64,000 nucleotides of DNA, taken from assembly GCA_963725665.1 (NCBI GenBank), contig CAVRZA010000004.1:288001-352000 (forward strand), in the 5' to 3' direction. The position numbers and the translations under genes are program-made. The DNA is from an uncultured Actinomycetes bacterium. GTDB taxonomy: Bacteria > Actinomycetota > Thermoleophilia > UBA2241. Of the stretch, positions 1 to 64,000 are shown in pieces. Positions within the stretch are counted from its first letter, which is position 1, and every line of letters begins with the position of its first letter. Under the pieces are notes generated by a model that saw only the letters and a list, made by a program, of their open reading frames with translations, was not told where the DNA came from and did no database searches.

Positions 1-2
1 TG

Positions 3-278
3 CGTATCCTCGACGAGGCGAAGGGAACCGGGGCGGTGACGCGCGTCCTGCTCGACGCGAGCGACGGCGAGGAGAGCTGGGGCAGCATCGGCGTCTCGGA
101 GAACGTCATCGAGGCCAGTTGGGAGGCTCTGGTCGACTCCATCGTCTACGGGATGCTGCACGTGGCCGGGCCGCAGCGAGAGACGCCATCGAAGGGCCCG
201 GTCGCGGATCGAGCAGCTCCTGATGGAGCCGGAGGGACGGACGCCGACGCATCTTCGCAGGGGACTCCCGGCCCATGA
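3..278 (+). CDS. cimA: Citramalate synthase / LeuA-family C-terminal regulatory domain (partial, runs off window start)
   Basis: [43 protein letters not shown] matches the CimA C-terminus. Confidence 0.8.
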
Positions 279-1054
279 GCGTGCGGCCCTGCGAGAGTCC
301 ACTGCCGTTCGGCCGCGTGCTCGTCGCCGGCGAGGGGCGCCACTGCCTGTTCGACGGTGAGTGCGTGCGCCTGCTCGACGGGCCTGCCTATCTGGATGAC
401 ACGCGTGAGACCGGGGAGGTGGGCCTCGGCACGTTCGAGCTGCTGGCTCCGGTCACGCCCTCGAAGATCGTCTGCGGGGGCCTCAACTACAAGGCCCACG
501 CCGCCGAGTTCGACCAGGAGGTGCCCGACGAACCGCTGCTCTTCCTCAAGCCATCGTCGGCCGTGATCGGCCCCGGCGAGGCGGTGGTGCTGCCCTGCCA
601 GTCGGAGCGTGTCGACTACGAGGCGGAGCTGGCGCTCGTCGTCGGGCGTCGCTGCCGGCAGGTGCAGGCCGGCGAGGCGGCGAGCTTCGTGGCCGGCTAC
701 ACCTGCGGCAACGACGTGACGGCGCGCGACCTGCAGGCCAGGGACGGGCAGTGGACGAGGTCGAAGTCGTTCGACACGTTCTGTCCGTTGGGACCTAACG
801 TGGTGAGGTCGGCGCCGGCCGAGACCGCGGTCGTGGCCGCGCTGCTCGACGGAGTCGAAGTGCAGCGCGCCCTTGTCGCGGACCTGCTCTTCTCGCCCCT
901 CGACCTGCTCGCCTTCGTCAGCTCGGTCATGACGCTCGAGCCCGGCGACGTGATCATGACGGGGACGCCGCCGGGCGTGGGACCGCTGCGCCGCGGCCAG
1001 ACCATCACCGTCGAGGTCGACGGTGTCGGGTCGCTAACGAACCCCGTGGCCTGA
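275..1054 (+). CDS. Fumarylacetoacetate hydrolase family protein
   Basis: [44 protein letters not shown] motifs. Confidence 0.9.
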
Positions 1055-1103
1055 AGCGACGTGGACCGCCGGCTCGGCCTGGCGATAGAATGGACCTCTG
1101 TAC

Positions 1104-4100
1104 ATGGCTTCCGGCTTCGTCCATCTCCACGTCCACAGCGAGTACTCGCTCCTCGACGGCGCTTGCCGCGTCCCAGCTCTAGTCGACCGAGTGCGCGAGC
1201 TCGGCATGCCGGCGGTGGCGCTGACCGACCATGGCTCGCTCGCGGGGACCGTGCAGTTCTACAGCGAGGCGCGCAAGGCCGGGGTGAAGCCGATCATCGG
1301 TCTCGAGCTGTACATCGTCGACGACCGTCTCAACCGCCAGAGCGTGCGCGAGGAGCGCTTCCATCTGACGCTCCTCGCGCGCGACGCACACGGCTACCGC
1401 AACCTGGTCGAGCTCTCCACGACGGCCTACCTCGAGGGGTACTGGTACAAGCCGCGCGCCGACTGGCAGCTCCTCTCGCAGCACCACGCGGGCCTCATCT
1501 GTCTCACGGGCTGCATGACGGGGCGCATCGCGCGCCTCGTGCGTGAGGCCCGCGGCGACGAGGCGCTCGCCGAGGTGCTCCGCCTGAAGGAGCTGTTCGG
1601 CTCCGACGACCTCTACGTCGAGTTGCAGGACGCCGGCCTGCCCGAGCAGCGCGAGCTGGTGCCCAAGCTCGTCGCGCTGGCGGGGCAGGCCGGCGTGAAG
1701 ACGGCGGCCACGAACGACGTGCACTACTTGCGCCACGAGGACGCCCACGCGCACGACGCGCTGCTCTGCATCCAGACGCAAAGCATGCTCGACGACGAGA
1801 ACCGCATGCGCTACGGCAGCGACGAGTTCTTCCTCAAGACCGCGGAGGAGATGCGCGAGCGCTTCGCGGCCTACCCCGAGGCCTGCGACGCGACGCTCGA
1901 GATAGCCGAGCGCTGCGCCGTCGAGCTCGAGTTCGGGCGCATCCTGCTGCCGAGCTATCCCGTCCCCGAGGGGGAGACCGAGGAGGGGTACCTGCGCGCG
2001 CTCTGCGAGCTGGGCGTGCGTCAGCGCTATGGGGCGCAGCCCGGACCCGAGGTGCGCGAGCGTCTCGACTACGAGCTCAAGGTCATCTCCGAGATGGGCT
2101 TCAGCGCCTACTTCCTCATCGTCTGGGACTTCGTCAAGTTCGCCAAGGACAACGGCATCGCCGTCGGTCCGGGCCGCGGGTCGGCGGCGGGGAGCATCGT
2201 CTCCTACGTCCTGAGCATCACCGATCTCGACCCGCTCAAGTACGACCTGCTCTTCGAGCGCTTCCTGAACCCGGGGCGCAAGTCGATGCCCGACATCGAC
2301 ATGGACTTCTCGGTCGAGCGCCGCGACGAGGTCATCGAGTACGTGGCCCAGAAGTACGGCCGCGACCGCGTGGCCCAGATCATCACCTTCGGCACCATGG
2401 CGGCGCGCGCCGCGACGCGAGACGCGGCGCGCGTCATGGGCCTGCCCTACGCGGTCGGCGACCGCATCGCCAAGATGATCCCCGAGCAGGCGCCGCCGGC
2501 GACCTTCGAGCAGGCCATGGCGCCCGGCGGCGAGCTGCGGCGGGCCTATGAGAGCGACCAGCAGGTCAAGGAGGCCGTCGACCTCGCGCGGGCGCTCGAG
2601 GGACTCATCCGCAACGACTCCATCCACGCCGCCGGCGTGGTCATCTCCGACAAACCGCTCACCGAGTACGTCCCGTTGCAGCAGAAGGGCGAGGCCGAGA
2701 TCGTCACCCAGTTCAGCATGGACGACGTGGCGAAGCTGGGGCTCCTCAAGATGGACTTCCTCGGCCTGCGCAACCTCGACGTCATCGAGGCGGCCCTGGG
2801 GCTCATCGAGAATAGCCGGGGCGTCTGCGTCGACATGACGACGCTGCCTCTCGACGACGCGAAGACCTACGAGATGCTGCGCCGCGGTGACGCCCTGGGC
2901 GTCTTCCAGTTCGAGTCGGGTGGCATGCGCGACGCGCTGCGCGAGGTCGGGCCGACGCAGTTCGAAGACCTGATCGCCATCGTGGCTCTCTACCGGCCCG
3001 GACCGATGCAGTACATCCCTGCCTACGCGCGCAACAAGAGGGATCCGGGAGCGGTGGTCTACGACCACGAGCTGCTGCGCCCGATCCTCGAGTCGACGCA
3101 CGGGGTGACGATCTACCAGGAGCAATACATGGCCATCGCCCGCCGCGTGGCCGGCTTCACCCCGGCGCAGGCGGACGATCTGCGCAAGGCCATCGGCAAG
3201 AAGGACAAGAAGCTGATGGCCACGCTCAAGGAGCCCCTCATGGCGGGTCTGCGCGCGAGCGGCGTGCCGCAGCAGGTCATCAACAGGCTGTGGAGCAACT
3301 TCGAGGCCACGGGCGACTACTCGTTCAACAAGAGCCACGCCGCCTGTTACGCGCTCATCAGCTACCGCACAGCCTTCCTCAAGGCCAACTACCCGGTCGA
3401 GTACATGGCGGCGCTGATCTCGAGCGTCATGAACACCAAGGACAAGGTGCCGTTCTACGTCAACGCCTGCCACGAGATGGCGATCGAGGTCTTGCCGCCG
3501 GACGTCAACGAGAGCGACGTCGGGTTCACCGTGGTCGGCGGCAAGATCCGCTTCGGACTCAATGCGGTGAAGGGCGTGGGGAGGGGGGCCATCGAGGCGA
3601 TCGTCGCCGCGCGCGCCGACGGCCCCTTCACCTCGCTGTACGACTTCTGCGCCCGCGTCGACTCGGCCCTGGTCAACAAGCGGACGCTGGAGGCTCTCAT
3701 CAAGAGCGGAGCCCTCGATTCCACCGGCGACACGCGGCGCGGCATGCTCGCGGCGCTGCCCGCCGCGGCCAGCGAGGGGGAGCGCCGGCGCAAGGACCGG
3801 GCCGTGGGCCAGGTCGATCTCTTCGCCCACGCCGAGGTCGAGGAGACCCACCACGCGCCCATCTCGCGTGAGGAGTTCGAGCGCGAGACGCTGCTGCGCT
3901 GCGAGAAGGAGGCGCTGGGGCTGTACGTCTCTTCGCACCCGTTGCAGGGCCTGCGCCAGCAGCTCAAGGACGAGGTAGACGCCACCGTGAGCGAGCTGGC
4001 CGACATGCCCGACGGGACCATCCTCTGGACCGGCGGCGTCATCTCCGGTCTGCAGCGGCGGCCGACGCGCAGCGGCGGCATCATGGTCATCTTCCGCCTC

Positions 4101-4511
4101 GACGACGTCGACGGCGGCATCGAGGTAGTGGCCTTCAACACCGTGGCGGAGCAGTACGCCGAGCTCCTGCGCGAGGACGCCATCGTCAAGGTGAAGGGCC
4201 GTCTCGACCGCAAGAGCGAGGACGAGACCAAGCTGATCGCTATGGAGGTGCGGCCGTTCGGCGGCGTCAGCGAGTCGCGACCGCTGACGGTGACCGTCGA
4301 CGCCGACCGCGTGCAACTCGCCCTGCTGCAGGAGCTCAAGGAGATCCTCGCCTCGTTCCCGGGTCAGGTGCCCGTCGTCCTACAGATGGAGTCGCTCCAG
4401 GGCCAGCAGCGGCTGCGCATCGGCGATGGCTATCGCGTGGCCCCAGTGGGCGGCCTCTACGCCGAGCTCAAGGCGCTGCTCGGCGAGAGCTGCATCCAGA
4501 TCGCTTGCTAG
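1104..4511 (+). CDS. dnaE: DNA polymerase III subunit alpha
   Basis: PHP domain HLHVHSEYSLLDG, GRGSAAGS, PDIDMD, FNKSHA; no intein-sized insertion. Confidence 0.98.
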   Translation: MASGFVHLHVHSEYSLLDGACRVPALVDRVRELGMPAVALTDHGSLAGTVQFYSEARKAGVKPIIGLELYIVDDRLNRQSVREERFHLTLLARDAHGYRNLVELSTTAYLEGYWYKPRADWQLLSQHHAGLICLTGCMTGRIARLVREARGDEALAEVLRLKELFGSDDLYVELQDAGLPEQRELVPKLVALAGQAGVKTAATNDVHYLRHEDAHAHDALLCIQTQSMLDDENRMRYGSDEFFLKTAEEMRERFAAYPEACDATLEIAERCAVELEFGRILLPSYPVPEGETEEGYLRALCELGVRQRYGAQPGPEVRERLDYELKVISEMGFSAYFLIVWDFVKFAKDNGIAVGPGRGSAAGSIVSYVLSITDLDPLKYDLLFERFLNPGRKSMPDIDMDFSVERRDEVIEYVAQKYGRDRVAQIITFGTMAARAATRDAARVMGLPYAVGDRIAKMIPEQAPPATFEQAMAPGGELRRAYESDQQVKEAVDLARALEGLIRNDSIHAAGVVISDKPLTEYVPLQQKGEAEIVTQFSMDDVAKLGLLKMDFLGLRNLDVIEAALGLIENSRGVCVDMTTLPLDDAKTYEMLRRGDALGVFQFESGGMRDALREVGPTQFEDLIAIVALYRPGPMQYIPAYARNKRDPGAVVYDHELLRPILESTHGVTIYQEQYMAIARRVAGFTPAQADDLRKAIGKKDKKLMATLKEPLMAGLRASGVPQQVINRLWSNFEATGDYSFNKSHAACYALISYRTAFLKANYPVEYMAALISSVMNTKDKVPFYVNACHEMAIEVLPPDVNESDVGFTVVGGKIRFGLNAVKGVGRGAIEAIVAARADGPFTSLYDFCARVDSALVNKRTLEALIKSGALDSTGDTRRGMLAALPAAASEGERRRKDRAVGQVDLFAHAEVEETHHAPISREEFERETLLRCEKEALGLYVSSHPLQGLRQQLKDEVDATVSELADMPDGTILWTGGVISGLQRRPTRSGGIMVIFRLDDVDGGIEVVAFNTVAEQYAELLREDAIVKVKGRLDRKSEDETKLIAMEVRPFGGVSESRPLTVTVDADRVQLALLQELKEILASFPGQVPVVLQMESLQGQQRLRIGDGYRVAPVGGLYAELKALLGESCIQIAC

Positions 4512-4677
4512 ACCGGTTCCGGCGCCGGGGACGAGCGGCTACACCTGTGCGCTGGTCTGCCGCTGTCGCCGAGCGCCGACGGGAGAGTGCCCCCTCGGAC
4601 AGCGTGCTTGGGCCTGCGCTTCGCGGGTAGAGTACAGGTTCCGAGGCCCTCGAAGCGGGCAGCGGGGAGGGACAGGC

Positions 4678-5982
4678 GTGAGGCGCCTTGAGCTGACCGA
4701 CATAGCGGCAACGGTCGCCGAGCTGCGCTCGGTGGCGCCGGCGCGCAGCGACGTGCGCGCGGCGGTCGAGGAGATCGTGGGCGAGGTGCGGCGGCAGGGC
4801 GACGAGGCGCTGCGGCGCCTCACCGAGCGCCTCGACGACGTCGCCCTGCCGCCGCACCTCGCCGTCCCGCCCGAGAAGATGCTTGCCGCGCTGCGCGAGC
4901 TCGACCCCGAGCTGCGCTCGGCCCTCGAGCTCGCCGTCGCCAACATCCGCGCCTATCACGAGCGTGAGGCGCCCGTCTCGTGGCGCGAGACGTTGGCGCA
5001 GGGCCAGACGGTGGGCCAGGAGATCGTGCCGCTGGCCGTCGCAGGCCTCTACGTGCCCGGCGGCCTTGCCGACTATCCCTCGACGGTGCTGATGACCGCC
5101 ATACCGGCACAGGTCGCCGGCGTCGGCAGGCTGGTCGTCTGCTCGGCGCCGCGGCCCGGCGGCGGCGTGGCCGCCGGGGTGGCCGCGGCCTGCGCCCTGC
5201 TGGGCATCACCGACCTGTTCCCGATCGGCGGCGCCCAGGCCGTGGCGGCCATGGCCTACGGCACCGCGCAGGTCCCGCGCTGCGACATCGTGGTCGGTCC
5301 GGGCAACGCCTTCGTCACCGAGGCCAAGCGGCAGGTGATGGGCGACGTGGCGATCGACGGGCTCGCCGGTCCCAGCGAGGTGCTCATCGTCGCCGGCAAG
5401 GGGGCGCGGCCCACCTGGCTGGCTGCAGACCTGCTGGCGCAGGCCGAGCACGGCGCCGGGGCCTCGGGAGTGTTGCTCGACGTGGGCGGCTCGTTGCTCG
5501 ACCGGGTGGAGGCGGAGGTGCGACGCCTCGGCGAGGAGCTGAAGGTTTCCCTCGGCGGTGTGACCTTGGTCGCGTGTCCCTCGCTCGATGACGCGCTCGC
5601 CTTGGTGGACGCCTTCGCTCCTGAGCACCTCGAGCTGCATCTCGACGACGCCGCGGCGCTCGTGCCGCGCGTGCGCGCCGCCGGCGCGGTCTTCGTCGGA
5701 CCATCGACCGCCACGGCGTTCGCCGACTACGGCGCCGGCACCAACCACGTGCTGCCCACGGGCGGCTCGGCCCGCTTCGCGCAGGGCCTTTCGGTGGTCC
5801 ATTTCCAGAGACGCGTGGGGGTGCTCGAGGTAGATGAGGGCTCGGCGTCTCGTCTGGCGCGAGCCGTTGCCGCGATCGCCGGGGAGGAGGGTCTACGCTC
5901 TCACGCGCGCTCGGCGCTGCTCCGGCTCGAGGACGGGCCCGACGCCGAGACGAGCGCCGCGAGGAGCATCGGAGAGAGGTGA
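4678..5982 (+). CDS. hisD: Histidinol dehydrogenase
   Basis: GLYVPGG, GPGNAFV, AGPSE, QAEH, APEHLEL, NHVLPT; GTG at 4678 follows GGAGG. Confidence 0.95.
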   Translation: MRRLELTDIAATVAELRSVAPARSDVRAAVEEIVGEVRRQGDEALRRLTERLDDVALPPHLAVPPEKMLAALRELDPELRSALELAVANIRAYHEREAPVSWRETLAQGQTVGQEIVPLAVAGLYVPGGLADYPSTVLMTAIPAQVAGVGRLVVCSAPRPGGGVAAGVAAACALLGITDLFPIGGAQAVAAMAYGTAQVPRCDIVVGPGNAFVTEAKRQVMGDVAIDGLAGPSEVLIVAGKGARPTWLAADLLAQAEHGAGASGVLLDVGGSLLDRVEAEVRRLGEELKVSLGGVTLVACPSLDDALALVDAFAPEHLELHLDDAAALVPRVRAAGAVFVGPSTATAFADYGAGTNHVLPTGGSARFAQGLSVVHFQRRVGVLEVDEGSASRLARAVAAIAGEEGLRSHARSALLRLEDGPDAETSAARSIGER

Positions 5983-5992
5983 AAGTGCGGCG

Positions 5993-6589
5993 ATGACAGA
6001 GGCAGGACCCAGGGTGGCCGCGGTCGCCCGAACCACCAGCGAGACGACGGTCTCGGTGCGACTCGACCTCGAAGGCGGGGGCACCGCTCGGGTCGAGACC
6101 GGCATCCGGTTCCTCGATCACATGCTGGAGCTCTTCGCCCACCACAGCGGATTCGGACTCGAGGTGCGCGCCACCGGCGACCTCGACGTCGGCGGCCATC
6201 ACACCGTCGAGGACATCGGCCTCGCCCTCGGACAGGCGCTGCGCGAGGCGGTGGGAGAGAAGCGCGGCATCCGTCGCTACGGGTTCTTCATGCTGCCCAT
6301 GGACGAGGCGCTGGTGCAGGTCGCTATCGAATTCTCGGGGAGGCCCTTCTTTGCCCACAACTTCGAGCTCTCGGGGCTCCGCGTCGGCGACTTCGACGCC
6401 GAGCTCACGAGCCACTTCTTCCAGTCGCTTGTCAACGAGGCGGCCTTGACGCTGCACATCAGGCTGATCAGCGGGAGCGACACGCACCACATCGTCGAGG
6501 CCGTCTTCAAGGGGGTGGCCCGCGCTCTCGGCGTGGCTTGCGAGCGCCACGACCACGACGACCTGCCCTCGGCCAAGGTCGTCCCTTAG
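5993..6589 (+). CDS. hisB: Imidazoleglycerol-phosphate dehydratase
   Basis: [33 protein letters not shown]. Confidence 0.95.
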
Positions 6590-6707
6590 GAGGCGCCCGA
6601 GGCTCGAGGCACGTCGGGCGCGGCCTTTCCTCTTATCTCGCCCCGCCTACGGCCGAAAGGGAGTGGGGATGAGTCGACAGGCGAGGCTGGCGACTGAAGG
6701 AGTGCCC

Positions 6708-6938
6708 GTGGAGGCGCTTTCTGAGATCGTCCTCATCGACTACGGCCGGGGTCACCTAGCCGCGCGCTGCGCCGCCGTCGCCGTGGTGGCCGGCGTGACG
6801 AACCACGGCGGCGGCGTGGTCGCCGCCGTAGCGCGCGACGCTGTCTGGGCGGTACAGTTCCACCCAGAGAAGAGCTCGTCGGTCGGGCTGCTCCTGGCCA
6901 ACTTCATGGCGCCGGTGCGAAAGGAGCGTGCAAGGTGA
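6708..6938 (+). pseudogene. hisH: hisH remnant with large in-frame internal deletion
   Basis: N-terminal IDYGRGHL joined almost directly to the C-terminal QFHPEKS region; catalytic GICLG segment absent; about 76 aa versus about 200 normally. Confidence 0.85.
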
Positions 6939-7654
6939 AACTGTTCCCTGCCATCGACATCCAGGAAGGCCGCGCCGTCCGGCTGCGGCGCGGCGACTTC
7001 GCCGATGCGACCGTCTTCGCCGACGACCCCGTGGAGCAGGCGCGCGACTGGGAGCGGCAGGGGGCTGACGCGTTGCACGTCGTCGACCTCGACGGGGCTC
7101 GGCGAGGCACCCTGGTCAACTTCGACATCGTGGGCGCCATCGTCGACGCGGTCGGCATCCCCGTCGAGTACGGCGGCGGCGTGCGCAGCTCCGAGACGCT
7201 CCAGACGGTGGCGGCGAGCGGGGTCGAGTGGGTCGTACTGGGCACCGCCGCCGTCACGGACCTCGACCTTCTCGACGAGGCCCTGCGCGTGCTCGGCCCA
7301 CGGCTCGTCGTGGGCGTCGACTGCGAAAGCGGCATTGTCGCCACGCACGGCTGGCAGGAGCGCTCCGAGATGAGCGCCCTGCACTTCGTGCACCTGCTCA
7401 AGGATCGGGGAGTGCGGCGCATCGTCTACACCGACGTGCTGCGTGACGGCATGCTCGAGGGGCCCAACCTGGAGGGGCTCCACGAGCTGACGGAAGGGAC
7501 CCAGCTCGAGGTCGTCATGTCGGGCGGTATCAGTCGCCTCGAAGACCTGCGCTGGGTCAAGCGCGAGGCACCCGATGTGGTGGCCATCATCGTCGGCCGT
7601 GCCCTGTACGAGGGTGCCTTCACGCTCGCTCAGGCCAAGGCCGCCCTCGCCTAG
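6935..7654 (+). CDS. hisA: ProFAR isomerase
   Basis: [48 protein letters not shown]. Confidence 0.95.
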
Positions 7655-7824
7655 TGGCCACGCGCCGCGTCATCCCCTGTCTCGACGTCCTCGACGGCCG
7701 GGTCGTGAAGGGCGTCCGGCTCGTGGGGGTGCGCGACGCCGGCGATCCGGTCGAGCTCGCGGTGCGCTACGACCGCGACGACTGCGACGAGCTCGTCTTT
7801 CCTAGGTCGGGCTGCGACGGGTGA
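7654..7824 (+). pseudogene. hisF: Truncated hisF (about 49 N-terminal codons, then unrelated sequence and stop)
   Basis: Manual translation [34 protein letters not shown]...DELVF then PRSGCDG*. Confidence 0.9.
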
Positions 7825-8516
7825 GCGGGCCGCGGCGTGTCGCGCTGGCGGACCTGGGGCCGGCCGACGGCCTGCGCCTCATCGACCTCGTGGCCGAGGC
7901 CGGCCTGGTCTGCTTCCCGACCGACACACTCTACGGCATCGGCGGGCTGCTACGACCGTCGGTCGGGCGGCGCGTCTACGAAGCCAAACGGCGCGCCGCC
8001 GACAAACCTCTCCAGGTCATCTTCCCGACCGTCGAGGCCTTGGTCGGCGCGGTTGCGCTGGGCAGGCGGACGCTCGACGCGGTGCGGCGGCTGCTCCCCG
8101 GTGGGCTGACGCTGCTCCTCCCCTACCCTGTGGGGCTCGACTACCCGCCGCCGGGCAAGGTCGAGGTGCCGGGGAAGGGGCAGCGCCGGCGTGAGGTCGA
8201 GACGCTGGGCGTGCGCGTGCCGCGCTGGCCCGAGGCTGCCCGCGTGCTCGGCGCGCTCAGCCTTCCCTTGCTCGGCTCCAGCGCCAACGTGAGCGGCGGG
8301 CCGCCGGCGCGCAGCCTCGACGAGGTCGATGCCGAGATCAGGGCGGCGTGCGATCTCTTGCTCGATGCCGGACCCGTGGCCGGGGTGCCGTCGACGGTCG
8401 TCGACCTGACCACCTACGGGCAGGGGCGGCGCTGGCGCGTCCTGCGCACGGGAGCGGTGGGCGAGGACGAGGTACGCGAGATGCTCGAACGCAGGCGCGA
8501 GGACCTGCCGCGGTGA
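7821..8516 (+). CDS. tsaC: L-threonylcarbamoyladenylate synthase (YrdC/Sua5 family)
   Basis: [39 protein letters not shown]. Confidence 0.9.
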
Positions 8517-8532
8517 TAGGCTGCATGGCACC

Positions 8533-9420
8533 ATGAGACGGCTGCCGTTCCAACAGGTCGACGTGTTCACCGAGCGCCCGTTCGCGGGCAATCCCCTGGC
8601 CGTGTTCACCGAGGCGGAAGGCTTGGGCGAGCGCGAGATGCAGGAGATCGCCCGCGAGATGAACCTCTCTGAAACGACGTTCGTCTCGCCTCCGCAGGGT
8701 TCGGGTGACGCGCGCGTGCGCATCTTCACGCCCGAGACCGAGCTGCCGTTCGCCGGTCACCCGAGCGTCGGCACCGCCTGGCTGCTTGTGCACCTGGATC
8801 TGGTTACGGTGCGTGAACCGGTGACGACCGTGGTCCTCGAGCTGGGCGTCGGGCCGACCGCCGTCGACGTCTCCGTCGTCGGCGGTCGGCCGACCAGTGG
8901 CCTCGTGCACCAGGGGCCGGCGGAGTTCGGCGAGGAGATCTCGGCGAGCGAGGCGGCGGCGGTGCTCGGTCTGCAAGGGAGCGACCTGCACGAAGAGCTC
9001 GTCCCCCGTGTCGTCGGCACCGGGCTCTCCTACGCCATCATCCCGCTGCGCAGCACCCGGACCCTCGCTCGCGCGTGGTTCGACATCGCCTTGCTGCCCG
9101 AGTTCGAGCGCGCCCATGCCGAGGTCTACCCCTTCGCGTTCACGGGCGAGGAGGAGCCGTGGGTGGCTGCTCGCGGTCTCTTCCCCCTGGTCGGCATCCC
9201 TGAGGACCCGGCGACCGGCAGCGCGGCGGGCCCGCTGGCGGCCTACCTGGCGCGCGCCGGGCTGCTGCCGGCTGGGGCGGCCCGCGTGGTCGCCCAGGGC
9301 GACCACGCGGGCCGCCCCAGCCGGCTCACCGTCTCCGTGACCGAGGAGCACGGACGTATCGTCGACGTGCAGGTCGCCGGCGGGGTGGTGCCGGTGCTCT
9401 CGGGCGTGCTCGAGCTGTAG
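8533..9420 (+). CDS. PhzF family isomerase
   Basis: VDVFT..FAGNPLAV, NLSETTF, ELPFAGHP, EDPATGSA. Confidence 0.92.
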   Translation: MRRLPFQQVDVFTERPFAGNPLAVFTEAEGLGEREMQEIAREMNLSETTFVSPPQGSGDARVRIFTPETELPFAGHPSVGTAWLLVHLDLVTVREPVTTVVLELGVGPTAVDVSVVGGRPTSGLVHQGPAEFGEEISASEAAAVLGLQGSDLHEELVPRVVGTGLSYAIIPLRSTRTLARAWFDIALLPEFERAHAEVYPFAFTGEEEPWVAARGLFPLVGIPEDPATGSAAGPLAAYLARAGLLPAGAARVVAQGDHAGRPSRLTVSVTEEHGRIVDVQVAGGVVPVLSGVLEL

Positions 9421-9626
9421 AGGAAGCCTGCGATCCGGCCTGAGGCCGCCACGGCCGTGTCGACCGGTTCCGCGCCGCCCCTCGGCCCTCGTCTAGCTCC
9501 GCTTTGGTAGAATCGGCCGTGATCGAGAGTGTTGCTCGTGCCCGCCCGACGCCACCGCCCGACCGCCGTCGTGACGCGCGCCCGGGCCCCCGCTCGAGCG
9601 GCGCCCTGAGCAGGGAGGAGGACGGG

Positions 9627-10076
9627 ATGAGGATCGCGGCTGGAGCCGATCACGCCGGCTTCGAGCTCAAGGACGCGCTGGTCGTGCGCCTGCGAGAAGC
9701 GGGCCACGAGGTCGTCGATGTGGGCACGAGCTCGCCGGAATCGGTCGACTATCCGACCTTCGCTCACGCGGTCGCCCGGAGCGTGGCTGCCGGAGATGTC
9801 GACCGCGGCCTGCTCGTCTGCGGCACGGGCATCGGCATGTGCATGGCGGCGAACCGCCATCCCGGGGTCCGGGCCGCCGACTGCTTCACGGAGCACCTCG
9901 CCGAGCTGTCGCGCCGCCACAACGACGCCAATGTCCTCTGTCTGGCGGGGCGCAGCCTCGACGAGGGAGAGGCGTGGGCGATCACCGAGCTCTGGCTCGC
10001 CACGCCCTTCGAGGGCGACCGTCACGCGCGGCGCGTCGCTCAGATCGACGAGACGACCGCCGCAGAGGAGGCCTGA
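9627..10076 (+). CDS. rpiB: Ribose-5-phosphate isomerase B
   Basis: DHAGFELK, DYP, CGTGIG, RRHNDANVL, RHARRV; GGAGGA upstream of ATG 9627. Confidence 0.95.
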   Translation: MRIAAGADHAGFELKDALVVRLREAGHEVVDVGTSSPESVDYPTFAHAVARSVAAGDVDRGLLVCGTGIGMCMAANRHPGVRAADCFTEHLAELSRRHNDANVLCLAGRSLDEGEAWAITELWLATPFEGDRHARRVAQIDETTAAEEA

Positions 10077-10100
10077 CGTCGTGTCGCCGGTCGCCCTGGA

Positions 10101-10622
10101 GTGGCGCCGCGAGCGGCTCTACGAGTCGTCGTGAGCCCGGACGGCGCAGACCGCCTCGAGGAGGCGCCGGGTCGCGAGCGGCCCAGCTGGCACGAGTACT
10201 TCCTGCAGCTTGCGCGGCAGGCCTCGAGCCGGTCGACCTGCCTTCGTCGCCAGGTCGGCGCCGTGCTCGTGCGCGACAAGCGCATCCTTGCGACGGGTTA
10301 CAACGGGGCTCCGCGCGGTATCGCACACTGCCTCGACGTGGGCTGCCTGCGCGAGGAGCTCGGCGTGCCTTCCGGCGAGCGTCACGAGCTCTGCCGCGCC
10401 ATCCACGCGGAGCAGAACGCCATCATCCAGGCGGCCATCCACGGCGTGGCTATCGAGGGTTCGACGCTCTACTGCACCCACCAGCCGTGCATCCTGTGCG
10501 CCAAGATGATCATCAACTCCGGCGTCAAGGAGATCTACTTCGCCGAGGGGTACCCAGACGAGCTGTCGCTGGCCATGTTCTCTGAGGCCGGCGTCGCTCT
10601 GCATCGCGAGGAGGTCCCATAG
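10101..10622 (+). CDS. Cytidine/dCMP deaminase family protein (start uncertain)
   Basis: [27 protein letters not shown] zinc motif. Confidence 0.9.
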
Positions 10623-11833
10623 ACAGGCTCCTGGACGCGCCCTCGAGCGTCCTGCTCGCCGCCGCCGGCTTCGTCCTGGCGGCGAGCATCGTCTACCTCG
10701 TCACTCCGCTGATGAGCTGGATCGCTCGGCGGGCAGGCGTGGTCGTGCGGCCCACGGACGAGCGGCACATGCACCACGCCACGATGCCGCTGCTGGGCGG
10801 CCTCGCCATGTACATCGGCGTGATGGTGCCCACGCTGGCTCTGGTGCGAATGAGCGACGCGAGCAAGGCGATCCTTGTGGGCGGGACGATCATCACGCTG
10901 GTCGGGCTCGTCGACGATCTCCTCGACATCCGTCCGCTCTTGAAGTTCGCCGGTCAGCTCGCCGCGATCGGCGTGATGCTGTACTTCAATGTGCGCATCT
11001 CGCGCTTCACGCTGCCCCTCAGCGACGAGACGTTCACCTTCCACATCGCCGTCTCGGTGGCGCTGACAGTCCTCTGGATGGGCGTCATCATCAATATGGT
11101 GAACTTCATCGACGGCCTCGACGGCCTGGCGGCGGGCGTGTGCGCCATCTCGGCCATGACCTTCAGCGTGATCGCCCTCTCGCTCGACCGGGCGCCCATG
11201 GGCGTTGAGGCCGCCGTGCTGGCAGGAGCCGCGTTCGCCTTCCTGCGCTTCAACTTCTACCCAGCGAGCATCTTCATGGGGGACACGGGGTCGATGCTCC
11301 TCGGCTACTGTCTCGGCGTCATCAGTGTGCAAGGCGTCCTCAAGGGCGCCGCGACCGTGGCGCTCATCTTCCCGCTCCTCGTGTTGGGCGTGCCCTTCGT
11401 CGACTTCTTCCGCATCGTCTTCCGGCGCTGGCGCGAGGGCGTGCCCTTCTACCGCGGCGGCAAGGACCACGTGCATCACCACCTGGTCCTGGTCGTCGGC
11501 TACTCGCAGCGCAAGGCGGTGCTGCTGCTCTACGGCTGGTGCGTGCTGCTGAGCGGCCTCGCCGTGGCCATGCGCGAGCGCGCGCTGTGGGCTGTGGTCG
11601 TTCTGGGCGCGGCCGCCCTCGTTGCGACGGTGTCGATGCTTCGCCTGTTGCGCCGCTTTCGCGCTCGCTCCGAAGAGGAGGCGCGGCGCGAGGTGCTCGG
11701 GGACGAGGCGTCCGCGCCGGGCACCGGGAGCGCGTCCTCACCGCAATCTACGCAGCCCCCGCGGGACGGCGGCGTGCGGGGCCGCGCCGGGCGCGGATGG
11801 CAGTGGCCCGTGGCGGGTGTAGGCTCGCTGTGA
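10619..11833 (+). CDS. MraY/WecA-family undecaprenyl-phosphate GlcNAc-1-phosphate transferase (start inferred at ATA 10619; first ATG 10712)
   Basis: [36 protein letters not shown]; frame open upstream through the first TM helix. Confidence 0.88.
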
Positions 11834-11918
11834 GGCGGGCAGAACATCCGTCGGCGGGGGAACGTGATGGCCGTCACGAGGGGTTCCGAAGTACCCCTGG
11901 CGGTATCGCCGACGTTCC

Positions 11919-11947
11919 TTGTCGCTGCGGGGAAAGGTCTATATACT
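11919..11947 (+). promoter_or_regulatory. Sigma70-type promoter of the atp operon
   Basis: TTGTCG-17 nt-TATACT. Confidence 0.55.
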
Positions 11948-12175
11948 GTGCCGCACGAAGAACCCCGTGAGAAGGGTTCGCGTCGCCCTGAGCAGCGAAA
12001 ATCCCCTGCTCAGGCCGAGTCGATCGCGTTCACGCTATTGGCCGGGGTAGCCGTGGGCTTGGGCATCGGATACGTGATCGACAGGCTGGCGAAGACGTCC
12101 CCCTTGTTCTTGATCTTGGGTGTGTTCGTCGGGTTCGCCGCCGCGCTGTACGCGGTCTTTCTCGAGACGAGGTGA
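11948..12175 (+). CDS. AtpZ/AtpI-family small membrane protein (start uncertain)
   Basis: GxGIGYVID....TSPLFLILG two-TM pattern ahead of atp genes. Confidence 0.75.
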   Translation: MPHEEPREKGSRRPEQRKSPAQAESIAFTLLAGVAVGLGIGYVIDRLAKTSPLFLILGVFVGFAAALYAVFLETR

Positions 12176-12217
12176 CGAGGGCTCCGCAACCCGCTCGGTC
12201 CGGACGAAGGTGGAAGC

Positions 12218-12589
12218 ATCAAGCGCGATACGCTACTAGTGCTGACGTTGCTGGCGATGACCGTCGCCTGCGGCGTCGTTGCCGGCCTCCTCGGACGCAG
12301 CGTGTGGGCGGCGGCGCTCGGTTCGGCGCTCGTCATCGCTTACTGGCTCCTCGAACTGCTCGTGGCGAGACTGGGCGCCCGCGGTAGCTTTGCCAACGCC
12401 GTCGCCCTGGGCCTCGGCGGCATGGTGGCGCGCCTCGTCGTCGTGCTCGGCGTGCTGGCGGCGATCGGGCTCTTCGCCAGGCCCGCCTTCCCCGAGGCGG
12501 CGCTATCGTTCCTCGTCACGTACAGCGCCTACCAGGTGCTGCGGCTGTTCGCCCACCCGGCTCTGTCCGCGCATCCCCGGGGGGAGTAG
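12218..12589 (+). CDS. atpI: ATP synthase subunit I-like 4-TM protein (start ATC 12218 or GTG 12239)
   Basis: Four hydrophobic segments, position immediately before atpB. Confidence 0.7.
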   Translation: MKRDTLLVLTLLAMTVACGVVAGLLGRSVWAAALGSALVIAYWLLELLVARLGARGSFANAVALGLGGMVARLVVVLGVLAAIGLFARPAFPEAALSFLVTYSAYQVLRLFAHPALSAHPRGE

Positions 12590-13536
12590 TGGACCCTGCG
12601 CGCGATCAGCACCAGCAGGAGATGCGGCGGGTCACGGCCGGCGAGGACGAGGTCATCGCCACCATCGCCAAGCACCGCCGCCTCGGGGGCCTGCCGGTGT
12701 GGCTCTGGGGGGTCATAGGGCTGCTCGTGCTCGTGGGGCTTTTCTTCATCCCCGGAGGTGCCAAGCAGGAGCTTGAGATCGCCGGCGAGTTCAACCTCGA
12801 GCCGCTGGTGAGCCTGCCCAAGATCGGCCCGTTCGACCTGTCGATCACCAAGGCCGTCGTCTACCTCTGGATCGCCACCGCCGTCATCGTCGTGGTGGCG
12901 ATCGTCATCGCGCGCAACATCAAGCCGCATCCGAGCCGGTTCCAGTACGCCATGGAGGCTCTCTACGAGCTCGCCTACGACGGCATCACCTCCTCGGTGA
13001 TGAAGAGCGGCGTCTCGACGTGGTTCCCGTACGTGGGCGCGGCTTTCTTCTTCATCCTCGTCAACAACCTCGCCGGTCTCATCCCCCTGCCCTTCGGCGA
13101 GCACCACCAGTTGAGCTTCTACGCCGCCACGGCCAACCTGAACGTGACCATCACGCTTGCCTTCTTCACGTTCCTCTTCACGCACTACGCCGGGATGAAG
13201 AAGAATGGGCCCGTGACGTACTTCAGAAACTGGATGCCCAGGGGCGCGCCGCCGGTGCTGCGCGAGTTCATCTTCGTCATCCACATCGTGAGCGAGGTCT
13301 TCCGGTTGATCTCGCTCTCGGTCCGACTCTTCGCCAACATGGTCGCCGGGCACGCCATCCTGGCCGTGTTCTTCGCTATGGCGCTGATCTTCCAGAGCTA
13401 CCTTGCGGCCGTGGTGCTGCAGGGTGGCTCCGTGCTGATCTACATGTTCGAGATCTTCGTGGCCGTGATCCAGGCCTTCATCTTCGCCATCCTCTCCGCC
13501 GTTTACATCGGCGGTGCGCTCGACCAGGAGCACTAG
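12589..13536 (+). CDS. atpB: F0 subunit a
   Basis: FILVNNLAGLIP, ATANLN, SLSVRLFANMVAGH, QAFIFAILS. Confidence 0.97.
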   Translation: MDPARDQHQQEMRRVTAGEDEVIATIAKHRRLGGLPVWLWGVIGLLVLVGLFFIPGGAKQELEIAGEFNLEPLVSLPKIGPFDLSITKAVVYLWIATAVIVVVAIVIARNIKPHPSRFQYAMEALYELAYDGITSSVMKSGVSTWFPYVGAAFFFILVNNLAGLIPLPFGEHHQLSFYAATANLNVTITLAFFTFLFTHYAGMKKNGPVTYFRNWMPRGAPPVLREFIFVIHIVSEVFRLISLSVRLFANMVAGHAILAVFFAMALIFQSYLAAVVLQGGSVLIYMFEIFVAVIQAFIFAILSAVYIGGALDQEH

Positions 13537-13590
13537 GGACGGGACAGTCGCAAAGCAATGACGATAGTCGCAAGAGCAGGAGGTCAGTGA

Positions 13591-13821
<231 letters not shown>

Positions 13822-13862
13822 CGAGGCGGGGACGGCAGGGTACGGAAGAGCGGGGAGGAAGC

Positions 13863-14381
13863 ATGCTGAGCATCAACCCCGGCCTCATGCTGTGGACCCT
13901 GATTACGTTCGCCATCGCCGTGTTCATCCTGTGGAAGTACGCCTTCGGGCCGCTGCAGCGCATCATCGACCAGCGCCGGGCGCGCATCAGGGAGAGCTTC
14001 GAGGCCGCCGAGGAGACACGCTCCGAGGCGCAGCGTCTGCTGGCGGAGTACAAGGAGTCGCTGGCACGCGTGCGCGGCGAGGCCGAGGACATCGTCGAGC
14101 GGGCGCGCAAGGCGGGCGAATCGACCAAGGCCGAGATCCTGGCCACGGCCAAGGAGCAGGCCGACCGCCGGCTCGAGCATGCGCGCCAGCAGATCGAGCG
14201 CGACACTCGGGCGGCACTGCGGGACATCAAGGGTGAGGTCGCCGACCTGGCTCTTATGGTGGCCGAGAAGGTGACGGCGAAGAGCCTGACCGACGAGGAC
14301 CACCGGCGGCTGATCGATGACGCTCTCAAGGGCGTCGATCTGAGCGACGTCGGGATGGGGACGCCGGGGACGCCCGGGTGA
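13863..14381 (+). CDS. atpF: F0 subunit b
   Basis: N-terminal TM then long charged coiled coil; operon position. Confidence 0.95.
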   Translation: MLSINPGLMLWTLITFAIAVFILWKYAFGPLQRIIDQRRARIRESFEAAEETRSEAQRLLAEYKESLARVRGEAEDIVERARKAGESTKAEILATAKEQADRRLEHARQQIERDTRAALRDIKGEVADLALMVAEKVTAKSLTDEDHRRLIDDALKGVDLSDVGMGTPGTPG

Positions 14382-14388
14382 GCGCGCT

Positions 14389-14946
14389 GTGAGCGAGGAA
14401 CAGGTCGCACGCGTCTACGCCGGCGCGTTGCTCGAGGCGGCGCGCGAGGCCGGCTCGGTCGAGCACGTCGGCAAGGACTTCAAGGCCTTTGCCGACGCGC
14501 TCGACGCGTCGCAGCCGCTGCGCGCCGTGCTCTTCGACCCGCAGATCGAGGTCTCTGCCAAGCGAGGCGTGGTGGCCGCCTTGACCGAGGGGGTCGATCC
14601 ACTGGTGGCGAACGCCCTGCGTCTGCTGCTCGACAAGGGGCGCCAGGCGGCGATCGCCGGCGTGTGCCGCGAGTATGAGGAGCTCGCCGCCGAAGAGGCG
14701 CGGGTCGTGGCCGTCGAGGTCACCACGGCGGTCCGGCTGACGCCCGACGCCGAAGAACGCATCGCGCGGCGCGTCGAGGAGGCCACGGGCATGCGGCCGC
14801 AACTCACAAAGCGCGTCGACGAAGCGATCATCGGCGGTCTCATCCTCCGTGTCGGCGACGTCATCATCGACGCGAGCGTGCGCTCCCGGCTGCAGCAACT
14901 ACGAGAGAGACTGCTGACCGCAGATGTGAGAGGTGGCGACCAGTGA
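14389..14946 (+). CDS. atpH: F1 subunit delta
   Basis: [25 protein letters not shown]. Confidence 0.95.
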
Positions 14947-16559
14947 AGCTGCGTCCAGAAGAGATCACCTCGGTCTTGAGATCGCAGATCGAGAACTACC
15001 AGGCCGAGGTCGAGGTCGAGGAGGTCGGCACCGTCCTCGAGGTCGGGGACGGGATCGCTCGCATCTACGGTCTCAGGAACGCAGTCATGTCGGAGATGCT
15101 CGACTTGTCGCACGACGTGACCGGCCTCGTGCTCAACCTCGAGGAGGACAACGTCGGTGCGGTGCTGCTCGGTGAGGACACCCTGGTCAAAGAGGGCGAC
15201 CTGGTGCGACGCACGGGTCGCGTGCTCCAGGTCCCCGTGGGCGATGCGCTCGTGGGACGCGTGGTGAACCCGCTGGGCGTGCCGCTGGACGAGAAGGGTC
15301 GCATCGAGGCGGCGGCCTTCAGGCCGGTGGAGTTCAAGGCCCCCGGGGTCGTCGAGCGGCAGCCGGTGAGGGAGCCGCTGCAGACCGGCGTCAAGGCGAT
15401 CGACGCGATGACGCCGATCGGACGCGGCCAGCGCGAGTTGATCATCGGCGATCGTCAGACGGGCAAGACCTCGATCATCGTCGACACGATCATCAACCAG
15501 AAGGGCCAGGACGAGATCTGCATCTACGTGGCCATCGGTCAGAAGGCCTCGACCGTCATGCAGGTGGTGCAGAAGCTCGAGGAGTACGGGGCCATGGAGT
15601 ACACGATCGTCGTGGCTGCAACCGCCTCCGCCTCGGCGCCTCTCAAGTACCTCGCCCCGTACGCCGGGGCGGCTATGGGCGAGTACTACCTCTACAACGG
15701 TCGCCACGCCGTCTGCTTCTACGACGACCTCTCAAAGCACGCCGATGCGTATCGCCAGATGTCACTGCTGCTGCGCCGTCCGCCGGGCCGCGAAGCCTTT
15801 CCCGGCGACGTCTTCTACCTGCACTCGCGGCTGCTGGAGCGGTCGTGCAAGCTGAACGACGAGCTAGGCGGGGGCTCGATGACAGGCATCCCGGTGATCG
15901 AGACGCAGGCCGGCGACGTCTCCGCCTACATCCCGACCAACGTCATCTCCATCACCGACGGCCAGATCTTCCTGCAGAGCGACCTCTTCCACTCGGGCAT
16001 CAGGCCGGCCATCAACGTTGGCATCTCGGTCTCCCGCGTGGGCGGCTACGCGCAGATCAAGGCGTACCGTCAGGTAGCCGGGCGCCTGCGCCTCGACCTC
16101 GCTCAGTACCGCGAGCTCGAAGCTTTCGCGCAGTTCGGCTCCGAGCTCGACGAGTCGACGCAGCGCGCGCTGTCCCGCGGCGCGCGCATGGTCGAGGTGC
16201 TAAACCAGCCGCGCTTTCAGCCGCTGCCCGTAGAGGAGCAGGTGGGGCAGATCTTCGCCGGCACGCAGGGCTACCTCGACGACGTCCCGGTCGAGCGCGT
16301 GAGGGAGTTCCTCGCCGGTCTGCGCGGCCATCTACGCGCGCACCACGCCGACGTGCTCGACAAGCTGGCCGCGGCCAAGGAGATCACCGACGAGACCGAT
16401 AAGGCACTGCGCGCCGGCATCGACGAGTTCCGGCGCAGCTTCGTCGTCGAGACCGGCCGCGATGAGGTTCCGGCCCTCAAGGTGGGCACCCCGGCGACCG
16501 TCGACGTCAAGAGTACGACCGACGAGGTCGAAGCCGCCGAAGAGGCGGCGGAGGGCTAG
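14943..16559 (+). CDS. atpA: F1 subunit alpha
   Basis: [29 protein letters not shown]. Confidence 0.98.
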
Positions 16560-16567
16560 GTCGTCCG

Positions 16568-18953
<2,386 letters not shown>

Positions 18954-18962
18954 GGGGAGCAG

Positions 18963-19391
18963 GTGGTCGACGAACCGTCGTTGCAGGTCGAGATCGTCGC
19001 TCCCGACGGGGGTGTCTATGCCGACACGGTGGCCATGGTGGTGGCGCCAGGGGTCGAGGGTCAGCTGGGGATCCTGCCGCGTCACGAGCCGCTCGTCTCG
19101 TTGCTCGCCATCGGGGAGACGCGCGTGCGGCGCCTCGACGGCGACTGGGAGCATTTCGCCACCGGCATCGGCTACCTGCAGGTACTTTTCAACAAGGTGA
19201 TGGTGGTCGTCGACCACGCCGAGCAGGCTGGAAGGATCGACGTGGAGCGAGCCGAGACAGCGCGCAGGCGCGCTGAGGAGCGGCTCGCTCGCGGGGCCGA
19301 TCCCGAGGCCGAGGCCGAGGTCGACTACTTCCGTTCCGAGATGGCCCTGAAGCGGGCCGAGAACCGCCTCAAGGTGGCGGCGCGGGCCTGA
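18963..19391 (+). CDS. atpC: F1 subunit epsilon
   Basis: G.LGILPRHEP and C-terminal helical hairpin. Confidence 0.95.
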   Translation: MVDEPSLQVEIVAPDGGVYADTVAMVVAPGVEGQLGILPRHEPLVSLLAIGETRVRRLDGDWEHFATGIGYLQVLFNKVMVVVDHAEQAGRIDVERAETARRRAEERLARGADPEAEAEVDYFRSEMALKRAENRLKVAARA

Positions 19392-19438
19392 GCCGCACGC
19401 GGCCGGCCTGGGCCCCACGGAGCGGTGGAGTCAGCTCG

Positions 19439-20740
19439 ATGATGAACGGTCCCGATCAGAGCGACAGCTATCTCCTCCAGGGAGGCCGCCCGCTGGTGGG
19501 CTCCGTCGAGCTCGCGGGAGCCAAGAACTCCGTCCTCAAGCTGATGGCCGCTGGCCTGCTCTCGGACGAGGTGTCGGTCATCACGCGCGTGCCGCGCATC
19601 TCGGACGTCCTCACGATGGCCGATATGCTACGCGCCCTCGGCGCCTCGGTGTCGTTCCACGGCGATGAGGTCGTCATCGACCCGCGGGGGCCGCTCAATG
19701 GTCACGCGCCGTACGAGCTCGTGCGCACGATGCGCGCCAGCATCATCGTCATGGGTCCGCTCGTGGCGCGCCTGGGCAGGGCGAGCATTGCGATGCCGGG
19801 GGGCTGCAACATCGGCCCGCGGCGCATCGACTTCCACCTGCGGGGGCTGCAGCGCCTCGGGGCCCGGGTCGCCATCGAACACGGTTTCATCGAGGTCGAT
19901 GGCGACCGTTTGCGGGGCGGCGTCGTGCCCCTCGACTACCCGAGCGTCGGCGCCACCGAGAACCTGTTGATGACGGCGACCGCCGCGCGGGGCGTGACCG
20001 TCATCGAGAACGCCGCCCGGGAGCCCGAGATCGTCGACCTCTGCCGCTTCCTCTCGGCCATGGGGGCGTGCATCGAGGGCGCCGGGACGAGCGCGATCCG
20101 TGTCGAGGGGGGCCACCCGCTGCGCGGGGCGAGACACGAGGTCATCGCCGATCGCATAGAAGCGGGCACCTTTCTGATCGCCGCGGGCGCGACGCACGGC
20201 GACGTGACCGTCCGCGGTCTCGATCCAGTCCATCTCGAGCTCTTCCTCCACAAGCTGCGAGCCATTGGCATCCAGGTCGACGAAGGTGACGGGTCGATCC
20301 GGGCCCGCTACGCCGGGCGCCTGCGTCCGGTCGACATCTCGACACTCCCCCATCCAGGGTTCGCGACCGATCTCCAGGCGCAGGTGATGGTCCTGCTGTC
20401 GCTGGCGGCGGGGACGTCGATCGTCACGGAGAACGTCTTCGAGAATCGCTTCGTCGTCGTCGACGAGCTCAACCGCCTGGGCGCGGGTATCACTACGAGT
20501 GGGCATCATGCTGTCATCGCGGGGCCTCGCCAGCTCACGGGCACCGTCGTCGAGGCCCCCGATCTGCGCGGTGGCGCCGCCCTTGTGATCGCCGGGCTCG
20601 TCGCCGAGGGTTCTACCGAGGTGCGCTCGGTGATGCACATCGATCGAGGGTACGAGGCGCTCGAGTCGAAGCTCGCGACGCTGGGGGCAGATATCAGGCG
20701 TCTAACGGGCGAGCATTCGCCGCTCATCGCCACGGTCTGA
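19439..20740 (+). CDS. murA: UDP-N-acetylglucosamine 1-carboxyvinyltransferase (active-site Cys form)
   Basis: GAKNS, MRAS, PGGCNIG.R, SVGATEN, DRIEAGT, DLRGGA. Confidence 0.97.
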   Translation: MMNGPDQSDSYLLQGGRPLVGSVELAGAKNSVLKLMAAGLLSDEVSVITRVPRISDVLTMADMLRALGASVSFHGDEVVIDPRGPLNGHAPYELVRTMRASIIVMGPLVARLGRASIAMPGGCNIGPRRIDFHLRGLQRLGARVAIEHGFIEVDGDRLRGGVVPLDYPSVGATENLLMTATAARGVTVIENAAREPEIVDLCRFLSAMGACIEGAGTSAIRVEGGHPLRGARHEVIADRIEAGTFLIAAGATHGDVTVRGLDPVHLELFLHKLRAIGIQVDEGDGSIRARYAGRLRPVDISTLPHPGFATDLQAQVMVLLSLAAGTSIVTENVFENRFVVVDELNRLGAGITTSGHHAVIAGPRQLTGTVVEAPDLRGGAALVIAGLVAEGSTEVRSVMHIDRGYEALESKLATLGADIRRLTGEHSPLIATV

Positions 20741-20835
20741 GCCGTCGCGTCGAGCGGGAGCGAGCGACGATACGATAGAATCCGCGGCGGCCCGGTGGCG
20801 CGAGCTCCCGGAGTCACCTCGAAAGCGAGTCTGCT

Positions 20836-22629
20836 GTGGCCGAGTACACACGCTACACGGCGACCCTGCGGCCCAGGCGCAAGCGCCGGCTGTGGGTCTC
20901 TATCCTCTGGTGGACGAGCCTCGTCCTCGTCGTCGTCGTCTCTATGGGCGCCGGCATGGCGTTCGGCTGGTTGTCGCGGACGGTAGCAGAGGTCGAGACG
21001 CGCAACCCGGAGACGGTGAGCGCCGCGCGCAAGCAGCTCACCGAGACCCTGCCCGGCAAGCCCGTCACGGTCCTGCTCCTCGGCAGCGACCGCCGCGAGG
21101 TGCTCGGTCCCTCGGACGTCGGCCGCTCCGACACCCTCATCCTGGCGCGCCTCGACCCCCAGACGAAGAGCATCTCGATGCTGTCGATCCCGCGCGACCT
21201 GCGTGTCGAGATACCCGGCTACGGCACCGATCGCATCAACGCCGCGTATTCGCTGGGTGGAGGCAAGGACGGCGCCGCACTCGCCCTCAAGACGGTGAAG
21301 CAGCTCACGGGGCTGCAGATCAACGACTTCATCGACATCAACTTCAGGGGCTTCATCCGCGTGATCGACAAGCTGGACGGGGCGTACTTCATGGTCGATC
21401 GCCGCTACTACAACGACACGGCGGTGACCAACTTCGCGTCGATCGACCTGCAGCCGGGCTATCAGCGGCTCGACGGCAGGGACGCGCTGTCGTTCGTCCG
21501 CTTCCGCCACGACCAGACGGGCGACTTCGGGCGCATCGTGCGGCAGCAGATGTTCCTGCGCGAGCTCAAGCGGCAGATCGGCGAGTCCGCCAAGTGGACG
21601 AACTGGCGCGCGCTTCCCGGGCTGATCCGGCTGGTGGCGGAGAACACGATCAGCGACATCTCGTCGTTCCCGAAGCTCCTCTCGCTCGGGCGGCTGGTCA
21701 TGGGGCTCGACGCGACCCACGTGTACCAGACGCACATCGAGGCCCAGAACATCCAGGTCCCCACGGCCGACGGCACGATGGCCGCCGAGCTCGAGGCCTC
21801 TCCGGAGCAGATCCAGGCCGCGGTGCAGAGCTTCCTCCATCCCGAGGCGGCCCCGGCGGCTGCCGTCGAACGTCTGCCCCTCGATGCGTTCCTGGTGAGA
21901 GTGCAGAACGGCTCGGGGACGCCCGGCATCGCCGAGGAGGTCTCTCACCAACTGTCAAGCCTGGGCTACCGGACCAGGGTCGCGGGCAACGCCCCGACGT
22001 TCGACTACCAGGAGTCCATCGTCTACGCGAGCCCGGGTCTCGTGACGCAGGCCGACCGTATCGCCCGCCTCCTCAAGGGCGCGCCGGTGCAGGTCGTCCC
22101 GCGCGGACCGGGGGTCTACGACGGCGTCACCGTGATCGTGGGGGCCAGCTATGCCGGCACGCTCGCGGTCCCCGAGTCGACATCGACGGCGACGCCGGCG
22201 CCCACGCTCGTCTACCACACGCGTCCCGACCTCGCCGAGTGGCGGGCGCTCGACAAGCAGACGCGTATGAAGCTTTACATGCCGACGACCTGGCCCAGTG
22301 GGTACGGCTTCGACCAGTTCCGCGTCTACACGACGCCGAAGGTGCGCGGAGGAAGTGCGGGGGCGGCCGTCGTCGTGTGCACCACCCTGCAGGGCGGCTA
22401 CTTCGACATCCAGGTGCTGCACTGGGCTTCTCCGCCGGCCACGGCCAAGCCCGACCAGCGACGGACGATCGACGGCCGCAAGTACCTGCTCTTCTACGAC
22501 GGCAGGAAGCTGCACATGGTCGCGTGGCGCGTCCGCGCCTCGACCTACTGGGTCAACAACACGTTGGATGACGCGATCCCCAACGCCACGCTGCTCGCGA
22601 TCGCGACGTCGTTCACCCGGGTGGGGTGA
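20836..22629 (+). CDS. LCP family glycopolymer transferase with LytR_C and extra C-terminal domain
   Basis: LLLGSD, RSDT, SIPRD, RINAAY, FVRFRH, RIVRQQ; VQNGSGTPGIA LytR_C motif. Confidence 0.92.
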   Translation: MAEYTRYTATLRPRRKRRLWVSILWWTSLVLVVVVSMGAGMAFGWLSRTVAEVETRNPETVSAARKQLTETLPGKPVTVLLLGSDRREVLGPSDVGRSDTLILARLDPQTKSISMLSIPRDLRVEIPGYGTDRINAAYSLGGGKDGAALALKTVKQLTGLQINDFIDINFRGFIRVIDKLDGAYFMVDRRYYNDTAVTNFASIDLQPGYQRLDGRDALSFVRFRHDQTGDFGRIVRQQMFLRELKRQIGESAKWTNWRALPGLIRLVAENTISDISSFPKLLSLGRLVMGLDATHVYQTHIEAQNIQVPTADGTMAAELEASPEQIQAAVQSFLHPEAAPAAAVERLPLDAFLVRVQNGSGTPGIAEEVSHQLSSLGYRTRVAGNAPTFDYQESIVYASPGLVTQADRIARLLKGAPVQVVPRGPGVYDGVTVIVGASYAGTLAVPESTSTATPAPTLVYHTRPDLAEWRALDKQTRMKLYMPTTWPSGYGFDQFRVYTTPKVRGGSAGAAVVVCTTLQGGYFDIQVLHWASPPATAKPDQRRTIDGRKYLLFYDGRKLHMVAWRVRASTYWVNNTLDDAIPNATLLAIATSFTRVG

Positions 22630-24296
22630 GCCGTCTGCGCGCGGTCCTGCGCCGTCTCGATGCGTGGGCCGCAGTGGTGCTCGGCGTCCTCGTCACCCTC
22701 GGGGTGATCATCCTCGTCGCCACTCCGGGACCGTGGCACGTAGTCGTCAGGTCGGCGCCGCAGATCCGTCTCGCCGCCCCGCCGCCTTCCGACGTCGCCG
22801 TCTTCGTCAACGGCACATCGAGTCCCGGCGGCTGCACCGGCATCGTGTGGCTCCATCTGCGCTACGACTCACCTGCTCTCGCCTGCATGGTCGTGCCGGC
22901 CGAGTTGCAGGGCGGGCTTGCCGGAGCCGGCTACCAGTCGCTGGCGCGCATCGTGCGCGACGCCGGTCCCGCCGCTGGCGCGCAGGCTCTTGGTGAGGCT
23001 CTCGGGGTGAAGATGAAGTCGTGGGTGTATCTCGACCGGAGTGCCCTGCGGACCGCCTTCCCGGGTGTGTTCGAGGACGCGGGCACGCTGCCCATGCGAG
23101 CGCGCCTGCGCGCTATGGAGCGAGCCTGGAGCGGGAGAGGCGCCGCCCGGGGCCGCTTTGTTCTGCAGACCGGCTCCTTGCGCGGCGCCATCAACGGCTC
23201 GTCGTGGGTCGACCTCAACTTGGTGGCGTTCGTGAACTACGTCCTCGCGGCGCCCAGCGTCGATACCGACCTGCGCCTGCAGGGGGCGTCAGCCATCGCC
23301 ACGGTGCTCAAGACGGCGCCCCCCGATCAGATCCTGGTTGGCGCGGTGCCCGTGGTGGAGCTGCGCTGCGGCCGCTATCGACGCTGGATGCCGGCGAGGC
23401 TTCCTCTGCTCGCCCTGCGGCAGGCCTTCGCCTTCGATGCCAGCGTCCCGGTGTTGCGCCCCGTCGTCTCTCAAGAACGGCTTCCGTCGCGGGTGCTCGT
23501 CCTTGCCTCGCCGGCGCCGGCCGCTTTGCTACGTGCCTACGGGGAGGGGCTGGAGCGTGCCCTGCGGGACTCGGCCGGTCGCAGAGTAGCCGTGGACGTG
23601 GTTCCCGTGGCCACGGCCGTCGCCGCACTCCCCGTCGTCGAAGGGCTGGCAGAGCGCCCGCCGCTCGCCGTTGTCGTGGCCATCGGGCGCCAGCGGCCGG
23701 CTGCGCCCGAGGGCATCGAGCAGGGCTTGCGCATCTTGCTCGATGCCCTCACGGCGGCCGGCCAGCCGGCCCTCGTCTCGGAGGTGCCCGTGGGCGATGA
23801 CGGTGTCTGGGCAGGGGTGAACAAGGCGATCGACGCCGCAGCGGCGGCGAGCGGCACGCCGCTCTCGCCGGTGGCGCCGCTGCTGCAGGGGACCGGCGAG
23901 AGCGGCGTGCCGCTCGCCGCCCCCGTCTACTCGCGCTGGGCGGCACTGAACGCTCAGGCGCTGGTCAGGGCGGTGCAGCCCGTGTATTTCGCCCCGCGCC
24001 TGCTCTCCACGCGCAGCGGTTTCGACTATTACCAGCGCACCAAGACCAGCGTCGCCGTTGCCGGCCCGGATCCCGCCCGGGTGGTCCGGCAGGCCTCCTC
24101 GGTCGCCAACCTCGGTTTCGCCGTCGCCGAGGGCCAGTCCAAGGAGATGCCGGACGCAGGCTACCGGACCCTCTACTACCAGCCGACCGCGTTGCGTCCG
24201 GCGCTCATCCTCGCCGATGAGCTACACGTGCCTGAGGTCGCCGTCACGGCGTCGCCGCCGCCCCCGTCGAGCGACCTCGCTTTGATCCTGCCGTAA
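22626..24296 (+). CDS. Membrane-anchored hypothetical protein, possibly degenerate LCP-like
   Basis: N-terminal TM, GTGA overlap with LCP gene, loose LCP-like spacing without catalytic motifs. Confidence 0.6.
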   Translation: MSRLRAVLRRLDAWAAVVLGVLVTLGVIILVATPGPWHVVVRSAPQIRLAAPPPSDVAVFVNGTSSPGGCTGIVWLHLRYDSPALACMVVPAELQGGLAGAGYQSLARIVRDAGPAAGAQALGEALGVKMKSWVYLDRSALRTAFPGVFEDAGTLPMRARLRAMERAWSGRGAARGRFVLQTGSLRGAINGSSWVDLNLVAFVNYVLAAPSVDTDLRLQGASAIATVLKTAPPDQILVGAVPVVELRCGRYRRWMPARLPLLALRQAFAFDASVPVLRPVVSQERLPSRVLVLASPAPAALLRAYGEGLERALRDSAGRRVAVDVVPVATAVAALPVVEGLAERPPLAVVVAIGRQRPAAPEGIEQGLRILLDALTAAGQPALVSEVPVGDDGVWAGVNKAIDAAAAASGTPLSPVAPLLQGTGESGVPLAAPVYSRWAALNAQALVRAVQPVYFAPRLLSTRSGFDYYQRTKTSVAVAGPDPARVVRQASSVANLGFAVAEGQSKEMPDAGYRTLYYQPTALRPALILADELHVPEVAVTASPPPPSSDLALILP

Positions 24297-24340
24297 GGGC
24301 GGTGCCTGAGCGGAGGACTCGCCGTCCAGACTGGAGAAAG

Positions 24341-24368
24341 GCGAAACGCCCCTGCAGGGGCGTTTCGC
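24341..24368 (-). terminator. Hairpin terminator between convergent genes
   Basis: GCGAAACGCCCC-TGCA-GGGGCGTTTCGC, followed by CTTTCT on the minus strand. Confidence 0.75.
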
Positions 24369-24395
24369 AGTGACGTACGCTTCTTGCGCCGGCGA

Positions 24396-24764
24396 TCAGC
24401 CGCGACGACGTCGCAGGAGTGTGCCGCTCCCGATCAATCCGGCGCCGGCCGCGAACATCATGAGCAGCTCGCCGCCGGTGAACTTCAGCTCGCCGGCGTT
24501 GGCGGCGCCGGGGGACTGTAGGCTGGCCAGATAATCCTCGAGCACGCCCTGGACGTTGCTGTACTGCAAGACGTCCGGGTTGGCCCTGGCGTAGTTGAGG
24601 GCGGCCTGGATGTCGGCCGCGCTGTAGGTGCCGTCGATTGTCCCGTCAGTCGCGTCGTTGATGATCTCGTCGATGGTGGCTTGCGAGGTCGCGAACGCGA
24701 CGGACGCGAAGACGAGCGTCAGGACGAGCGCAAGAACAATCGCTATTCCGATCCCGGCCTTCAT
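24396..24764 (-). CDS. Small secreted protein with sortase-like C-terminal sorting signal
   Basis: Signal peptide ending AFA; LKFTG, hydrophobic helix, RRRRG tail. Confidence 0.85.
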   Translation of the reverse strand: MKAGIGIAIVLALVLTLVFASVAFATSQATIDEIINDATDGTIDGTYSAADIQAALNYARANPDVLQYSNVQGVLEDYLASLQSPGAANAGELKFTGGELLMMFAAGAGLIGSGTLLRRRRG

Positions 24765-24940
24765 GCGTGCACCCCCCTTCGCTTCGAGGGCCCGATCTTA
24801 CTCTCTTATACCATACGTTCGTCGCTTGTCCACGGTGTCGTCCGTCGAGGACACGGCTTTCGGGCGCCTCATCGCAGCGGCGCGGCCGGTGCCAGCCGGC
24901 ACCTGCCCGAGAACCAGGCGAGGGTGCTTGGGAGGCTGGC

Positions 24941-24946
24941 TATAAT
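24941..24946 (+). promoter_or_regulatory. -10 box 7 nt before ATG (likely leaderless mRNA)
   Basis: TATAAT-gggcgcc-ATG with no Shine-Dalgarno. Confidence 0.6.
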
Positions 24947-24953
24947 GGGCGCC

Positions 24954-26945
24954 ATGTCCGCCTCGCGTCTTCTTGCCGTGCTCCCGCAGACGGTGCTCCT
25001 CGCGGCCGCGGCGGCGCTGGCCTTTCTCTCGGGGGGGTATGTCTTCTCGCGCACGGCTCCCGTCGCGCTCGTCCTCGCCCTGGCCGCGCTCGTGTGGCTG
25101 TGGGCTGCACGTCACCGAGAGCGCCTGCCGGCACCCTATGTTGTTGCCCTGGCGGCCTTCGCCGCGTTCACCGTGTGGACCGGCCTGTCGGTGCTTTGGT
25201 CGGTGGGTCCCGACCTCTCGTGGCCGGTCTTCGACGTGACTGTCCTGTACGTCGGCGTCGCCTGGATCGCGGCGCTCGTGCGTGTCGACCGACTTCAACT
25301 CCGCGTCGTCGGTTACGGCTACGTCGGCGTGGCGGTGGCGGTCGCGGCGTACGCCTTCCTCGCCAAGGTCCTGCCCGACGTCGTGACGCATGCTCACACG
25401 TACGCGCGACTCAGCGATCCCGTCGGCTACTGGAACGTGCTCGCCATCACGATGGTCTTCGGCGCCGTCCTCGCTCTCGAAGCTGCGGCTCGGCCCGGCC
25501 TGCCCCCGCCGCTTCGCAGCGCCGCGGCGGCTGGGCTTCTGCTTATGGTCTTCACCCTCTTCTTCACGTTCTCCCGCGGCGGAGTCGTCGCCTTCGTCCT
25601 CGCCCTCTTCGTCTTCTTCCTACTGTCGAACCGCAGGTTGAGCGCCGCGTTCACTCTGGTTCTCGTCCTCGCCTTCACCGGGGCGGTGCTCTGGCATGCG
25701 CGGCACCTCTCGACCCTCTTCAGCGCGACAACCGATGACGCGCTGCGCACGGCCCAGGGTCACGCGCTCGGGCGCTGGTTCCTCGTTGCGCTGGGGGGTG
25801 TCGTCGCCGTACAGGCGCTGGCGGCACTCGTCCAGCGGCGACTGCGCCTGCGATCACGCGTGCGGCTCGCGGTCGGGTCGGCCATCGTCGTCGTGCTCAT
25901 CGCCGGTGCGGTCGGCGCGGGCGCCTGGTACTTGCCCCGACACGGCGGCCTGGGGCCTTGGGTGAGGACGCACTACGAGGCTCTCATCAACGACACGGGG
26001 GCGCAGGGCGAGGGCGCGGGCCGACTGCTCGCCTTCGGCACCAACGGGCGCCTGGAGCTCTACCGCGAGGCGCTGCGTGGGGCACGTGGTCACGAATTGC
26101 TCGGCAGGGGGGCGGGGACGTTCCGCTTCACGCACTACGAGCAGCGGAGCGGCGGCGTCGTGAAGCACGCCCACAGCGAGTGGTTCAACATCTACAGCGA
26201 GCTCGGCGTGGTCGGGCTGGCGCTGTTCGCTGTTGCCGTCGCTGGCCTGATCGTGGCCGCCTTTGCGCGCCTGCTCAAAGACAGGTCAGACCCGGACCGG
26301 GCGTTGCTCGCCGCGCTCCAGGCGGGCATCGTGGCGTTCGTCTTCCACATCTCCGTGGATTGGGACTGGGGGATGGCGTCGGCGACGCTCGCTTTCCTGC
26401 TGTTCACGGCGACCGCCGTCGGGTATCTGAGGACTCGCGCCACGGCGACTGAGGCGGTCACCGCCGGCGCGTCCGCCGAGGGAGGCGAGGGCGCAGGCCG
26501 CCACGCGACGGCGCGGCGGCTGCCGGTGGCGGCCTGCGCCCTCGCCTCCGGCCTGATCGCGCTCGGCGTGGTGAGCTGGACGCTGCCGTATCTCTCTCAG
26601 AGCGCCTACAACGCGGCCGTCAACGCGGCGGGCCAGGACCGCATCGCGACGGCCGTCTCGTCCGCGGAGCGAGCCCGCAGGCTCGACCCCTTGGCCGTCG
26701 ATCCTCTGATCGTGCTGGCCCAGCTGGAACAGCAGCAAGGAAAGGGGCGAGAGGCGAGAGCGACGCTGGAGCGGGCGCTAAGGCTCCAGCCGCGCAACTA
26801 CGAGGTCTACTACCAGCTCGGACTGCTCGAGCTGAACACCTTCGGCAACAAAGCCGATGCGGCCGCGTGGTTCCGCAAAGCGCTCGTGCTCAATCCCAAG
26901 GATGCGGCAACGCAGTACCAGTTGAGCGTGGCCGAGGGGGGCTGA
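24954..26945 (+). CDS. O-antigen ligase-like (Wzy_C) membrane protein with C-terminal TPRs
   Basis: Many TMs, PVGYWN, TFSRGG, GRGAGTF, HAHS motif, TPR-like C-terminus. Confidence 0.88.
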   Translation: MSASRLLAVLPQTVLLAAAAALAFLSGGYVFSRTAPVALVLALAALVWLWAARHRERLPAPYVVALAAFAAFTVWTGLSVLWSVGPDLSWPVFDVTVLYVGVAWIAALVRVDRLQLRVVGYGYVGVAVAVAAYAFLAKVLPDVVTHAHTYARLSDPVGYWNVLAITMVFGAVLALEAAARPGLPPPLRSAAAAGLLLMVFTLFFTFSRGGVVAFVLALFVFFLLSNRRLSAAFTLVLVLAFTGAVLWHARHLSTLFSATTDDALRTAQGHALGRWFLVALGGVVAVQALAALVQRRLRLRSRVRLAVGSAIVVVLIAGAVGAGAWYLPRHGGLGPWVRTHYEALINDTGAQGEGAGRLLAFGTNGRLELYREALRGARGHELLGRGAGTFRFTHYEQRSGGVVKHAHSEWFNIYSELGVVGLALFAVAVAGLIVAAFARLLKDRSDPDRALLAALQAGIVAFVFHISVDWDWGMASATLAFLLFTATAVGYLRTRATATEAVTAGASAEGGEGAGRHATARRLPVAACALASGLIALGVVSWTLPYLSQSAYNAAVNAAGQDRIATAVSSAERARRLDPLAVDPLIVLAQLEQQQGKGREARATLERALRLQPRNYEVYYQLGLLELNTFGNKADAAAWFRKALVLNPKDAATQYQLSVAEGG

Positions 26946-27157
26946 GAGGGGCGAGAGTCCCCACCGAAGCTGATGACGCCCGGTCGACGAAAGGCCCGGC
27001 CGGCCGGTGACGGCCGCTCGGCGAAGACCCCGTCGCGGGCCCGAAGCGTCCCCCATGGTAGACTACGCCCACCGCCGCCTCCGAGACGCGCGATGCCGGT
27101 CGCGTCCCACAGGTGGCGGAACGCGTTGCGATTGTCCAGCAGGGAGGCCGTGCCGGC

Positions 27158-28483
27158 GTGAGCGAAGCAGAACAGCCCATCGGCGTCGTCGGAGTGGGCT
27201 ACGTGGGCCTCGTCACCGGCGTCTGTCTGGCGCATCTGGGCCATCGCGTCGCCTGTCTCGACGTCGACGAGGCGAGGATCGCGGCGCTCCGCGGGGGGAC
27301 CGTGCCCATCTTCGAGCCCGGTCTCGAAAAACTCGTCGACGACAACGCCGCGCGTCTCTCCTTCACCACCTCCTACGACCAGCTCCTGGCGCAGTGCCGC
27401 ATCCTCTTCGTGGCCGTGGACACGCCGCCGACGGCGTCGGGCGACGCCGACCTGTCGCGTGTGCGCCGTGTGGTCGACGAGGTGGCGAGTCGCGGCGGCC
27501 GTCATCTCCTCGTCATGAAGAGCACCGTGCCGGTGGGGACCGGCGGGCACATCATGGCCGACCTCGACAGTGAGGGCGTCGACGGCATCGCCTACGTCTC
27601 GAACCCTGAGTTCCTGCGCGAGGGCGCCGCGATCCAGGATTTCCTTGCCCCCGACCGCATCGTCATCGGCTCGTTCACCGACGAGGCCGGCGACGAGGTG
27701 GAGGCCCTCTATCGGGGTATCGATGCCACCGTCGTGCGCACGAGCGTGCCGACCGCGGAGATGATCAAGTACGCCTCCAACGCCTTTCTGGCCACCAAGA
27801 TCTCCTTCGTGAACGAGATCGCCAACGTCTGCGAGGAGGTCGGCGCCGACGTGCGCACGGTCGCCGAGGGTATGGGTCTCGACCATCGCATCGGGCCTCA
27901 CTTCCTGCAGGCCGGCATCGGCTTCGGCGGCTCGTGCTTCCCCAAGGACGTGCAGGCGCTCAAGCAACTCGCCGGCAACTCGGGCTATCATTTTCAGCTG
28001 CTGACCGCCGTCATCGAGGTGAACCATCTGCAGAAGAGACGCGTGATCGGGAAGCTCAAGCACCATCTCGGCAGCCTGCGCGGCGCGCGTATCGCCCTGC
28101 TCGGTCTCACCTTCAAGCCCCACACCGACGACCTCCGCGAGGCGGCCTCCATCGTCCTCGCGGCGAGGCTGCGCGGCGAGGGCGCGACGGTTGCCGCCTA
28201 CGACCCCATGCTAGCCCCGGGCGGTCACGAGCAGTTCCCCGGGGTGACCTTGTGCGCGGAGCCGCTGGAGGCCGTGCGCGATGCCGACGCGCTCGTCGTC
28301 GTCACGGAGTGGCCTGAGTTCCTGCGCCTCGACTGGACCGCCCTCAAGGAAACCATGCGCAGGCCGGTCGTCATCGACGGGCGCAACGTGCTCGACCCTG
28401 ACGCTCTCCGTGAGGCGGGCTTCACCTACGAAGGGGTGGGTGTCGCGGGCCTTCCCGAAGCGGTGCGTTCGAGGTCGTCCTAG
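27158..28483 (+). CDS. ugd: UDP-glucose/GDP-mannose 6-dehydrogenase
   Basis: GVGYVG, KSTVP, NPEFLREG, GFGGSCFPKD. Confidence 0.93.
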   Translation: MSEAEQPIGVVGVGYVGLVTGVCLAHLGHRVACLDVDEARIAALRGGTVPIFEPGLEKLVDDNAARLSFTTSYDQLLAQCRILFVAVDTPPTASGDADLSRVRRVVDEVASRGGRHLLVMKSTVPVGTGGHIMADLDSEGVDGIAYVSNPEFLREGAAIQDFLAPDRIVIGSFTDEAGDEVEALYRGIDATVVRTSVPTAEMIKYASNAFLATKISFVNEIANVCEEVGADVRTVAEGMGLDHRIGPHFLQAGIGFGGSCFPKDVQALKQLAGNSGYHFQLLTAVIEVNHLQKRRVIGKLKHHLGSLRGARIALLGLTFKPHTDDLREAASIVLAARLRGEGATVAAYDPMLAPGGHEQFPGVTLCAEPLEAVRDADALVVVTEWPEFLRLDWTALKETMRRPVVIDGRNVLDPDALREAGFTYEGVGVAGLPEAVRSRSS

Positions 28484-28503
28484 CGCCGCGTGGGAGCGCT
28501 GTC

Positions 28504-29658
28504 GTGACCAGGTGTGCCTGCCCCCAAGCGGTGGTGCTCGTCGGCGGCGAGGGGACGCGGTTGCGACCCATCACCTCGCGCGTGCCCAAGCCCGTCGCGC
28601 CGTTGCTCGAGCGCCCTATGCTCGTCTACCTCCTGGAACACTTGGCGCGGTACGGCGTGGAGCGGGTGGTCTTCTCGACCGGCTTCCTGGCCGAGGCCAT
28701 CCAGGCGGCGATAGGCGATGGGTCAGCGTTCGGCCTCGATGTGCGCTATGTCGTCGAGGACCGACCCCTCGGTACCGCAGGCGCCATCAAGAACGCCCAG
28801 AGCGAGCTCGACGACGCCTGCTTCTTCGCCTTCAACGGTGACGTGCTCAGCGAGGTCGATCTGACGGCGCTGATCGAGTTCCACCGAGAACGGAGTGCTC
28901 TGGGGACCATCTTCTTGACGCCCGTGGACGATCCGCGCCGGTACGGCATGGTCGAGCTCGGGGACGACGGACTCATCCTCGAGTTCCTCGAGAAGCCGAG
29001 CAGCGACGTCGAGGGGGGCGCGCTCATCAACGCCGGCATCTACGTGCTGGAGCCCGAGGTGTTGGAGCTCGTCCCGCCGAGCAGGACGTACTCGATAGAG
29101 CGCGGGGTCTTCCCCGGACTTGCCTCGCTCGGCAAGCTGTTCGGGTACGCCGGCGGCGGCTACTGGCGCGACATCGGCACTCCCGACAGCTATCTCGAGG
29201 CGCATTTCGACATCCTCCAGCGCACGTTCGAGACCCCGCTCTCGGGACAGCTTGGAGAGTCGTACGTCCTTGTGTCGCCGGACGCGACGGTGGAGCCTGG
29301 CGCCCGGGTCGTTCCACCCGCCTACATCGGTCCCGGTGCGCGCGTGGCGAGCGGGGCGCGGGTAGGGCCGCTGGCCGTGATCGGCGCCGGCAGCGTGGTC
29401 GGGGAGAAGGCCATGGTCGTCGAGTCGGTGCTTCAGGAGGGAGTGCGCGTTGGAGCCGGCGCCAGCATCGAGCGCACGATCATCGTGCGCGAGGCCTCGA
29501 TCGGGGCCGGCTCGCAGGTGAGCCACGCCGTGATCGGTGAGCGTTGTCGTGTCGGAGCAGAGAACCAGCTCGCCAACGGCTTGTGCTTGTACCCTGAAGT
29601 GGTACTACCGGATGGGAGCATGAAGTTCAGAGAGGTGGAGGGAAGAGAATCGGGATGA
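28504..29658 (+). CDS. NDP-sugar synthase (mannose-1-phosphate guanylyltransferase-like)
   Basis: GGEGTRLRP, PKP, LGTAG, FLEKP, hexapeptide C-terminus. Confidence 0.9.
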   Translation: MTRCACPQAVVLVGGEGTRLRPITSRVPKPVAPLLERPMLVYLLEHLARYGVERVVFSTGFLAEAIQAAIGDGSAFGLDVRYVVEDRPLGTAGAIKNAQSELDDACFFAFNGDVLSEVDLTALIEFHRERSALGTIFLTPVDDPRRYGMVELGDDGLILEFLEKPSSDVEGGALINAGIYVLEPEVLELVPPSRTYSIERGVFPGLASLGKLFGYAGGGYWRDIGTPDSYLEAHFDILQRTFETPLSGQLGESYVLVSPDATVEPGARVVPPAYIGPGARVASGARVGPLAVIGAGSVVGEKAMVVESVLQEGVRVGAGASIERTIIVREASIGAGSQVSHAVIGERCRVGAENQLANGLCLYPEVVLPDGSMKFREVEGRESG

Positions 29659-31004
29659 CGGTCGCCGAAGGCATCTTCAAGGCCTACGACGTCCGTGGCC
29701 TCTACCCCGAAGAGATCGACGCCGACGTCGCGCGATGCATCGGCTACTCGCTCACGCAGCAGCTTGGGGCGACAAGCATGGGCGCCGGCAGGGACCCGCG
29801 CCTGTCGGGGCCGGAGCTCCAGGGGGCGTTCACCGAGGGCGCGATCGCTGCCGGTGCCAACGTCGTCGACTTCGGCACGATCGCCACCGAGATGCTCTAC
29901 TACGGCGTGGCCTCACGCGGCCTCGGCGGGGGCGCGGAGATCACCGCCTCGCACAACCCCAAGTCCTACAACGGGATGAAGCTCGTCGGCGAGGGCGCCC
30001 TGCCGCTCTCAGGTGAGCAGGGCATGCCCGAGCTGAAGCGCCGCGTGCTCGAGCTTGACCGGGTGCCGGCCGCCTCCCTCGACGGCAGGGTGCGCGAGGA
30101 GGATCTCTATCCCGACTACACCGACCACCTCCTGTCGTTCGTCGAGCCCGCGGAGCTCGCCCCACTGCGAGTCGTCATGGACGCCGCCAACGGTATGGCC
30201 GGTAAGCTGGCGCCACTGGTCTTCGATCGCACCCCCGTGCGCCGCGTCGAGATGTACTTCGAAGTGGACGGGGACTTCCCCAACCACGAGCCCAATCCAC
30301 TGCTCGAGGAGAACAGCCGCGAGATACGCCGGCGCGTCGTTTCCGAGAACGCCGATCTCGGCATCGCCTGGGACGGCGACGCCGACCGCTGCTTCTTCAT
30401 CGACGAGGGCGGCGAGTTCGTGCCCGGCGACTTCGTCACCACGCTGCTGGCCGAGGCGCTCCTGCGGCGCCATCCCGGCGCGCACATCCTCTACGATTTG
30501 CGCGCCAGCCGCGCGGTGCCCGACACCATCCGCGCCAACGGCGGCGTGCCGCTCGTGAACCGCGTCGGGCACGCCTTCTTCAAGCAGCGCATGCGCCGCG
30601 AGCCGGTGCTCTTCGGCGGCGAGGTCTCCGGCCACTACTACTTCAGAGACAACTACAACGCCGATTCGGGCTTCGTTCCGGCGCTGCTCATCCTCGAGCT
30701 CCTGTCGCGCAAGGGAACGACGATGAGCGAGCTGCTCGAGCCCTTGCGCGCGCGCTACTTCATCTCGGGCGAGATCAACTCAAAGGTGGCCGACGTGGGC
30801 GCCGCGCTGGCGCGTCTCGGGCAGCGCTTCGGTGACGGCGAGGTCGCCCACCTCGACGGCATCTCCGTCGACTATCCGACGTGGCACTTCAACGTGCGGC
30901 CCTCCAACACCGAACCGCTGGTGCGCCTCAACCTCGGGGCGGACAGCCAGGCTGAGATGGAGGAGAAGCGCGACCTCGTGCTGACGACGATCAGGGAGTC
31001 CTGA
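29655..31004 (+). CDS. Phosphomannomutase/phosphoglucomutase
   Basis: FKAYDVRG, TASHNP, DGDADR, GEVSGH, RPSNTEP. Confidence 0.95.
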   Translation: MTVAEGIFKAYDVRGLYPEEIDADVARCIGYSLTQQLGATSMGAGRDPRLSGPELQGAFTEGAIAAGANVVDFGTIATEMLYYGVASRGLGGGAEITASHNPKSYNGMKLVGEGALPLSGEQGMPELKRRVLELDRVPAASLDGRVREEDLYPDYTDHLLSFVEPAELAPLRVVMDAANGMAGKLAPLVFDRTPVRRVEMYFEVDGDFPNHEPNPLLEENSREIRRRVVSENADLGIAWDGDADRCFFIDEGGEFVPGDFVTTLLAEALLRRHPGAHILYDLRASRAVPDTIRANGGVPLVNRVGHAFFKQRMRREPVLFGGEVSGHYYFRDNYNADSGFVPALLILELLSRKGTTMSELLEPLRARYFISGEINSKVADVGAALARLGQRFGDGEVAHLDGISVDYPTWHFNVRPSNTEPLVRLNLGADSQAEMEEKRDLVLTTIRES

Positions 31005-32200
31005 TGTCGACGGGGTGGGACGGGACTCCCCCGCGGCCTGAGGCAGAGCTCGACCTCGTCCTCGTCGCACGACTGGACCCGAGCGGCCAGTTCGCCGCGG
31101 CCGCCGACCTGGGAGGGCAGCTCGAGAGAGGCTGGGCCCTGGCCGCCCAGGCTCTCGATGGAGTCTCCGTCCTGGGAACAAGAACGGGGGCGATCGACGG
31201 CGTCATCGTCTGCGGCATGGGCGGCTCGGCCATCGGCGGCGACGTCGTACGGGCCTCCATCGTGGACCGCATGACGGTGCCGTTTGAGGTAGTGCGCGGC
31301 TACGAGCTTCCGGCGTGGGCCTCGCCGTACACGCTCGTCGTCTGCGTGAGCCACTCGGGGAACACCGAGGAGACGCTCTCTTGCGTGAGAGGGGCGCTCG
31401 CGCGCGAGAGCCGTCTGGTGGCCGTCGCCTCGGGCGGAGAGCTCGCCGTAGTCGCGCGCGAGCGCCCTGTTCCCCTCGTCCCCGTCCCGGGCGGCGGGCT
31501 GCAGCCCCGCGCCGCGCTGGGCTACCTGGTCGCGGCGCTCGCCGCCCTCCTCGAGCGCGCTGGCCTGGTCGACGGGTTCGGCGGACAGGTGGCGGAGGCG
31601 TCGGAGCTCACACGTCGCCTTGCCGCCGAGCTCGCTCCCGAGGTGCCCGAGCCCGACAACGTCGCCAAGCGGCTCGCGCGGCGCCTGTACGGGCGCGTAG
31701 CGCTGATCTACGGCGCCGCGCTCGCCGCCCCGGCGGCGCGGCGCTGGAAGGCGCAGATCAACGAGAACGCCAACGCCGCCGCCTTCTACGCCGAGCTACC
31801 CGAGCTCAACCATAACGAGTTCTCGGGCTGGACGGCCGACCGGGCCATCTCGAGCAGTCTGCACGTCATACTTCTCGAGGATCGTCTCGCCGCCGCGCCA
31901 CTGCGCCGTCGCACGGCGCTCACACACGAGCTCATGTCCGCGTACGCAGCCGGCGTCGACGTTGTCCAGAGCAGGGGCGAGTCCCCGCTGGCGCGCCTTC
32001 TCTCGCTCTCGATCGTGGGCGACCTCACCTCGCTTTACCTGGCGCTGCTGTACGGCATCGATCCGGCCGCCATCGAGGCCATCACCTGGCTCAAACGGCG
32101 CATGGCCGGTGAGGAGCTGCCCCCGCCGTCCCTGGACGGCTCGGCAGCGCCGAGGCGGGTGTCGGTGGACGTCGCCGGCATTGAGACCGAGAAGGCCTGA
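31004..32200 (+). CDS. Bifunctional phosphoglucose/phosphomannose isomerase
   Basis: GMGGSAIGG, SHSGNTEET, QPRAA, NENA, PELNHNE. Confidence 0.92.
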   Translation: MSTGWDGTPPRPEAELDLVLVARLDPSGQFAAAADLGGQLERGWALAAQALDGVSVLGTRTGAIDGVIVCGMGGSAIGGDVVRASIVDRMTVPFEVVRGYELPAWASPYTLVVCVSHSGNTEETLSCVRGALARESRLVAVASGGELAVVARERPVPLVPVPGGGLQPRAALGYLVAALAALLERAGLVDGFGGQVAEASELTRRLAAELAPEVPEPDNVAKRLARRLYGRVALIYGAALAAPAARRWKAQINENANAAAFYAELPELNHNEFSGWTADRAISSSLHVILLEDRLAAAPLRRRTALTHELMSAYAAGVDVVQSRGESPLARLLSLSIVGDLTSLYLALLYGIDPAAIEAITWLKRRMAGEELPPPSLDGSAAPRRVSVDVAGIETEKA

Positions 32201-32220
32201 CACCTACGGAGGCGCAGCCG

Positions 32221-34160
<1,940 letters not shown>

Positions 34161-34173
34161 GAGGACGGAACCC

Positions 34174-35259
<1,086 letters not shown>

Positions 35260-35278
35260 GGCGGGAGGACGGTACGTC

Positions 35279-36460
35279 ATGAGCGGCTCGGTGAGACGGC
35301 CCGACGAGCGGTCGGGTCGCGCGGGCGACGAAGCCCCGCGCCACGACCCGCCGCTGGCCATGATCATGGCCGCCGGTCTCGGCACGCGCTTGTGGCCGCT
35401 CACCGACCAGACGGCCAAGCCCATGGTGCCGGTCCTCAACCGGCCGGTCATGGAACACATCGTGAGGCTGCTCGCCAAGCACGGCATCACGAAGGTGTGC
35501 GCGAACCTGCACCACCACCCCGATGCGATCGTCGAGCGCTTCGGCGACGGCAGCGCGTTCGGTGTCGAGATCGCCTTCCGCTTTGAGGAGGAGCTTCTCG
35601 GCACGGCCGGCGGCGTCGGCAACTTTCGCGACGTGCTGGGCGAGGAGACCTTCCTCGTCATGAGTGCCGACAGCCTCACCGACATCGACCTCAGTGCGTT
35701 CCTGGCTCACCATCGCGCCTGCGGAGGCATCGCCACCATGGCCGTGAAGCGGGTCTCCGACCCGTCGCTGTACGGCGTCGTCGTCAACGACTTCGCCGAC
35801 CGCGTCACCGGCTTCCAGGAGAAGCCCGCCGCGCGCGAGGCTCTCTCCGACCTCTGCAACTGCGGCATCTACGCCTTCGAGCCGGCCATCTTCGACTACG
35901 TGCCGCCGGCGGTCTTCGTCGACTGGGCCAAGGACGTCTTCCCGCGGCTGCTGGCCGACGAGATGCCCTTCTACGTCTGGTCCCTCGAGGGGTACTGGAA
36001 CGACGTGGGCAGTATCGACGCCTACCGCGAGGGCAACTTCGACGCGCTCTGCCGGCGCGTCGCCATCGACATGCCGGGACGCGAGGTTCGCCCCGGCGTG
36101 TGGATCGGCGCCGGCACGGTGCTCCCCGACACGGTCGCGGTCGCGCCCCCGGTGCTGCTTGGCGAGGACTGCGTCGTGCAGCCCGGCGTGACGCTCACCG
36201 GACCGCTCATCGTCGGCGACCGTTGTATAATCGAATCGGGCGCGGTCTTAGAGGGCGTGATCCATTGGGATGGGTGTAAGACCGGGCGGAACGCCAACCA
36301 CGCCGGCGCTATCGTCGGCAGCGGCGTTCACGTTCACAACGACGCTCAGGTGCACGAGGGCGCCGTCATCGGTGAGGGCAGCGTCATCGATGCGGGGGCC
36401 ACGGTCCCTGCCGACGCTCGCATCGAGGCCGGGCGCCACGTGCCCGCCACCGCCGCGTGA
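35279..36460 (+). CDS. Second NDP-sugar synthase (nucleotidyltransferase plus hexapeptide repeats)
   Basis: AAGLGTRL.PLT, KP, LLGTAGG, FQEKP, YWNDVG. Confidence 0.9.
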   Translation: MSGSVRRPDERSGRAGDEAPRHDPPLAMIMAAGLGTRLWPLTDQTAKPMVPVLNRPVMEHIVRLLAKHGITKVCANLHHHPDAIVERFGDGSAFGVEIAFRFEEELLGTAGGVGNFRDVLGEETFLVMSADSLTDIDLSAFLAHHRACGGIATMAVKRVSDPSLYGVVVNDFADRVTGFQEKPAAREALSDLCNCGIYAFEPAIFDYVPPAVFVDWAKDVFPRLLADEMPFYVWSLEGYWNDVGSIDAYREGNFDALCRRVAIDMPGREVRPGVWIGAGTVLPDTVAVAPPVLLGEDCVVQPGVTLTGPLIVGDRCIIESGAVLEGVIHWDGCKTGRNANHAGAIVGSGVHVHNDAQVHEGAVIGEGSVIDAGATVPADARIEAGRHVPATAA

Positions 36461-37233
36461 GCCCCGCCATAGGGCAGCTCGCCGACGGGCTCCTCGACCT
36501 CTTCCTTCCCAAACGGTGCGTGCAGTGCGGCGCGCCCGGCCGCTGGTTGTGCGCGGCGTGCGCGCGCGGCTTGCGGCCCCTCGAGGGGCCCTGCTGCGCG
36601 CGCTGCGGGAGGCCCGCCTCGGTGCCGAGCTCGGAGTGTCCCGAGTGTCGCCAACGCGACCTGGGCTTCGTCTCGGCGCGCGCCGCTTTCGCTTACGAGG
36701 GGCCGGCGCGCAAGCTCGTGACGGCCTGCAAGTTCCGCTCGCTGCACTCGCTGGGCGTCGAGATGGCCGAGCTCGCGCAGGCGGCGTTCCGCGCGGCGAT
36801 GCTCGATGGCCCCGGCGGCGCCGATGCGGTGACATGCGTGCCGGTGCACCGCGACCGGCGCCTCGAAAGGGGCTTCAACCAGGCCGAGCTGCTGGCGCGC
36901 GAGCTGGCACGGCAGTCGGGCCTGCCGTTTCTGGCGGCGCTCGAGCGGCCGCGCCAGGGTGCGCGCCAGAGCGAGCTGAGCGGGGCCGCGCGGGCCGCCA
37001 ACGTCGCGGGAGCGTTCGCCGTCGTCCCTCGCACGGCCCCGCTTGTCGCGCCGTTCAAGAGGGTAGTAATCGTTGACGACGTCTATACGACAGGTGAGAC
37101 GTTGAGCCAGTGCTCCAGAGCGCTCGGAGACGGGGCCCGCGAGGTACGGGCCTTCACCTTCGCGCGCGCCGTGCGTCGTCACCTGTACGCGGGGTCGGCT
37201 GAAACCTCGTCCGCAAAGGAGCAGCGCCGATGA
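36457..37233 (+). CDS. comF: ComF family protein
   Basis: Double zinc ribbon, RGFNQA, VDDVYTTG. Confidence 0.92.
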   Translation: MSPAIGQLADGLLDLFLPKRCVQCGAPGRWLCAACARGLRPLEGPCCARCGRPASVPSSECPECRQRDLGFVSARAAFAYEGPARKLVTACKFRSLHSLGVEMAELAQAAFRAAMLDGPGGADAVTCVPVHRDRRLERGFNQAELLARELARQSGLPFLAALERPRQGARQSELSGAARAANVAGAFAVVPRTAPLVAPFKRVVIVDDVYTTGETLSQCSRALGDGAREVRAFTFARAVRRHLYAGSAETSSAKEQRR

Positions 37234-37844
37234 AGATCCAGATCAGGGGCCGCAACGTGATTGTCACCGACGCCCTGCACGAGTACGCGGAAGAGAAGCT
37301 GTCGCGATTGCAGCGCTACCTCCAGGAGCACCACACCGACGAGGTCAGTCGTGTCGAGCTCGAGCTCATGGTCGAGAAGAACAAGAGCATCGCGAACCCG
37401 CAGGTGGCCGAGGCGACCGTCTTCACGCGCGGCCCCGTGATCCGCGCCAAGGAGTCGTCGACCGACATGTACGCGTCGATCGACCTCGTGGCCGACAAGC
37501 TGCAGCGGCAGGTCAAGAGATACCGCGACCGCACCCAGCGCAAAGCGGAGCGCCACGCGCCCCCCGTCACGCAGGCGGTGCCGGCGGTCACGAACGATGA
37601 GGCGGTGCGGCGCGAGTCGGCTGCGGCCGGCACCGACCGGGACGGCGGCGACCATCCCGTCCCCGGCATCGTGAAGACGAAGCAGTTCATCATCAAGCCC
37701 ATGTCCGCCGAGGAGGCGGCCATGCAGATGGAGCTCGTGGGGCACGATTTCTTCGTGTTCAGGAACGCCGAGACCAACGATACCAACGTCGTCTACAGGC
37801 GCCGCGACGGCCAGTACGGCGTCATAGAGCCGTCCCGCGAGTAG
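37230..37844 (+). CDS. hpf: Ribosome hibernation promoting factor (long HPF)
   Basis: DMYASID, PMS.EEA..QMELVGHDFFVF. Confidence 0.95.
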   Translation: MKIQIRGRNVIVTDALHEYAEEKLSRLQRYLQEHHTDEVSRVELELMVEKNKSIANPQVAEATVFTRGPVIRAKESSTDMYASIDLVADKLQRQVKRYRDRTQRKAERHAPPVTQAVPAVTNDEAVRRESAAAGTDRDGGDHPVPGIVKTKQFIIKPMSAEEAAMQMELVGHDFFVFRNAETNDTNVVYRRRDGQYGVIEPSRE

Positions 37845-37938
37845 CAGGTGCGCCGCGCGGAGCCGCGAAGAGTGACGAACGAGCGGAGGCCGAGCGCCCC
37901 GACGGGCGCCCGGCCCCGGAGAGGACCGTAGGATCCAG

Positions 37939-40572
37939 ATGAGCATCGTCGACAAGCTCCTTCGCGCGGGCGAGGGTAAACGACTCAAGACGCTCGAACG
38001 GCAGGTGGGCGAGATCACCGCCCTCGAGCCAGAGATCGGCGCGCTGAGCGACGACGAACTGCGCGCCAAGACCGACGAGTTCAGGGAGCGTCTCGCCGAC
38101 GGCGAGACGCTCGACGACATCATGGCCGAGGCCTTCGCGGTCGTTCGCGAGGCGAGCAAGCGCGTGCTCGGCATGCGCCCCTTCGATGTGCAGGTCATGG
38201 GCGGCATCGTCCTGCATGAGGGCGACATCGCCGAGATGAAGACCGGCGAGGGCAAGACCCTCGCGGCGGTCATGCCGATGTACCTGAACGCGCTCGACGG
38301 CCGGGGCGCCCACCTGGTGACGGTCAACGACTACCTCGCCAAGCGCGACTCCGAGTGGATGGGGCCGATCTACGAGTCCCTCGGTCTCCGCGTCGGGCTG
38401 ATCCAGGCGATGATGGACCCGCCGGCGCGCCAGGAGGCTTACGGTGCCGACCTGACTTACGGCACCAACACCGAGTTCGGCTTCGATTACCTGCGCGACA
38501 ACATGGCGATGCGCCTCGACCACTGCGTGCAGCGGGGGCATCACTACTGCATCGTCGACGAGGTCGACTCCATCCTCGTCGACGAGGCGCGCACGCCGCT
38601 CATCATCAGCGGCGCCCCGGAGACGGCGGCCGACACGTACCGTCAGTTCGCGCGCATCGTCCCGCGGCTTCGTGCGGGCGAAGACTACGAGGTCGACGAG
38701 AAGCAGCGCACCGCGGCCGTCACGGAGTCCGGCGTGGCCAAGGTCGAGAAGGCGCTCGACGTCGACAACCTCTACAAGGACGGGCAGCTCGTCAACCATC
38801 TCGTGCAGGCGCTGCGCGCCGAGGCTCTCTACCACAAGGACGTCGAGTACGTGGTGAAGAACGGCGAGGTGCTGATCGTCGACGAGTTCACGGGGCGCAT
38901 CCTCGAGGGGCGGCGCTACTCCGAGGGCCTGCACCAGGCGATCGAGGCCAAGGAGCGCGTGCCCATCCGCGAAGAGAACCAGACCCTGGCGACGATCACG
39001 CTGCAGAACTACTTCCGCCTCTACGAGAAGCTCGCCGGCATGACCGGTACGGCCAAGACTGAGGAGGACGAGCTTCGCACGATCTACGGCCTCGACGTCG
39101 TGCAGATCCCGACCAACGTGCCCATGGTCCGCGGCGACAAGAACGACTTCATCTTCAAGACCAAGAAGGAGAAGTTCGCGGCCGTCGTGGCCGACATCAA
39201 GGAGCGCTACGACAACGGTCAGCCGGTGCTCGTCGGCTCGGTCTCGGTCGAGGTGAGTGAGATGCTCTCGGGCATGCTCGCGCGGCACGGCATCGAGCAC
39301 AACGTCCTCAACGCCAAGCAGCACGAGCGCGAGGCCGAGGTCATCAAGGACGCCGGGCTTCCCGGCGCCGTGACCATCGCCACCAACATGGCCGGCCGCG
39401 GCGTCGATATCAAGCTCGGCCCACGCGTCCCCGAGCTCGGCGGCCTCTACGTGCTGGGCACCGAGCGCCACGAGAGCCGGCGCATCGACAACCAGCTGCG
39501 CGGCCGCTCGGGGCGTCAGGGCGACCCCGGCGAGAGCCGCTTCTACCTCTCGGCAGAGGACGACCTCATCCGTCTGTTCGCTGGCGACCGCATGTACAAG
39601 GTGCTCGATCGGCTGGGGCCGGAGGAGGGTCTGCCGATCGAGCACAAGATGCTCTCCGGGGTCGTCGAGCGCGCGCAGAAGAAGGTCGAGGAGCTCAACT
39701 TCATGCGCCGCAAGAACGTGCTCAAGTACGACGAGGTCATGAACGAGCAACGGCGCGTCGTCTACGACCAGCGCGAACGCATCATCGCGGGCGAGGACTT
39801 CGGGGAGCAGGTGCAGGAGATGACCGAGGAGGTCGTCACGGCGGTCATCGAGGGCGGGCTCGAGGGTGAGTACCCCGAGGAGTGGGACCTCGACGGCCTC
39901 TTCGTGGGCCTCAGGAACGTGTACGACCCGACCTTCGGACCCGACGATCTCGAGATAACGTCGCTGACGCGGGCCGACCTCGAGGAACGCGCCGTCGACG
40001 ACGCCCTCGCGGCCTACTTCAAACGCGAGGAGATCATCGGCGAGGAGCAGATGCGTTCCGTCGAGCGGGCGGTGATGCTACAGGTGATCGACGGGCGCTG
40101 GAAGGACCACCTGCTCGACATGGACTATCTGCAGGAGGGCATCCATCTGCGCGCCCTGGGCCAGCGTGACCCGCTGGCGGAGTACAAGCACGAGGGCTAC
40201 GAGCTCTTCCAAGACATGCTCGGCGGCTTCAAGCAGAGCGTCGTCACAACGTTGCTCAAGAACAGCCCCGAGGACTTGGCCATCTTCGCCGCCATCACCC
40301 TCGAGCAGCCGATGACGGCGCTCAACTACTCGAGCGGCGAGGATCTCGCCTACCAGACGTCGTTCGCGGGCGCGGCGGCGGCCGCCGTGCCCGAGGCCGC
40401 CTACGAGCCGCAGGACGATGGCTACGGCGGCGCCGCGCCGGCGCCGCAGAACATACCCGGGGAGGTCGGGGCGGTCGCCGTCAAGCAGCGCGTCGTCACC
40501 GAGAAGGTGGGGCGCAACGACCCCTGTCCCTGCGGGAGCGGCAAGAAGTACAAGAAGTGTCACGGGGCGTGA
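37939..40572 (+). CDS. secA: Preprotein translocase SecA
   Basis: [46 protein letters not shown]. Confidence 0.98.
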
Positions 40573-40739
40573 AGCGACTTCGTTTCACGCCGCGTGACGA
40601 TGCCTTCGGCTCGCCGCCTACGGCAGCGAGGTTGAGGCGTTGTCACGAGGCCCGGCGGCTACGGCCGCGGGCCTCGTGTGATGCCGTCGCCTACGGCCGT
40701 CTCATCCCGCGGTGTGTGGCTGATACACTGGACAATGAC

Positions 40740-41910
40740 ATGACGATTTCCGCTTCTGAAGCACTCGTCCACCTGGACTCGCTCCGCGAGCGGCTCAAGG
40801 ACGCCTCCGAGCGTCTGAGCTGGCTGCGGAGCTATCTTTGACCCCCCCAAGGTAGAAGCCGACATCGCGGCCCTCGAGGAGCGCATGCGCGCGCCCGACT
40901 TCTGGGAGGACCAGGAGCGCGCCTCGCGGGCCTCGGCCGAGTACAGCCGGCTAAAACGGCGTCTCGCGGAGTTCACGGAACTCGAGGACCAGCTCGGCGA
41001 CCTTGAGACAACGGAGGAGATGGTGCGCGAGGAGCTCGCCGGCGACTCCGTCGACGGCGAGCTCCTCGCCGAGCTCGAGACGGGGCTGCGCGATCTGGCG
41101 CGCAAGCTCGAGCGCAGCGAGGAGCAGCGCTTCTTCAGCGGCACCTACGACGAGGGCGGGGCCATCGTCACCATCCACCCGGGGGCCGGCGGCACCGAGT
41201 CGCAGGACTGGGCCGAGATGCTTCTGCGCATGTACCTGCGCTGGTTCGAGCGCCGCGGCTTCAAGGTCGAGATCAACGACACGCAGGAGGGCGACGAGGC
41301 CGGCCTCAAGAGCGCCACCATCACCGTCGAGGGCGAGAACGTCTACGGGCTGCTGGCCTCGGAGAAGGGCGTCCACCGGCTCGTTCGCCTCAGCCCGTTC
41401 GACTCGGCCAACCGCCGCCACACGAGCTTCGCCGCCGTCGAGGTGAGCCCGCTCGTCTCGGACGACGTCGAGATCGACGTCAACGAGGACGACCTGCGTA
41501 TCGATACATACCGCTCGAGCGGCGCCGGCGGCCAGCACGTCAACAAGACCAGCTCGGCGGTGCGCATCACCCATCTGCCCACGGGCATCGTCGTGCAGTG
41601 CCAGAACGAGCGCTCGCAGATCTCCAACCGGGCGACGGCCATGCGCATGCTGAAGTCACGTCTGCTCGAGCTCGAGGAGCGCAAGCGCGCCGAGGAGCTC
41701 GCCCGGGAACGCGGCGTGCAGATGGACGTCAACTTCGGCAGCCAGATCCGCAGCTACGTGTTGCACCCCTACCAGATGGTGAAGGACCTGCGCACCGGCC
41801 ACGAGACCGGCAACGCGCAGGCCGTGCTCGACGGCGACCTCGACCCGTTCGTGCACGAGTACCTCGTCTGGCGCTCGAAGAACGGCGTGGCCGACGGCCG
41901 CAGCGGCTAG
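40740..41910 (+). CDS. prfB: Peptide chain release factor 2, programmed +1 frameshift at CTT-TGA-C (40836-40842)
   Basis: GGAG-c-TAT-CTT-TGA-C; +1 frame continues into ORF with SPF and GGQ motifs. Confidence 0.96.
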
Positions 41911-41982
41911 CGTCGCCGGTCGCGCCACAATGGCCGTCACGGTCGTGGAAGACACGCGGCGCGTGGCGACCGGCCGCCCGAT

Positions 41983-42501
41983 GTGTCGATGACGACGCCA
42001 AAGCAACCGACTCTGAAAGGCGCCGGTCTGCTCCTGCGCCCGGCGACCCAGGCTGATTCGCCCGTCATGCAGGGCATCCTCAACGAGCCCGAGGTGTCCG
42101 AGTGGTGGGGCCGGACGCGCTGGGACGAGATAGGCCCCCAGTGGGGCGAGGTCGGCTTCGTCATCGAGGTCGACGGCGATGCCGCGGGTTACATCCAGTA
42201 CCTGGCCAACCTCGACCCCTGCTACCTGTTCGCGTCGCTAGACATCTTCGTCTCGGCTCTGTTTCAGGGGCGTGGCGTCGGCAGCGAGGCCATGCGAACG
42301 CTCATCGTCTATCTCTTCGATGAGCTCGGGCTACACCGGCTCACGATCGATCCCGCGGCGACCAACGAGCGCGCCATCCACCTGTACGAGAAGCTGGGCT
42401 TCAGGCGGGTGGGCATCATGCGCCGCTACGAACGCGTCGAAGGCGGACCGTGGCATGACGGCGTCCTCATGGAGCTCCTCGAGGAGGAATGGACGGGATG
42501 A
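41983..42501 (+). CDS. GNAT acetyltransferase (AAC(6')-like fold; substrate unknown)
   Basis: QGRGVG, TIDPAATNERAI.LYEKLGF. Confidence 0.8.
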   Translation: MSMTTPKQPTLKGAGLLLRPATQADSPVMQGILNEPEVSEWWGRTRWDEIGPQWGEVGFVIEVDGDAAGYIQYLANLDPCYLFASLDIFVSALFQGRGVGSEAMRTLIVYLFDELGLHRLTIDPAATNERAIHLYEKLGFRRVGIMRRYERVEGGPWHDGVLMELLEEEWTG

Positions 42502-42579
42502 CCAGAGGGCAGGCCCGATCAGCGCGTCATCTCGGAGGCGGTGGTCTGGACGCAGCGCCCAGGGCGCCCTCGGGAACGG

Positions 42580-43351
42580 TCAGTAGCCGTTGGCCGAGAA
42601 GTGCTGGTAGTCCTTGAGGGAGTGCCAGTCGCCGCCCCACTTCCAGCCCGCGGTGGCGAAGGCCCGTACGACGACGTCCCCGGCGTGGATCATCCCTTTG
42701 ACCCTCTGAGACCTGTCCACGTACGGGGCGGCCTGCGGCGGGTCGACCACGCCGTTGGCGATCTCCGGGTTCTCCAGGGGGTTGACGTCGATCGCTCGCC
42801 CGTAGGCGTGCTGCGACCAGGTGTCGGTGCCCGGCACCTTGCGGCCGTTGAAGGCCGAGGTGTTGTCGGCCCTCATGGAGCGCTCGTCGTCGGCGCCGTA
42901 GCGGTCGACGAGCTCCATGCGGCGGATCGGGAAGCGGGCGGCATAGAGCCTGCGCAGAGCCGAGACGATCGCCGCCGCGGCGTCGCGGTTGACGACGAGC
43001 CGGCCGATGTGCGGCGCGGCGGTCGAAGCCCCAGTAGCTCACGGAGACCAGGCGCAGCTCGTCGAGGCCGACGGGGCAGCCTGGCTGCCAGGTCCCGGCC
43101 GCGATCATCGACCGGCGCGTCGCCTCGTCGAGCTTGCTCACGGTGGCGTGGAAGGCGGCCTCCGGCGCGGCGGAGTGAGACGGAGAGGCGGTGGGGGAGG
43201 GAGCGGCGGTCGGCGAGGCAACGAAGGTCGTGGCGGCCGGCTGCGGCGAGGACGACGGCTGCGCCGTCGAGCCGCCGCAGCCGGCGGTCACCGAAGCGGA
43301 GACGACGAGCGCGGTGAGAGCGAGGCGGCGGATGACGCGCGGGTCCTTCAC
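42580..43351 (-). pseudogene. M15 family metallopeptidase lipoprotein, frameshifted near 43012
   Basis: Lipobox TAGC and GCPV..YWGFD in one frame; HIGRLVV...SQHAYGRAIDVNP..DYQHF in another; one extra base. Confidence 0.8.
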
Positions 43352-43445
43352 GGCGCCTAGTCTACGCCGGTCCCGGCACACACCTGGATGGGGCAGCGGC
43401 GTTGTCGAACGCGTCGCCGCGCGACTCGTCCGCGCGCGGCCGAGC

Positions 43446-44363
43446 CTAGAGCGGCACGCCCTCGACGCGGGCCGGGCGGGTGGTAGTTGTGACGGCGAGC
43501 GTCCGGCACTCCGTGCCGGCCGCGCGCAGCGTGTCGGCCATGGCCTCGCCGGCGGCCGCGGCTGACGGGCGCGAGGGCGCGAAGGCGATCAGGCTGGGGC
43601 CCGAGCCCGATAGGGCTACGGCCCCAGCCCCCGCTTCGCGCCCCGCGCCCAGCGCCGCACTTGCCCCCGGGATCATCCGCAGGCGTCTCTCCTGGTGGAG
43701 ACGATCGTCCATCACACGACCGAGAAGGCCGAGATCGCCCGAGCGCAGCGCTTCGACGACGAGCGCAGCGCGCCCGATGTTGTAGACCGCGTCGGCCAGA
43801 GGCACGACGTCCGGCAGGCTTTCCCTCGACTGGCGGGTGCTGGCGGCCACGGCCGGGATGACCACCGTCACGTGGGTGCGAGGCACGTCGAAACGGCGCA
43901 CCAGGAGCACGTCTTCGCGCTCGACGACGACGACGAGGCCGCCGTACAGGGCTGCCGCGACGTTGTCGGGGTGGCCTTCATGGCGCACGGCGCGCGCCAG
44001 GAGCTCGTCGGCGGTGAGCGGCCCGCCGAGCAGAGTGTTGGCGGCGATCAGACCGGCCAGCACCGCCGTGGCACTCGAACCCAGGCCGGAGGCCGGCGGC
44101 ACGCTGTTGCGACACGCGACGCGCAGCCCTCGTGGGCGCGCTGAGCGCTCTTCCAGGAGGTCGAGGGCCGCTCTGACGATCGGGTTTGACTCGTCGTCAG
44201 GCAGGAGGCCCGCCCCTTCGCCCTCGACGCTTATGTGCAGGCCGTCGACCCCAAGGGTGACCGTGACCTCGTTCCAGATATCGAGGGTCAGCCCCAAGCA
44301 GTCGAAGCCCGGGCCGAGATTCGCGGTCGTGGCGGGGACCGCCACGGTCACGACCCTAAGCAT
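43446..44363 (-). CDS. thrB: Homoserine kinase
   Basis: PATTANLGPGFD, GLGSSA, EGHPDN, LSGSGPS. Confidence 0.95.
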   Translation of the reverse strand: MLRVVTVAVPATTANLGPGFDCLGLTLDIWNEVTVTLGVDGLHISVEGEGAGLLPDDESNPIVRAALDLLEERSARPRGLRVACRNSVPPASGLGSSATAVLAGLIAANTLLGGPLTADELLARAVRHEGHPDNVAAALYGGLVVVVEREDVLLVRRFDVPRTHVTVVIPAVAASTRQSRESLPDVVPLADAVYNIGRAALVVEALRSGDLGLLGRVMDDRLHQERRLRMIPGASAALGAGREAGAGAVALSGSGPSLIAFAPSRPSAAAAGEAMADTLRAAGTECRTLAVTTTTRPARVEGVPL

Positions 44364-44561
44364 GGTCCGTTCATGCACGAGCTGCTCCTGACCGCCGCTC
44401 CTTCGCCGCCGCAACGACGCGGCCTAGCATACACGAGCGGGACGGCCGCCCTCGTGAAGCGCCGTGGCATCGGTGGCCCGCGGAGAGTAGGGAGGAGTCT
44501 ACGGCCTGCCGAACAGCCCCTGCCGGCGCCGATACCCTTTGCTATACTTGCTAGCTCCGAT

Positions 44562-44637
44562 GGGCGGCTAGCTCAGATGGGAGAGCGCCAGCTCGACAAG
44601 CTGGAGGTCGTTGGTTCGATTCCAACGTCGCCCACCA
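44562..44637 (+). tRNA. tRNA-Val(GAC)
   Basis: Full cloverleaf: acceptor GGGCGGC/GTCGCCC, anticodon arm CCAGC-TC GAC AA-GCTGG, TTCGATT loop, encoded CCA. Confidence 0.95.
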
Positions 44638-44693
44638 CCCCCTCGCCTGAGCAGGGACGGCCAGGTCTGGTCGCCCGGGCCACCCTCACAGTG

Positions 44694-45257
44694 CTAGCTC
44701 TCGGCGAGCTCGTGCGCCAGGGCGTGATACTTCTCGTGCACGCCGGCGCCGGTCTCCTCTTCCTCGATGCGCTCGAACTCCTCGGCCAGGCGGGCCTTGT
44801 CGCCGGCGGAGAGCGTGCGCTCGGCGAAGGGGAAGAGGACCTGGTTCTCCTTCTCGATGTGCGCCCGCAGCAGCTCGGCATAGCCCGCGAGGTTGTCGGC
44901 GACCACCGCGGCAGCGGCGGCATCGCCGGCGGCCGCCTGCGGCAGCGCTGCGGTTATCGCGCGACCGTGTCCTCGCCCCTGTTCGTGCTCGCGGAGCATC
45001 ACCGTGACCGGGCCAGAGGCCGCCGGACTGAGCTCCTGCAGCGTGGGGAAGAGGATCTTCTCCTCCTTGTTGTGGTGGCACCCGTCGGTGAACTCGCGCA
45101 TGAAGGCGACCATCTTCGTCACCTCATCGGGACGCACCGGCGCGCCGCCCCTGATCGCCTGCGCCTCACGGTCCATCGCGTCCACGACCAACAGGACGAC
45201 GGTGTGCTCGTGCTTGAGGATGTCGGTCGGTGCGAGCTGCTCGTCTGATTCGCTCAT
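44694..45257 (-). CDS. Hemerythrin (HHE) domain protein
   Basis: EH, HH.KEE..LFP, EH, HIEKEN.VLFP. Confidence 0.9.
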   Translation of the reverse strand: MSESDEQLAPTDILKHEHTVVLLVVDAMDREAQAIRGGAPVRPDEVTKMVAFMREFTDGCHHNKEEKILFPTLQELSPAASGPVTVMLREHEQGRGHGRAITAALPQAAAGDAAAAAVVADNLAGYAELLRAHIEKENQVLFPFAERTLSAGDKARLAEEFERIEEEETGAGVHEKYHALAHELAES

Positions 45258-45273
45258 CGCGCGCTCCTTCGGG

Positions 45274-45603
45274 TCACTTGGCCGCGTTCGGGCTGGGCGT
45301 CCTGACGATCAAGATGCGCACCGCTGCGTCGCCGTCGTTGCTGAACCCGTGCAGATGCCCGGCGCTGCTCGGGATGAGCGTCTGCGGACTCACCCGCTGC
45401 GACTCCTCCTCGATCTGGACGACGGGGGATCCCTCGATGACGAAGAAGGCGACGTCGACGGGGGCGGCGTGCGGAGGGACCGCCTCACCGGGCTCGAGGG
45501 TGAGCATGGACATCATCACGTGCGGCGTCTCGTGCAGGTGACGGACGCTGAGACCCATCGGGTTCTGCGCCATGGGCATCTCGTGGGGGACGATCGTCTG
45601 CAT
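45274..45603 (-). CDS. Cupin domain protein
   Basis: PGE.VPPH, FFVIEG, HLHGFSN; GGAGGT before ATG. Confidence 0.85.
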   Translation of the reverse strand: MQTIVPHEMPMAQNPMGLSVRHLHETPHVMMSMLTLEPGEAVPPHAAPVDVAFFVIEGSPVVQIEEESQRVSPQTLIPSSAGHLHGFSNDGDAAVRILIVRTPSPNAAK

Positions 45604-45709
45604 GGGACCTCCGTTGGTCTCGCGTGTCTCGGTCGGGATCAGCGCCGGTGTCGACGAAGTCGGCCGCCGGCGCTCACGCTCGCATTCCCCTGCGGGCCGC
45701 ATCCGCTAG

Positions 45710-45783
45710 CTTGACGTTGGTCAAGTCACGCGGCCCGGGGTTCTTTCCGCGGGCTGACGTTGGTCAAGTCACGCGGCCCGGGG
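45710..45783. promoter_or_regulatory. Tandem 29-bp direct repeat containing an Fnr/Crp-like palindrome
   Basis: TGACGTTGGTCAAGTCACGCGGCCCGGGG at 45712 and 45755; first copy reads CTTGAC-N4-GTCAAG. Confidence 0.65.
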
Positions 45784-45798
45784 GGCGTTCTGTGGCCG

Positions 45799-46497
45799 TC
45801 AGTCCCGCTCGACCACGAGGCGCACGTTGAAGATGGCCGTGCCGGTGGCTCCCCAAAGGCGCAGCCAGAACGGCATGTACATCTCGGTCCCCCGCGAGGA
45901 GGTGATATCGCCGAGGTCGGTCACCCGCGTCCACCCCAGCCACTCGCGCAAGAACTGCTGCGCTACCCACTCCTTCGCCTCGGCGTCGTTGCCCGCGACG
46001 AACATGTCCGTCTCTTCGGCCAAGCGCCCGGGGTCTACCATGAGTGCGGCGGTGACGGTGCACAACGTCTTCACGACGCGCGTCTCGGGAAAGGCCGCCT
46101 GGATCTGCTCGGCCAGCGAGTCGGTGTTGCAGACGGTCAAGGTGGGCGGCATACCCCGTGAGAAGTCGAGGGGCTGGGAAACGTCGACGAGGATCTTGCC
46201 GCGCAGGTTCTCGGCGCCGGCGGCGTGCAGCGCCGCGAGCGAGGCGGCCCCGAGCGTGGCGTTGATCACGAACTCGCCTGAGGCGGCGGCGGCGGCGAAG
46301 CCAGCCGCGGCCGCCTCGTGTCCTTTGCCGCACTGCTCGGCCGCCCAGTCGTCGGCCGAGGGGACGATCCCCATCGGGCCGCGGTCCTTGGCTTGGCTCG
46401 TGTCGCGTGAGCTGATGGTCACGTTGTGGCCTACCTCGACGAGTTTCGTCGCGAGCGTCTGTGCCACTGTGCTCGAGCCGATGATTCCGATCTTCAT
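45799..46497 (-). CDS. NADP-binding oxidoreductase (F420-dependent NADP reductase-like)
   Basis: MKIGIIG Rossmann start, DSLAEQIQ..FP..RVVK, DLGDI. Confidence 0.85.
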   Translation of the reverse strand: MKIGIIGSSTVAQTLATKLVEVGHNVTISSRDTSQAKDRGPMGIVPSADDWAAEQCGKGHEAAAAGFAAAAASGEFVINATLGAASLAALHAAGAENLRGKILVDVSQPLDFSRGMPPTLTVCNTDSLAEQIQAAFPETRVVKTLCTVTAALMVDPGRLAEETDMFVAGNDAEAKEWVAQQFLREWLGWTRVTDLGDITSSRGTEMYMPFWLRLWGATGTAIFNVRLVVERD

Positions 46498-46611
46498 GGT
46501 CACCCTCCTGCGATGAATACCGTGTCTTCACCGAGCCCATGCGACAACCGGCGCGGATGTGTCACTCTTCCCGCAAACGGAGGCGCCGACGCCGAATCGC
46601 GTGGGTGGTCC

Positions 46612-47226
46612 ATGGGATCTGTCATGTCCATCGCGACGATCGTAGGGATCGCGGCCTCCGTCGGCCTCGGACTGACCGCCCAGCTCGTGACGCCGGGCCA
46701 CAATGCGCTCAGCATGGGAGCGAGCGCGCTGGCCGTCGGCCGCCACGGCTGGCTCATGAAGCTCGCTTTCGTGGCGCGCGGTCTCGCTGCCCTGACCCTC
46801 GTCGCGGCCGTGGTCGTCGTCGTGCCCGGGTCGGGACGTTCCGGGTGGGGTCTGACGCTGATCGCCGTCTGGGGGGTGGGGGCCTTCCTGCTGGCGTTCT
46901 TCGCCACCGACATGCCCGATGGCCCGCCCACGGCGCACGGGGCGATCCACGCCCTTGTGGCAGCTATCGTCTACGTCGCCGTGGCAGTGGGCGAGTTGCT
47001 GGTGTCGCTCGATCTCGGCCACGAGAGCGCCTGGCGCTCGCTGTCGCACCTCGCGACGCCGCTCGCCGTCGCCGTGCTGGTGGCCCTCGTCGCGCAGTTC
47101 GCCGGCTTCCGCGCCGCCATGCGCAGCATGGACGAGGGGCTGGGCCGCTACTCCGGTCTCGTGCAGCGCGTGTTCCTGGCCCTCGTGCTGCTCTGGATGC
47201 TCATCGTCGCGGCCGGCCTGCTCTAG
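46612..47226 (+). CDS. Membrane protein (DUF998-like)
   Basis: Multiple TMs; S.LAVG..G, F.TD, IH, GLVQR pattern. Confidence 0.7.
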   Translation: MGSVMSIATIVGIAASVGLGLTAQLVTPGHNALSMGASALAVGRHGWLMKLAFVARGLAALTLVAAVVVVVPGSGRSGWGLTLIAVWGVGAFLLAFFATDMPDGPPTAHGAIHALVAAIVYVAVAVGELLVSLDLGHESAWRSLSHLATPLAVAVLVALVAQFAGFRAAMRSMDEGLGRYSGLVQRVFLALVLLWMLIVAAGLL

Positions 47227-47810
47227 CCGAGGTCGACCCACTCGGGGCGCGGTCGCTCGTCAACGAACCACTCGCTTTCGTCCATGCCCTCCTCGGCGAT
47301 GTCCTCGAGGCGCATCTTGAGGTACTTGCCTTTGGCCTCGACGGCGACGCCGCCGTTGTCGAGGAGGATCTCGCTGCTGCCCTCGAACAGTCGCGAGCCG
47401 TCGCGGGTGATCCGTCCCAGCACCCGCAGCTCGCGGTCGAGCCGCAATGGCTGACGGTAGCGCGCGATCAGCTCGATGGTGACGCCCCACGTCTCGGGAT
47501 GGGCGATGACGATCGCCCTTCCGATGGTCTCGTCGAGGGCCTCGACGGCGACGCCGCCGTGGAGCCGGCCGGGATAGCTCTGGTGCTCGTCCCGCGGCGT
47601 GAACACTCCCAGGAGTTCACAGCAGCCGGAGGCCCGCGTCTGCCCCGGCTCGACGGCTTCGTCACCCGGGGGCGCCAGCTCGAAGAACCGGCTCCGCAAG
47701 CCGAAGGCGTTCTCGGGTCCGCAGACCAGGCACATGCGACTCACGTTCTGCGCCGCCAGCACCCGCCGCGGTGATGTGGTCGCTTGCTCGTCGCTGTGGC
47801 CCTGGCGCAT
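47223..47810 (-). CDS. PaaI-family hotdog thioesterase
   Basis: C.VCG.EN..GL, QSYPGRLHGG, LDE. Confidence 0.85.
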   Translation of the reverse strand: MRQGHSDEQATTSPRRVLAAQNVSRMCLVCGPENAFGLRSRFFELAPPGDEAVEPGQTRASGCCELLGVFTPRDEHQSYPGRLHGGVAVEALDETIGRAIVIAHPETWGVTIELIARYRQPLRLDRELRVLGRITRDGSRLFEGSSEILLDNGGVAVEAKGKYLKMRLEDIAEEGMDESEWFVDERPRPEWVDLG

Positions 47811-47946
47811 GGCGATCCCCTTCTGCCGGCCCGCTCTGGTCTCGTCGCGGATGATACGCCGCGGGAGGGCCGCCTCGGAGCGATCGGCACACATCGTTCG
47901 TCCCGCTCTCGACGTTCGGGAGAGCATCGACGCGACGGCAGGAAGG

Positions 47947-47985
47947 GCGAGGGGCGCGGCCGCCCTCGGCGGCCGCGCCCCTCGC
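47947..47985 (-). terminator. 18-bp perfect hairpin after FMN-binding gene
   Basis: GCGAGGGGCGCGGCCGCC-CTC-GGCGGCCGCGCCCCTCGC. Confidence 0.55.
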
Positions 47986-48029
47986 ATCGTCTCATGTCGC
48001 ATCCTGTCGTCGTCATTCGCCTCTCTCGT

Positions 48030-48539
48030 CTAGTCGTCGTGCTCTCCGCCCGCGTTGGCGATGAGACCGCCGTTGGCGGCCGCGTGGCTGGCCAGCGAGG
48101 CGTTCGCCCCGCCCGTGGCGGCGATCTTGTCGATGGCCGCCTGCAGGGAGGTCGCATAGGCCTGGCTCGTGTAGGTGGCGCCCGAGATCGCGTGGATGGG
48201 GCCGCCATTGGTGGCCATCGTCTGCTGGATCAGGTTCGGGATCACACTGCCCGAGATCTGTCCCGATTGCGGTCCGTGCACGTTGAGCTTGGCCAGGCCG
48301 ACACTCGTGATCTTGCCGTTCTGGGCGCTCACGCGCACCTGGACGTCGCCGAGCCCGCCTGCGAGCGGCTGGTCGGTGCCGACGGCCGTGACACCGGGGC
48401 CGCTGCCCGAGCTCGCTCCCACGCTGAGGTTGGAGGGCAGGCCCGAGGCGCCGCTGCCTGTGGGATGGAACCCGACGACGAACCCCACGCCCACCGCCGT
48501 GGCCGTCAGGGCCGCCGCCGTTACTGCTGTGCGCTTCAT
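48030..48539 (-). CDS. Exported FMN-binding domain protein
   Basis: Signal/anchor sequence, G.VQV.V, AISGATYTS flavinylation motif. Confidence 0.88.
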   Translation of the reverse strand: MKRTAVTAAALTATAVGVGFVVGFHPTGSGASGLPSNLSVGASSGSGPGVTAVGTDQPLAGGLGDVQVRVSAQNGKITSVGLAKLNVHGPQSGQISGSVIPNLIQQTMATNGGPIHAISGATYTSQAYATSLQAAIDKIAATGGANASLASHAAANGGLIANAGGEHDD

Positions 48540-48669
48540 GACGAGCCCCTTTCAGGCGCGAGGGTCCCTGCGACGGCCCGCGTCCCGCGGGCCGTCGCAC
48601 CGCCGGTCAGGGTCGGGTTGCGGACTCTGTCTTGAACTGTCGTTGTCATCGTCAGTCATCTCCTCGTGT

Positions 48670-50079
48670 TCAGAACGCGAAGTCCTCGTAGTGGATGCGC
48701 CTGTCGGGAACACCCAACGACCGTGCCGTCGCGATCAGGTGCTCCATAAAGCCACCCGGACCGCAGACGTAGAGGTCACGATCGACGATGTCGGGCACCA
48801 GCCGGCGCAGGTGAGCCGCGTCGAGCGGCGCCTGCGAGCGCGGTCCGACGACTTCGTGAAGTCGTCCGCCGCGCTCGTCCACGAGCCGTGCGATCTCCTC
48901 CCGAAGGACGAGGTCGTGCTTGGTGGAGCCACGCAGCACGACGACGAGGTCGACGTGATCGGGCAGGTCGTCGAGCATGGCCCGCACCGGGGTCGACCCG
49001 ACGCCGGCGCCGACGAGCAGCACCCTGTCTGTATCACGCATGTGATGGGTGAAAGCGCCGTAGGGTCCTTCGATCGCGACCCGCGTGCCCGGCTTGAGCT
49101 CTGCCAGGGCCGAGCTGTGGTCGCCGACCGACTTGACCGTGATGCGCATCTCGTTCCCCGCCGGCAGAGCCGACAGCGAGTAGGGGTGCGCCTGCAACCA
49201 CATGCCGCGCTTCAAGAAGCGCCAGTGCAGGAACTGCCCGCCCGAGACCGGCAACCGGTCGAGGTTGCGCCCCCGAGTGACGACCGACACGACGCCGGGC
49301 GCCTCGTGTTCGACGCGCACGACCTTGAGCCGATGCCCGAGGCTGCGCACGATCGGCAGGGCGAAACGGTAGCTCAACACGACGCCGGCGGTCAGCAGCC
49401 ACACGCTGATCCAGTAGGCCCGCGCCCAGGGATGACCCAGGAACGGAGCTCCGGTAGCGAGCTGGTGCGTGAACGACAGCGCCGCTGCTAGGTACGTGTA
49501 GAGGTGGACGGCCCACCAGGTCTCGTAGCGCATCTTCTTGCGCACGTTGCGATACGAGGTCGCACCGGCCAGGAAGAACAGACCGAGCGCGGCGGCCGCG
49601 CCGAGCATCCCGGGGAAGGTCGTGACGAGGACGCCGATCTCATGCATGGCGCCGGTCGCGACTCCCTGGGCGTAGCCGAGGGTGATGAAGAGCGCGTGGG
49701 CGGCGATCAGGATGATGATCCAGGGCCCGAGCCGCCTGTGCCAGCGCACGAGCTTGTCTTGCCCGAGCGCCTGTTCGACCGCCGGTATGCGGCCGATCAT
49801 GAGGATGGTCACCAGCATCAGGTACGTGCCGAGCAGACCCGCGACGCGGCCGGCGAAGGTGAGCATGCCGCCCGGCGCGGCCAAATCGTGCGCCGTCGTG
49901 ACGGGCACGACGAGAGCGACGCTGACCGCCGCTCCCAGCCACGTCATCGTGTTGAAGAGGCGTGCCCATAGCTTGTTCGGCCGTGTCGCCTCGGCCCGAG
50001 CCCGGGAGCGCTCACGCGGCCTCCATCGGATCAGTTCGCCGGCGACCTCGGCGGCGCCGGCTTCCGACTCAATGTTCAC
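48670..50079 (-). CDS. Ferric reductase-like membrane protein with FAD/NAD-binding domains
   Basis: Heme His residues (WHR..G, AH, VH.Y, HQL), HPYSLS, EGPYG, GAGVG.TP, YVCGP. Confidence 0.9.
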   Translation of the reverse strand: MNIESEAGAAEVAGELIRWRPRERSRARAEATRPNKLWARLFNTMTWLGAAVSVALVVPVTTAHDLAAPGGMLTFAGRVAGLLGTYLMLVTILMIGRIPAVEQALGQDKLVRWHRRLGPWIIILIAAHALFITLGYAQGVATGAMHEIGVLVTTFPGMLGAAAALGLFFLAGATSYRNVRKKMRYETWWAVHLYTYLAAALSFTHQLATGAPFLGHPWARAYWISVWLLTAGVVLSYRFALPIVRSLGHRLKVVRVEHEAPGVVSVVTRGRNLDRLPVSGGQFLHWRFLKRGMWLQAHPYSLSALPAGNEMRITVKSVGDHSSALAELKPGTRVAIEGPYGAFTHHMRDTDRVLLVGAGVGSTPVRAMLDDLPDHVDLVVVLRGSTKHDLVLREEIARLVDERGGRLHEVVGPRSQAPLDAAHLRRLVPDIVDRDLYVCGPGGFMEHLIATARSLGVPDRRIHYEDFAF

Positions 50080-50154
50080 TGGCCTCAACTCCCTTGTGCG
50101 CGGCGGGGTCGGGACGACCCCGCCGCGCGTCTCTCGTTCACAGGGCTGCGGGGG

Positions 50155-50188
50155 AGTGTAGCCGGGCAAGATGAAGCGAGGATGAAGC
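50155..50188 (-). promoter_or_regulatory. Promoter with OmpR/PhoB-type direct repeats
   Basis: Minus strand GCTTCATC-N3-GCTTCATC-N9-TACACT. Confidence 0.6.
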
Positions 50189-50396
50189 AGCGGTCTCGCG
50201 TTGGCAGTTCAGCGGACTCCGGCCTCCGCCCGTAAGCGCCGCAGCCCAGCTCTCACAGACTGCCCATGACTCCCGCCCAGCCTGGTGCTGATATGGAAGG
50301 ACCTGCTGTCAAGAAGGCAGGCGCAATCGACCTTGCCGGGGGCAGAGGATGGGTGGAGTATGGCGACGGCGGGGGGAGCGCGCCGGGCTCTGTCGT

Positions 50397-50530
50397 CGAC
50401 GCGCGGTCCAAGCTGATATGCGCGGGTTTGGTCATCCGCATGACCGTCTCTGCGTCGGGAGCTGCCGCTTCTCTAAGGTCGAGCGTGGCCCGTGCGCGGG
50501 TTGCTCAATAGCACCAACGCGGATGCTCCT
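50397..50530 (-). ncRNA. Predicted bridge/seek RNA of the IS110 element
   Basis: Two stem-internal-loop modules whose loop segments match the target flanks and the donor junction. Confidence 0.8.
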
Positions 50531-50576
50531 CGCGCGCCCGGCGCGCTCGCCTCGCCGCCTTCCTGCCGACGGTGCT

Positions 50577-51653
50577 CTAGCTCTCCATCACCGCCAGGCT
50601 CCAGCACCAGCCGGCGAGCTCGCGGGCGACCGCCACGGCGGCGACCTTGGAACACTTGCCACGCTCATCGAAGCGCCGCCGGCGACGCTGCAGGCGACGC
50701 TCCGCAAGTCGCGCCCGCTCGCGCACCGTGCCCGCGGCGGCGGCGCGCGCGCGCTGCACGCGCACGCTTCTGCCCGGTGGCCGGCGCTGCTGCCAGGCGG
50801 CCTCGATGAGCAGGCGCCGCGCGTGGCCGTTGCCGGTCTTGGTGATCGCCCCCTGACGCCGCCTCGTCCCGGAGGACTGCTCGCAGGGCACAAGGCCGAG
50901 GAAGGGGCCCAGGCTGCGGCCAGAAAAGCGCTGCCAGTCGCCGATCTCGACGGTGAGCGCGAACGCGGTCAGCGTCGAGATGCCACGCAGACAGGTCAGG
51001 CGCCCGACGACCGGCGCCCAGGGCTCCTTGAGCGCCTCCGCGGCGATCGCCGCGTCGAGGGCGTCACGGCGATCGCGCGCGGCGCACATCGCCGCCAGCC
51101 CCTCCTCATAGGCGACCTGCAATGACGGCTCGCAGAAACGCTGGCGGGCGAGCCACAGCTCGTGTGTCTGTGTCCAGCTGTGCTCCTCCCAGACGATGCC
51201 CCGACGCAAAAGCAGCTTGGCGAGGCGGTGACGGTGGCGCATCAGGTCGCAGCGCGCGTCCTCGCGGGCGCGCACCAGGTCGCGGGCGGCCTCCTCGGCG
51301 AGATCGGGCACCCGTACCGCGACCAGCTCCTCGAGGCGCAGCAGGCGGGCCAGCCGCAGCGCGTCGCGGCGATCGGTCTTGACGCGCTCGCCGGGTGCGC
51401 GCGGGATGCGCGAGAGGGCCGCCACGAGGCAGCGTATCCCGGCCTCGCTCAGAGCGCGGGCCAGGACGTAGCCGGTTGGTCCGGCCTCGCAGGCGACCGC
51501 CTGCGGGCCGGGCTGCGCGCGCACCCAGCCGACAAGCTCCTTGGCGGGCACCGGTGCGGCGAGGCTGCGCACCTCGCCGCTAAGCCCGTCGAGCACTCCC
51601 GCCTGGACCGAGCGGGCGTGCACGTCCAGGCCGATGAACGAACGCTCATGCAC
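50577..51653 (-). CDS. IS110 family recombinase
   Basis: GLDVH, EAGPTG, KTDRRDA (DEDD), GLVP.EQSSG, ITKTGN; TAAGGAGG SD. Confidence 0.95.
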   Translation of the reverse strand: MHERSFIGLDVHARSVQAGVLDGLSGEVRSLAAPVPAKELVGWVRAQPGPQAVACEAGPTGYVLARALSEAGIRCLVAALSRIPRAPGERVKTDRRDALRLARLLRLEELVAVRVPDLAEEAARDLVRAREDARCDLMRHRHRLAKLLLRRGIVWEEHSWTQTHELWLARQRFCEPSLQVAYEEGLAAMCAARDRRDALDAAIAAEALKEPWAPVVGRLTCLRGISTLTAFALTVEIGDWQRFSGRSLGPFLGLVPCEQSSGTRRRQGAITKTGNGHARRLLIEAAWQQRRPPGRSVRVQRARAAAAGTVRERARLAERRLQRRRRRFDERGKCSKVAAVAVARELAGWCWSLAVMES

Positions 51654-51782
51654 ACCGTCGCCTCCTTACGGCCGCGGTCTGCCGTCGCGCCAGCCGCAAC
51701 GGCGACCCGCGCCAGACTATGCACCGGGGGCGACGGGCCGTTCCATATGGTCTAGGGTCCTCTGCAGAAGCAGGCAGTCTGT

Positions 51783-51821
51783 GCCGAACATCATCTACAG
51801 ACTGTTTAATCCTTGTTAGGC
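51783..51821 (+). other. Candidate attI or shortened attC at the head of the cassette array
   Basis: Ends in core site GTTAGGC; GCCGAAC 5' but no attC-like internal stem. Confidence 0.5.
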
Positions 51822-51830
51822 GGGGTAACC

Positions 51831-52298
51831 GTGGGGATCTCACTCCGGCCCGTCGCGGCAGGCGACCAACCGAGCATCGACCGCTGGGCGGCGGTGGCGG
51901 CCGACCACATGTCGCGCACACGTCCCTACGCCGAGGGCGCGGACCGTCACGACCCGGACCGCGGTCTCTTCTGGTATGTGATCGCCGACGGCGGCCGCGA
52001 CCTTGGCACCGTGTGGATTGAGCTGCCTCCGGGCTCCGACGAAGCGGTCCTGGGTGTGTTCCTCGGCGATGCGACGTTCTTCGGTCGCGGCATCGGCGCG
52101 GCGGCCATCGAGCTCGCCGTCGCCGAGTTCCGCGGCGCCCATCCGCAGTTGCCGGTCTCGCTGCGGGTGCGCCGCACGAACCAGCGTGCCATCGCCTGCT
52201 ACCGCCGTGTCGGCTTCGCGGTCACCGGCAGCGGCACCAAGTCGCTGCCCTCTGGCGAGGCCGTCCCCTACTACCGCATGGTCCTCGCGCCGTGCTGA
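51831..52298 (+). CDS. GNAT acetyltransferase (cassette 1)
   Basis: GRGIG, N.RAIACYRRVGF; starts 10 nt after GTTAGGC. Confidence 0.85.
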   Translation: MGISLRPVAAGDQPSIDRWAAVAADHMSRTRPYAEGADRHDPDRGLFWYVIADGGRDLGTVWIELPPGSDEAVLGVFLGDATFFGRGIGAAAIELAVAEFRGAHPQLPVSLRVRRTNQRAIACYRRVGFAVTGSGTKSLPSGEAVPYYRMVLAPC

Positions 52299-52325
52299 GC
52301 TACCCCTCGCGGTGTGCTCCGACCC

Positions 52326-52341
52326 GCCTAGCAAGCGCATC
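52326..52341 (+). repeat. 5' half of an attC site interrupted by IS110 copy 2
   Basis: GCCTAGC-AAGCGCATC, near-complement of cassette start GTTAGGC and similar to the attC at 54861. Confidence 0.65.
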
Positions 52342-53045
52342 ATTGGTGTCAGTCTCTCCCCGTGGGATCCCCTGGCACTCGTCAGGTAGCCTCGGACCCG
52401 ACGGCGGAGTGACCCAAAGCGTTTCTGTCGCCCCCGAGGGGCGGACCGTCAGCTGTATTGTCCCCCGCCGCCGGGATCCGAGGGGTCGCCGACGTGACCT
52501 GATAGGAGCCTGGCCGGAAGGCCCCAGCCAAGGCGTGTCCGCCGGCGGTCCCACTGAGATCGGCTGCAACCGACCAAGGGGGACTGAAGTGATCGTAATC
52601 GGGATCGACCCGCATATGAAGACCCATACCGCCGTGGCCGTCGACGCTGCGAGCGGGCGGACGCTCGCCGAGAAGACGGTGAGCAGCGACCCGCGCGGGC
52701 ACGAGGAGCTGCTTCTATGGGCACGCGCTCTCGGTCCCGAGCGCTGCTTTGCCATCGAGGACTGCCGCCACGTCTCCAGCCGGCTTGAGCGCCACCTGCT
52801 GCCCCGCGGCGAGCGCCTAGTGCGCGTGCCGCCGAAGCTGATGGCGGGCGCGCGCTCCTCGGCGCGCACTTACGGCAAGTCCGACCCCATCGATGCGGCC
52901 TGTGTGGCGCGTGCCGCGCTGCGCGAGCCCGACCTTCCGAAGGCCAGCCTCGCCGGGCCCGAGCAGGACGTGCGCCTGCTCGTCGACCACCGCGACGACC
53001 TCGTCGGTGAGCGCCAGCGCATCCAGAAACGCCTGCGCTGGAACC
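52342..53045 (+). mobile_element. Truncated IS110 element (left non-coding end plus RuvC domain only)
   Basis: About 250-nt structured leader, then IGIDPH, IED, GKSDPIDA; C-terminal domain and right end missing. Confidence 0.85.
52400..52550 (+). ncRNA. Predicted bridge RNA of IS110 copy 2
   Basis: Two loops each framed by GTGACC...TGTCC around an inner hairpin. Confidence 0.65.
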
Positions 53046-53425
53046 TGCAGAATGGCGCTATGTGTTTGCGTGGCATTATCCGCACGGATGAAGTTGGTGA
53101 CTATCGCTTCCGTAGTATCAAGCCAGCAAGCTACCCGATCACCGATGATGGGCCTGTCGGGGGATTGCTGCGAAAACTAGGCCGACATCCTTACCGTCCG
53201 GCCCATATCCACTTTATCGTCTCAGCCGAAGGTTATCGGCCAATCGTCACTCAGATCTTCGCGGAAGGCGATGAGTATTTGGAGTCGGATACCGTGTTCG
53301 GGGTCAAAGACTCGCTCGTGGCAGAGTTTGTTCGGGTGGATTCGGCTGAAGAGGCATCCCATTATGGGTTCCAGCCGCCGTTCTACAAAGTGGAATTCAA
53401 CTTCATCTTGGATAGAGCCAGCTGA
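52589..53425 (+). pseudogene. Chimeric ORF: IS110 N-terminus fused in frame to intradiol dioxygenase C-terminus (cassette 2 remnant)
   Basis: After RLRW the frame reads LRG..RTD..G.Y.F.SIKP.SYP..DGPVG..RPAHIHF; visibly lower GC after about 53045. Confidence 0.85.
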
Positions 53426-53442
53426 GGTCTTGGGTGCAGGCC

Positions 53443-53512
53443 GCCGAACCAGCGCACGCAGTTGACCGCGCTCCGCTTCGCTCCGTGCGGCAACTGATGC
53501 GCGCCGTTCGGC
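53443..53512 (+). repeat. attC site (70 bp)
   Basis: GCCGAAC..GCGCAC-G-CAGTTG...CAACTG-ATGCGC..GTTCGGC imperfect palindrome with extra base. Confidence 0.88.
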
Positions 53513-53545
53513 AGCCACCTGACCGAGGGCCGCGGTGAAAGCTGG

Positions 53546-54268
53546 ATGACTGGCTACTACACGAACAAGCTGTCCGGCAGCCGGCTGGAGCGCTGCTACG
53601 AGGTGGCGCCTACGCGCGTGAGGCAGTATCTCGAGGCGGAGATCCGCCACGTTCTTGAACGACTTCGGTCCACGGACTCCGTCCTCGAGCTGGGGTGCGG
53701 GTATGGACGAATCGCTCGGAGGCTCGCGACAGTTGCCCACCATGTCGTCGGGATCGACACGGCATCCGAGAGCCTCGAGCTCGCTCGGCGAATGCTAGAG
53801 CCCGGGGCATGGTGCGAGTTCATGCAGATGGACGCGCTCGATCTACGCTTTCCTGACTGCGCGTTTGATGCAGTCGTGTGTCTTCAGAACGGGATATGCG
53901 CTTTCGGAGTCGACCAGGAGGCTCTTCTTCGGGAGGCCCTCCGCGTGACACGTGAAGGCGGGATGGTGCTGTTTTCCACGTACACCGATGGGATCTGGCC
54001 CGAGCGCCTGGCGTGGTTTGAGGCTCAGGCGGCCGAGGGGCTGGTCGGGGCCATCGACTACACGGCGTCCCACAACGGCGTCATCGTCTGCGACGACGGC
54101 TTTCGTGCGGGACGAATGACCGCCGGAGACTTCCGCTCCCTCTGTTCTGAGATCGGTGTGGCACCGATGATTGCTGAGGTGGACGGATCGATTCTCTTCT
54201 GCGAGATCATCAAGCCGGGTGCTGCCCAACAGGGCGATGCATCTGACCGCGCAACGCGCTGCAGGTGA
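53546..54268 (+). CDS. Class I SAM-dependent methyltransferase (cassette 3)
   Basis: VLELGCGYG, VGID, FDAVV; 3' end runs into attC. Confidence 0.9.
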   Translation: MTGYYTNKLSGSRLERCYEVAPTRVRQYLEAEIRHVLERLRSTDSVLELGCGYGRIARRLATVAHHVVGIDTASESLELARRMLEPGAWCEFMQMDALDLRFPDCAFDAVVCLQNGICAFGVDQEALLREALRVTREGGMVLFSTYTDGIWPERLAWFEAQAAEGLVGAIDYTASHNGVIVCDDGFRAGRMTAGDFRSLCSEIGVAPMIAEVDGSILFCEIIKPGAAQQGDASDRATRCR

Positions 54269-54285
54269 TCGCCAGAGCGTTCGCC
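54224..54285 (+). repeat. attC site (62 bp)
   Basis: GCCCAAC..GGCGAT-G-CATCTG...CAGGTG-ATCGCC..GTTCGCC. Confidence 0.85.
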
Positions 54286-54301
54286 CTGACTCGCCCCACG
54301 A

Positions 54302-54338
54302 TTGACTTAGGCCCACTTTGAGGTACGCTATAGCGTAC
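54302..54338 (+). promoter_or_regulatory. TA promoter and operator
   Basis: TTGACT-16-TACGCT overlapped by perfect palindrome GTACGCTATAGCGTAC. Confidence 0.8.
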
Positions 54339-54357
54339 GGTTTGCAGGAGGACCCTC

Positions 54358-54600
54358 ATGACCAGTCTCACGGCGACAGAAGCGCGCAAGATCCTCTACC
54401 GGCTTCTCGACGAGGTGTCTGAGTCTCACGAGCCAGTCCAGATCACCGGCAAGCGCGGCAACGCCGTACTCGTGGGCGAGGATGATTGGCGAGCCGTCCA
54501 AGAAACGCTGCACCTGCTCTCAATCCCCGGCATGCGCGAGTCCATCCGGGAGGGCATGGCCACCCCGATCGATGAGCTCGACGAGAAGCCTGGTTGGTGA
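54358..54600 (+). CDS. yefM: Phd/YefM antitoxin (cassette 4)
   Basis: TATEAR..LY.L.D.V, PV.ITGKRGNAVL, ETL.L. Confidence 0.92.
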   Translation: MTSLTATEARKILYRLLDEVSESHEPVQITGKRGNAVLVGEDDWRAVQETLHLLSIPGMRESIREGMATPIDELDEKPGW

Positions 54601-54860
54601 GCTGGCGTCTCTTCTACACGAAGCAGGCGCAGCGGGATGCAAGGAAGCTCGCCGCCGCTGGCCTGAGGCCGAAGGTGCAGGTGCTCCTCGATCTCCTCGC
54701 CGAGAACCCCTATCAGGCACCGCCGCCCTTCGAGAAGCTGGTCGGCGACCTGTCCGGTGCGTACTCGCGGCGAATCACCATCCAGCACCGGCTCGTCTAC
54801 CAGGTCCTGGACGACGAGCGAGCGGTGAAGGTTCTGAGGATGTGGACGCATTACGAGTAG
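54597..54860 (+). CDS. yoeB: Txe/YoeB toxin (cassette 4)
   Basis: EKLVGDL.GAYSRRI..QHRLVY, WTHY. Confidence 0.93.
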   Translation: MSWRLFYTKQAQRDARKLAAAGLRPKVQVLLDLLAENPYQAPPPFEKLVGDLSGAYSRRITIQHRLVYQVLDDERAVKVLRMWTHYE

Positions 54861-54926
54861 GGCGAGCAGGCGCATCGCGCAGATGCCGCGCTGCGCGCGG
54901 CACAGTTCACGCGCAACACGTTGGCC
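54861..54926 (+). repeat. Degenerate attC site (66 bp)
   Basis: GGCGAGC..GCGCAT...TGCCGCG/CGCGGCA...ACGCGC-AACAC-GTTGGCC directly after yoeB stop. Confidence 0.7.
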
Positions 54927-54995
54927 GCACTAGTGAGCACCGTGCCGAAGGCTTCAGTGCTAGGCTGATGGACGTCGACGCGAAAGGGGCCTTTC

Positions 54996-55535
54996 ATGTC
55001 TGACTCCGCGAAACGAATCGTCGCTGGCGCGTCGATTGTCCTAGCGGCCGTCGCTGCCGCCATCGCCGCGGCCATGGCGTGGGAGTTCCTCACCTCGCCA
55101 CTCAACGATGACACACTGTCGTCGGCCAGCGCCATCCAGAGCTTTTCAGGAGACGCCATCTTCGTCGCCCTTGTGGCTGCCGGCCTGAGCGCGCTGGTGA
55201 TCGCTTCGGCCCTGGCAGCTTGGAGCGACCGGCTGCGGCTTGTCGTCCGCCTGGCGGCGGGAAGCATCATGGCCCTCGCGGGATGCGCTTCCGCGCTCGT
55301 GCTCGACCCGGCCAGCGCGAGCCTCCAGGCACGATTCATGGTCTACCCCCACGGCGAAGGCGTGACCGTCACAGCGCGGCTGTTCACGTTCTGGATCGAA
55401 CGCCTTTCAACGCTGTCGTGGCTCTATACGGCTTGCGCCGCCGGGATCGTGCTCACCACGGTCGTCGCGATCGTCCTGAGCAGAGGCACGTTACGGCGGC
55501 ATCGGTCGTGCTCTGCTGCGACGCCGGTCGGGTGA
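54996..55535 (+). CDS. Hypothetical 4-TM membrane protein (probable cassette 5)
   Basis: Follows GTTGGCC core; hydrophobic segments. Confidence 0.65.
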   Translation: MSDSAKRIVAGASIVLAAVAAAIAAAMAWEFLTSPLNDDTLSSASAIQSFSGDAIFVALVAAGLSALVIASALAAWSDRLRLVVRLAAGSIMALAGCASALVLDPASASLQARFMVYPHGEGVTVTARLFTFWIERLSTLSWLYTACAAGIVLTTVVAIVLSRGTLRRHRSCSAATPVG

Positions 55536-55549
55536 CGATCCGGCCTGCA

Positions 55550-56191
55550 GTGAGGAGAGTGTCAAAGGGCCTGACCGCGACCGCAGCTGCGGCCGGAACC
55601 TCGGCAGTGGTCCACCGCCTCGCCCGCCGCTCGGGCGTGACCGCCGAGGAGGCGAGGCGCCCGTTGCCCGGCGATGAAGTCGTCGCTCACCCGCTCTGGA
55701 CATCGACGCGCGGCATCACCATCGACGCCCCGCCGGCGGCGGTGTGGCCCTGGATCGTGCAGATGGGTTACCCGACCTTCCGCGCCGGCTGGTACACGCC
55801 GCATTGGCTGGACGAACTCATGTGGGGCAAACGGCCGCGCAGCGCCGACACGATCGTCCCCGAGTTGCAGGACCTCAAGCTCGGCGACAAGGTGCCCGAC
55901 AGCGCCGATTTCGGCATGTACTACACGGTCGCTGAGATCGAAAGGCCCGGCCGCCTCGTCCTGCACTCGACTAGGCACGTCGTGCCGCCACTGCGCACGG
56001 TCGACTTCAGCTGGGTGTTCGTGCTCTTGCCCCTGCCGGAGGAGCGTACCCGGCTTCTCGTGCGCGCCCGTGTCGCGTTTGCGCCGGTCTGGCCGTTCCC
56101 CTTGGTGGAGGCCGTCGTCGGCCTCGGCGACTTCTTCAACGCCACGGTGATGCTCAGGGGCATCCGCTCGCGAGTCACTACTTGGCGATGA
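55550..56191 (+). CDS. SRPBCC-like hypothetical protein (start uncertain)
   Basis: LPGD, TRGITIDAPP..VWPWIVQMG..RAGWY, SWVFVL, TRLLVR. Confidence 0.75.
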   Translation: MRRVSKGLTATAAAAGTSAVVHRLARRSGVTAEEARRPLPGDEVVAHPLWTSTRGITIDAPPAAVWPWIVQMGYPTFRAGWYTPHWLDELMWGKRPRSADTIVPELQDLKLGDKVPDSADFGMYYTVAEIERPGRLVLHSTRHVVPPLRTVDFSWVFVLLPLPEERTRLLVRARVAFAPVWPFPLVEAVVGLGDFFNATVMLRGIRSRVTTWR

Positions 56192-56456
56192 GGAAGACCT
56201 CGTCGTGCAGCATCGAGACGCGCACCTTGTCGCGCACCTCGAGCGACCTGATCGCCTTTGCTATCGCCGAGCGCACCGTCTCCGGTTTGCGGCCTATCTT
56301 GGTGACGTTCACTTCCATGGCGGCCTCACCGGATTCCATGAAGGCCTTGACCAGGTCTGGGTAGAAAGTCGATGCCTCACGACCTCGACGCGTGGCCAGC
56401 GTCGAGATATCCCGCGGCTTCAGGTAGTCGGCTGGGTTCCATTTCTTCACTGCCAT
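56178..56456 (-). CDS. Small basic hypothetical protein
   Basis: GGGAGG SD, TATACT -10 at 56517-56522, 92 aa. Confidence 0.7.
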   Translation of the reverse strand: MAVKKWNPADYLKPRDISTLATRRGREASTFYPDLVKAFMESGEAAMEVNVTKIGRKPETVRSAIAKAIRSLEVRDKVRVSMLHDEVFLIAK

Positions 56457-56741
56457 CACTGTCCTCCCTTTGTGTGCGACGTACATCGCCGTCTAGAGTT
56501 CCCGGTTGCGATTCCCAGTATAACCCTCGTTGCATGCAGCCGGCGTTTCAGCTTTCGGCATGTTCCAGTCAAGTGGACCATCGCATGCGCGCTACGGAAG
56601 TCCTCTACGCTCTCGGAACCACCGCCGAGGTGTCGCTCCGGCTGGGAACGCGTCGATGTGATGATCGGCGTCGAAACGGGCACCATTCACGACGTCTTAC
56701 AAAGAACCGGCTGCAACAGCCGTATTTCGAGGAGCTGCCAT

Positions 56742-57224
56742 ATGGACACTCGCTCCAGAGGCGCCAATTGGGTGATGTTCTCCGCGATCGTACTGTTCGT
56801 CGCGGGGGTGTTCGCCGTCATCGACGGTCTTGTCGCCGTCTACAAGTCGACCTTTTTCACGCAGAACGCCGTCTACGTGTTCAGCGATCTGAACACGTGG
56901 GGCTGGATCGTCTTCGGTCTCGGCGTCGCAGGTATCGCCGCGGGTCTCGCCGTGTTCACAGGCCGCGAATGGGCCCGCTGGACCGGCATCATCGTGGCCG
57001 GCCTGGGCGCCGTGGGTCAGCTGCTGTTCGCCCAGGCGTATCCGCTCTGGTCTCTCATGATCATGGGTCTCAACGTCCTGGTGATCTACGGTCTGGCCGC
57101 CTATGGCGGTCGCGATTACGCGGCCAGCGAGAGCTCCGGCTACTACGAGTCGACTGAGTCGCGCACCTCGCCGCGTTCCGGGAGCGCGAGCGACGAGACC
57201 ACGCGGGATCGGCGCGCCGCGTAG
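56742..57224 (+). CDS. Four-TM actinobacterial-type membrane protein
   Basis: GAGGAG SD; WGWI..GLG, WARW.GI, YPLWS pattern. Confidence 0.8.
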   Translation: MDTRSRGANWVMFSAIVLFVAGVFAVIDGLVAVYKSTFFTQNAVYVFSDLNTWGWIVFGLGVAGIAAGLAVFTGREWARWTGIIVAGLGAVGQLLFAQAYPLWSLMIMGLNVLVIYGLAAYGGRDYAASESSGYYESTESRTSPRSGSASDETTRDRRAA

Positions 57225-57427
57225 TCACTCGTTTCAGTCTGCCTCCCGGCGGGCGGGACGTAGTCACGGGGCGGCGGGTGCGGCACAGCCGCACCCGCCG
57301 CCCCATACACAAGTCCGGTCTATGGCACGGGATCGGGTCGCGCCTGAGGAGCGCCGCGCCATCGGTACCTCGACCAGACCGAGCAGGGGTAGTATGAGAC
57401 TGCTTGGCGGCTGCGGCGAGGCACGCG

Positions 57428-58298
57428 GTGACCCTGGTGGATCGCTCTGATATCGGCATCTCGACCGGCGCGTACGCGGCGCTGCCCCTGGCTGAGGCGC
57501 TCTCGCGCATCGCCGAGATCGCGTCCGCGGCCGAGGTGTGTTCCTGGGGTCGCCACTCGCTGCTCGAGTCCGAAAACGCGCGTGCCCTCACCGTCGCCGG
57601 CCTGCCTTTCACGGTGCACGGACCGTTCACACACGACGGGCTCGGCAGCCGTCTCTCGTCGAAGCGACGCGCGGCCGTCGATCTGCATCGGCGGCACTTG
57701 TGGGCCGCCGCCGAGCTCGGAGCGACGCTCTACGTGCTACACCCCGACCTGCGGCATCGCAAGAGACCGAGGAGCTCACGGGTGGCGGCGTCGCTCGAGC
57801 GCTCGTTCGCGGAGCTTCGTGCCCTGCAGGACGAACTCGGCGTGACCGTCGTCGTCGAGAACATGCCCTTCAGCGGGCGCTCGCACTTCACCGCGCCCGG
57901 TGATCTCGACCTGCAAGGCCTCGGCATAGCGTTGGACGTCGGCCACGCCGCCATCGCGGGTACGCTCGGCGCCTGGCTCGCCAACCCTCGCGGGACGGTC
58001 CGCCACGTGCACCTGCACGACAACCACGGCAGCCGGGGGTCATGATCTGCACCACTCGTTGGGGACGGGAGTGGTCGACGTCGCCCCTGCTCTCACGCTG
58101 GCGCGCGCCGTCGGCGCCACGATCGTTCTCGAGCACATCGTCGAGGCCCACGTCGGCACGAGCCTCGAGCATCTACGGGCTCGCGGGTTGATCGCCCGGG
58201 CCGATTCGGCCGACGGGAAGGTCGATGACGACCTCGCCCGCAGAGGACGTCGAGTCGGCCGTCTGTGGGTAGGGCGGCTCGGAACGGGCCTACCTTGA
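57428..58298 (+). pseudogene. Sugar-phosphate isomerase/AP-endonuclease-2 TIM barrel protein, frameshifted at G5 run 58035-58039
   Basis: HGPF, VENM, DVGHA, HLHDNHG, then DLH..LGTG.V..VLEH in the next frame. Confidence 0.8.
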
Positions 58299-60130
58299 CC
58301 GCGCAGCAGACGGACGACGCGAAGCACCTCAGGGCGAGGGCGCGCTTCCTCGCCCGCCACGAGCTCTTCAAGTCGCTGACACCCCGCGAGCTCGAGCGGA
58401 CTGCTGCCTCGATCGTGGAGCGTGTGGCGTCGGCGGGGGAAGCGGTGCTGGTCGAGGGCGGCCCGCCGGGCACGGAGCTCTTCGTGGTGCGCGAGGGCAC
58501 CTTCGAGCTCATCCACGAGCAGGTCGTCGTCGACATCATGACCGGATGCCAGGTGTTCGGCCACCCGACGCTGCTGACCGGTCTGGCGCCGGAGTTCACT
58601 GTCCGCGCCCGCGAGGACTCGCTTCTCTACTGCATTCCCAAGGACATCGCTCTCGAGCTGCTCACGCGGCCCGAGGGGGTGGCGTTCGTGGCGCGCACGG
58701 GACGCGACCGCCTGATCCAGGCGGCGCGCACCATGCGCGCCCTGCCCGACATCCGCACGCAGCCGGTCACCTCACTGGTGCGCAGCGCACCGCTGTTCTG
58801 CGAGCCCGACACGACCGTGCGCGAGGCGGCTCGACTGATGGCCGCCGAGGGCAGGTCCGCCCTGCTCGTCGAGACGCGCGACGGCCTTGGCATCGTCACC
58901 GACGTCGACCTGCGCGACCGGGTCGTCGCCGGCGCCGTGTCACGCGACGCGCCGGTGAGCGCCGTGATGACGGCGCCGGTAAAGACGGTGAGCGCCGAGG
59001 TCACGGCGCCCGAGGCGAGCATCGAGATGATGGCCGCGGGCGTCAACCACCTGCCGGTGGTCGACGCCCGCGGCCGAGTCGTGGGCATCCTGTCGGCGAG
59101 CAGCCTCATGACGCTCGACGCGCGCAGCCCGTTCGCGCTGCGCCGCACGATCCTCGCGGCGCGCTCCGACGACGACGTCGTGAGGGCCGCCGGCGACATG
59201 CCGAAGCTCTTCGTCGACCTTGTCGACGTTCACCTCGAAGCGCCGGCGCTGACGCGCATCCTCACCCTGCTGCAGGATGCCATGACGTCGCGTCTGCTGG
59301 AGCTCGCTGTGCAGCGTCGCGGAGAGCCGCCCGTTCCCTACGCCTGGCTCGCCTTCGGCAGCGCCGGCCGCAGCGAGCTCACCCTCGCCTCCGACCAGGA
59401 CAACGGTCTCGCCTACGCCGACAGCGACGATCCCGCCGTCGACGAGTACTTCCGCGTACTCGCCCTCGATGTCAACTCCGGCTTGCGCCGCTGCGGCTTC
59501 GGCCTCGATCCCCACGGCACCGTGGCGAGCAACTCCCAGTGGCGCCTGTCGCTCTCGACGTGGCGTTACGTCCTCGAGCGCAGCCTGCAGGGCGTCGATC
59601 TCGATCGCCTCGCGCGCGCCAGCGTCTCCTTCGACTTCCGCCAGGTGGCCGGCGAGCTCGACGTAGTGCCATCCCTGACCGATGTCATCCGCGAAGCGCC
59701 CCAGCACCCGCGTTTCCTGCGTGCCATGTCGCGCCTGGCGACCCATGCCCCCTTGCCGCTCGGGTTCCGCCATCGGCTCCTCGGCTTGGTCGACATCAAG
59801 AAGGACGGGCTGCTGCCCATCCAGAGCCTCGCGCGCTACCTCGCTCTCTCCAGGAGGATCACGGCGGCGGCGACGCTCGAACGTCTTGCCGCCCTGCGTG
59901 AGGCGGACGTGCTCGATGCCGATCGCGCGCGGTCGCTGCGCGAAGCCTTCATCGCCATGGCCCACCTTCAGCTCCGCCACCACGCCAACGCCGTCCGCGC
60001 CGGCCGGACACCCGACAACCTCCTCACCGTAGACCGCCTGCGACCGCTGACCCGGGTCACCCTGCAGGAGGCGCTGCGAGAGGTCGCCGACGCGCAGAAG
60101 CACGTGCCCCGGACAGTCGTTCCGCGCTAG
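58295..60130 (+). CDS. cNMP-binding/CBS/DUF294 putative nucleotidyltransferase
   Basis: cNMP domain, GIVTD.DLR CBS pair, GSAGRSE..SDQDN, DIKK.G. Confidence 0.9.
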   Translation: MTAQQTDDAKHLRARARFLARHELFKSLTPRELERTAASIVERVASAGEAVLVEGGPPGTELFVVREGTFELIHEQVVVDIMTGCQVFGHPTLLTGLAPEFTVRAREDSLLYCIPKDIALELLTRPEGVAFVARTGRDRLIQAARTMRALPDIRTQPVTSLVRSAPLFCEPDTTVREAARLMAAEGRSALLVETRDGLGIVTDVDLRDRVVAGAVSRDAPVSAVMTAPVKTVSAEVTAPEASIEMMAAGVNHLPVVDARGRVVGILSASSLMTLDARSPFALRRTILAARSDDDVVRAAGDMPKLFVDLVDVHLEAPALTRILTLLQDAMTSRLLELAVQRRGEPPVPYAWLAFGSAGRSELTLASDQDNGLAYADSDDPAVDEYFRVLALDVNSGLRRCGFGLDPHGTVASNSQWRLSLSTWRYVLERSLQGVDLDRLARASVSFDFRQVAGELDVVPSLTDVIREAPQHPRFLRAMSRLATHAPLPLGFRHRLLGLVDIKKDGLLPIQSLARYLALSRRITAAATLERLAALREADVLDADRARSLREAFIAMAHLQLRHHANAVRAGRTPDNLLTVDRLRPLTRVTLQEALREVADAQKHVPRTVVPR

Positions 60131-60213
60131 GGCTCGGCAATCGGCGCTACGGGGAGCCGGGTCGATTCGGGGGCGGCGGCGCCGGTCGGCCCCGTGCGAC
60201 AGGGTTCAGCCGT

Positions 60214-60498
60214 TCAGTACTCCCTGCTCTCGATCGCCTCGACGATACGCACCTTTGGGTCCGTCATGATCTGTCCCTCGACGTGCCCCCAGAGCTCGCG
60301 CAATGCCGTCCGCATGGCCTCGGCCTGGCTTTCGCTGTCGAACTCGAGCTCGACGATCGCGTAGCGCGCATCGTCGACGGGGCGCATCACGCGGTAGCGC
60401 CGGACCCCCGACTGCTCGCGATGCACCGGGTCGCTGTCGAAGGCGCGCTTCCAGGCGTCGAAGTCGGGCACCGGATGTTCTATCTGCAGGATGTGCAT
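60214..60498 (-). CDS. Small hypothetical protein (dimeric alpha/beta barrel-like)
   Basis: H.V.DFDAWK.AFD.D...R..SGV; AAAGGA SD. Confidence 0.75.
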   Translation of the reverse strand: MHILQIEHPVPDFDAWKRAFDSDPVHREQSGVRRYRVMRPVDDARYAIVELEFDSESQAEAMRTALRELWGHVEGQIMTDPKVRIVEAIESREY

Positions 60499-60644
60499 GG
60501 GCTTCCTTTCGGTCCGGATGTAACGGGCGGGTCAGCTCCTCACGGATGGATTCCCCGCCGAGAGCACCCGTCTCGCCGTTTGCCCTGGCCCTAGGCCCGC
60601 CGCTCAGCCTCAGGGTCCCGGTCGGTCCGGTCCTATAGTATTCG

Positions 60645-61910
60645 GTGCGGGAGCTCGAGACTGACCGTGGGCTCGACCGCTGGATGAGAGAGGGGGCGAC
60701 GATCGTGGCGGCCGGTGCGCGAGACAAGCCGTTGGCTTCGCAGCGCTGGGTCTTCACTATGACGGTTGCCTTCCTGTACGCGGCAACCGTGCTGCGGTCG
60801 CTGCTCGCGTTCGACGGCGAGCAGCGCGTCCTTGCCGTCACGCTGCTGCTCGTCTGGCTCGTCCTGCTGCTCACCGAGCCGCGACTGTCCCGCCTGTGGC
60901 GTCCTTACTTCGGCGTGTACGTCGCGCTGCAGAGCGCCGTCGTCGCCATCCTTCTTCCTCAGTCGGATTCCAGCGACTTCTTCGCCATCCTCTTGGCGGT
61001 GACGAGCATGCAGGCCATGCAACGGTGGCAGCCCAGGACGGCCGCGGTCGTCATCGGGCTCTTTGCCGTGCTGACGGGGCTTTCACTGACCGATGAGTAC
61101 GGCCCCGCCCAGGCCGTCACCTTCGCTGCCATCTACACCGCCGCCAACCTCTTCCTGGGCACGTTCGCACTGGCGACGAAGCGGGCTACTGAGGCCAGGT
61201 TGCGGAACGAGGCGCTGGTGATCGATCTGCAGGAGGCGAACCGGCAAACGACCGACTATGCGCGGCGCGCGGAGCGCCTGGCGGGCGCGCGGGAGCGGCA
61301 GCGACTGGCTCGCGACCTGCACGACTCTGTGACGCAGACGCTCTTCAGCATGACGCTCACCGCGCGGTCGGCTCTGCTGCTCCTCCAGCGACATCCCGAC
61401 CAGGTGAAGGCCCAGGTCGACCAGATCGACCACCTCGCGCACAGCGCCCTCTCGGAGATGACCGTGCTGAGCGCCGAGTTGCCGTCGTCGCCGCCCACCG
61501 AGGGGGGGCTGGTCGCAAGTCTGCAGCGTCATCTGGCCGACCGCCCGCTCCAGGACGGGTTGTTGGTCTCTATGGAGGTGGAGGCCGACGGCGTGCTGCC
61601 GCCTCTTGAGGAGCAGGCTCTCCTGCGCATCGTCCAGGAGGCGCTCAACAACATCGTCAAGCACGCGGGAGAATCGCGCGCGGTCGTCCGGTTACGTTTG
61701 CGACAGCCGTTCCGGATCGAGATCGAGGATCAGGGCCGGGGCTTCGACCCGGCTCAGACCGATACCGGAGGTGTGGGCTTGATCAGCATGAGGGAGCGGG
61801 CGGCCGAGATCGGGTGGAGCTTGACGGTCGACAGCTCCCCGGGTGCGGGTACGCGGGTCGTGGCCGAAGAGGTGCTGAGCCAGGAGGGAGGAAGCGATGC
61901 CGGAGAGTGA
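60645..61910 (+). CDS. Membrane sensor histidine kinase (HisKA_3; start uncertain)
   Basis: ERQRLARDLHDSVTQ, QEALNNIVKHA, DQGRGF, GLISMRER. Confidence 0.93.
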   Translation: MRELETDRGLDRWMREGATIVAAGARDKPLASQRWVFTMTVAFLYAATVLRSLLAFDGEQRVLAVTLLLVWLVLLLTEPRLSRLWRPYFGVYVALQSAVVAILLPQSDSSDFFAILLAVTSMQAMQRWQPRTAAVVIGLFAVLTGLSLTDEYGPAQAVTFAAIYTAANLFLGTFALATKRATEARLRNEALVIDLQEANRQTTDYARRAERLAGARERQRLARDLHDSVTQTLFSMTLTARSALLLLQRHPDQVKAQVDQIDHLAHSALSEMTVLSAELPSSPPTEGGLVASLQRHLADRPLQDGLLVSMEVEADGVLPPLEEQALLRIVQEALNNIVKHAGESRAVVRLRLRQPFRIEIEDQGRGFDPAQTDTGGVGLISMRERAAEIGWSLTVDSSPGAGTRVVAEEVLSQEGGSDAGE

Positions 61911-62607
61911 AACGATCAAGGTGCTGATCGTCGACGACCATCAGGTCGTGCGTCGAGGCCTGCGGACCTTCCTCGACCTACAGGAGGATATCGTCGTCGT
62001 CGGCGAGGCGGCCGATGGACTGGCGGCGGTGGACCTTGCCGTTCAGCTCGGGCCGGACATCGTGCTGATGGATATCGTGATGCCAAAGCTGGACGGGATC
62101 GAGGCCACGCGCAGGATCAAGGAGCTCGGCGTCGGCATCGGCGTGATCGTCCTCACCAGCTTCGCCGGAGACGAGCAGGTCATGCCGGCTATCGAGGCAG
62201 GCGCCTCGAGCTACTTGCTGAAGGACGTCACTCCTGAGGATCTGGTCGAGGCTGTCCGCGCTGTCTACCGAGGCGAGCCTCGCCTGCACCCCGATGCCTT
62301 GCGCAAGGTCATGGATGCGGCCAAGGCGGCGCGGCCAGGCGACGCCCACCCCGAGCCTGGTGCGCCGCCCGGCGACCTCACCGAACGCGAGCTCGAGGTG
62401 ATCCGCCTGGTGGCGGAGGGACGCAGCAACCGCGAGATCGCCGACGAGTTCGTGATCAGCGAAAAGACCGTCAAGACGCACATCAGCCACGTCCTGGCCA
62501 AACTGGAACTGAAGGACCGCACCCAGCTCGCCATCTACGCCCTCAAGCACGGCCTCGCCGACCAGGCGGACGCGCAAGGCCAATCCGACGTCACCCGTGG
62601 CGGGTAG
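61897..62607 (+). CDS. NarL/LuxR family response regulator
   Basis: VDDH, LMDIVMP, LT.RE.EV, SEKTVKTH. Confidence 0.95.
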   Translation: MPESETIKVLIVDDHQVVRRGLRTFLDLQEDIVVVGEAADGLAAVDLAVQLGPDIVLMDIVMPKLDGIEATRRIKELGVGIGVIVLTSFAGDEQVMPAIEAGASSYLLKDVTPEDLVEAVRAVYRGEPRLHPDALRKVMDAAKAARPGDAHPEPGAPPGDLTERELEVIRLVAEGRSNREIADEFVISEKTVKTHISHVLAKLELKDRTQLAIYALKHGLADQADAQGQSDVTRGG

Positions 62608-63460
62608 GGAAGGAGCTTCGCTCGTGCTGGGGTCGGGCGACGGTGTGAGCGGCGTCAACGGCGGCGAAAGGCCCAGTCGTATCGGCTTGGCAGCCACGGT
62701 AGTCGTGTGGGCCGCCGTGTTGGCGCGCGTGCTCACACTCACGACGGACACCGGCCTGCGGCTGTGGTACGCGGCGGGCCTCTCGGCCTTTCTTGTCATC
62801 CTCATCATCGTGCTGTGGCGCCGACCCCTCTCGACGGGACTGCTGCACGTCGCGTTCGCGCTCCAGTCTGCCATCGTGCTGCTGCTGCTGGCGCTGAACC
62901 CCGAGCGGGATTTCCTGACGACACTGTTCGTGCTCCAGTGCTACCAAGCCGCCATCGTCTTCACGGGTCGCACGCGCCTGGTCTGGGTAGCCCTGCTCGT
63001 GACGCTGATCGGCGCCTCGCTGGCGCTGCAACTGGGCCTGCTGCGCGGCCTTGCGCTGGCGCTGGTCCCTATGGCGGCCGGCGTCGTGTTGTCGACCTAC
63101 GTAATCGTGAATCGTGAGCTCGAGGCGGCTCGGGCGACAAGCGAACGCATGGTCGCCGACCTGCAGGTGGCCCAGCAGCAGCTGAAGCGGTACGCCAGCC
63201 AGGTCGACGAGCTCGTCAGCATCGAAGAGCGCTCCAAACTGGCTCGCGAACTGCAGGAGTCCGTGTCGCAGACGCTGTCGGCCATCCTTTCGGTCACTGG
63301 TGCGGCAGGGGAGGTGCTGGATCATCCCGACAGAGCCGGTGGGCAGCTCGAGCACCTGCAGGCGCTGACCCAACAGGCGCTCGCGCAGATGCGTGCCATC
63401 ATCAGCGAGCTGCGCCCTGCGGCTCCGGACGTCGCTGCCGACGCCGCAAGCGACGACTGA
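62597..63460 (+). CDS. Kinase paralogue lacking phospho-His and ATPase domain
   Basis: Similar TM region, ERSKLARELQESVSQTL, ends after MR..I.ELRP. Confidence 0.85.
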   Translation: MAGREGASLVLGSGDGVSGVNGGERPSRIGLAATVVVWAAVLARVLTLTTDTGLRLWYAAGLSAFLVILIIVLWRRPLSTGLLHVAFALQSAIVLLLLALNPERDFLTTLFVLQCYQAAIVFTGRTRLVWVALLVTLIGASLALQLGLLRGLALALVPMAAGVVLSTYVIVNRELEAARATSERMVADLQVAQQQLKRYASQVDELVSIEERSKLARELQESVSQTLSAILSVTGAAGEVLDHPDRAGGQLEHLQALTQQALAQMRAIISELRPAAPDVAADAASDD

Positions 63461-63665
63461 GCCAGGAGCCCCGTCGGACCTGAGACGTAGGCGTCTCCTC
63501 CTCAGGTCGCAGTCACAGATACGCCCTCCGAGCCCGCGAAAATCGTTCGCGCGGTCGATGTGCGCACATCCGCGCGGCGCGATGATCTTCCCGTGGATAT
63601 CAACAGGGATGAGCAGCCGTCGGAGGCAAGTCCGGGGCGGCGATCCAGGGGCAGAAGGAGGGACC

Positions 63666-64000
63666 ATGAGCGCTGAGGCAAAGACCAGGGTGCGAACCTT
63701 GACGGCCGGCACGGTGACGGGCGGCTTCCTCGCCGTGGGGCGGGCCGATGCTCGTTTCGTCCGCAGGCACGATATCGACTGGCTGCGGGTTCTCGCCGTG
63801 CTGCTGCTCTTCCCCTTCCACGTGTCGAGGGTCTTCAACGCCGACGACCCCTTCTACGTGAAGGCCGACAGCCTGTCTGTCCCGCTCAGCTACGCTCTTG
63901 GCTTCATCTCCGTCTGGCATATGCAGCTGCTCTTCGTGCTTGCCGGCGCCTCCACCTACTTCGCGCTCGGCAAGCGCAGCTCGCGCCAGTACATTCTGGA
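63666..64000 (+). CDS. Acyltransferase-3 / OpgC-like membrane acyltransferase (partial)
   Basis: Manual translation RRHDIDWLRVLA...FH...WHMQLLFVLAG; AAGGAGG SD. Confidence 0.85.
   Translation, partial: MSAEAKTRVRTLTAGTVTGGFLAVGRADARFVRRHDIDWLRVLAVLLLFPFHVSRVFNADDPFYVKADSLSVPLSYALGFISVWHMQLLFVLAGASTYFALGKRSSRQYIL

Follow-up and report, generated by a model that had tools for sequence, protein, structure and literature searches.

A structurally intact IS1111-group element with a predicted bridge RNA in a repeated promoter-like cassette of an actinomycete genome

We analyzed a window of 64,000 nt (GCA_963725665.1, contig CAVRZA010000004.1, positions 288,001 to 352,000 of the forward strand), and all coordinates are positions in this window. 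An insertion sequence lies on its minus strand, with a recombinase gene, a short non-coding end upstream and a long one downstream (Table 1). The element can equally be written as 50288-51751, CT being the sole sequence common to the flank and the element end. The original prediction described an intact IS110 bridge recombinase whose RNA guides match its own insertion site and circle junction, and the motifs and coordinates it listed are all present on the minus strand.

Table 1. Features of the element and of its insertion site, in window coordinates.
Feature	Position	Strand	Basis or remark
Whole insertion sequence	50290..51753	-	1,464 bp, one CT core counted; delimited by comparison with two paralogous sites of this genome that lack an insertion
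CT core, left copy	50288..50289	.	AG in gene direction
CT core, right copy	51752..51753	.	
Upstream short non-coding end	51654..51751	-	98 nt; starts ACCATATGG in gene direction
Recombinase gene	50577..51653	-	358 aa, GTG start, AAGGAGG 7 nt upstream; ORF, Pfam, NCBI model, alignments
Downstream long non-coding end	50290..50576	-	287 nt; encodes the predicted RNA
Subterminal inverted repeat, right-end arm	50291..50298	.	ATATGGAA on plus strand; read off the sequence; partner 51741-51748
Subterminal inverted repeat, left-end arm	51741..51748	.	TTCCATAT on plus strand; read off the sequence
TTGACA	50307..50312	-	17 nt ahead of the right-end core; role unexplained
Conserved structured RNA holding target and donor loops	50392..50543	-	Covariance model R1, 97.5 bits, E 8.5e-25, the window sequence itself being in the training alignment
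Outer stem, 5' arm	50536..50557	-	22-nt inverted repeat, 91% complementary; also in the single-sequence fold
Outer stem, 3' arm	50367..50388	-	Same inverted repeat; encloses both loops
Stem GGAGC/GCUCC	50529-50525 with 50462-50458	-	Closes target loop
Stem CCGC/GCGG	50522-50519 with 50468-50465	-	Closes target loop
Stem GAGC/GCUC	50506-50503 with 50484-50481	-	Inner hairpin of target loop
Stem GACGC/GCGUC	50456-50452 with 50402-50398	-	Particular to this copy
Target loop, 5' strand UUGGUGCUA	50509..50517	-	Pairs with target minus strand across the core, 8 Watson-Crick pairs and 1 U-G
5' target guide as first predicted, UGGUGCUA	50516-50509	-	8/8 identical to target
Target loop, 3' strand GACCUUAG	50473..50480	-	Pairs with plus-strand CTAGGGTC, 7 Watson-Crick pairs and 1 G-U
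Donor loop, 5' strand ACGGUC	50442..50447	-	Pairs with core G and left end, 5/6 pairs, one A-C mismatch
Second donor motif as first predicted, AGACGGUCA	50449-50441	-	6/9 match
Donor loop, 3' strand CAUAUCAG	50413..50420	-	Identical to right end and core, 8/8
Left half of interrupted target motif	50250..50289	+	Box CACAGACTGCC, followed by a -35-like ATGACT
Right half of interrupted target motif	51754..51825	+	Rest of -10-like TAGGGT, two more ACAGACTG boxes
Target-flank motif, TGGTGCTA(G/A)GGTC			

The gene product matched PF01548, the N-terminal RuvC-like domain, at 52 bits (cut-off 29) and PF02371, the C-terminal Tnp domain, at 59.6 bits (cut-off 21.3). The NCBI model NF033542, 'IS110 family RNA-guided transposase', covered residues 6-354 of 358 at 202.8 bits, against a cut-off of 140. 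The DEDD residues and the SSG serine had been predicted to be intact, and alignment to the IS621 and ISCro4 chains bears this out. D10, E56, D94, D97 and S261-G262 align with D11, E60, D102, D105 and S241-G242 of IS621, E56 being exact in the ISCro4 alignment and one residue off in that of IS621; the catalytic roles of the IS621 residues are those described in PMC11208158. The motif GLVPCEQSSG fits GL-P----S(T)G, which section 6 of PMC11187229 gives as the serine motif of the group. Over its full length, the protein aligned to 80 relatives at 54-70% identity.

The non-coding sequence is long downstream of the gene (287 nt) and short upstream of it (98 nt), which is the layout of the IS1111 group. 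The inverted repeats are perfect over 8 bp and set 1 and 3 nt inside the ends, the group having repeats of 7-17 bp. In a repeat search, this 8-bp repeat did not appear among the 25 longest repeat pairs of the GC-rich region. The long downstream region, the subterminal repeats and the same order of guides together make this an IS1111-type element, so that the first assignment was right at the level of the IS110 family, the group being IS1111 rather than IS110 proper. As a statement of identity and architecture, with activity excluded from the figure, we assign a probability of about 0.88 to a structurally intact element of the IS110 family, IS1111 group, that carries a bridge RNA (seekRNA) of approximately 150-190 nt downstream of its gene. 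Left ends in the family start with ACCGTATG, ACGGTATG or ACGATATG, and one relative (L116) shares ACCATATGG with the window copy. TTGACA lies 16-17 nt ahead of the right-end core in the four elements in which the spacing was counted (the window copy, L011, L016 and L018), and the search pattern for the ends of relatives permitted 16-30 nt.

The 13-mer TGGTGCTAGGGTC is found uninterrupted twice more in this genome (G000 C11 and C2), within about 95 nt of flanking similarity, and these are its sole exact matches in 3.73 Mb. At both empty paralogs the sequence runs on unbroken where the element would sit; CT alone is repeated at the filled site, with no further duplication. Because these two uninterrupted copies exist elsewhere in the same genome, the insertion can be called precise, and the pre-insertion target TGGTG-CT-AGGGTC, originally deduced by removing the element, is a real sequence. 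The target appears to be the -10-like region of a promoter- or operator-like cassette, some 95 nt long, which recurs in this and related genomes. A GNAT acetyltransferase gene (51813-52298) lies downstream of the right half of the motif, and the three ACAGACTG boxes are probably operator-like sites in DNA. The target motif was also considered as a structured RNA and this was rejected, the hairpin after the -10-like site being without compensatory changes among the compared copies. An Rfam search over the two empty target sites returned terminator-like hairpins alone, below gathering scores, and over 49800-52300 it gave two chance-level matches (E 0.4 and 0.97), far below gathering scores. The RNA and the target motif both fall outside the curated Rfam families.

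In the window, both target-loop guides were found where they had been predicted, the 5' guide as an 8/8 match and the 3' guide with one G-U pair. When one U-G pair is counted, the 5' guide reaches 9 positions (50517-50509). Variant contigs in two DNA runs (X2 and X6) carry C in place of the first U of GACCUUAG (place 50476), which turns the 3' guide into a perfect match. On the donor side, the predicted 8/8 match to the right end was confirmed. For the second donor strand, the register of the predicted 6/9 match was right, and the pairing supported by the family is the shorter ACGGUC (50447-50442).

Among relatives from other Actinomycetota, guides and flanking DNA vary in concert. The 5' target guide of the family is a hypervariable 7-mer (50518-50512 in the window copy) set between a near-invariant CCGCG, which the pattern used to select loci did not demand, and an invariant CUAUGAGCA, and it covaries with the right flank. 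For 30 distinct 5' guides, the mean number of bases, out of 7, that pair with the corresponding right flank is 4.83, against 2.00 (sd 0.21) for permuted pairings, and none of 10,000 permutations attained the observed value; the loci were chosen by a text pattern that demands several 'invariant' motifs, and they are related and so not independent of one another. Guide and flank change in step among close relatives, as in GAUGGCA with the flank TGCCAT, and GAUGGGA with the flanks TCCCAG and TCCCAT. Guides thus differ naturally, and relatives with other guides sit in different flanks that match them. The 3' target guide is very short in this clade, with reliable covariation limited to the base preceding TAG. 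This base is the same in guide and left flank in 46 of 48 pairs (C in 36, T in 10, G in 2), and the observed mean was attained by 3 of 10,000 permutations.

On the donor side, the RNA complements position 3 of the left end in 42 of 43 loci (9 C:G and 33 G:C), and in locus L116 a left-end A pairs with a compensating U in the RNA. ATATCAG hardly changes in either the RNA or the right end, and therefore no covariation is visible for this guide.

The surrounding RNA is conserved in structure. The consensus, with 24 pairs over 47 sequences, was tested on the alignment that had yielded it; 99.0% of cells are paired, compared with 94.1% after shuffling and 27.5-40.4% when the structure was slid. Eight of the 24 pairs have changed on both sides, two stems carry compensatory changes, and none of 500 shuffles attained the observed values. 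Covariance model R1 matched all 80 related loci directly downstream of the gene, including 22 loci that the text pattern had missed, at 99-155 bits. Together with the covariation of guides with flanks and ends, these stems and matches uphold the bridge/seekRNA architecture originally proposed. A fold of the single sequence also recovers the target-loop stems; its z-score is weak (-1.99, with 8 of 200 shuffles folding equally well), and we therefore give it little weight.

All four predicted stems are found in the sequence, and three of them stand as described, GACGC/GCGUC not being kept in the family. This last pair was rejected as the family's closing stem, its 5' partner being missing in most relatives; in its place, RNAalifold pairs an invariant GUCG with UGAC. 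The donor region surrounds an invariant hairpin, UGCGG/CCGCG. The conserved helices on the donor side are invariant, the stem closing the donor loop is not conserved, and helices that never vary are silent for or against pairing.

The proposed mechanism is as follows. The element encodes, on the minus strand, a DEDD/serine recombinase and a predicted bridge RNA with two guide-bearing regions. In the target loop, the 5' strand would pair with the minus strand of the target and the 3' strand with its plus strand, both spanning the CT core and together specifying roughly TGGTG-CT-AGGGTC. The donor region would read the joined ends of the element likewise, ACGGUC pairing with the left end and CAUAUCAG corresponding to the right end. 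By homology with IS621 and with the IS1111 elements of Siddiquee et al., the RNA would be made and bound by the recombinase, and the element would exit in circular form, its two ends meeting at the core. The complex of recombinase and RNA may then pair the circle junction with a matching target, Ser261 and the DEDD site exchanging strands at the core with the chemistry of the homologues, and nothing beyond the 2-nt core being duplicated.

The original prediction also proposed an active, reprogrammable orthologue; whether this particular copy still moves is close to an even bet. The strongest alternative accepts the architecture and holds that the copy is an immobile relic, a fixed disruption of the promoter cassette that is disabled by small changes of its own or is not expressed. 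We consider this quite possible, although it is the less probable reading. The host genome has a single copy of the element, and two perfect targets in it stand empty. The RNA carries an extra U in CUAUUGAGCA (place 50507), beside the target loop, which is missing in all 46 aligned relatives and in the variant contig from run X6. Its 3' target guide has U where the target and the X2 and X6 variants have C, one of 2 exceptions among 48, and its donor guide has an A-C mismatch to the element's own left end. In the contigs of four DNA runs, which cover parts of the element with none spanning all of it, neither a circle junction nor a restored empty site was seen.

Other observations count against the relic reading. 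The U in the 3' guide still pairs as G-U, and another locus (L115) has the same U-for-C wobble at another site. Counting the window copy, 7 of 43 loci have the A-C mismatch. Three of these are copies of one Rhodococcus element (L012-L014) with slightly different RNAs at three different insertion sites, and the mismatch is thus tolerated. The window copy retains a full-length reading frame, all catalytic residues and a ribosome-binding site. A sibling element matched by model R1 is present in this genome in two copies that differ at 3 of 1,488 positions, a sign of recent movement of the clade in this host. Elements of the IS110 family usually have few copies.

A second alternative is that the downstream region works as DNA, as protein-binding sites or alternative ends, with the target chosen by the protein. 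Within this region, CAUAUCAG repeats the right end letter for letter, and an internal CATATCAG would then be a protein site or an end. In one relative (L088), a tandem duplication joins a right end to a site inside the RNA gene, which shows that internal sites can recombine. Against this, the two stems that stay paired through compensatory changes bear the signature of an RNA rather than of DNA sites. In each loop, moreover, one guide is complementary and the other identical to the DNA, as predicted if the RNA pairs with both strands. For the IS1111 elements examined in PMC11187229, the abstract and section 9 report that the RNA is recovered together with the purified transposase and is required in trans. 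We therefore regard a purely DNA-level role as very improbable and retain the guide RNA.

Chance matching in the window alone was assessed by shuffling the 287-nt non-coding region 5,000 times with dinucleotides preserved. Identity to the target over 8 nt spanning the core arose in 37 shuffles, and a complementary 8-mer with at most one G-U in 918. An 8-mer complementary to the plus-strand donor, the circle junction, arose in 121, and one identical to the donor in 21. Both target matches occurred together in 8 shuffles, and both plus the donor match in none. Although chance readily yields one of the three matches and the fold score is weak, the reading that all of them are accidents of GC-rich DNA in a mere 3' untranslated tail is hardly credible in view of the absence of the triple match from the shuffles, the permutations across relatives and the presence of the RNA at every related locus.

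Among known systems, the IS1111 elements ISEc11, ISPa11, ISKpn4 and ISPst6 (Siddiquee et al. 2024, PMC11187229) are described in terms that fit the window element. They are reported to have a long non-coding region downstream, subterminal inverted repeats and the serine motif GL-P----SG. Two short RNA segments match opposite target strands and overlap at the insertion point, and the guide complementary to the top strand in gene direction is 5' of the other (sections 9 and 12). Their targets, like that of the window element, are repeated host sequences. The window element differs in its high-GC actinomycete host and in the very short second target guide of its clade, and its protein of 358 aa is just over the 330-350 aa that section 6 gives for the group.

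IS621 and ISCro4 of the IS110 group (PDB 8wt6 and 9t56; Durrant et al. 2024, Hiraizumi et al. 2024) share with the window element the DEDD RuvC-like and Tnp Ser-Gly domains, the CT core, and an RNA with a target loop and a donor loop that each read both DNA strands. The guide geometry is that given for IS621 in PMC11208160. Their proteins are distant (E 2.5e-6 and 7.6e-6), with the best stretches in the N-terminal domain. Whereas IS621 and ISCro4 encode the RNA upstream of the gene, the window element encodes it downstream; the strand whose core reads CT is the one opposite to its gene and RNA, and its inverted repeats are longer. Also unlike IS621 and ISCro4, no end-to-end junction promoter is evident by eye, a -10-like hexamer at a usable spacing (16-19 nt after TTGACA) not being found across the junction.

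ISPpu9 and ISPpu10 of Pseudomonas putida are likewise described as inserting into one conserved repeated intergenic sequence (PMC12288879; bioRxiv 10.64898/2026.03.19.712850). As these sources present them, they differ from the window element in host, in group within the IS110 family and in target, which is REP in place of a promoter/operator-like cassette.

The locus offers a clean natural case of RNA-guided transposition, in which the filled site, its two empty counterparts, the sibling element and the natural guide variants can all be read from the sequence. Knowledge of the mechanism itself is unchanged, guide RNAs of the IS1111 type having been described and predicted at scale in 2024, the latter for 93% of the IS1111 elements in ISfinder according to PMC11208160. 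The broadest reading joins several claims, and we offer it only tentatively, as rather unlikely in its entirety. It would take the element as representative of a large actinobacterial IS1111 clade with an unusually lopsided code, in which one strand is read by a programmable 7-nt guide and a fixed CUA, and the other by about one free base ahead of a fixed UAG. In this view, the window copy is a live high-GC orthologue whose landing site is the -10 region of a repeated promoter/operator cassette, and its insertions would silence or rewire members of a regulon. Independently of this reading, the clade is well populated, its RNA scaffold is near-invariant and its programmable part is a clearly delimited 7-mer. 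It could serve where a recombinase adapted to high GC is wanted.

Members of this clade are elements labeled 'IS110 family transposase' on plasmids and chromosomes of Rhodococcus, Pseudonocardia, Microbacterium, Mycobacterium and Streptomyces, with the same 54-70% range of protein identity and 65-71% DNA identity in plasmid records. They share with the window element the RNA, the ends (ACSRTATG ... CATATC), the AG core and TAG in the target, and differ from it in their 7-nt guides and insertion sites. At least 561 relatives were confirmed among pattern matches in species-representative genomes. For further copies of the window element itself, an exact 22-nt search of JGI metagenome contigs gave no match. 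The nearest relatives found have 75-76% DNA identity and come from four genomes (G008, G015, G019 and G028) of the same taxonomic family, and a fifth genome (G031) holds one at 70%.

To delimit the element, we searched the window's own genome (3.73 Mb in 12 contigs) with the insertion sequence and its flanks as the query. The genome holds one full copy and two further places in which the left and right flanks directly adjoin. Both of these carry TGGTGCTAGGGTC unbroken within about 95 nt of similarity, and they are the only exact matches to this 13-mer in the genome. Because these two empty sites show the flanks joined without the element, its extent is 50290-51753, with a dinucleotide core as the only repeated sequence. 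The non-coding ends are 287 nt long downstream of the recombinase gene and 98 nt upstream, with a short inverted repeat just inside them. According to the sections consulted of Siddiquee et al. (PMC11187229) and Durrant et al. (PMC11208160), such a layout belongs to the IS1111 group and not to IS110 proper. The label "IS110" in the original prediction thus holds for the family, as protein domains and an equivalog model show, but not for the group.

Coordinates of the element's features and of the cassette that it interrupts
Feature	Position	Strand	Description
CT core	50288-50289 and 51752-51753		only repeated sequence
Inverted repeat	50291-50298 and 51741-51748		8 bp, just inside the ends
Outer RNA stem	50536-50557 with 50367-50388		22 nt, around both loops; 91% complementary in the window
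Recombinase gene	50577-51653	minus	358 aa; sole sensible long reading frame (ORF reading)
Interrupted cassette, window	50250-50289 and 51754-51825		about 95 nt
Uninterrupted cassette, own genome	contig C11:457763-457868
Uninterrupted cassette, own genome	contig C2:226913-227011

The recombinase gene starts with GTG, 7 nt downstream of AAGGAGG. Its product contains the two Pfam domains typical of the family, PF01548 and PF02371, and passes the NCBI equivalog model "IS110 family RNA-guided transposase" with 202.8 bits (cut-off 140); the only solved structures that it matched were ISCro4 (9t56, E 2.5e-6) and IS621 (8wt6, E 7.6e-6). Residues D10, D94, D97 and S261-G262 align to D11, D102, D105 and S241-G242 of IS621, whose catalytic roles are described in the part consulted of PMC11208158; E56 aligns exactly with the catalytic glutamate of ISCro4 and is offset by one residue from that of IS621. 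The DEDD residues and the serine are therefore intact, as predicted, and all motifs and coordinates of that prediction were found in the window sequence.

We then assessed the guide matches by chance, using 5,000 dinucleotide-preserving shuffles of the 287-nt non-coding region. For the target sequence spanning the core, 37 shuffles contained an identical 8-mer and 918 a complementary one with at most one G-U pair; for the donor, an 8-mer complementary to the plus strand arose in 121 and an identical one in 21. Both target matches occurred together in 8 of the 5,000 shuffles, and both together with a donor match in none. The complementary target match is weak by itself, whereas the combination of matches is not.

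Covariation was examined in 80 Actinomycetota loci taken from at least 561 confirmed relatives (protein identity 54-70%). Counting the window, 59 of 81 sequences showed the same RNA block downstream of the gene when searched with a text pattern. It reads CCGCG, seven hypervariable bases, CUAUGAGCA, a variable hairpin, ACGCUCG, two to four variable bases and UAGA, followed further 3' by GUC(A/C)U, GCGG, CCCGCG and (N)AU(A/U)UCAG. In the 43 loci whose element ends could be located, the left end always starts AC(C/G)(G/A)T(T)ATG after the AG core and the right end finishes CATATC before AG, with AA instead in two loci. The seven variable bases of the 5' target guide pair with the seven bases after the right-end core, on average at 4.63 of the 7 positions in the full set of 43 pairs and at 4.83 when only the 30 distinct guides are counted; permutation lowered this to 2.00 (standard deviation = 0.21), and none of 10,000 permutations reached the observed mean. 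In the window, five of the seven pairs are Watson-Crick, or six counting one U-G. Among closer relatives of the same taxonomic family, elements in four genomes (G008, G015, G019 and G028) share 75-76% DNA identity with the window element, and one in a fifth genome (G031) shares 70%; in these, guide GAUGGCA adjoins TGCCAT, and guide GAUGGGA adjoins both TCCCAG and TCCCAT.

The 3' target guide was compared in 48 of the 49 loci with a left flank, L076, which lacks UAGA, being left out. In 46 of them the base preceding UAG is the same as the flank base, even though this base varies (C in 36, T in 10, G in 2), and only L016 and the window copy depart from this; the next base outward matches in only 23, and 3 of 10,000 permutations reached the observed mean. 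On the donor side, 42 of 43 loci have an RNA base that complements the variable third base of the left end, and the fourth pairs as G:C in 34, A:C in 7 (including the window), A:U in 1 and G:U in 1. One relative (L116) has the same left end as the window (ACCATATGG) with the matching U in its RNA. The right-end guide matches at 8 of 8 positions in the window but is uninformative, because it is almost invariant everywhere.

For RNA structure, an alignment of 47 distinct sequences gave an RNAalifold consensus of six helices with 24 pairs. Both the outer stem of the target loop (GGAG(U/C) with (A/G)CUCC) and the basal part of the inner hairpin show compensatory changes, covering 8 pairs and 69 cells; the remaining four helices count neither way because they are invariant. 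Tested on the same alignment from which the consensus came, with loci selected by a pattern of several invariant motifs, 99.0% of cells over the 24 pairs were paired, compared with 94.1% for shuffled partners and 27.5-40.4% for slid partners, and none of 500 shuffles matched any observed pairing measure. Because of this dependence, we built a covariance model, which matched all 80 related loci directly downstream of the gene, including 22 missed by the text pattern (99-155 bits); its match in the window spans 50392-50543 and scores 97.5 bits. Together with guides that covary with flanks and left end across relatives, this bears out the predicted bridge/seekRNA architecture.

By homology with IS621 (PMC11208160, PMC11208158 and PMC13626964, in part) and IS1111 elements (PMC11187229, in part), the element would be excised as a circle with its ends joined at the core. 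The RNA-bound recombinase would pair its target loop with both target strands and its donor region with both junction strands, and Ser261 and the DEDD site would swap strands at the core. We infer these excision, pairing and exchange steps from those homologues, the observations themselves being confined to anatomy and covariation. In contrast to IS621, the gene and RNA of this element are transcribed from the opposite strand, and its reversed guide order is that given by Siddiquee et al. (PMC11187229) for IS1111 elements. TTGACA at 50307-50312 (minus strand) is conserved at a distance of 16-17 nt before the right-end core among the relatives whose spacing was counted; inspection by eye of the joined ends found no -10-like hexamer at a usable spacing after it. 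By eye, the upstream end (51654-51751, minus strand) has a hairpin before the ribosome-binding site, and relatives have a similar one in this position; a p27_CRE Rfam match there (E 0.4) was dismissed as noise.

The original prediction also held that the window copy is active, for which we put the odds at about even. Against activity, it is a single copy whose two perfect targets in its own genome are empty; it carries an extra U in CUAUUGAGCA that is missing from all 46 aligned relatives, a U for C in the 3' target guide, and an A-C mismatch between the donor guide and its own left end. In favor, the recombinase gene is intact, the U in the 3' guide still forms a G-U pair, a wobble shared by L115, and the A-C mismatch is common to elements with several copies. 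Pieces of the element were also present in metagenome contigs from three sequencing runs (depths 3.4-6.4). The X5 contig matches the window exactly over 244 nt (50281-50524), and this run may be the source sample. In variants from other studies (X2 and X6), place 50476 is G, which gives the perfect guide GACCCUAG, and the X6 variant also has no extra U (place 50507). We take this as a hint that both RNA changes in the window copy arose recently.

A sibling element of the clade has two copies in the window's own genome, with 3 differences in 1,488 positions and different flanks, so the clade has moved recently in this lineage. Both copies are preceded by (C/T)CTAG and followed by TAC, and the sibling's guides (UCCUAG and ACCGUACUA) match these flanks partially in the same register. 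The covariance model matched these two copies at C6:247975-248117 and C8:217652-217794 (L002, L003, L143, L144). In another relative (L088, 2638-3300), the RNA gene and right end are tandemly duplicated, and the first right end is joined to an AG in the second RNA copy's stem, which resembles recombination of the element with its own RNA gene; its sister copy (L078) has no duplication.

IS1111-type elements with a guide RNA are already known, and the window element adds a member. Among annotated records, the closest are genes labelled "IS110 family transposase" on actinobacterial plasmids (DNA identity 65-71%). A screen of 72 orthologues in human cells (bioRxiv 10.1101/2025.05.14.653916) does not describe them as IS1111-type, and the word IS1111 is absent from the portion of that text consulted.

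The interrupted cassette has a -35-like ATGAC(A/T), TAGGGT 16-17 nt further on and preceded by TG, and three ACAGACTG boxes around these -35-like and -10-like sites. It precedes unrelated genes: a GNAT acetyltransferase in the window, a 200-aa frame that looks like a membrane protein at C11, and a methyltransferase at C2, where this is the closest gene and lies 250 nt further on. A search of 60 related genomes found the cassette in 5, one of which (G024) has ten matches, and no Rfam family matched it. The cassette may be the shared promoter/operator of a regulon. The element lies within the -10-like hexamer and parts it from the -35-like site. Some 540 bp away from it, a single open frame (52292-53425, plus strand) fuses a truncated IS110-family DEDD domain (PF01548, residues 103-253) to the C-terminal portion of an intradiol dioxygenase (PF00775, positions 71-181 of the 182 in the profile), and these two abutting broken genes suggest a past deletion or rearrangement associated with an insertion sequence.

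Follow-up and report, generated by a model that had tools for sequence, protein, structure and literature searches.

A segment of the 64-kb window (the whole stretch of DNA that we analysed) is a genuine integron gene-cassette array without an integrase, carried by an uncultured actinobacterium. We read it, with a probability of about 0.9, as a relic: a cluster of attC sites lacking an integron integrase (CALIN) that belongs to a native integron lineage. This reading draws on the attC model and structure, the signature of circular cassettes, an attI-like head, the distribution of IntI integrases and the identity of the contig. An IntI-type tyrosine recombinase would have inserted circular cassettes singly at the G|TT of an attI site, leaving each cassette with a start of TT and its own folded attC at its end. 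Because the genome has no intI, the array is presumably frozen, and it shows decay: an IS110-family element splits the head between its promoter-like hexamers, a fragment of a second such element lies further in, and two R'' boxes have AGC in place of AAC.

Layout of the cassette array

The features, in order along the window, are as follows.

50250–50287, + strand: left part of the attI-like head, with the CACAGACTG site and ATGACT (−35-like), to GGTGCT; placed by BLAST to the intact copies on contigs C11 and C2
50288–51751, − strand: complete IS110-family insertion sequence in the head; transposase 50577–51653, minus strand; CT/CT flanks
51752–51815, + strand: right part of the attI-like head, with TAGGGT (−10-like), CAGAA, CAGTCTGTG, ACAGACTGT and the end AATCCTTG; alignment A2
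51816–52343, + strand: cassette 1, GNAT acetyltransferase (ORF to 52298; Pfam) and the left half of an attC
52326–52332 (R'' GCCTAGC), then AAGCGCATCA, + strand: half attC site D, left half only
52344–53050, + strand: fragment of a second, different IS110-family element, with leader and N-terminal ~150 aa of the transposase
53055–53425, + strand: cassette 2 remnant, C-terminal part of an intradiol dioxygenase (Pfam Dioxygenase_C)
53443–53512, + strand: attC A, GCCGAAC ... GTTCGGC; fold z −2.96; R1 61.6 bits
53546–54268, + strand: cassette 3, SAM-dependent methyltransferase (Pfam Methyltransf_25, 2.3e-21)
54224–54285, + strand: attC B, GCCCAAC ... GTTCGCC; R1 66.1 bits
54358–54860, + strand: cassette 4, yefM–yoeB toxin–antitoxin pair (Pfam PhdYeFM, 2e-18; YoeB, 8e-10)
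54861–54926, + strand: attC C, GGCGAGC ... GTTGGCC, abutting the yoeB stop codon; R1 71 bits
54996–55535, + strand: membrane protein of 179 aa (ORF)

A preliminary description had recognised five co-oriented units separated by attC-like palindromes. Four of them stand, with sites A–C and half-site D; the fifth, the membrane protein, has no attC. R'' boxes do lie where it placed these palindromes (52326, 53443, 54224 and 54861), three of them in complete sites, but the site at 52326 is a left half only. It had missed the two IS110-family elements, the attI-like head and the absence of an attC after the fifth unit.

The crossover G|TT of the head lies at 51815/51816, and the element within the head matched DEDD_Tnp_IS110 and Transposase_20 in Pfam. 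Cassette 1 encodes a GNAT protein (Acetyltransf_1, 1.2e-8), a homologue of which is present in the C11 array of the same genome, and its start is complementary to its own end at 7 of 9 positions. Half-site D leaves the attC consensus after AAGCGCATCA, truncated by the second IS110-family fragment, which is fused to the dioxygenase remnant (DEDD_Tnp_IS110, 3.1e-17, residues 103–253 of the fused ORF 52292–53425); the Dioxygenase_C match (1.2e-29) spans just profile positions 71–181 of 182. With this fragment, one attC has lost a half and the following cassette its 5' part. The stop codon of cassette 3 lies inside attC B, whose R'' is complementary to the start of that cassette. The yefM–yoeB cassette has probably retained a promoter of its own and may help to keep the array stable. 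No Pfam family matched the membrane protein, and 54931–63136 contained no R1 match at E values up to 10, so no attC follows its gene, which is either a last cassette that has lost its attC or the first resident gene.

attC sites, cassette junctions and the array head

The covariance model R1 was home-made and trained on six sites of this genome, three from the window, with a structure set by hand from the sequences; a Nussinov consensus on a MAFFT alignment was poor. R1 scored sites A–C at 61.6–71 bits, compared with 23.3 bits for the next best match in the 64-kb window (site A on the opposite strand) and 17.8 bits for the best match elsewhere in it. All three sites are in the training set, so independent support comes from matches elsewhere. 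In the same genome, R1 found matches outside the training set on C1 (61.8 and 36.7 bits) and C11 (25 bits). Across 77 kb of relatives' sequence, all 26 of 26 matches shared the orientation of the local head or intI; the opposite strand had none.

Among 32 aligned sites, 90.4% of cells were paired, compared with 24–39% when partners were slid, in an alignment that is fitted to the model and favours pairing; 89 cells were changed on both sides, and none of 500 shuffles reached the observed values. The inner L''/L' inverted repeat formed a 12-pair helix that was 94% paired, with both-side changes in 8 of the 12 pairs of this model-fitted alignment. Three AAC/GTT pairs were kept in 30–31 of the 32 sites. 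An unpaired position in the L'' arm was a top-strand C (bottom-strand G) in 28 of 32, and this G would correspond to the canonical extrahelical G of attC.

Several points count against the relic-array reading: the absence of an integrase, the home-made attC model, the lack of an attC after the fifth unit, fold energies, the R' boxes, the negative promoter scan of the intact heads and the low coverage in public sequencing runs (the last two given below). Fold energy alone supports just site A (top-strand single-stranded fold of −30.1 kcal/mol, z −2.96), with neither site B (z −1.19) nor site C (z +0.15) significant by this measure. The textbook attC core consensus is RYYYAAC for R'' and GTTRRRY for R'; the R' boxes GTTCGGC, GTTCGCC and GTTGGCC deviate from the RRR of the latter. 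Sites A and B carry the triplets AAC/GTT, site C carries AGC/GTT and the R'' of half-site D has AGC; across the genome, 4 of 10 complete sites have degenerate R'' or R' triplets. An Rfam search of 49500–57500 returned nothing for the head or the attC sites, its two matches being chance microRNA-like ones at 57264–57308, and an initial inverted-repeat scan was dominated by GC-rich chance pairs, with no attC among the 25 longest pairs listed.

The preliminary description had also held that each cassette's first bases complement its own end, which proved correct over a larger sample. For 30 cassettes, 9 of them from this genome, start and own end were complementary at a mean of 5.97 of 9 positions (5.89 for the 9), compared with 3.87 (s.d. 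0.21) for shuffled partners, and 0 of 20,000 shuffles reached the observed value. The sample includes one cassette behind an orphan head (G039 C5) that was scored 3 from the wrong GTT, making the mean conservative. First-cassette ends were complementary to the 9 bases after the head's G|TT at 6–7 positions in all three head-bearing arrays of the genome. This junction signature, and cassette-sized contigs of another metagenome that break at attC sites, are indirect signs that IntI may have recombined the array's cassettes, in a genome where no integrase is now present.

The head is about 110 bp long and comprises three CAG-N-CTG motifs, a conserved promoter-like pair (ATGACA–17 nt–TAnnnT) and a crossover ending in AATCCTTG|TT. 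Its right part in the window scored 62.9 bits (E = 5.4e-17) with model R2. The genome holds three copies (window, C2 and C11), each followed by attC arrays; a fourth array, on C1 and of the same attC type, has merely a weak head match 3.6 kb upstream. In the window, the IS110-family element separates the −35-like and −10-like hexamers, and the sequences that flank it are contiguous in the C11 and C2 copies. In alignment A2, T27 is nearly invariant and A28 and T32 are invariant (T-A-N3-T), 17 nt after ATGACA; a scan of both intact heads with an E. coli-type sigma-70 consensus found no promoter-like and no terminator-like sites. The head aligns with the sequence directly downstream of co-oriented ('inverted') intI genes in relatives. 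An attI site is predicted at the start of the array from this homology to the stretch between intI and the first cassette, and from the junction of the first cassette. Two relatives' orthologues of the ferric-reductase-like gene that flanks the array had no adjoining head.

Integrases, contig identity and alternative readings

A complete integron is expected to have an intI gene whose product carries the IntI-specific extra domain, an attI site and a Pc promoter directed into the cassettes. Integrases were called with TIGR02249 (integron integrase) at its cut-off of 265 bits. The genome (3.73 Mb in 12 contigs, 97.5% complete, contamination estimate 5.04%) had 0 matches above this value, its best being two Xer-like genes without model positions ~178–242, and a tblastn search with a relative's IntI gave nothing above 35% identity and no fragment, in agreement with the initial claim of an array without an integrase. 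IntI was over the cut-off in 47 of 89 genomes of the family, and relatives' intI adjoins a homologous head and same-type attC sites on the same strand, bearing out the earlier proposal that the lineage has or had its own integron system. The records of the closest same-family IntI loci are titled Thermoleophilia or Actinomycetota metagenome-assembled genomes, Thermoleophilia being a class of Actinomycetota. Orthologues of the gene flanking the array are 65–80% identical in six genomes of the family, and identity beyond the family reaches 35% at most, so that the first impression of an actinobacterium also stands. Relatives' IntIs share 64–78% identity with those of records whose titles name Chlorobiaceae, Desulfuromonas and Planctomycetia. 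A sample of species-representative genomes had IntI in 51 of 401 for the class; for the phylum the count was 23 of 401, or 21 of 399 once two unpublished genomes are set aside.

Unexpectedly, the head is multi-copy across the family. In one alternative reading the arrays are still active: an IntI from an unassembled genomic region, from a plasmid or from an incoming element would act in trans on the three heads. The 97.5% completeness and 12 contigs of the assembly leave room for such a gene; relatives with one intI have additional distant heads followed by attC arrays (G039 C5 and C7, and G061 C12 twice); and the R box of the first-cassette attC complements the cassette start at 7 of 7 positions on C11 and C2 (7 and 6 of the 9 scored positions, respectively). 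However, the assembly contains no IntI match or fragment, the window head and one attC are disrupted by IS elements, one cassette is truncated and 4 of 10 complete sites have degenerate triplets, and we regard ongoing activity as unlikely. The head might instead be a dispersed promoter or regulatory repeat placed before accessory genes, an idea that gains from the 117 of 150 listed heads that do not adjoin intI and from G044, a genome without intI (97% complete) that has 17 heads; the three of these read closely lack the GTT crossover and attC sites and keep the ATGACA...TAGGGT part. Against this, the other 33 of the 150 lie 0–2 kb downstream of intI on the same strand, the heads end in G|TT with the complementary first-cassette junction in 3 of 3 arrays (6–7 of 9), the three-site layout also follows intI in Brocadiaceae, Planctomycetia and Desulfuromonas loci, and the head as single-stranded DNA is unstructured (z −0.26 to −1.19), which fits attI and not attC. 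A purely regulatory head thus seems improbable.

A binning or assembly artefact, in which a cassette segment from another phylum was joined to an actinobacterial contig, would accord with the contamination estimate of 5.04% and with GC contents of 0.60 in 53001–54000 and 0.60–0.64 across 53–55 kb, compared with ~0.69 around, although acquired cassettes are expected to have lower GC. Among public sequencing runs, the best DNA run contains 0.20 of the sampled words, no RNA run was listed with them, and no run has bridging reads over all junctions. Contigs from the runs were short and none bridged the IS junctions. In one from run X3, 50287 is connected to 51774 through 22 other letters; two more from X3 correspond to 53369–54222 (854 nt, ending at an attC) and 54270–54844 (575 nt); and one from run X1 spans 54811–54961 with no differences. 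The array is internal to a 654-kb contig, the same head starts arrays on two other large contigs (C2 and C11) and the same attC type occurs on C1, the flanking gene is family-specific and half the family has a matching integrase and head, making an artefact very unlikely. The idea that the sites are chance palindromes, terminators or REP-like repeats between unrelated genes has in its favour that high-GC DNA folds well and that sites B and C fold no better than shuffles. It is contradicted by the compensatory changes, the junction signature, the strand-consistent matches beside genuine intI genes and the score gap between the sites and everything else in the window, and its probability is negligible.

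We tentatively propose, at somewhat less than even odds, that the integron of this Thermoleophilia family is distributed: the attI-plus-promoter head would be a scattered multi-copy chromosomal module (up to 17 per genome), each copy able to head its own array and served in trans by a single co-oriented IntI, and genomes like the present one would keep orphan platforms after integrase loss.

Relation to known systems

In the available text of Cury et al. (2016; PMC4889954), a CALIN is a cluster of attC sites lacking an integron integrase, 95% of which have no intI pseudogene nearby, and IS elements are associated with CALINs under mechanisms (iii) and (iv). The present array has three complete attC sites and one half-site on the + strand in a genome without intI; like the CALINs so described, it has at least two co-oriented attC sites with cassettes, no intI in reach, no intI pseudogene nearby and IS elements. 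It differs in keeping a complete attI-type head at its 5' side, common to two further arrays of the genome. As described in that text, IntegronFinder annotates attI solely by exact match to classes 1–3, and the heads of CALINs would therefore not have been surveyed. A full attI head retained at a distance from any integrase, as in these arrays, bears on the origin of CALINs and provides testable material for attI recognition in trans. If the distributed reading is true, many CALINs would be secondary attI platforms rather than debris.

In relatives, intI followed by head and attC array on one strand resembles 'inverted'-integrase integrons, with intI on the cassette strand, as described for Treponema (parts of PMC4889954; methods of PMC13323075). 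The differences are the host, a member of the Thermoleophilia (Actinomycetota), the loss of the integrase from the present genome and the multiple copies of the head. Delta-attI-type cassettes of class 1 and 2 mobile integrons, in which attI fragments of 14–244 nt replace attC within an array according to the portion of PMC12901181 available, likewise place attI sequence away from intI, recombinable by IntI in mobile integrons, and tandem heads are also present here, G061 having two of them 325 bp apart downstream of intI. Here, however, whole heads (~95–110 bp, with the promoter-like part) start separate arrays at distant chromosomal loci.

The IS elements have a possible counterpart in the IS1111-attC group, IS110-family elements that reportedly target integron attC sites (Tetu and Holmes 2008). 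An IS110-family fragment lies in an attC here and a second element of the family in the attI head; in contrast to that group, the complete copy targets the head and not an attC, and the assignment is to the IS110 family only.

Complete-genome surveys, as far as their available text goes, list no complete integron for Actinobacteria and regard the few elements detected there as perhaps recently acquired (PMC9024848). The preliminary description's statement that integrons are essentially absent from Actinobacteria agrees with the available parts of PMC9024848 and PMC4889954 and does not extend to the present sample of species-representative genomes. In a phylum long thought to be without integrons, IntI with matching attI and attC sites is carried by about half of one Thermoleophilia family, and the counts for family, class and phylum indicate that the presumed barrier to integrons in the phylum is not general. 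Were the distributed reading true, integrons would be native to a sizeable part of the uncultured Actinomycetota.

Some candidate loci were set aside. A conserved intI position was not borne out: intI follows ilvN in one relative and in none of the other loci compared, and no intI follows the genome's own ilvN (C4:271758–272213). A degenerate gene of the Phage_integrase family (233 aa), which lies in divergent orientation next to three orphan heads of G039 and G041, was rejected as an alternative integrase: it is truncated, occurs in several copies that have no head, and does not adjoin any head of the present genome. Two of the orphan heads of G039 and G041 looked like orthologous loci with different first cassettes, a comparison dropped because this neighbouring Phage_integrase-family gene is itself repeated.

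Gene cassettes and attC sites

Five co-oriented units on the plus strand between 51.8 and 55.5 kb, as the preliminary description had it, were recovered from ORFs and Pfam, and the four palindromes it named were all found where it had placed them.

Features of the window array (coordinates count along the window)
50288-51751, minus strand: complete IS110-family element, transposase 50577-51653 (Pfam), CT at each flank
51813-52298, plus strand: GNAT acetyltransferase (Pfam)
52326, plus strand: site D, half attC, R'' GCCTAGC
within ORF 52292-53425, plus strand: intradiol dioxygenase, C-terminal part only (Pfam, profile positions 71-181 of 182)
52344-53050, plus strand: fragment of a second, different IS110-family element (DEDD domain, residues 103-253 of ORF 52292-53425)
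53443-53512, plus strand: site A, complete attC, GCCGAAC ... GTTCGGC
53546-54268, plus strand: SAM-dependent methyltransferase (Pfam)
54224-54285, plus strand: site B, complete attC, GCCCAAC ... GTTCGCC
54358-54860, plus strand: yefM-yoeB pair (Pfam)
54861-54926, plus strand: site C, complete attC, GGCGAGC ... GTTGGCC
54996-55535, plus strand: membrane protein, 179 aa (ORF; a Pfam search returned no family match)

The GC content is 0.60-0.64 in 53-55 kb versus about 0.69-0.72 outside. When folding energies were compared with those of shuffled sequences, site A alone was significant (z -2.96) and sites B and C were no better than shuffles. Because DNA this GC-rich makes folding energy alone weak evidence, like sites were sought elsewhere. 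In the window's own genome (G000), textbook attCs follow the genes downstream of an attI-like element of about 110 bp, the head, on two other contigs: on C11, GCCCAAC AAGCGCGTCAACCTG ... CAGGTTACGCGCC CAGC GTTGGGC and a second site, and on C2, GCCGAAC ... GTTGGGC. A covariance model whose structure (7 R pairs, 12 L pairs) was set by hand and which was trained on six sites, half of them from the window and half from C11 and C2, matched C1:72939-73035 (61.8 bits) and C1:73563-73677 (36.7 bits) outside its training set, an untrained third site on C11 (25 bits) and two further isolated, weaker places in G000; across the window, nothing beyond sites A-C scored above 23.3 bits.

The second array (L009 3550-5870, contig C11, minus strand) stands behind an intact head and runs membrane protein, attC, 118-aa ORF, attC, GNAT, weak third attC; its GNAT gene is homologous to that of the window and apparently frameshifted, and beyond the array are what we take to be a Doc-like gene, encoded on the opposite strand, and an IS21-type IstB gene. 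In the fourth array (L011 8281-9690, contig C1, minus strand), two attCs, one with R' GTC, flank a presumably DUF1801-like gene and precede what appears to be a dihydrofolate-reductase-like (RibD_C-type) gene; the only head match, a weak one, lies 3.6 kb upstream (C1:77266-77320). The names of these two C1 genes, and of the Doc-like and IstB genes on C11, were read from the sequence, those on C1 not from Pfam.

The decisive control on attC identity used relatives: 77 kb of sequence from four other genomes, surrounding their integrase genes and heads, gave 26 model matches at E <= 0.01. Every one shared the strand of its local head or intI, and the matches formed arrays; two loci of genome G044 within this control gave no match. 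Across 32 aligned sites, 90.4% of cells were paired, versus 24-39% with partners slid by 1-3 columns, and 89 cells had changed on both sides, values reached by 0 of 500 shuffles, in an alignment whose fitting to the model favours pairing. R-box positions near the crossover paired poorly (10/32 and 16/32 unpaired at two positions), as expected because the R' box in an array belongs to the next cassette, and the L'' arm carries one unpaired base, C in 28 of the 32 sites. The palindromes are true attC sites.

The proposed complementarity between each cassette's start and its own end also held. Setting the 9 bases that follow GTT against the 9 that precede AAC in 30 cassettes (9 from G000 and 21 from relatives) gave a mean complementarity of 5.97 of 9 (5.89 for the G000 pairs), against 3.87 (sd 0.21) for shuffled partners, and 0 of 20000 shuffles reached the observed mean. 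In a separate count, same-cassette pairs scored 5.95, the two ends of one site 4.30 and unrelated pairs 3.73. Such a signature is expected if circular cassettes insert at G|TT.

The attI-like head and its copies

BLAST against G000 showed that window segments 50250-50289 and 51748-51822 are contiguous at C11:457757-457865 and C2:226910-227016. The head ends in ...AATCCTTGTTAGGC in the window, ...GTTGGGC on C11 and ...GTTCGGC on C2, and at all three, 6-7 of the 9 bases after its GTT are complementary to the first cassette's end. In intI-bearing relatives the head lies directly 3' of the intI stop codon on the same strand, followed by cassettes and attCs, an order that matches the 'inverted integrase' layout. 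The T-A-N3-T, CAGAA, CTG, AAT and GTT columns are invariant among 11 aligned heads. Loci from other phyla have the same three-site layout after intI: TTATACAGACTGTATAA stands close to the stop codon, followed by an inverted copy and then by ACAGACTGTATAATCATTGTTAG at the crossover. The head showed no structure when folded as single-stranded DNA (z -0.26 to -1.19), which suits attI rather than attC. Judged by its sequence, the head is the presumptive attI region.

The actinobacterial -10 pattern is TAnnnT, and the conserved pair ATGACA-17 nt-TAGGGT in the head can be read as a promoter on that basis; an E. coli-type scan of both intact heads found no promoter. The insertion point of the complete IS110-family element in the window head falls precisely between the hexamers resembling -35 and -10 boxes. 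The head may carry a cassette promoter that the insertion has divided.

A sequence model of the head (E <= 0.001) matched 70 of the 89 genomes of the family, often several times. Genomes without intI held 17 (G044), 11 (G041) and 11 (G055) heads; G021, G061 and G039 held 16, 6 and 5. Among the 150 matches listed (90 more exist), 33 heads lay 0-2 kb downstream of a same-strand IntI match and 117 did not; of the non-adjacent plus-strand heads in other genomes among those listed, 50/59 have over 3 kb of upstream contig, enough for an adjacent intI to have shown. Some such orphan heads are followed by attCs, in genomes with intI elsewhere (G039 contigs C5 and C7; G061 contig C12, twice) and in genomes lacking it (four in G041, two in G044), counts that are incomplete because only 46-150 of thousands of attC candidates per genome were scored. 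G000, with three strong heads, an array behind each and no integrase, fits this family pattern.

Head copies are more alike within a genome than between genomes: the window head shares about 90% identity with the copy on C11 and 83% with that on C2, the C11 copy and one from G021 are 73% identical, and two G039 heads become near-identical about 10 nt ahead of the first CAG-N-CTG site and stay so. Three G044 heads examined closely have neither GTT crossover nor attC and keep the promoter-like part; some copies may therefore have been reduced to promoters. At L101 4300-7300 (G044:C4), head-derived promoter-like modules lacking GTT and attC precede small genes in tandem, with further repeated sequence shared upstream. 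A degenerate Phage_integrase-family gene of 233 aa (L103 2214-2915, G039:C5) neighbours three orphan heads of G039 and G041 in divergent orientation; its usual tyrosine position does not align and it is multi-copy, with two partial copies in G000 (C1:464231-467776, 80-82% identity) away from heads.

Integrases in the lineage

The array had been described as lacking an integrase, and the G000 assembly indeed has no match to the integron-integrase model TIGR02249 above the 265-bit cut-off. In the family, 47/89 genomes exceed it, typically at 450-490 bits over the whole model, as do 0/14 control genomes; with matching heads and attCs alongside, this bears out the suggestion that the lineage has or had its own integron system. 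The observations comprise attCs, a cassette array bearing the junction signature, a head homologous to attI, an assembly without an integrase, and integrases with matching sites in half of the family. The cassettes would have been inserted by an IntI of the family type, in an ancestor or supplied in trans, and the window array is probably now static and decaying. Contig C1 has five or more matches of phage-integrase type inside 60 kb (473134-529682), suggesting a region rich in integrative elements.

The claim that integrons are essentially absent from Actinobacteria stands for surveys of complete genomes but not for the genomes sampled here. One survey reports no complete integron in complete actinobacterial genomes (PMC4889954); a review lists Actinobacteriota among phyla with integrons detected (PMC8618304). 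IntI exceeded the cut-off in 51/401 genomes of the class sample, concentrated in families f1 (41/79) and f4 (11/61), with 1/24 in f6 and none in f2 (0/79), f3 (0/76), f5 (0/28) or f7 (0/44). The phylum sample gave 23/401, or 21/399 without the unpublished G486 and G547, clustered in f20 (6/10) and f22 (7/21). Full-text searches of the main text of open-access articles found no account of Thermoleophilia integrons or orphan attI heads.

Contig integrity and insertion sequences

An actinobacterial host is supported: the nearest IntI loci carry Thermoleophilia, Actinomycetes or Actinomycetota labels (Thermoleophilia being a class of Actinomycetota), including, as Actinomycetota, L020, the query IntI's own record at 100% identity, and a flanking gene is family-specific. 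That the cassette segment is a chimeric join from another phylum is very unlikely, even though no sequencing run contained reads bridging every junction. The array is internal to a 654-kb contig; the ferric-reductase-like gene next to it on the upstream side is 65-80% identical to its orthologues in six genomes of the family, and outside the family identity does not exceed 35%; and the same head opens arrays on the large contigs C2 and C11, with the same attC type in the fourth array on C1.

The two IS110-family sequences, one complete and one a fragment, were absent from the preliminary description. Parts of the complete element have diverged relatives on contigs C8 and C6 (76-85% identity, BLAST in G000), and a contig from a public sequencing run (X3) links 50287 to 51774 without the element, with 22 other letters intervening. 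The fragment comes after the half-site at 52326 and forms one reading frame with the dioxygenase remnant, so site D retains its left arm only and the second cassette lacks its 5' part; BLAST against the whole of G000 found no further copy. Elements of the IS1111-attC group target attC sites, and we take this fragment inside an attC to resemble them.

Upstream of yefM (54290-54357), a TTGACT-16 nt-TACGCT pair overlaps the palindrome GTACGCTATAGCGTAC, and together they are probably an autoregulated promoter/operator of the toxin-antitoxin cassette. At 57264-57308, where matches to Rfam microRNA models are due to chance, a perfect GC-rich hairpin of 20 bp is probably a terminator between convergent genes.

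Follow-up and report, generated by a model that had tools for sequence, protein, structure and literature searches.

A truncated IS110-type element with a predicted two-loop bridge RNA directed at integron attC sites in Actinomycetota

We describe here positions 52343 to 53050 of the window (the whole 64,000-nt stretch of DNA analysed, from whose first letter all five-digit coordinates count), which very probably represent the left half of a dead IS110-type insertion sequence (IS) whose leader encodes a two-loop bridge RNA targeting integron attC sites. Until now, descriptions of RNA-guided attC targeting have been confined to IS1111-type elements of Proteobacteria; an IS110-type lineage carrying its RNA on the opposite side of the gene would have reached the same target by convergence. 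A literature search returned no paper linking an IS110-type bridge RNA to attC, and the target tables of PMC11208160 may include such cases.

Anatomy of the copy in the window

The copy is truncated and dead, with the left 700 bp of about 1.34 kb remaining (52343 to 53050, 708 bp), and sits within the 5′ arm of an attC site. All features given here lie on the + strand. The interrupted attC belongs to a cassette with a GNAT acetyltransferase open reading frame (ORF; 51813 to 52298; PF00583, E = 1.2e-8), which ends 28 nt upstream of the half-site. The remaining attC 5′ arm (52326 to 52341) consists of an R″-like GCCTAGC (52326 to 52332) followed by the 9-nt left target AAGCGCATC (52333 to 52341). 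In an alignment it matches the R″ plus 9-nt left flanks of 6 related copies, and it also aligns with empty attC sites from related arrays. The preliminary description had the element start right after this half-site; this holds, with the start shifted to 52343, one base past the noted flank, where similarity among 7 loci begins. The base between, 52342, is the putative crossover position, an A here and C or G in most relatives.

The left end and 246-nt leader occupy 52343 to 52588; the terminus reads TTGGTGTCAG, and its first 4 nt, TTGG, are the predicted right-donor sequence. The transposase fragment follows at 52589 to 53050, with a GTG start at 52589, and covers amino acids 1 to 154 of about 359. 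It is 83 to 84% identical to full-length relatives and contains the N-terminal DEDD/RuvC-like domain alone (PF01548, E = 1.5e-17); the C-terminal Tnp domain (PF02371) was absent from the window copy in the domain search, the copy breaking at about 53050. The alignment to full-length relatives stops at about 53049 to 53051, which marks the breakpoint and bears out the earlier statement that the right end is lost. A search of the window's assembly with blastn and tblastn found no second copy or other piece of the element, so its ends had to be deduced from other genomes.

Beyond the breakpoint, the stump is joined in frame to the 3′ fragment of a dioxygenase gene (53052 to 53425; PF00775 profile positions 71 to 181 of 182), over which GC drops to 0.60. 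Three attC sites follow, scored with a covariance model, R1, that is described below. An intact site at 53443 to 53512 scores 38.2 bits (E = 2.6e-7); it belonged to the R1 training set, and its hairpin was also picked up by a generic attC scan. The second (54224 to 54285; 17.2 bits, E = 0.043) ends a cassette whose methyltransferase ORF (53546 to 54268) was assigned by Pfam. The third (54861 to 54926; 18.6 bits, E = 0.02) lies immediately 3′ of a Phd/YoeB toxin-antitoxin cassette (54358 to 54860; Pfam PF02604 and PF06769).

The leader and its two loops

The predicted bridge RNA spans 52371 to 52552 and comprises a 5′ hairpin (52371 to 52386) and two internal loops, of which the first would bind the target and the second the donor. 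Across 44 aligned copies of the leader, the two-loop structure has 48 pairs, with 92.5% of cells paired. Double-sided changes occur at 19 of the 48 pairs, compared with 8.0 ± 1.4 in shuffles (0 of 500 reaching the observed value) and 3 to 11 in slid controls. No Rfam family matched the leader at gathering score, nor at E ≤ 1 over 52300 to 52620. Sequence checks located the loop frames where they had been reported, with GTGACC at 52409 to 52414 and 52494 to 52499 and TGTCC at 52459 to 52463 and 52536 to 52540.

Loop 1 contains the left target guide (LTG), AAGCGTTTC (52417 to 52425), which matches the flank AAGCGCATC at 7/9 positions. On its other side, the right target guide (RTG) with the 2-nt handshake position (52448 to 52457, including the previously noted motif GTCAGCTG at 52448 to 52455) has the reverse complement TA-C-AGCTGAC. 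In 33 complete relatives, the equivalent stretch, read as its reverse complement, reproduces the end of the IS (last 2 nt), the crossover base and about 6 nt of the right flank. The attC matches cited for this side of the loop are present as CAGTTGAC (53459 to 53466) and CATCTGAC (54240 to 54247). The 7/9 match proposed earlier between loop 1 and the flank likewise exists, but within the window alone it is at chance level (578 of 2,000 leader shuffles gave at least 7/9) and becomes significant only because of the relatives.

Loop 2 contains the left donor guide (LDG), ATAGGAGC (52502 to 52509), which is conserved in the alignment and predicts a lost right end of ...CATAGGAGCAA; the right end of complete relatives, GACATAGGAGCAA, agrees with it. 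The right donor guide (RDG), CCAA (52528 to 52531), is the reverse complement of the first 4 nt of the IS, TTGG, and the two covary among copies (TTGG/CCAA, TTAA/TTAA and TTAG/CTAA for IS start/RDG). With the right end missing, the donor-loop match within the window is that of RDG and left end only (CCAA/TTGG).

Guide and target covariation in relatives

A homologue of the 154-aa fragment was found in 39 of 401 genomes of the class, and 65 additional loci were found in public MAGs. There were 47 copies with a recognisable left end, 45 of them with a usable left flank, from Coriobacteriia and other Actinomycetota MAGs. Among these 45, LTG and 9-nt left flank agree at 9/9 positions in 17 copies, 8/9 in 12, 7/9 in 12 and fewer in 4, i.e., at 7/9 or better in 41 of 45. 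The mean is 7.8, against 6.1 for 2,000 shuffled pairings (maximum, 6.67), although the copies are kin and the shuffles overstate their independence. Flank and guide covary at individual positions, e.g., −9 (A/A in 18, C/C in 19) and −3 (T/T in 19, A/A in 14, G/G in 5). The homologue comparison that the preliminary description proposed thus bore out its prediction that the flanks would be attC sites varying in step with loop 1, as judged from the 45 copies, the attC model and empty paralogous sites.

On its 3′ side, loop 1 of the relatives reads as the right flank in reverse complement. There the signal is modest: over the crossover base plus 7 nt in 33 copies, the RTG matches at a mean of 5.91/8 positions versus 5.25 when shuffled (maximum, 5.76). 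The 2 handshake nucleotides are AA in 30 of 33, complementary to the final 2 nt of the element. The junction base, left/right, is C/C in 19 of the 33 complete relatives, G/G in 3, G/C in 5 and A/C in 1, with the left base absent in 5; a single base, the putative core, is common to both junctions. Two loci depart from the pattern: L040, which adjoins intI, matches its flank at 1/9, and L061 has the 9 nt with R″ missing.

Copies with the same guide can have different flanks (L062 versus L063; L070 versus L071), and in empty sites of the same arrays the left and right halves are contiguous; the flank therefore belongs to the target and not to the IS.

By analogy with IS621, loop 1 would be the target-binding loop, its 5′ side repeating the 9 nt after the attC R″ core and its 3′ side complementary to the following approximately 7 nt of attC. 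Loop 2 would bind the donor, matching the right end (ATAGGAGC) and the left end (TTRR) of the element. The DEDD recombinase would use the RNA to join the circularised element and attC, with strand exchange probably taking place at a single C/G base. Folds place this crossover base at or beside the position at which the attC stem first has an unpaired base, and insertion in the 5′ arm should prevent attC from folding.

Target choice might instead depend mainly on recognition by the recombinase of the attC in its hairpin form, or of the extrahelical base, with the RNA match secondary or one half of a dual check. We regard this as unlikely, though several observations are compatible with it. Minimum free energy folds put the crossover base on or beside an unpaired base in 14 of 26 reconstructed sites and in 9 of 19 natural empty ones, the insertions all share one arm and orientation, and a 2026 preprint (10.64898/2026.03.19.712850) reports a sequence-structure dual match for another IS110. 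Against it, guide and flank covary position by position, and a sister lineage with another loop occupies another, non-attC site. Sequence pairing is therefore at least necessary, and a structural contribution may add to it.

That sister lineage (G276/G038) is 66% identical over the 154-aa query fragment and shares the element ends, donor loop and leader architecture. It differs in its target loop, ATTGGGTTGC / AACGAATG, which matches its own flanks; these are copies of a non-attC repeat close to the 3′ end of a tRNA. The attC-associated copies offer a natural case of target-loop reprogramming, for which this lineage is a built-in control. In a quick tree, the 25 attC-labelled rows form one clade with an SH-aLRT of 100; 8 of the 25 labels were assigned by hand, 2 of these 8 to rows without any flank.

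A more speculative reading, which we consider doubtful, takes the extrahelical base of attC as a one-base core that fixes the arm and orientation of insertion and casts the element as a parasite specialised on cassette arrays, or as a lock on them. Because this base is missing from the opposite palindrome arm, it would by itself set arm and orientation. If so, the element would read the same asymmetry that underlies strand choice by the integron integrase, possibly on folded single-stranded attC, and an array parasite or lock would be at work across an environmental Coriobacteriia family with integrons in over half of its sampled genomes.

The breakpoint at 53050

After insertion, a later deletion would have taken the 3′ approximately 640 bp of the element along with the remainder of the attC and the beginning of the following cassette. 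The join could also be an assembly chimera, in which case the genome would hold an intact copy. We consider this distinctly improbable. The assembly is of the metagenome type, with 12 contigs, and repeats favour misjoins; in addition, no contig from four sequencing runs bridges the junction (53036 to 53079), the best run covering 0.21 of the stretch and gaps in this coverage carrying no information. Weighing against a chimera are the 653,833-base contig on which the window lies, the lack of any other element piece in the blastn and tblastn searches of the assembly, the reading frame, which is kept across the join, and a sharp change of composition there.

The flanks as attC sites

The flanks of the clade copies are integron attC sites. 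R1, trained on arrays from the same lineages as those searched, detected 61 sites (E ≤ 0.01), each of them on the strand of the transposase, and sites were present in 26 of 41 clade loci versus 0 of 19 control loci (relatives with other targets). It replaced the generic scan for AAC...GTT ends with a stable fold, which was unspecific in this GC-rich genome (+ strand, 13 matches; − strand, 15; nearly all of them within ordinary genes).

The attC core consensus is RYYYAAC/GTTRRRY. Among 30 reconstructed sites, R″/R′ complementarity was at least 5/7 in 26, exact RYYYAAC was present in 19 and GTTRRRY in 13, counts that are biased by the choice of R′ as the best complement. The sites form co-oriented arrays, each site following a cassette ORF or ORF pair, and empty paralogous attC sites are present within the same arrays. 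Insertions are always in the attC 5′ arm and oriented like the cassettes.

Integron integrase genes (intI) lie beside arrays in G173 (C4:619761-620705) and G153 (C1:972292-973236), with scores of 459 to 473 bits against the NCBIfam cut-off of 265; in G173, at least 15 attC sites directly follow intI within 13 kb. All 5 host genomes tested had intI above the cut-off (459 to 480 bits in G056, G286, G153 and G173; 335.6 bits, summed over fragments, in G176), against 0 of 14 control genomes. The window's genome has no intI over the cut-off (best, 85.9 versus 265 bits), so the array in the window is an attC cluster without an integrase. The suggestion that attC sites are common in this host group is upheld: of 79 genomes sampled from the host family, environmental Coriobacteriia, 43 contain intI at E ≤ 1e-60. 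Sedentary integrons are thus frequent in one environmental family of a group previously thought nearly integron-free; a RefSeq survey (IntegronFinder 2.0 preprint) had detected no complete integron among Actinobacteria.

It is very improbable that the palindromes are REP-like repeats of these genomes and not attC. REP sequences are frequent targets of IS110-family elements (PMC11187229), no intI over the cut-off is present in the window's genome and the R″/R′ consensus fits only partly; yet the sites trail ORFs, singly or in pairs, with a common orientation, at least 15 of them in the 13 kb after the G173 intI, they are absent around control relatives, and intI separates the 5 host genomes tested from the 14 controls. 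A true left end further upstream, which would make R″ plus 9 nt part of the element and have loop 1 pair with the element itself, is already contradicted: conservation does begin about 16 nt left of 52343 in 7 of the 7 loci first aligned, but empty sites have the R″ plus 9-nt block joined directly to the right flank, identical guides stand beside different 9-mers, and a matching R′ (at least 5/7 in 26 of 30) lies 40 to 100 nt past the right end.

Comparison with known systems

The layout of the element is IS110-type and not IS1111-type. Like IS621 and other IS110-type elements, it has a recombinase that in full-length relatives combines a DEDD with a Tnp domain (PF01548, E = 2.9e-17 in the full-length L011; PF02371, E = 1.7e-18), a structured RNA region 5′ of tnp, about 180 nt long and with two internal loops, and no terminal inverted repeats. 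The 3′ sides of the loops are complementary to the right target or right donor, and a 2-nt handshake position pairs with the last bases of the donor, such handshake guides being known from IS621 (PMC11208158, Hiraizumi et al. 2024). The loop geometry agrees with that of Durrant et al. 2024 (PMC11208160). It differs from IS621 in having one C/G base at both junctions (left absent in 5 of 33) where IS621 has a CT dinucleotide, an LDG that ends 2 nt before the element terminus, a structured integron attC site as target, hosts among Coriobacteriia and other Actinomycetota, and an RNA without an Rfam family.

Proteobacteria are the hosts of the IS1111-attC group. With that group the element shares a DEDD recombinase of the IS110 superfamily, an element-encoded RNA, and insertion at one position and orientation near an attC end. 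Members of the group include ISKpn4, ISPst6 (EF648212.1 1889-3601, from PMC11187229) and ISPa25 (Post & Hall 2009 and Tetu & Holmes 2008, as cited in PMC11187229) and carry a seekRNA 3′ of tnp and subterminal inverted repeats (PMC11187229). Here, in contrast, the long non-coding RNA region is upstream of tnp, 17 nt separate the stop codon from the end, and no subterminal inverted repeats join the ends in L011 (26 inverted pairs, 0 end to end). The earlier proposal that a separate IS110 lineage with an upstream RNA targets attC is supported, "separate" being a statement about architecture. A plasmid search with the window's other IS110 transposase returned only actinobacterial IS110 elements as top matches, none of the IS1111-attC group.

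The 45 natural guide/target pairs, with an apparent one-base core and a clear handshake position, may inform design rules for bridge RNAs. A candidate junction promoter was rejected: TTGACA lies 11 nt from the right end, and any −10-like hexamer of the left end would stand at a poor distance from it. The leader sequence is represented in contigs of three metatranscriptome runs, the sole hint of its expression.

The copy of the element in the window (52343 to 53050) is a truncated, immobile relic. Downstream of a GNAT open reading frame (51813 to 52298) lies an attC half-site, GCCTAGC-AAGCGCATC (52326 to 52341), followed by a single base A (52342) and the left end of the element, which begins TTGGTGTCAG (from 52343). 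The reading frame opened by the transposase start GTG (52589) encodes an IS110-family DEDD domain in its first 154 residues (PF01548, E = 1.5e-17); its remainder, up to 53425, corresponds to a dioxygenase C terminus (PF00775, profile positions 71 to 181 of 182). Relative to full-length relatives, transposase likeness stops at 53049-53051, where the GC content falls. The window's genome (3.73 Mb, 12 contigs, GC content ~0.68) contains no second copy. No contig across the deletion junction was found among public-run contigs. A 151-nt contig of DNA run X1 fuses an attC-like start (GCAGAAC AAGCGCATG AACCTGACG) straight to 53111-53218, so the dioxygenase fragment has another left neighbor in a related organism.

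Of 401 genomes sampled from the window's class, 39 contain a homologue of the 154-aa fragment (E ≤ 1e-20), the nearest sharing 78 to 84% identity; the closest to the window copy by identity is that of genome G104. Searching public genome contigs with a 359-aa full-length relative added 65 loci, nearly all labeled as MAGs of Coriobacteriia, Anaerosomatales, Actinomycetes, or Actinomycetota; the few labeled Gammaproteobacteria are contigs of only ~1.3 kb. Full-length relatives contain both PF01548 and PF02371. The leaders of seven loci align end to end, with likeness starting at TTRRTGTCAC and stopping on the right at GACATAGGAGCAA, 17 nt past the stop codon, and complete elements are 1296 to 1364 bp long. 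A loose anchor gave 87 matches, of which 47 had a recognizable left end and 40 were excluded as anchor-only. A second copy in locus L066, without the 3′ frame of loop 1, was also excluded, and two copies with flanks of <11 nt were set aside, giving 45 copies for flank analysis. A truncated relative (L033, genome G055) has a run of at least six GTGATC hexamers at the start of its transposase gene. Complete relatives, including L011, carry TTGACA close to the right end, 11 nt away (GTTGACATAGGAGCAA). In a circular form, this hexamer might supply a junction promoter with its −35 box; no good, properly spaced −10 was seen.

The left flank nearly always consists of an R″-like heptamer with a terminal AAC, followed by a 9-mer with the pattern NNGCGCWTC. 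A single base usually separates this 9-mer from the element (C, 24 copies; G, 11; A, 3; T, 1); 6 copies lack it. Among the 33 copies with a right flank, GGAGCAA is followed by C or G. This base is identical to the left junction base in 22 (C/C in 19 and G/G in 3) and differs from it in 6 (G/C in 5 and A/C in 1), the left base being absent in 5. The two junctions share a single base. Minimum free energy (MFE) folds place an unpaired base between two stems, either the last base of the 9-mer or the crossover base, in 14 of 26 reconstructed sites and in 9 of 19 natural ones. This base has no counterpart in the opposite palindrome arm, and we hypothesize that its absence there could be why the arm and orientation of insertion are fixed.

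Uninterrupted sites in arrays of six genomes (G153, G173, G176, G286, G056, and G104) contain the same R″ and 9 nt joined directly to right-flank sequence; for example, an empty G286 site matches the right flank of that genome's occupied site. Hairpins arise when both flanks of occupied sites are joined. R″/R′ complementarity is at least 5/7 in 26 of 30 joined sites, a count biased by choosing R′ as the best complement, and a GTT candidate is missing in 3 of 33. A covariance model built from 19 natural sites matched three attC sites on the forward strand of the window, each at the end of a cassette open reading frame: 53443 to 53512 (a training site), 54224 to 54285 (E = 0.043), and 54861 to 54926 (E = 0.02). 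One array cassette (54358 to 54860) is a Phd/YoeB-type toxin-antitoxin pair. Applied to 60 loci, the model produced 61 matches (E ≤ 0.01), every one on the transposase strand; they lie in 26 of 41 clade loci, versus 0 of 19 loci from relatives that use other targets. The flanks of the clade's copies are attC sites.

Of five host genomes tested, four contain an integron integrase scoring 459 to 480 bits; in the fifth, G176, the fragments add up to 335.6 bits (cutoff, 265 bits). In G153 (C1:972292-973236) and G173 (C4:619761-620705), integrases over the NCBIfam cutoff directly adjoin the element-bearing arrays and run in the same direction as the cassettes. In the class sample, 52 of 401 genomes exceeded the cutoff. 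At E ≤ 1e-60, integrases occur in 43 of 79 genomes of the window's family and 12 of 61 of a second family, with none in four others (0/79, 0/76, 0/28, and 0/44); they are frequent in two families of this class. A RefSeq survey (IntegronFinder 2.0 preprint) had reported no complete integron in Actinobacteria. The window's own genome contains no integron integrase, so its array is an attC cluster without an integrase; further model matches (31.9 to 57.4 bits) lie at C1:72944-73030, C1:73568-73672, C1:545236-545321, and C11:457079-457165.

The preliminary description had proposed that the leader encodes a bridge RNA directed at attC sites, and this interpretation holds for the family. All of its motifs were found at the coordinates given. 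The 7/9 match between loop 1 and the flank is present, but within the window alone a flank match of this quality anywhere in the leader is not unusual (578 of 2000 leader shuffles reach it). In the published loop geometry of IS621 (PMC11208160), the left half-site is represented in sense on the 5′ side of a loop, and the 3′ side carries the complement of the right half-site. In the 45 copies, the left target guide, formed by the final 9 nt on the 5′ side of loop 1, matches the left flank at 9/9 in 17, 8/9 in 12, 7/9 in 12, 6/9 in 2, 5/9 in 1, and 1/9 in 1, for a mean of 7.8 versus 6.1 in 2000 shuffled pairings (maximum, 6.67). The variable positions of guide and flank covary. The window guide mismatches its own flank at two positions. 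The reverse-complemented 3′ side reads AA, the crossover base, and the right flank in order, with a mean right target guide match of 5.91/8 versus 5.25 shuffled (maximum, 5.76; n = 33). This AA, found in 30 of 33 copies, corresponds to the final two bases of the element and matches the role of the IS621 "handshake guide," which acts in this way after strand exchange (PMC11208158). Identical guides stand beside differing 9-mers in two pairs of loci (L062/L063 and L070/L071), and the 9-mer therefore belongs to the target.

The 5′ side of loop 2 carries ATAGGAGC, the right end of the element minus its last AA. On the 3′ side, CYAA or TTAA is the reverse complement of the element's four initial bases and covaries with them (TTGG/CCAA, TTAA/TTAA, and TTAG/CTAA). 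In the window, the right donor guide CCAA (52528 to 52531) fits TTGG (52343 to 52346), and the left donor guide (52502 to 52509) predicts the missing right end.

The two loops previously described as framed by GTGACC...TGTCC correspond to a two-module structure backed by pair changes. The model, tested on 44 aligned leaders, consists of a 5′ hairpin and two modules, each with an outer stem, GAC/GUC clamp, internal loop, and inner stem. In these leaders, 92.5% of cells are paired, and both sides change in 19 of 48 pairs versus 8.0 ± 1.4 in shuffles (reached by 0 of 500) and 3 to 11 in slid controls. The leader RNA has no Rfam match; the sole match in the window is a tRNA gene (44562 to 44634; 63.6 bits). 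No public sequencing run contained at least half of the stretch. Three metatranscriptome runs from three studies each yielded one contig covering the RNA region (52377 to 52621, 52397 to 52552, and 52418 to 52552), with 4 to 9 differences; they derive from relatives. These contigs are a weak hint of expression of the RNA region, as they show neither strand nor ends and DNA is possible in the libraries.

Relatives of 66% identity (G276 and G038) have unchanged ends and donor loop; their loop 1 differs and fits the sequence that flanks them, which is a repeat located close to the 3′ end of a tRNA. More distant relatives (to ~47% identity) keep the donor-loop motif, with other loop 1 sequences and other flanks. 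In three copies of the G276 sister element (L043, L046, and L047), a ~536-bp repeat, also present elsewhere in inverted orientation, breaks the leader within the donor loop. In a quick maximum-likelihood tree containing 52 transposases and an outgroup, from which the window copy was left out as too short, all 25 attC-labeled rows form one clade (SH-aLRT 100; one change), with 8 labels set by hand (three short flanks, two variant R″, one 9-mer without R″, and two flankless rows labeled by kinship).

Siddiquee et al. distinguish the IS110 and IS1111 groups by the side of the long noncoding region and by subterminal inverted repeats (PMC11187229). The known attC-targeting ISKpn4, ISPst6, and ISPa25 are IS1111-type. 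The long noncoding region of the attC family is upstream of tnp, the stop codon is followed by only 17 nt, and no inverted repeat linking the two ends was found in L011; by this layout, the family is IS110-type, not IS1111-type. Architecture is the basis for proposing convergence on attC with IS1111-type elements. The other IS110-family element in the window (50577 to 51653, reverse strand; ends at ~50281 and 51757) lies just ahead of the first cassette. Its layout is opposite, with ~115 nt upstream and ~330 nt of conserved noncoding sequence downstream of tnp, and it is flanked by an inverted repeat (CACAGACTGCC, 50254 to 50264; GGCAGTCTGTG, 51773 to 51783). Its relatives (63 to 70% identity) occupy other, partly conserved contexts, and its nearest plasmid matches are IS110 elements of Rhodococcus and Pseudonocardia.
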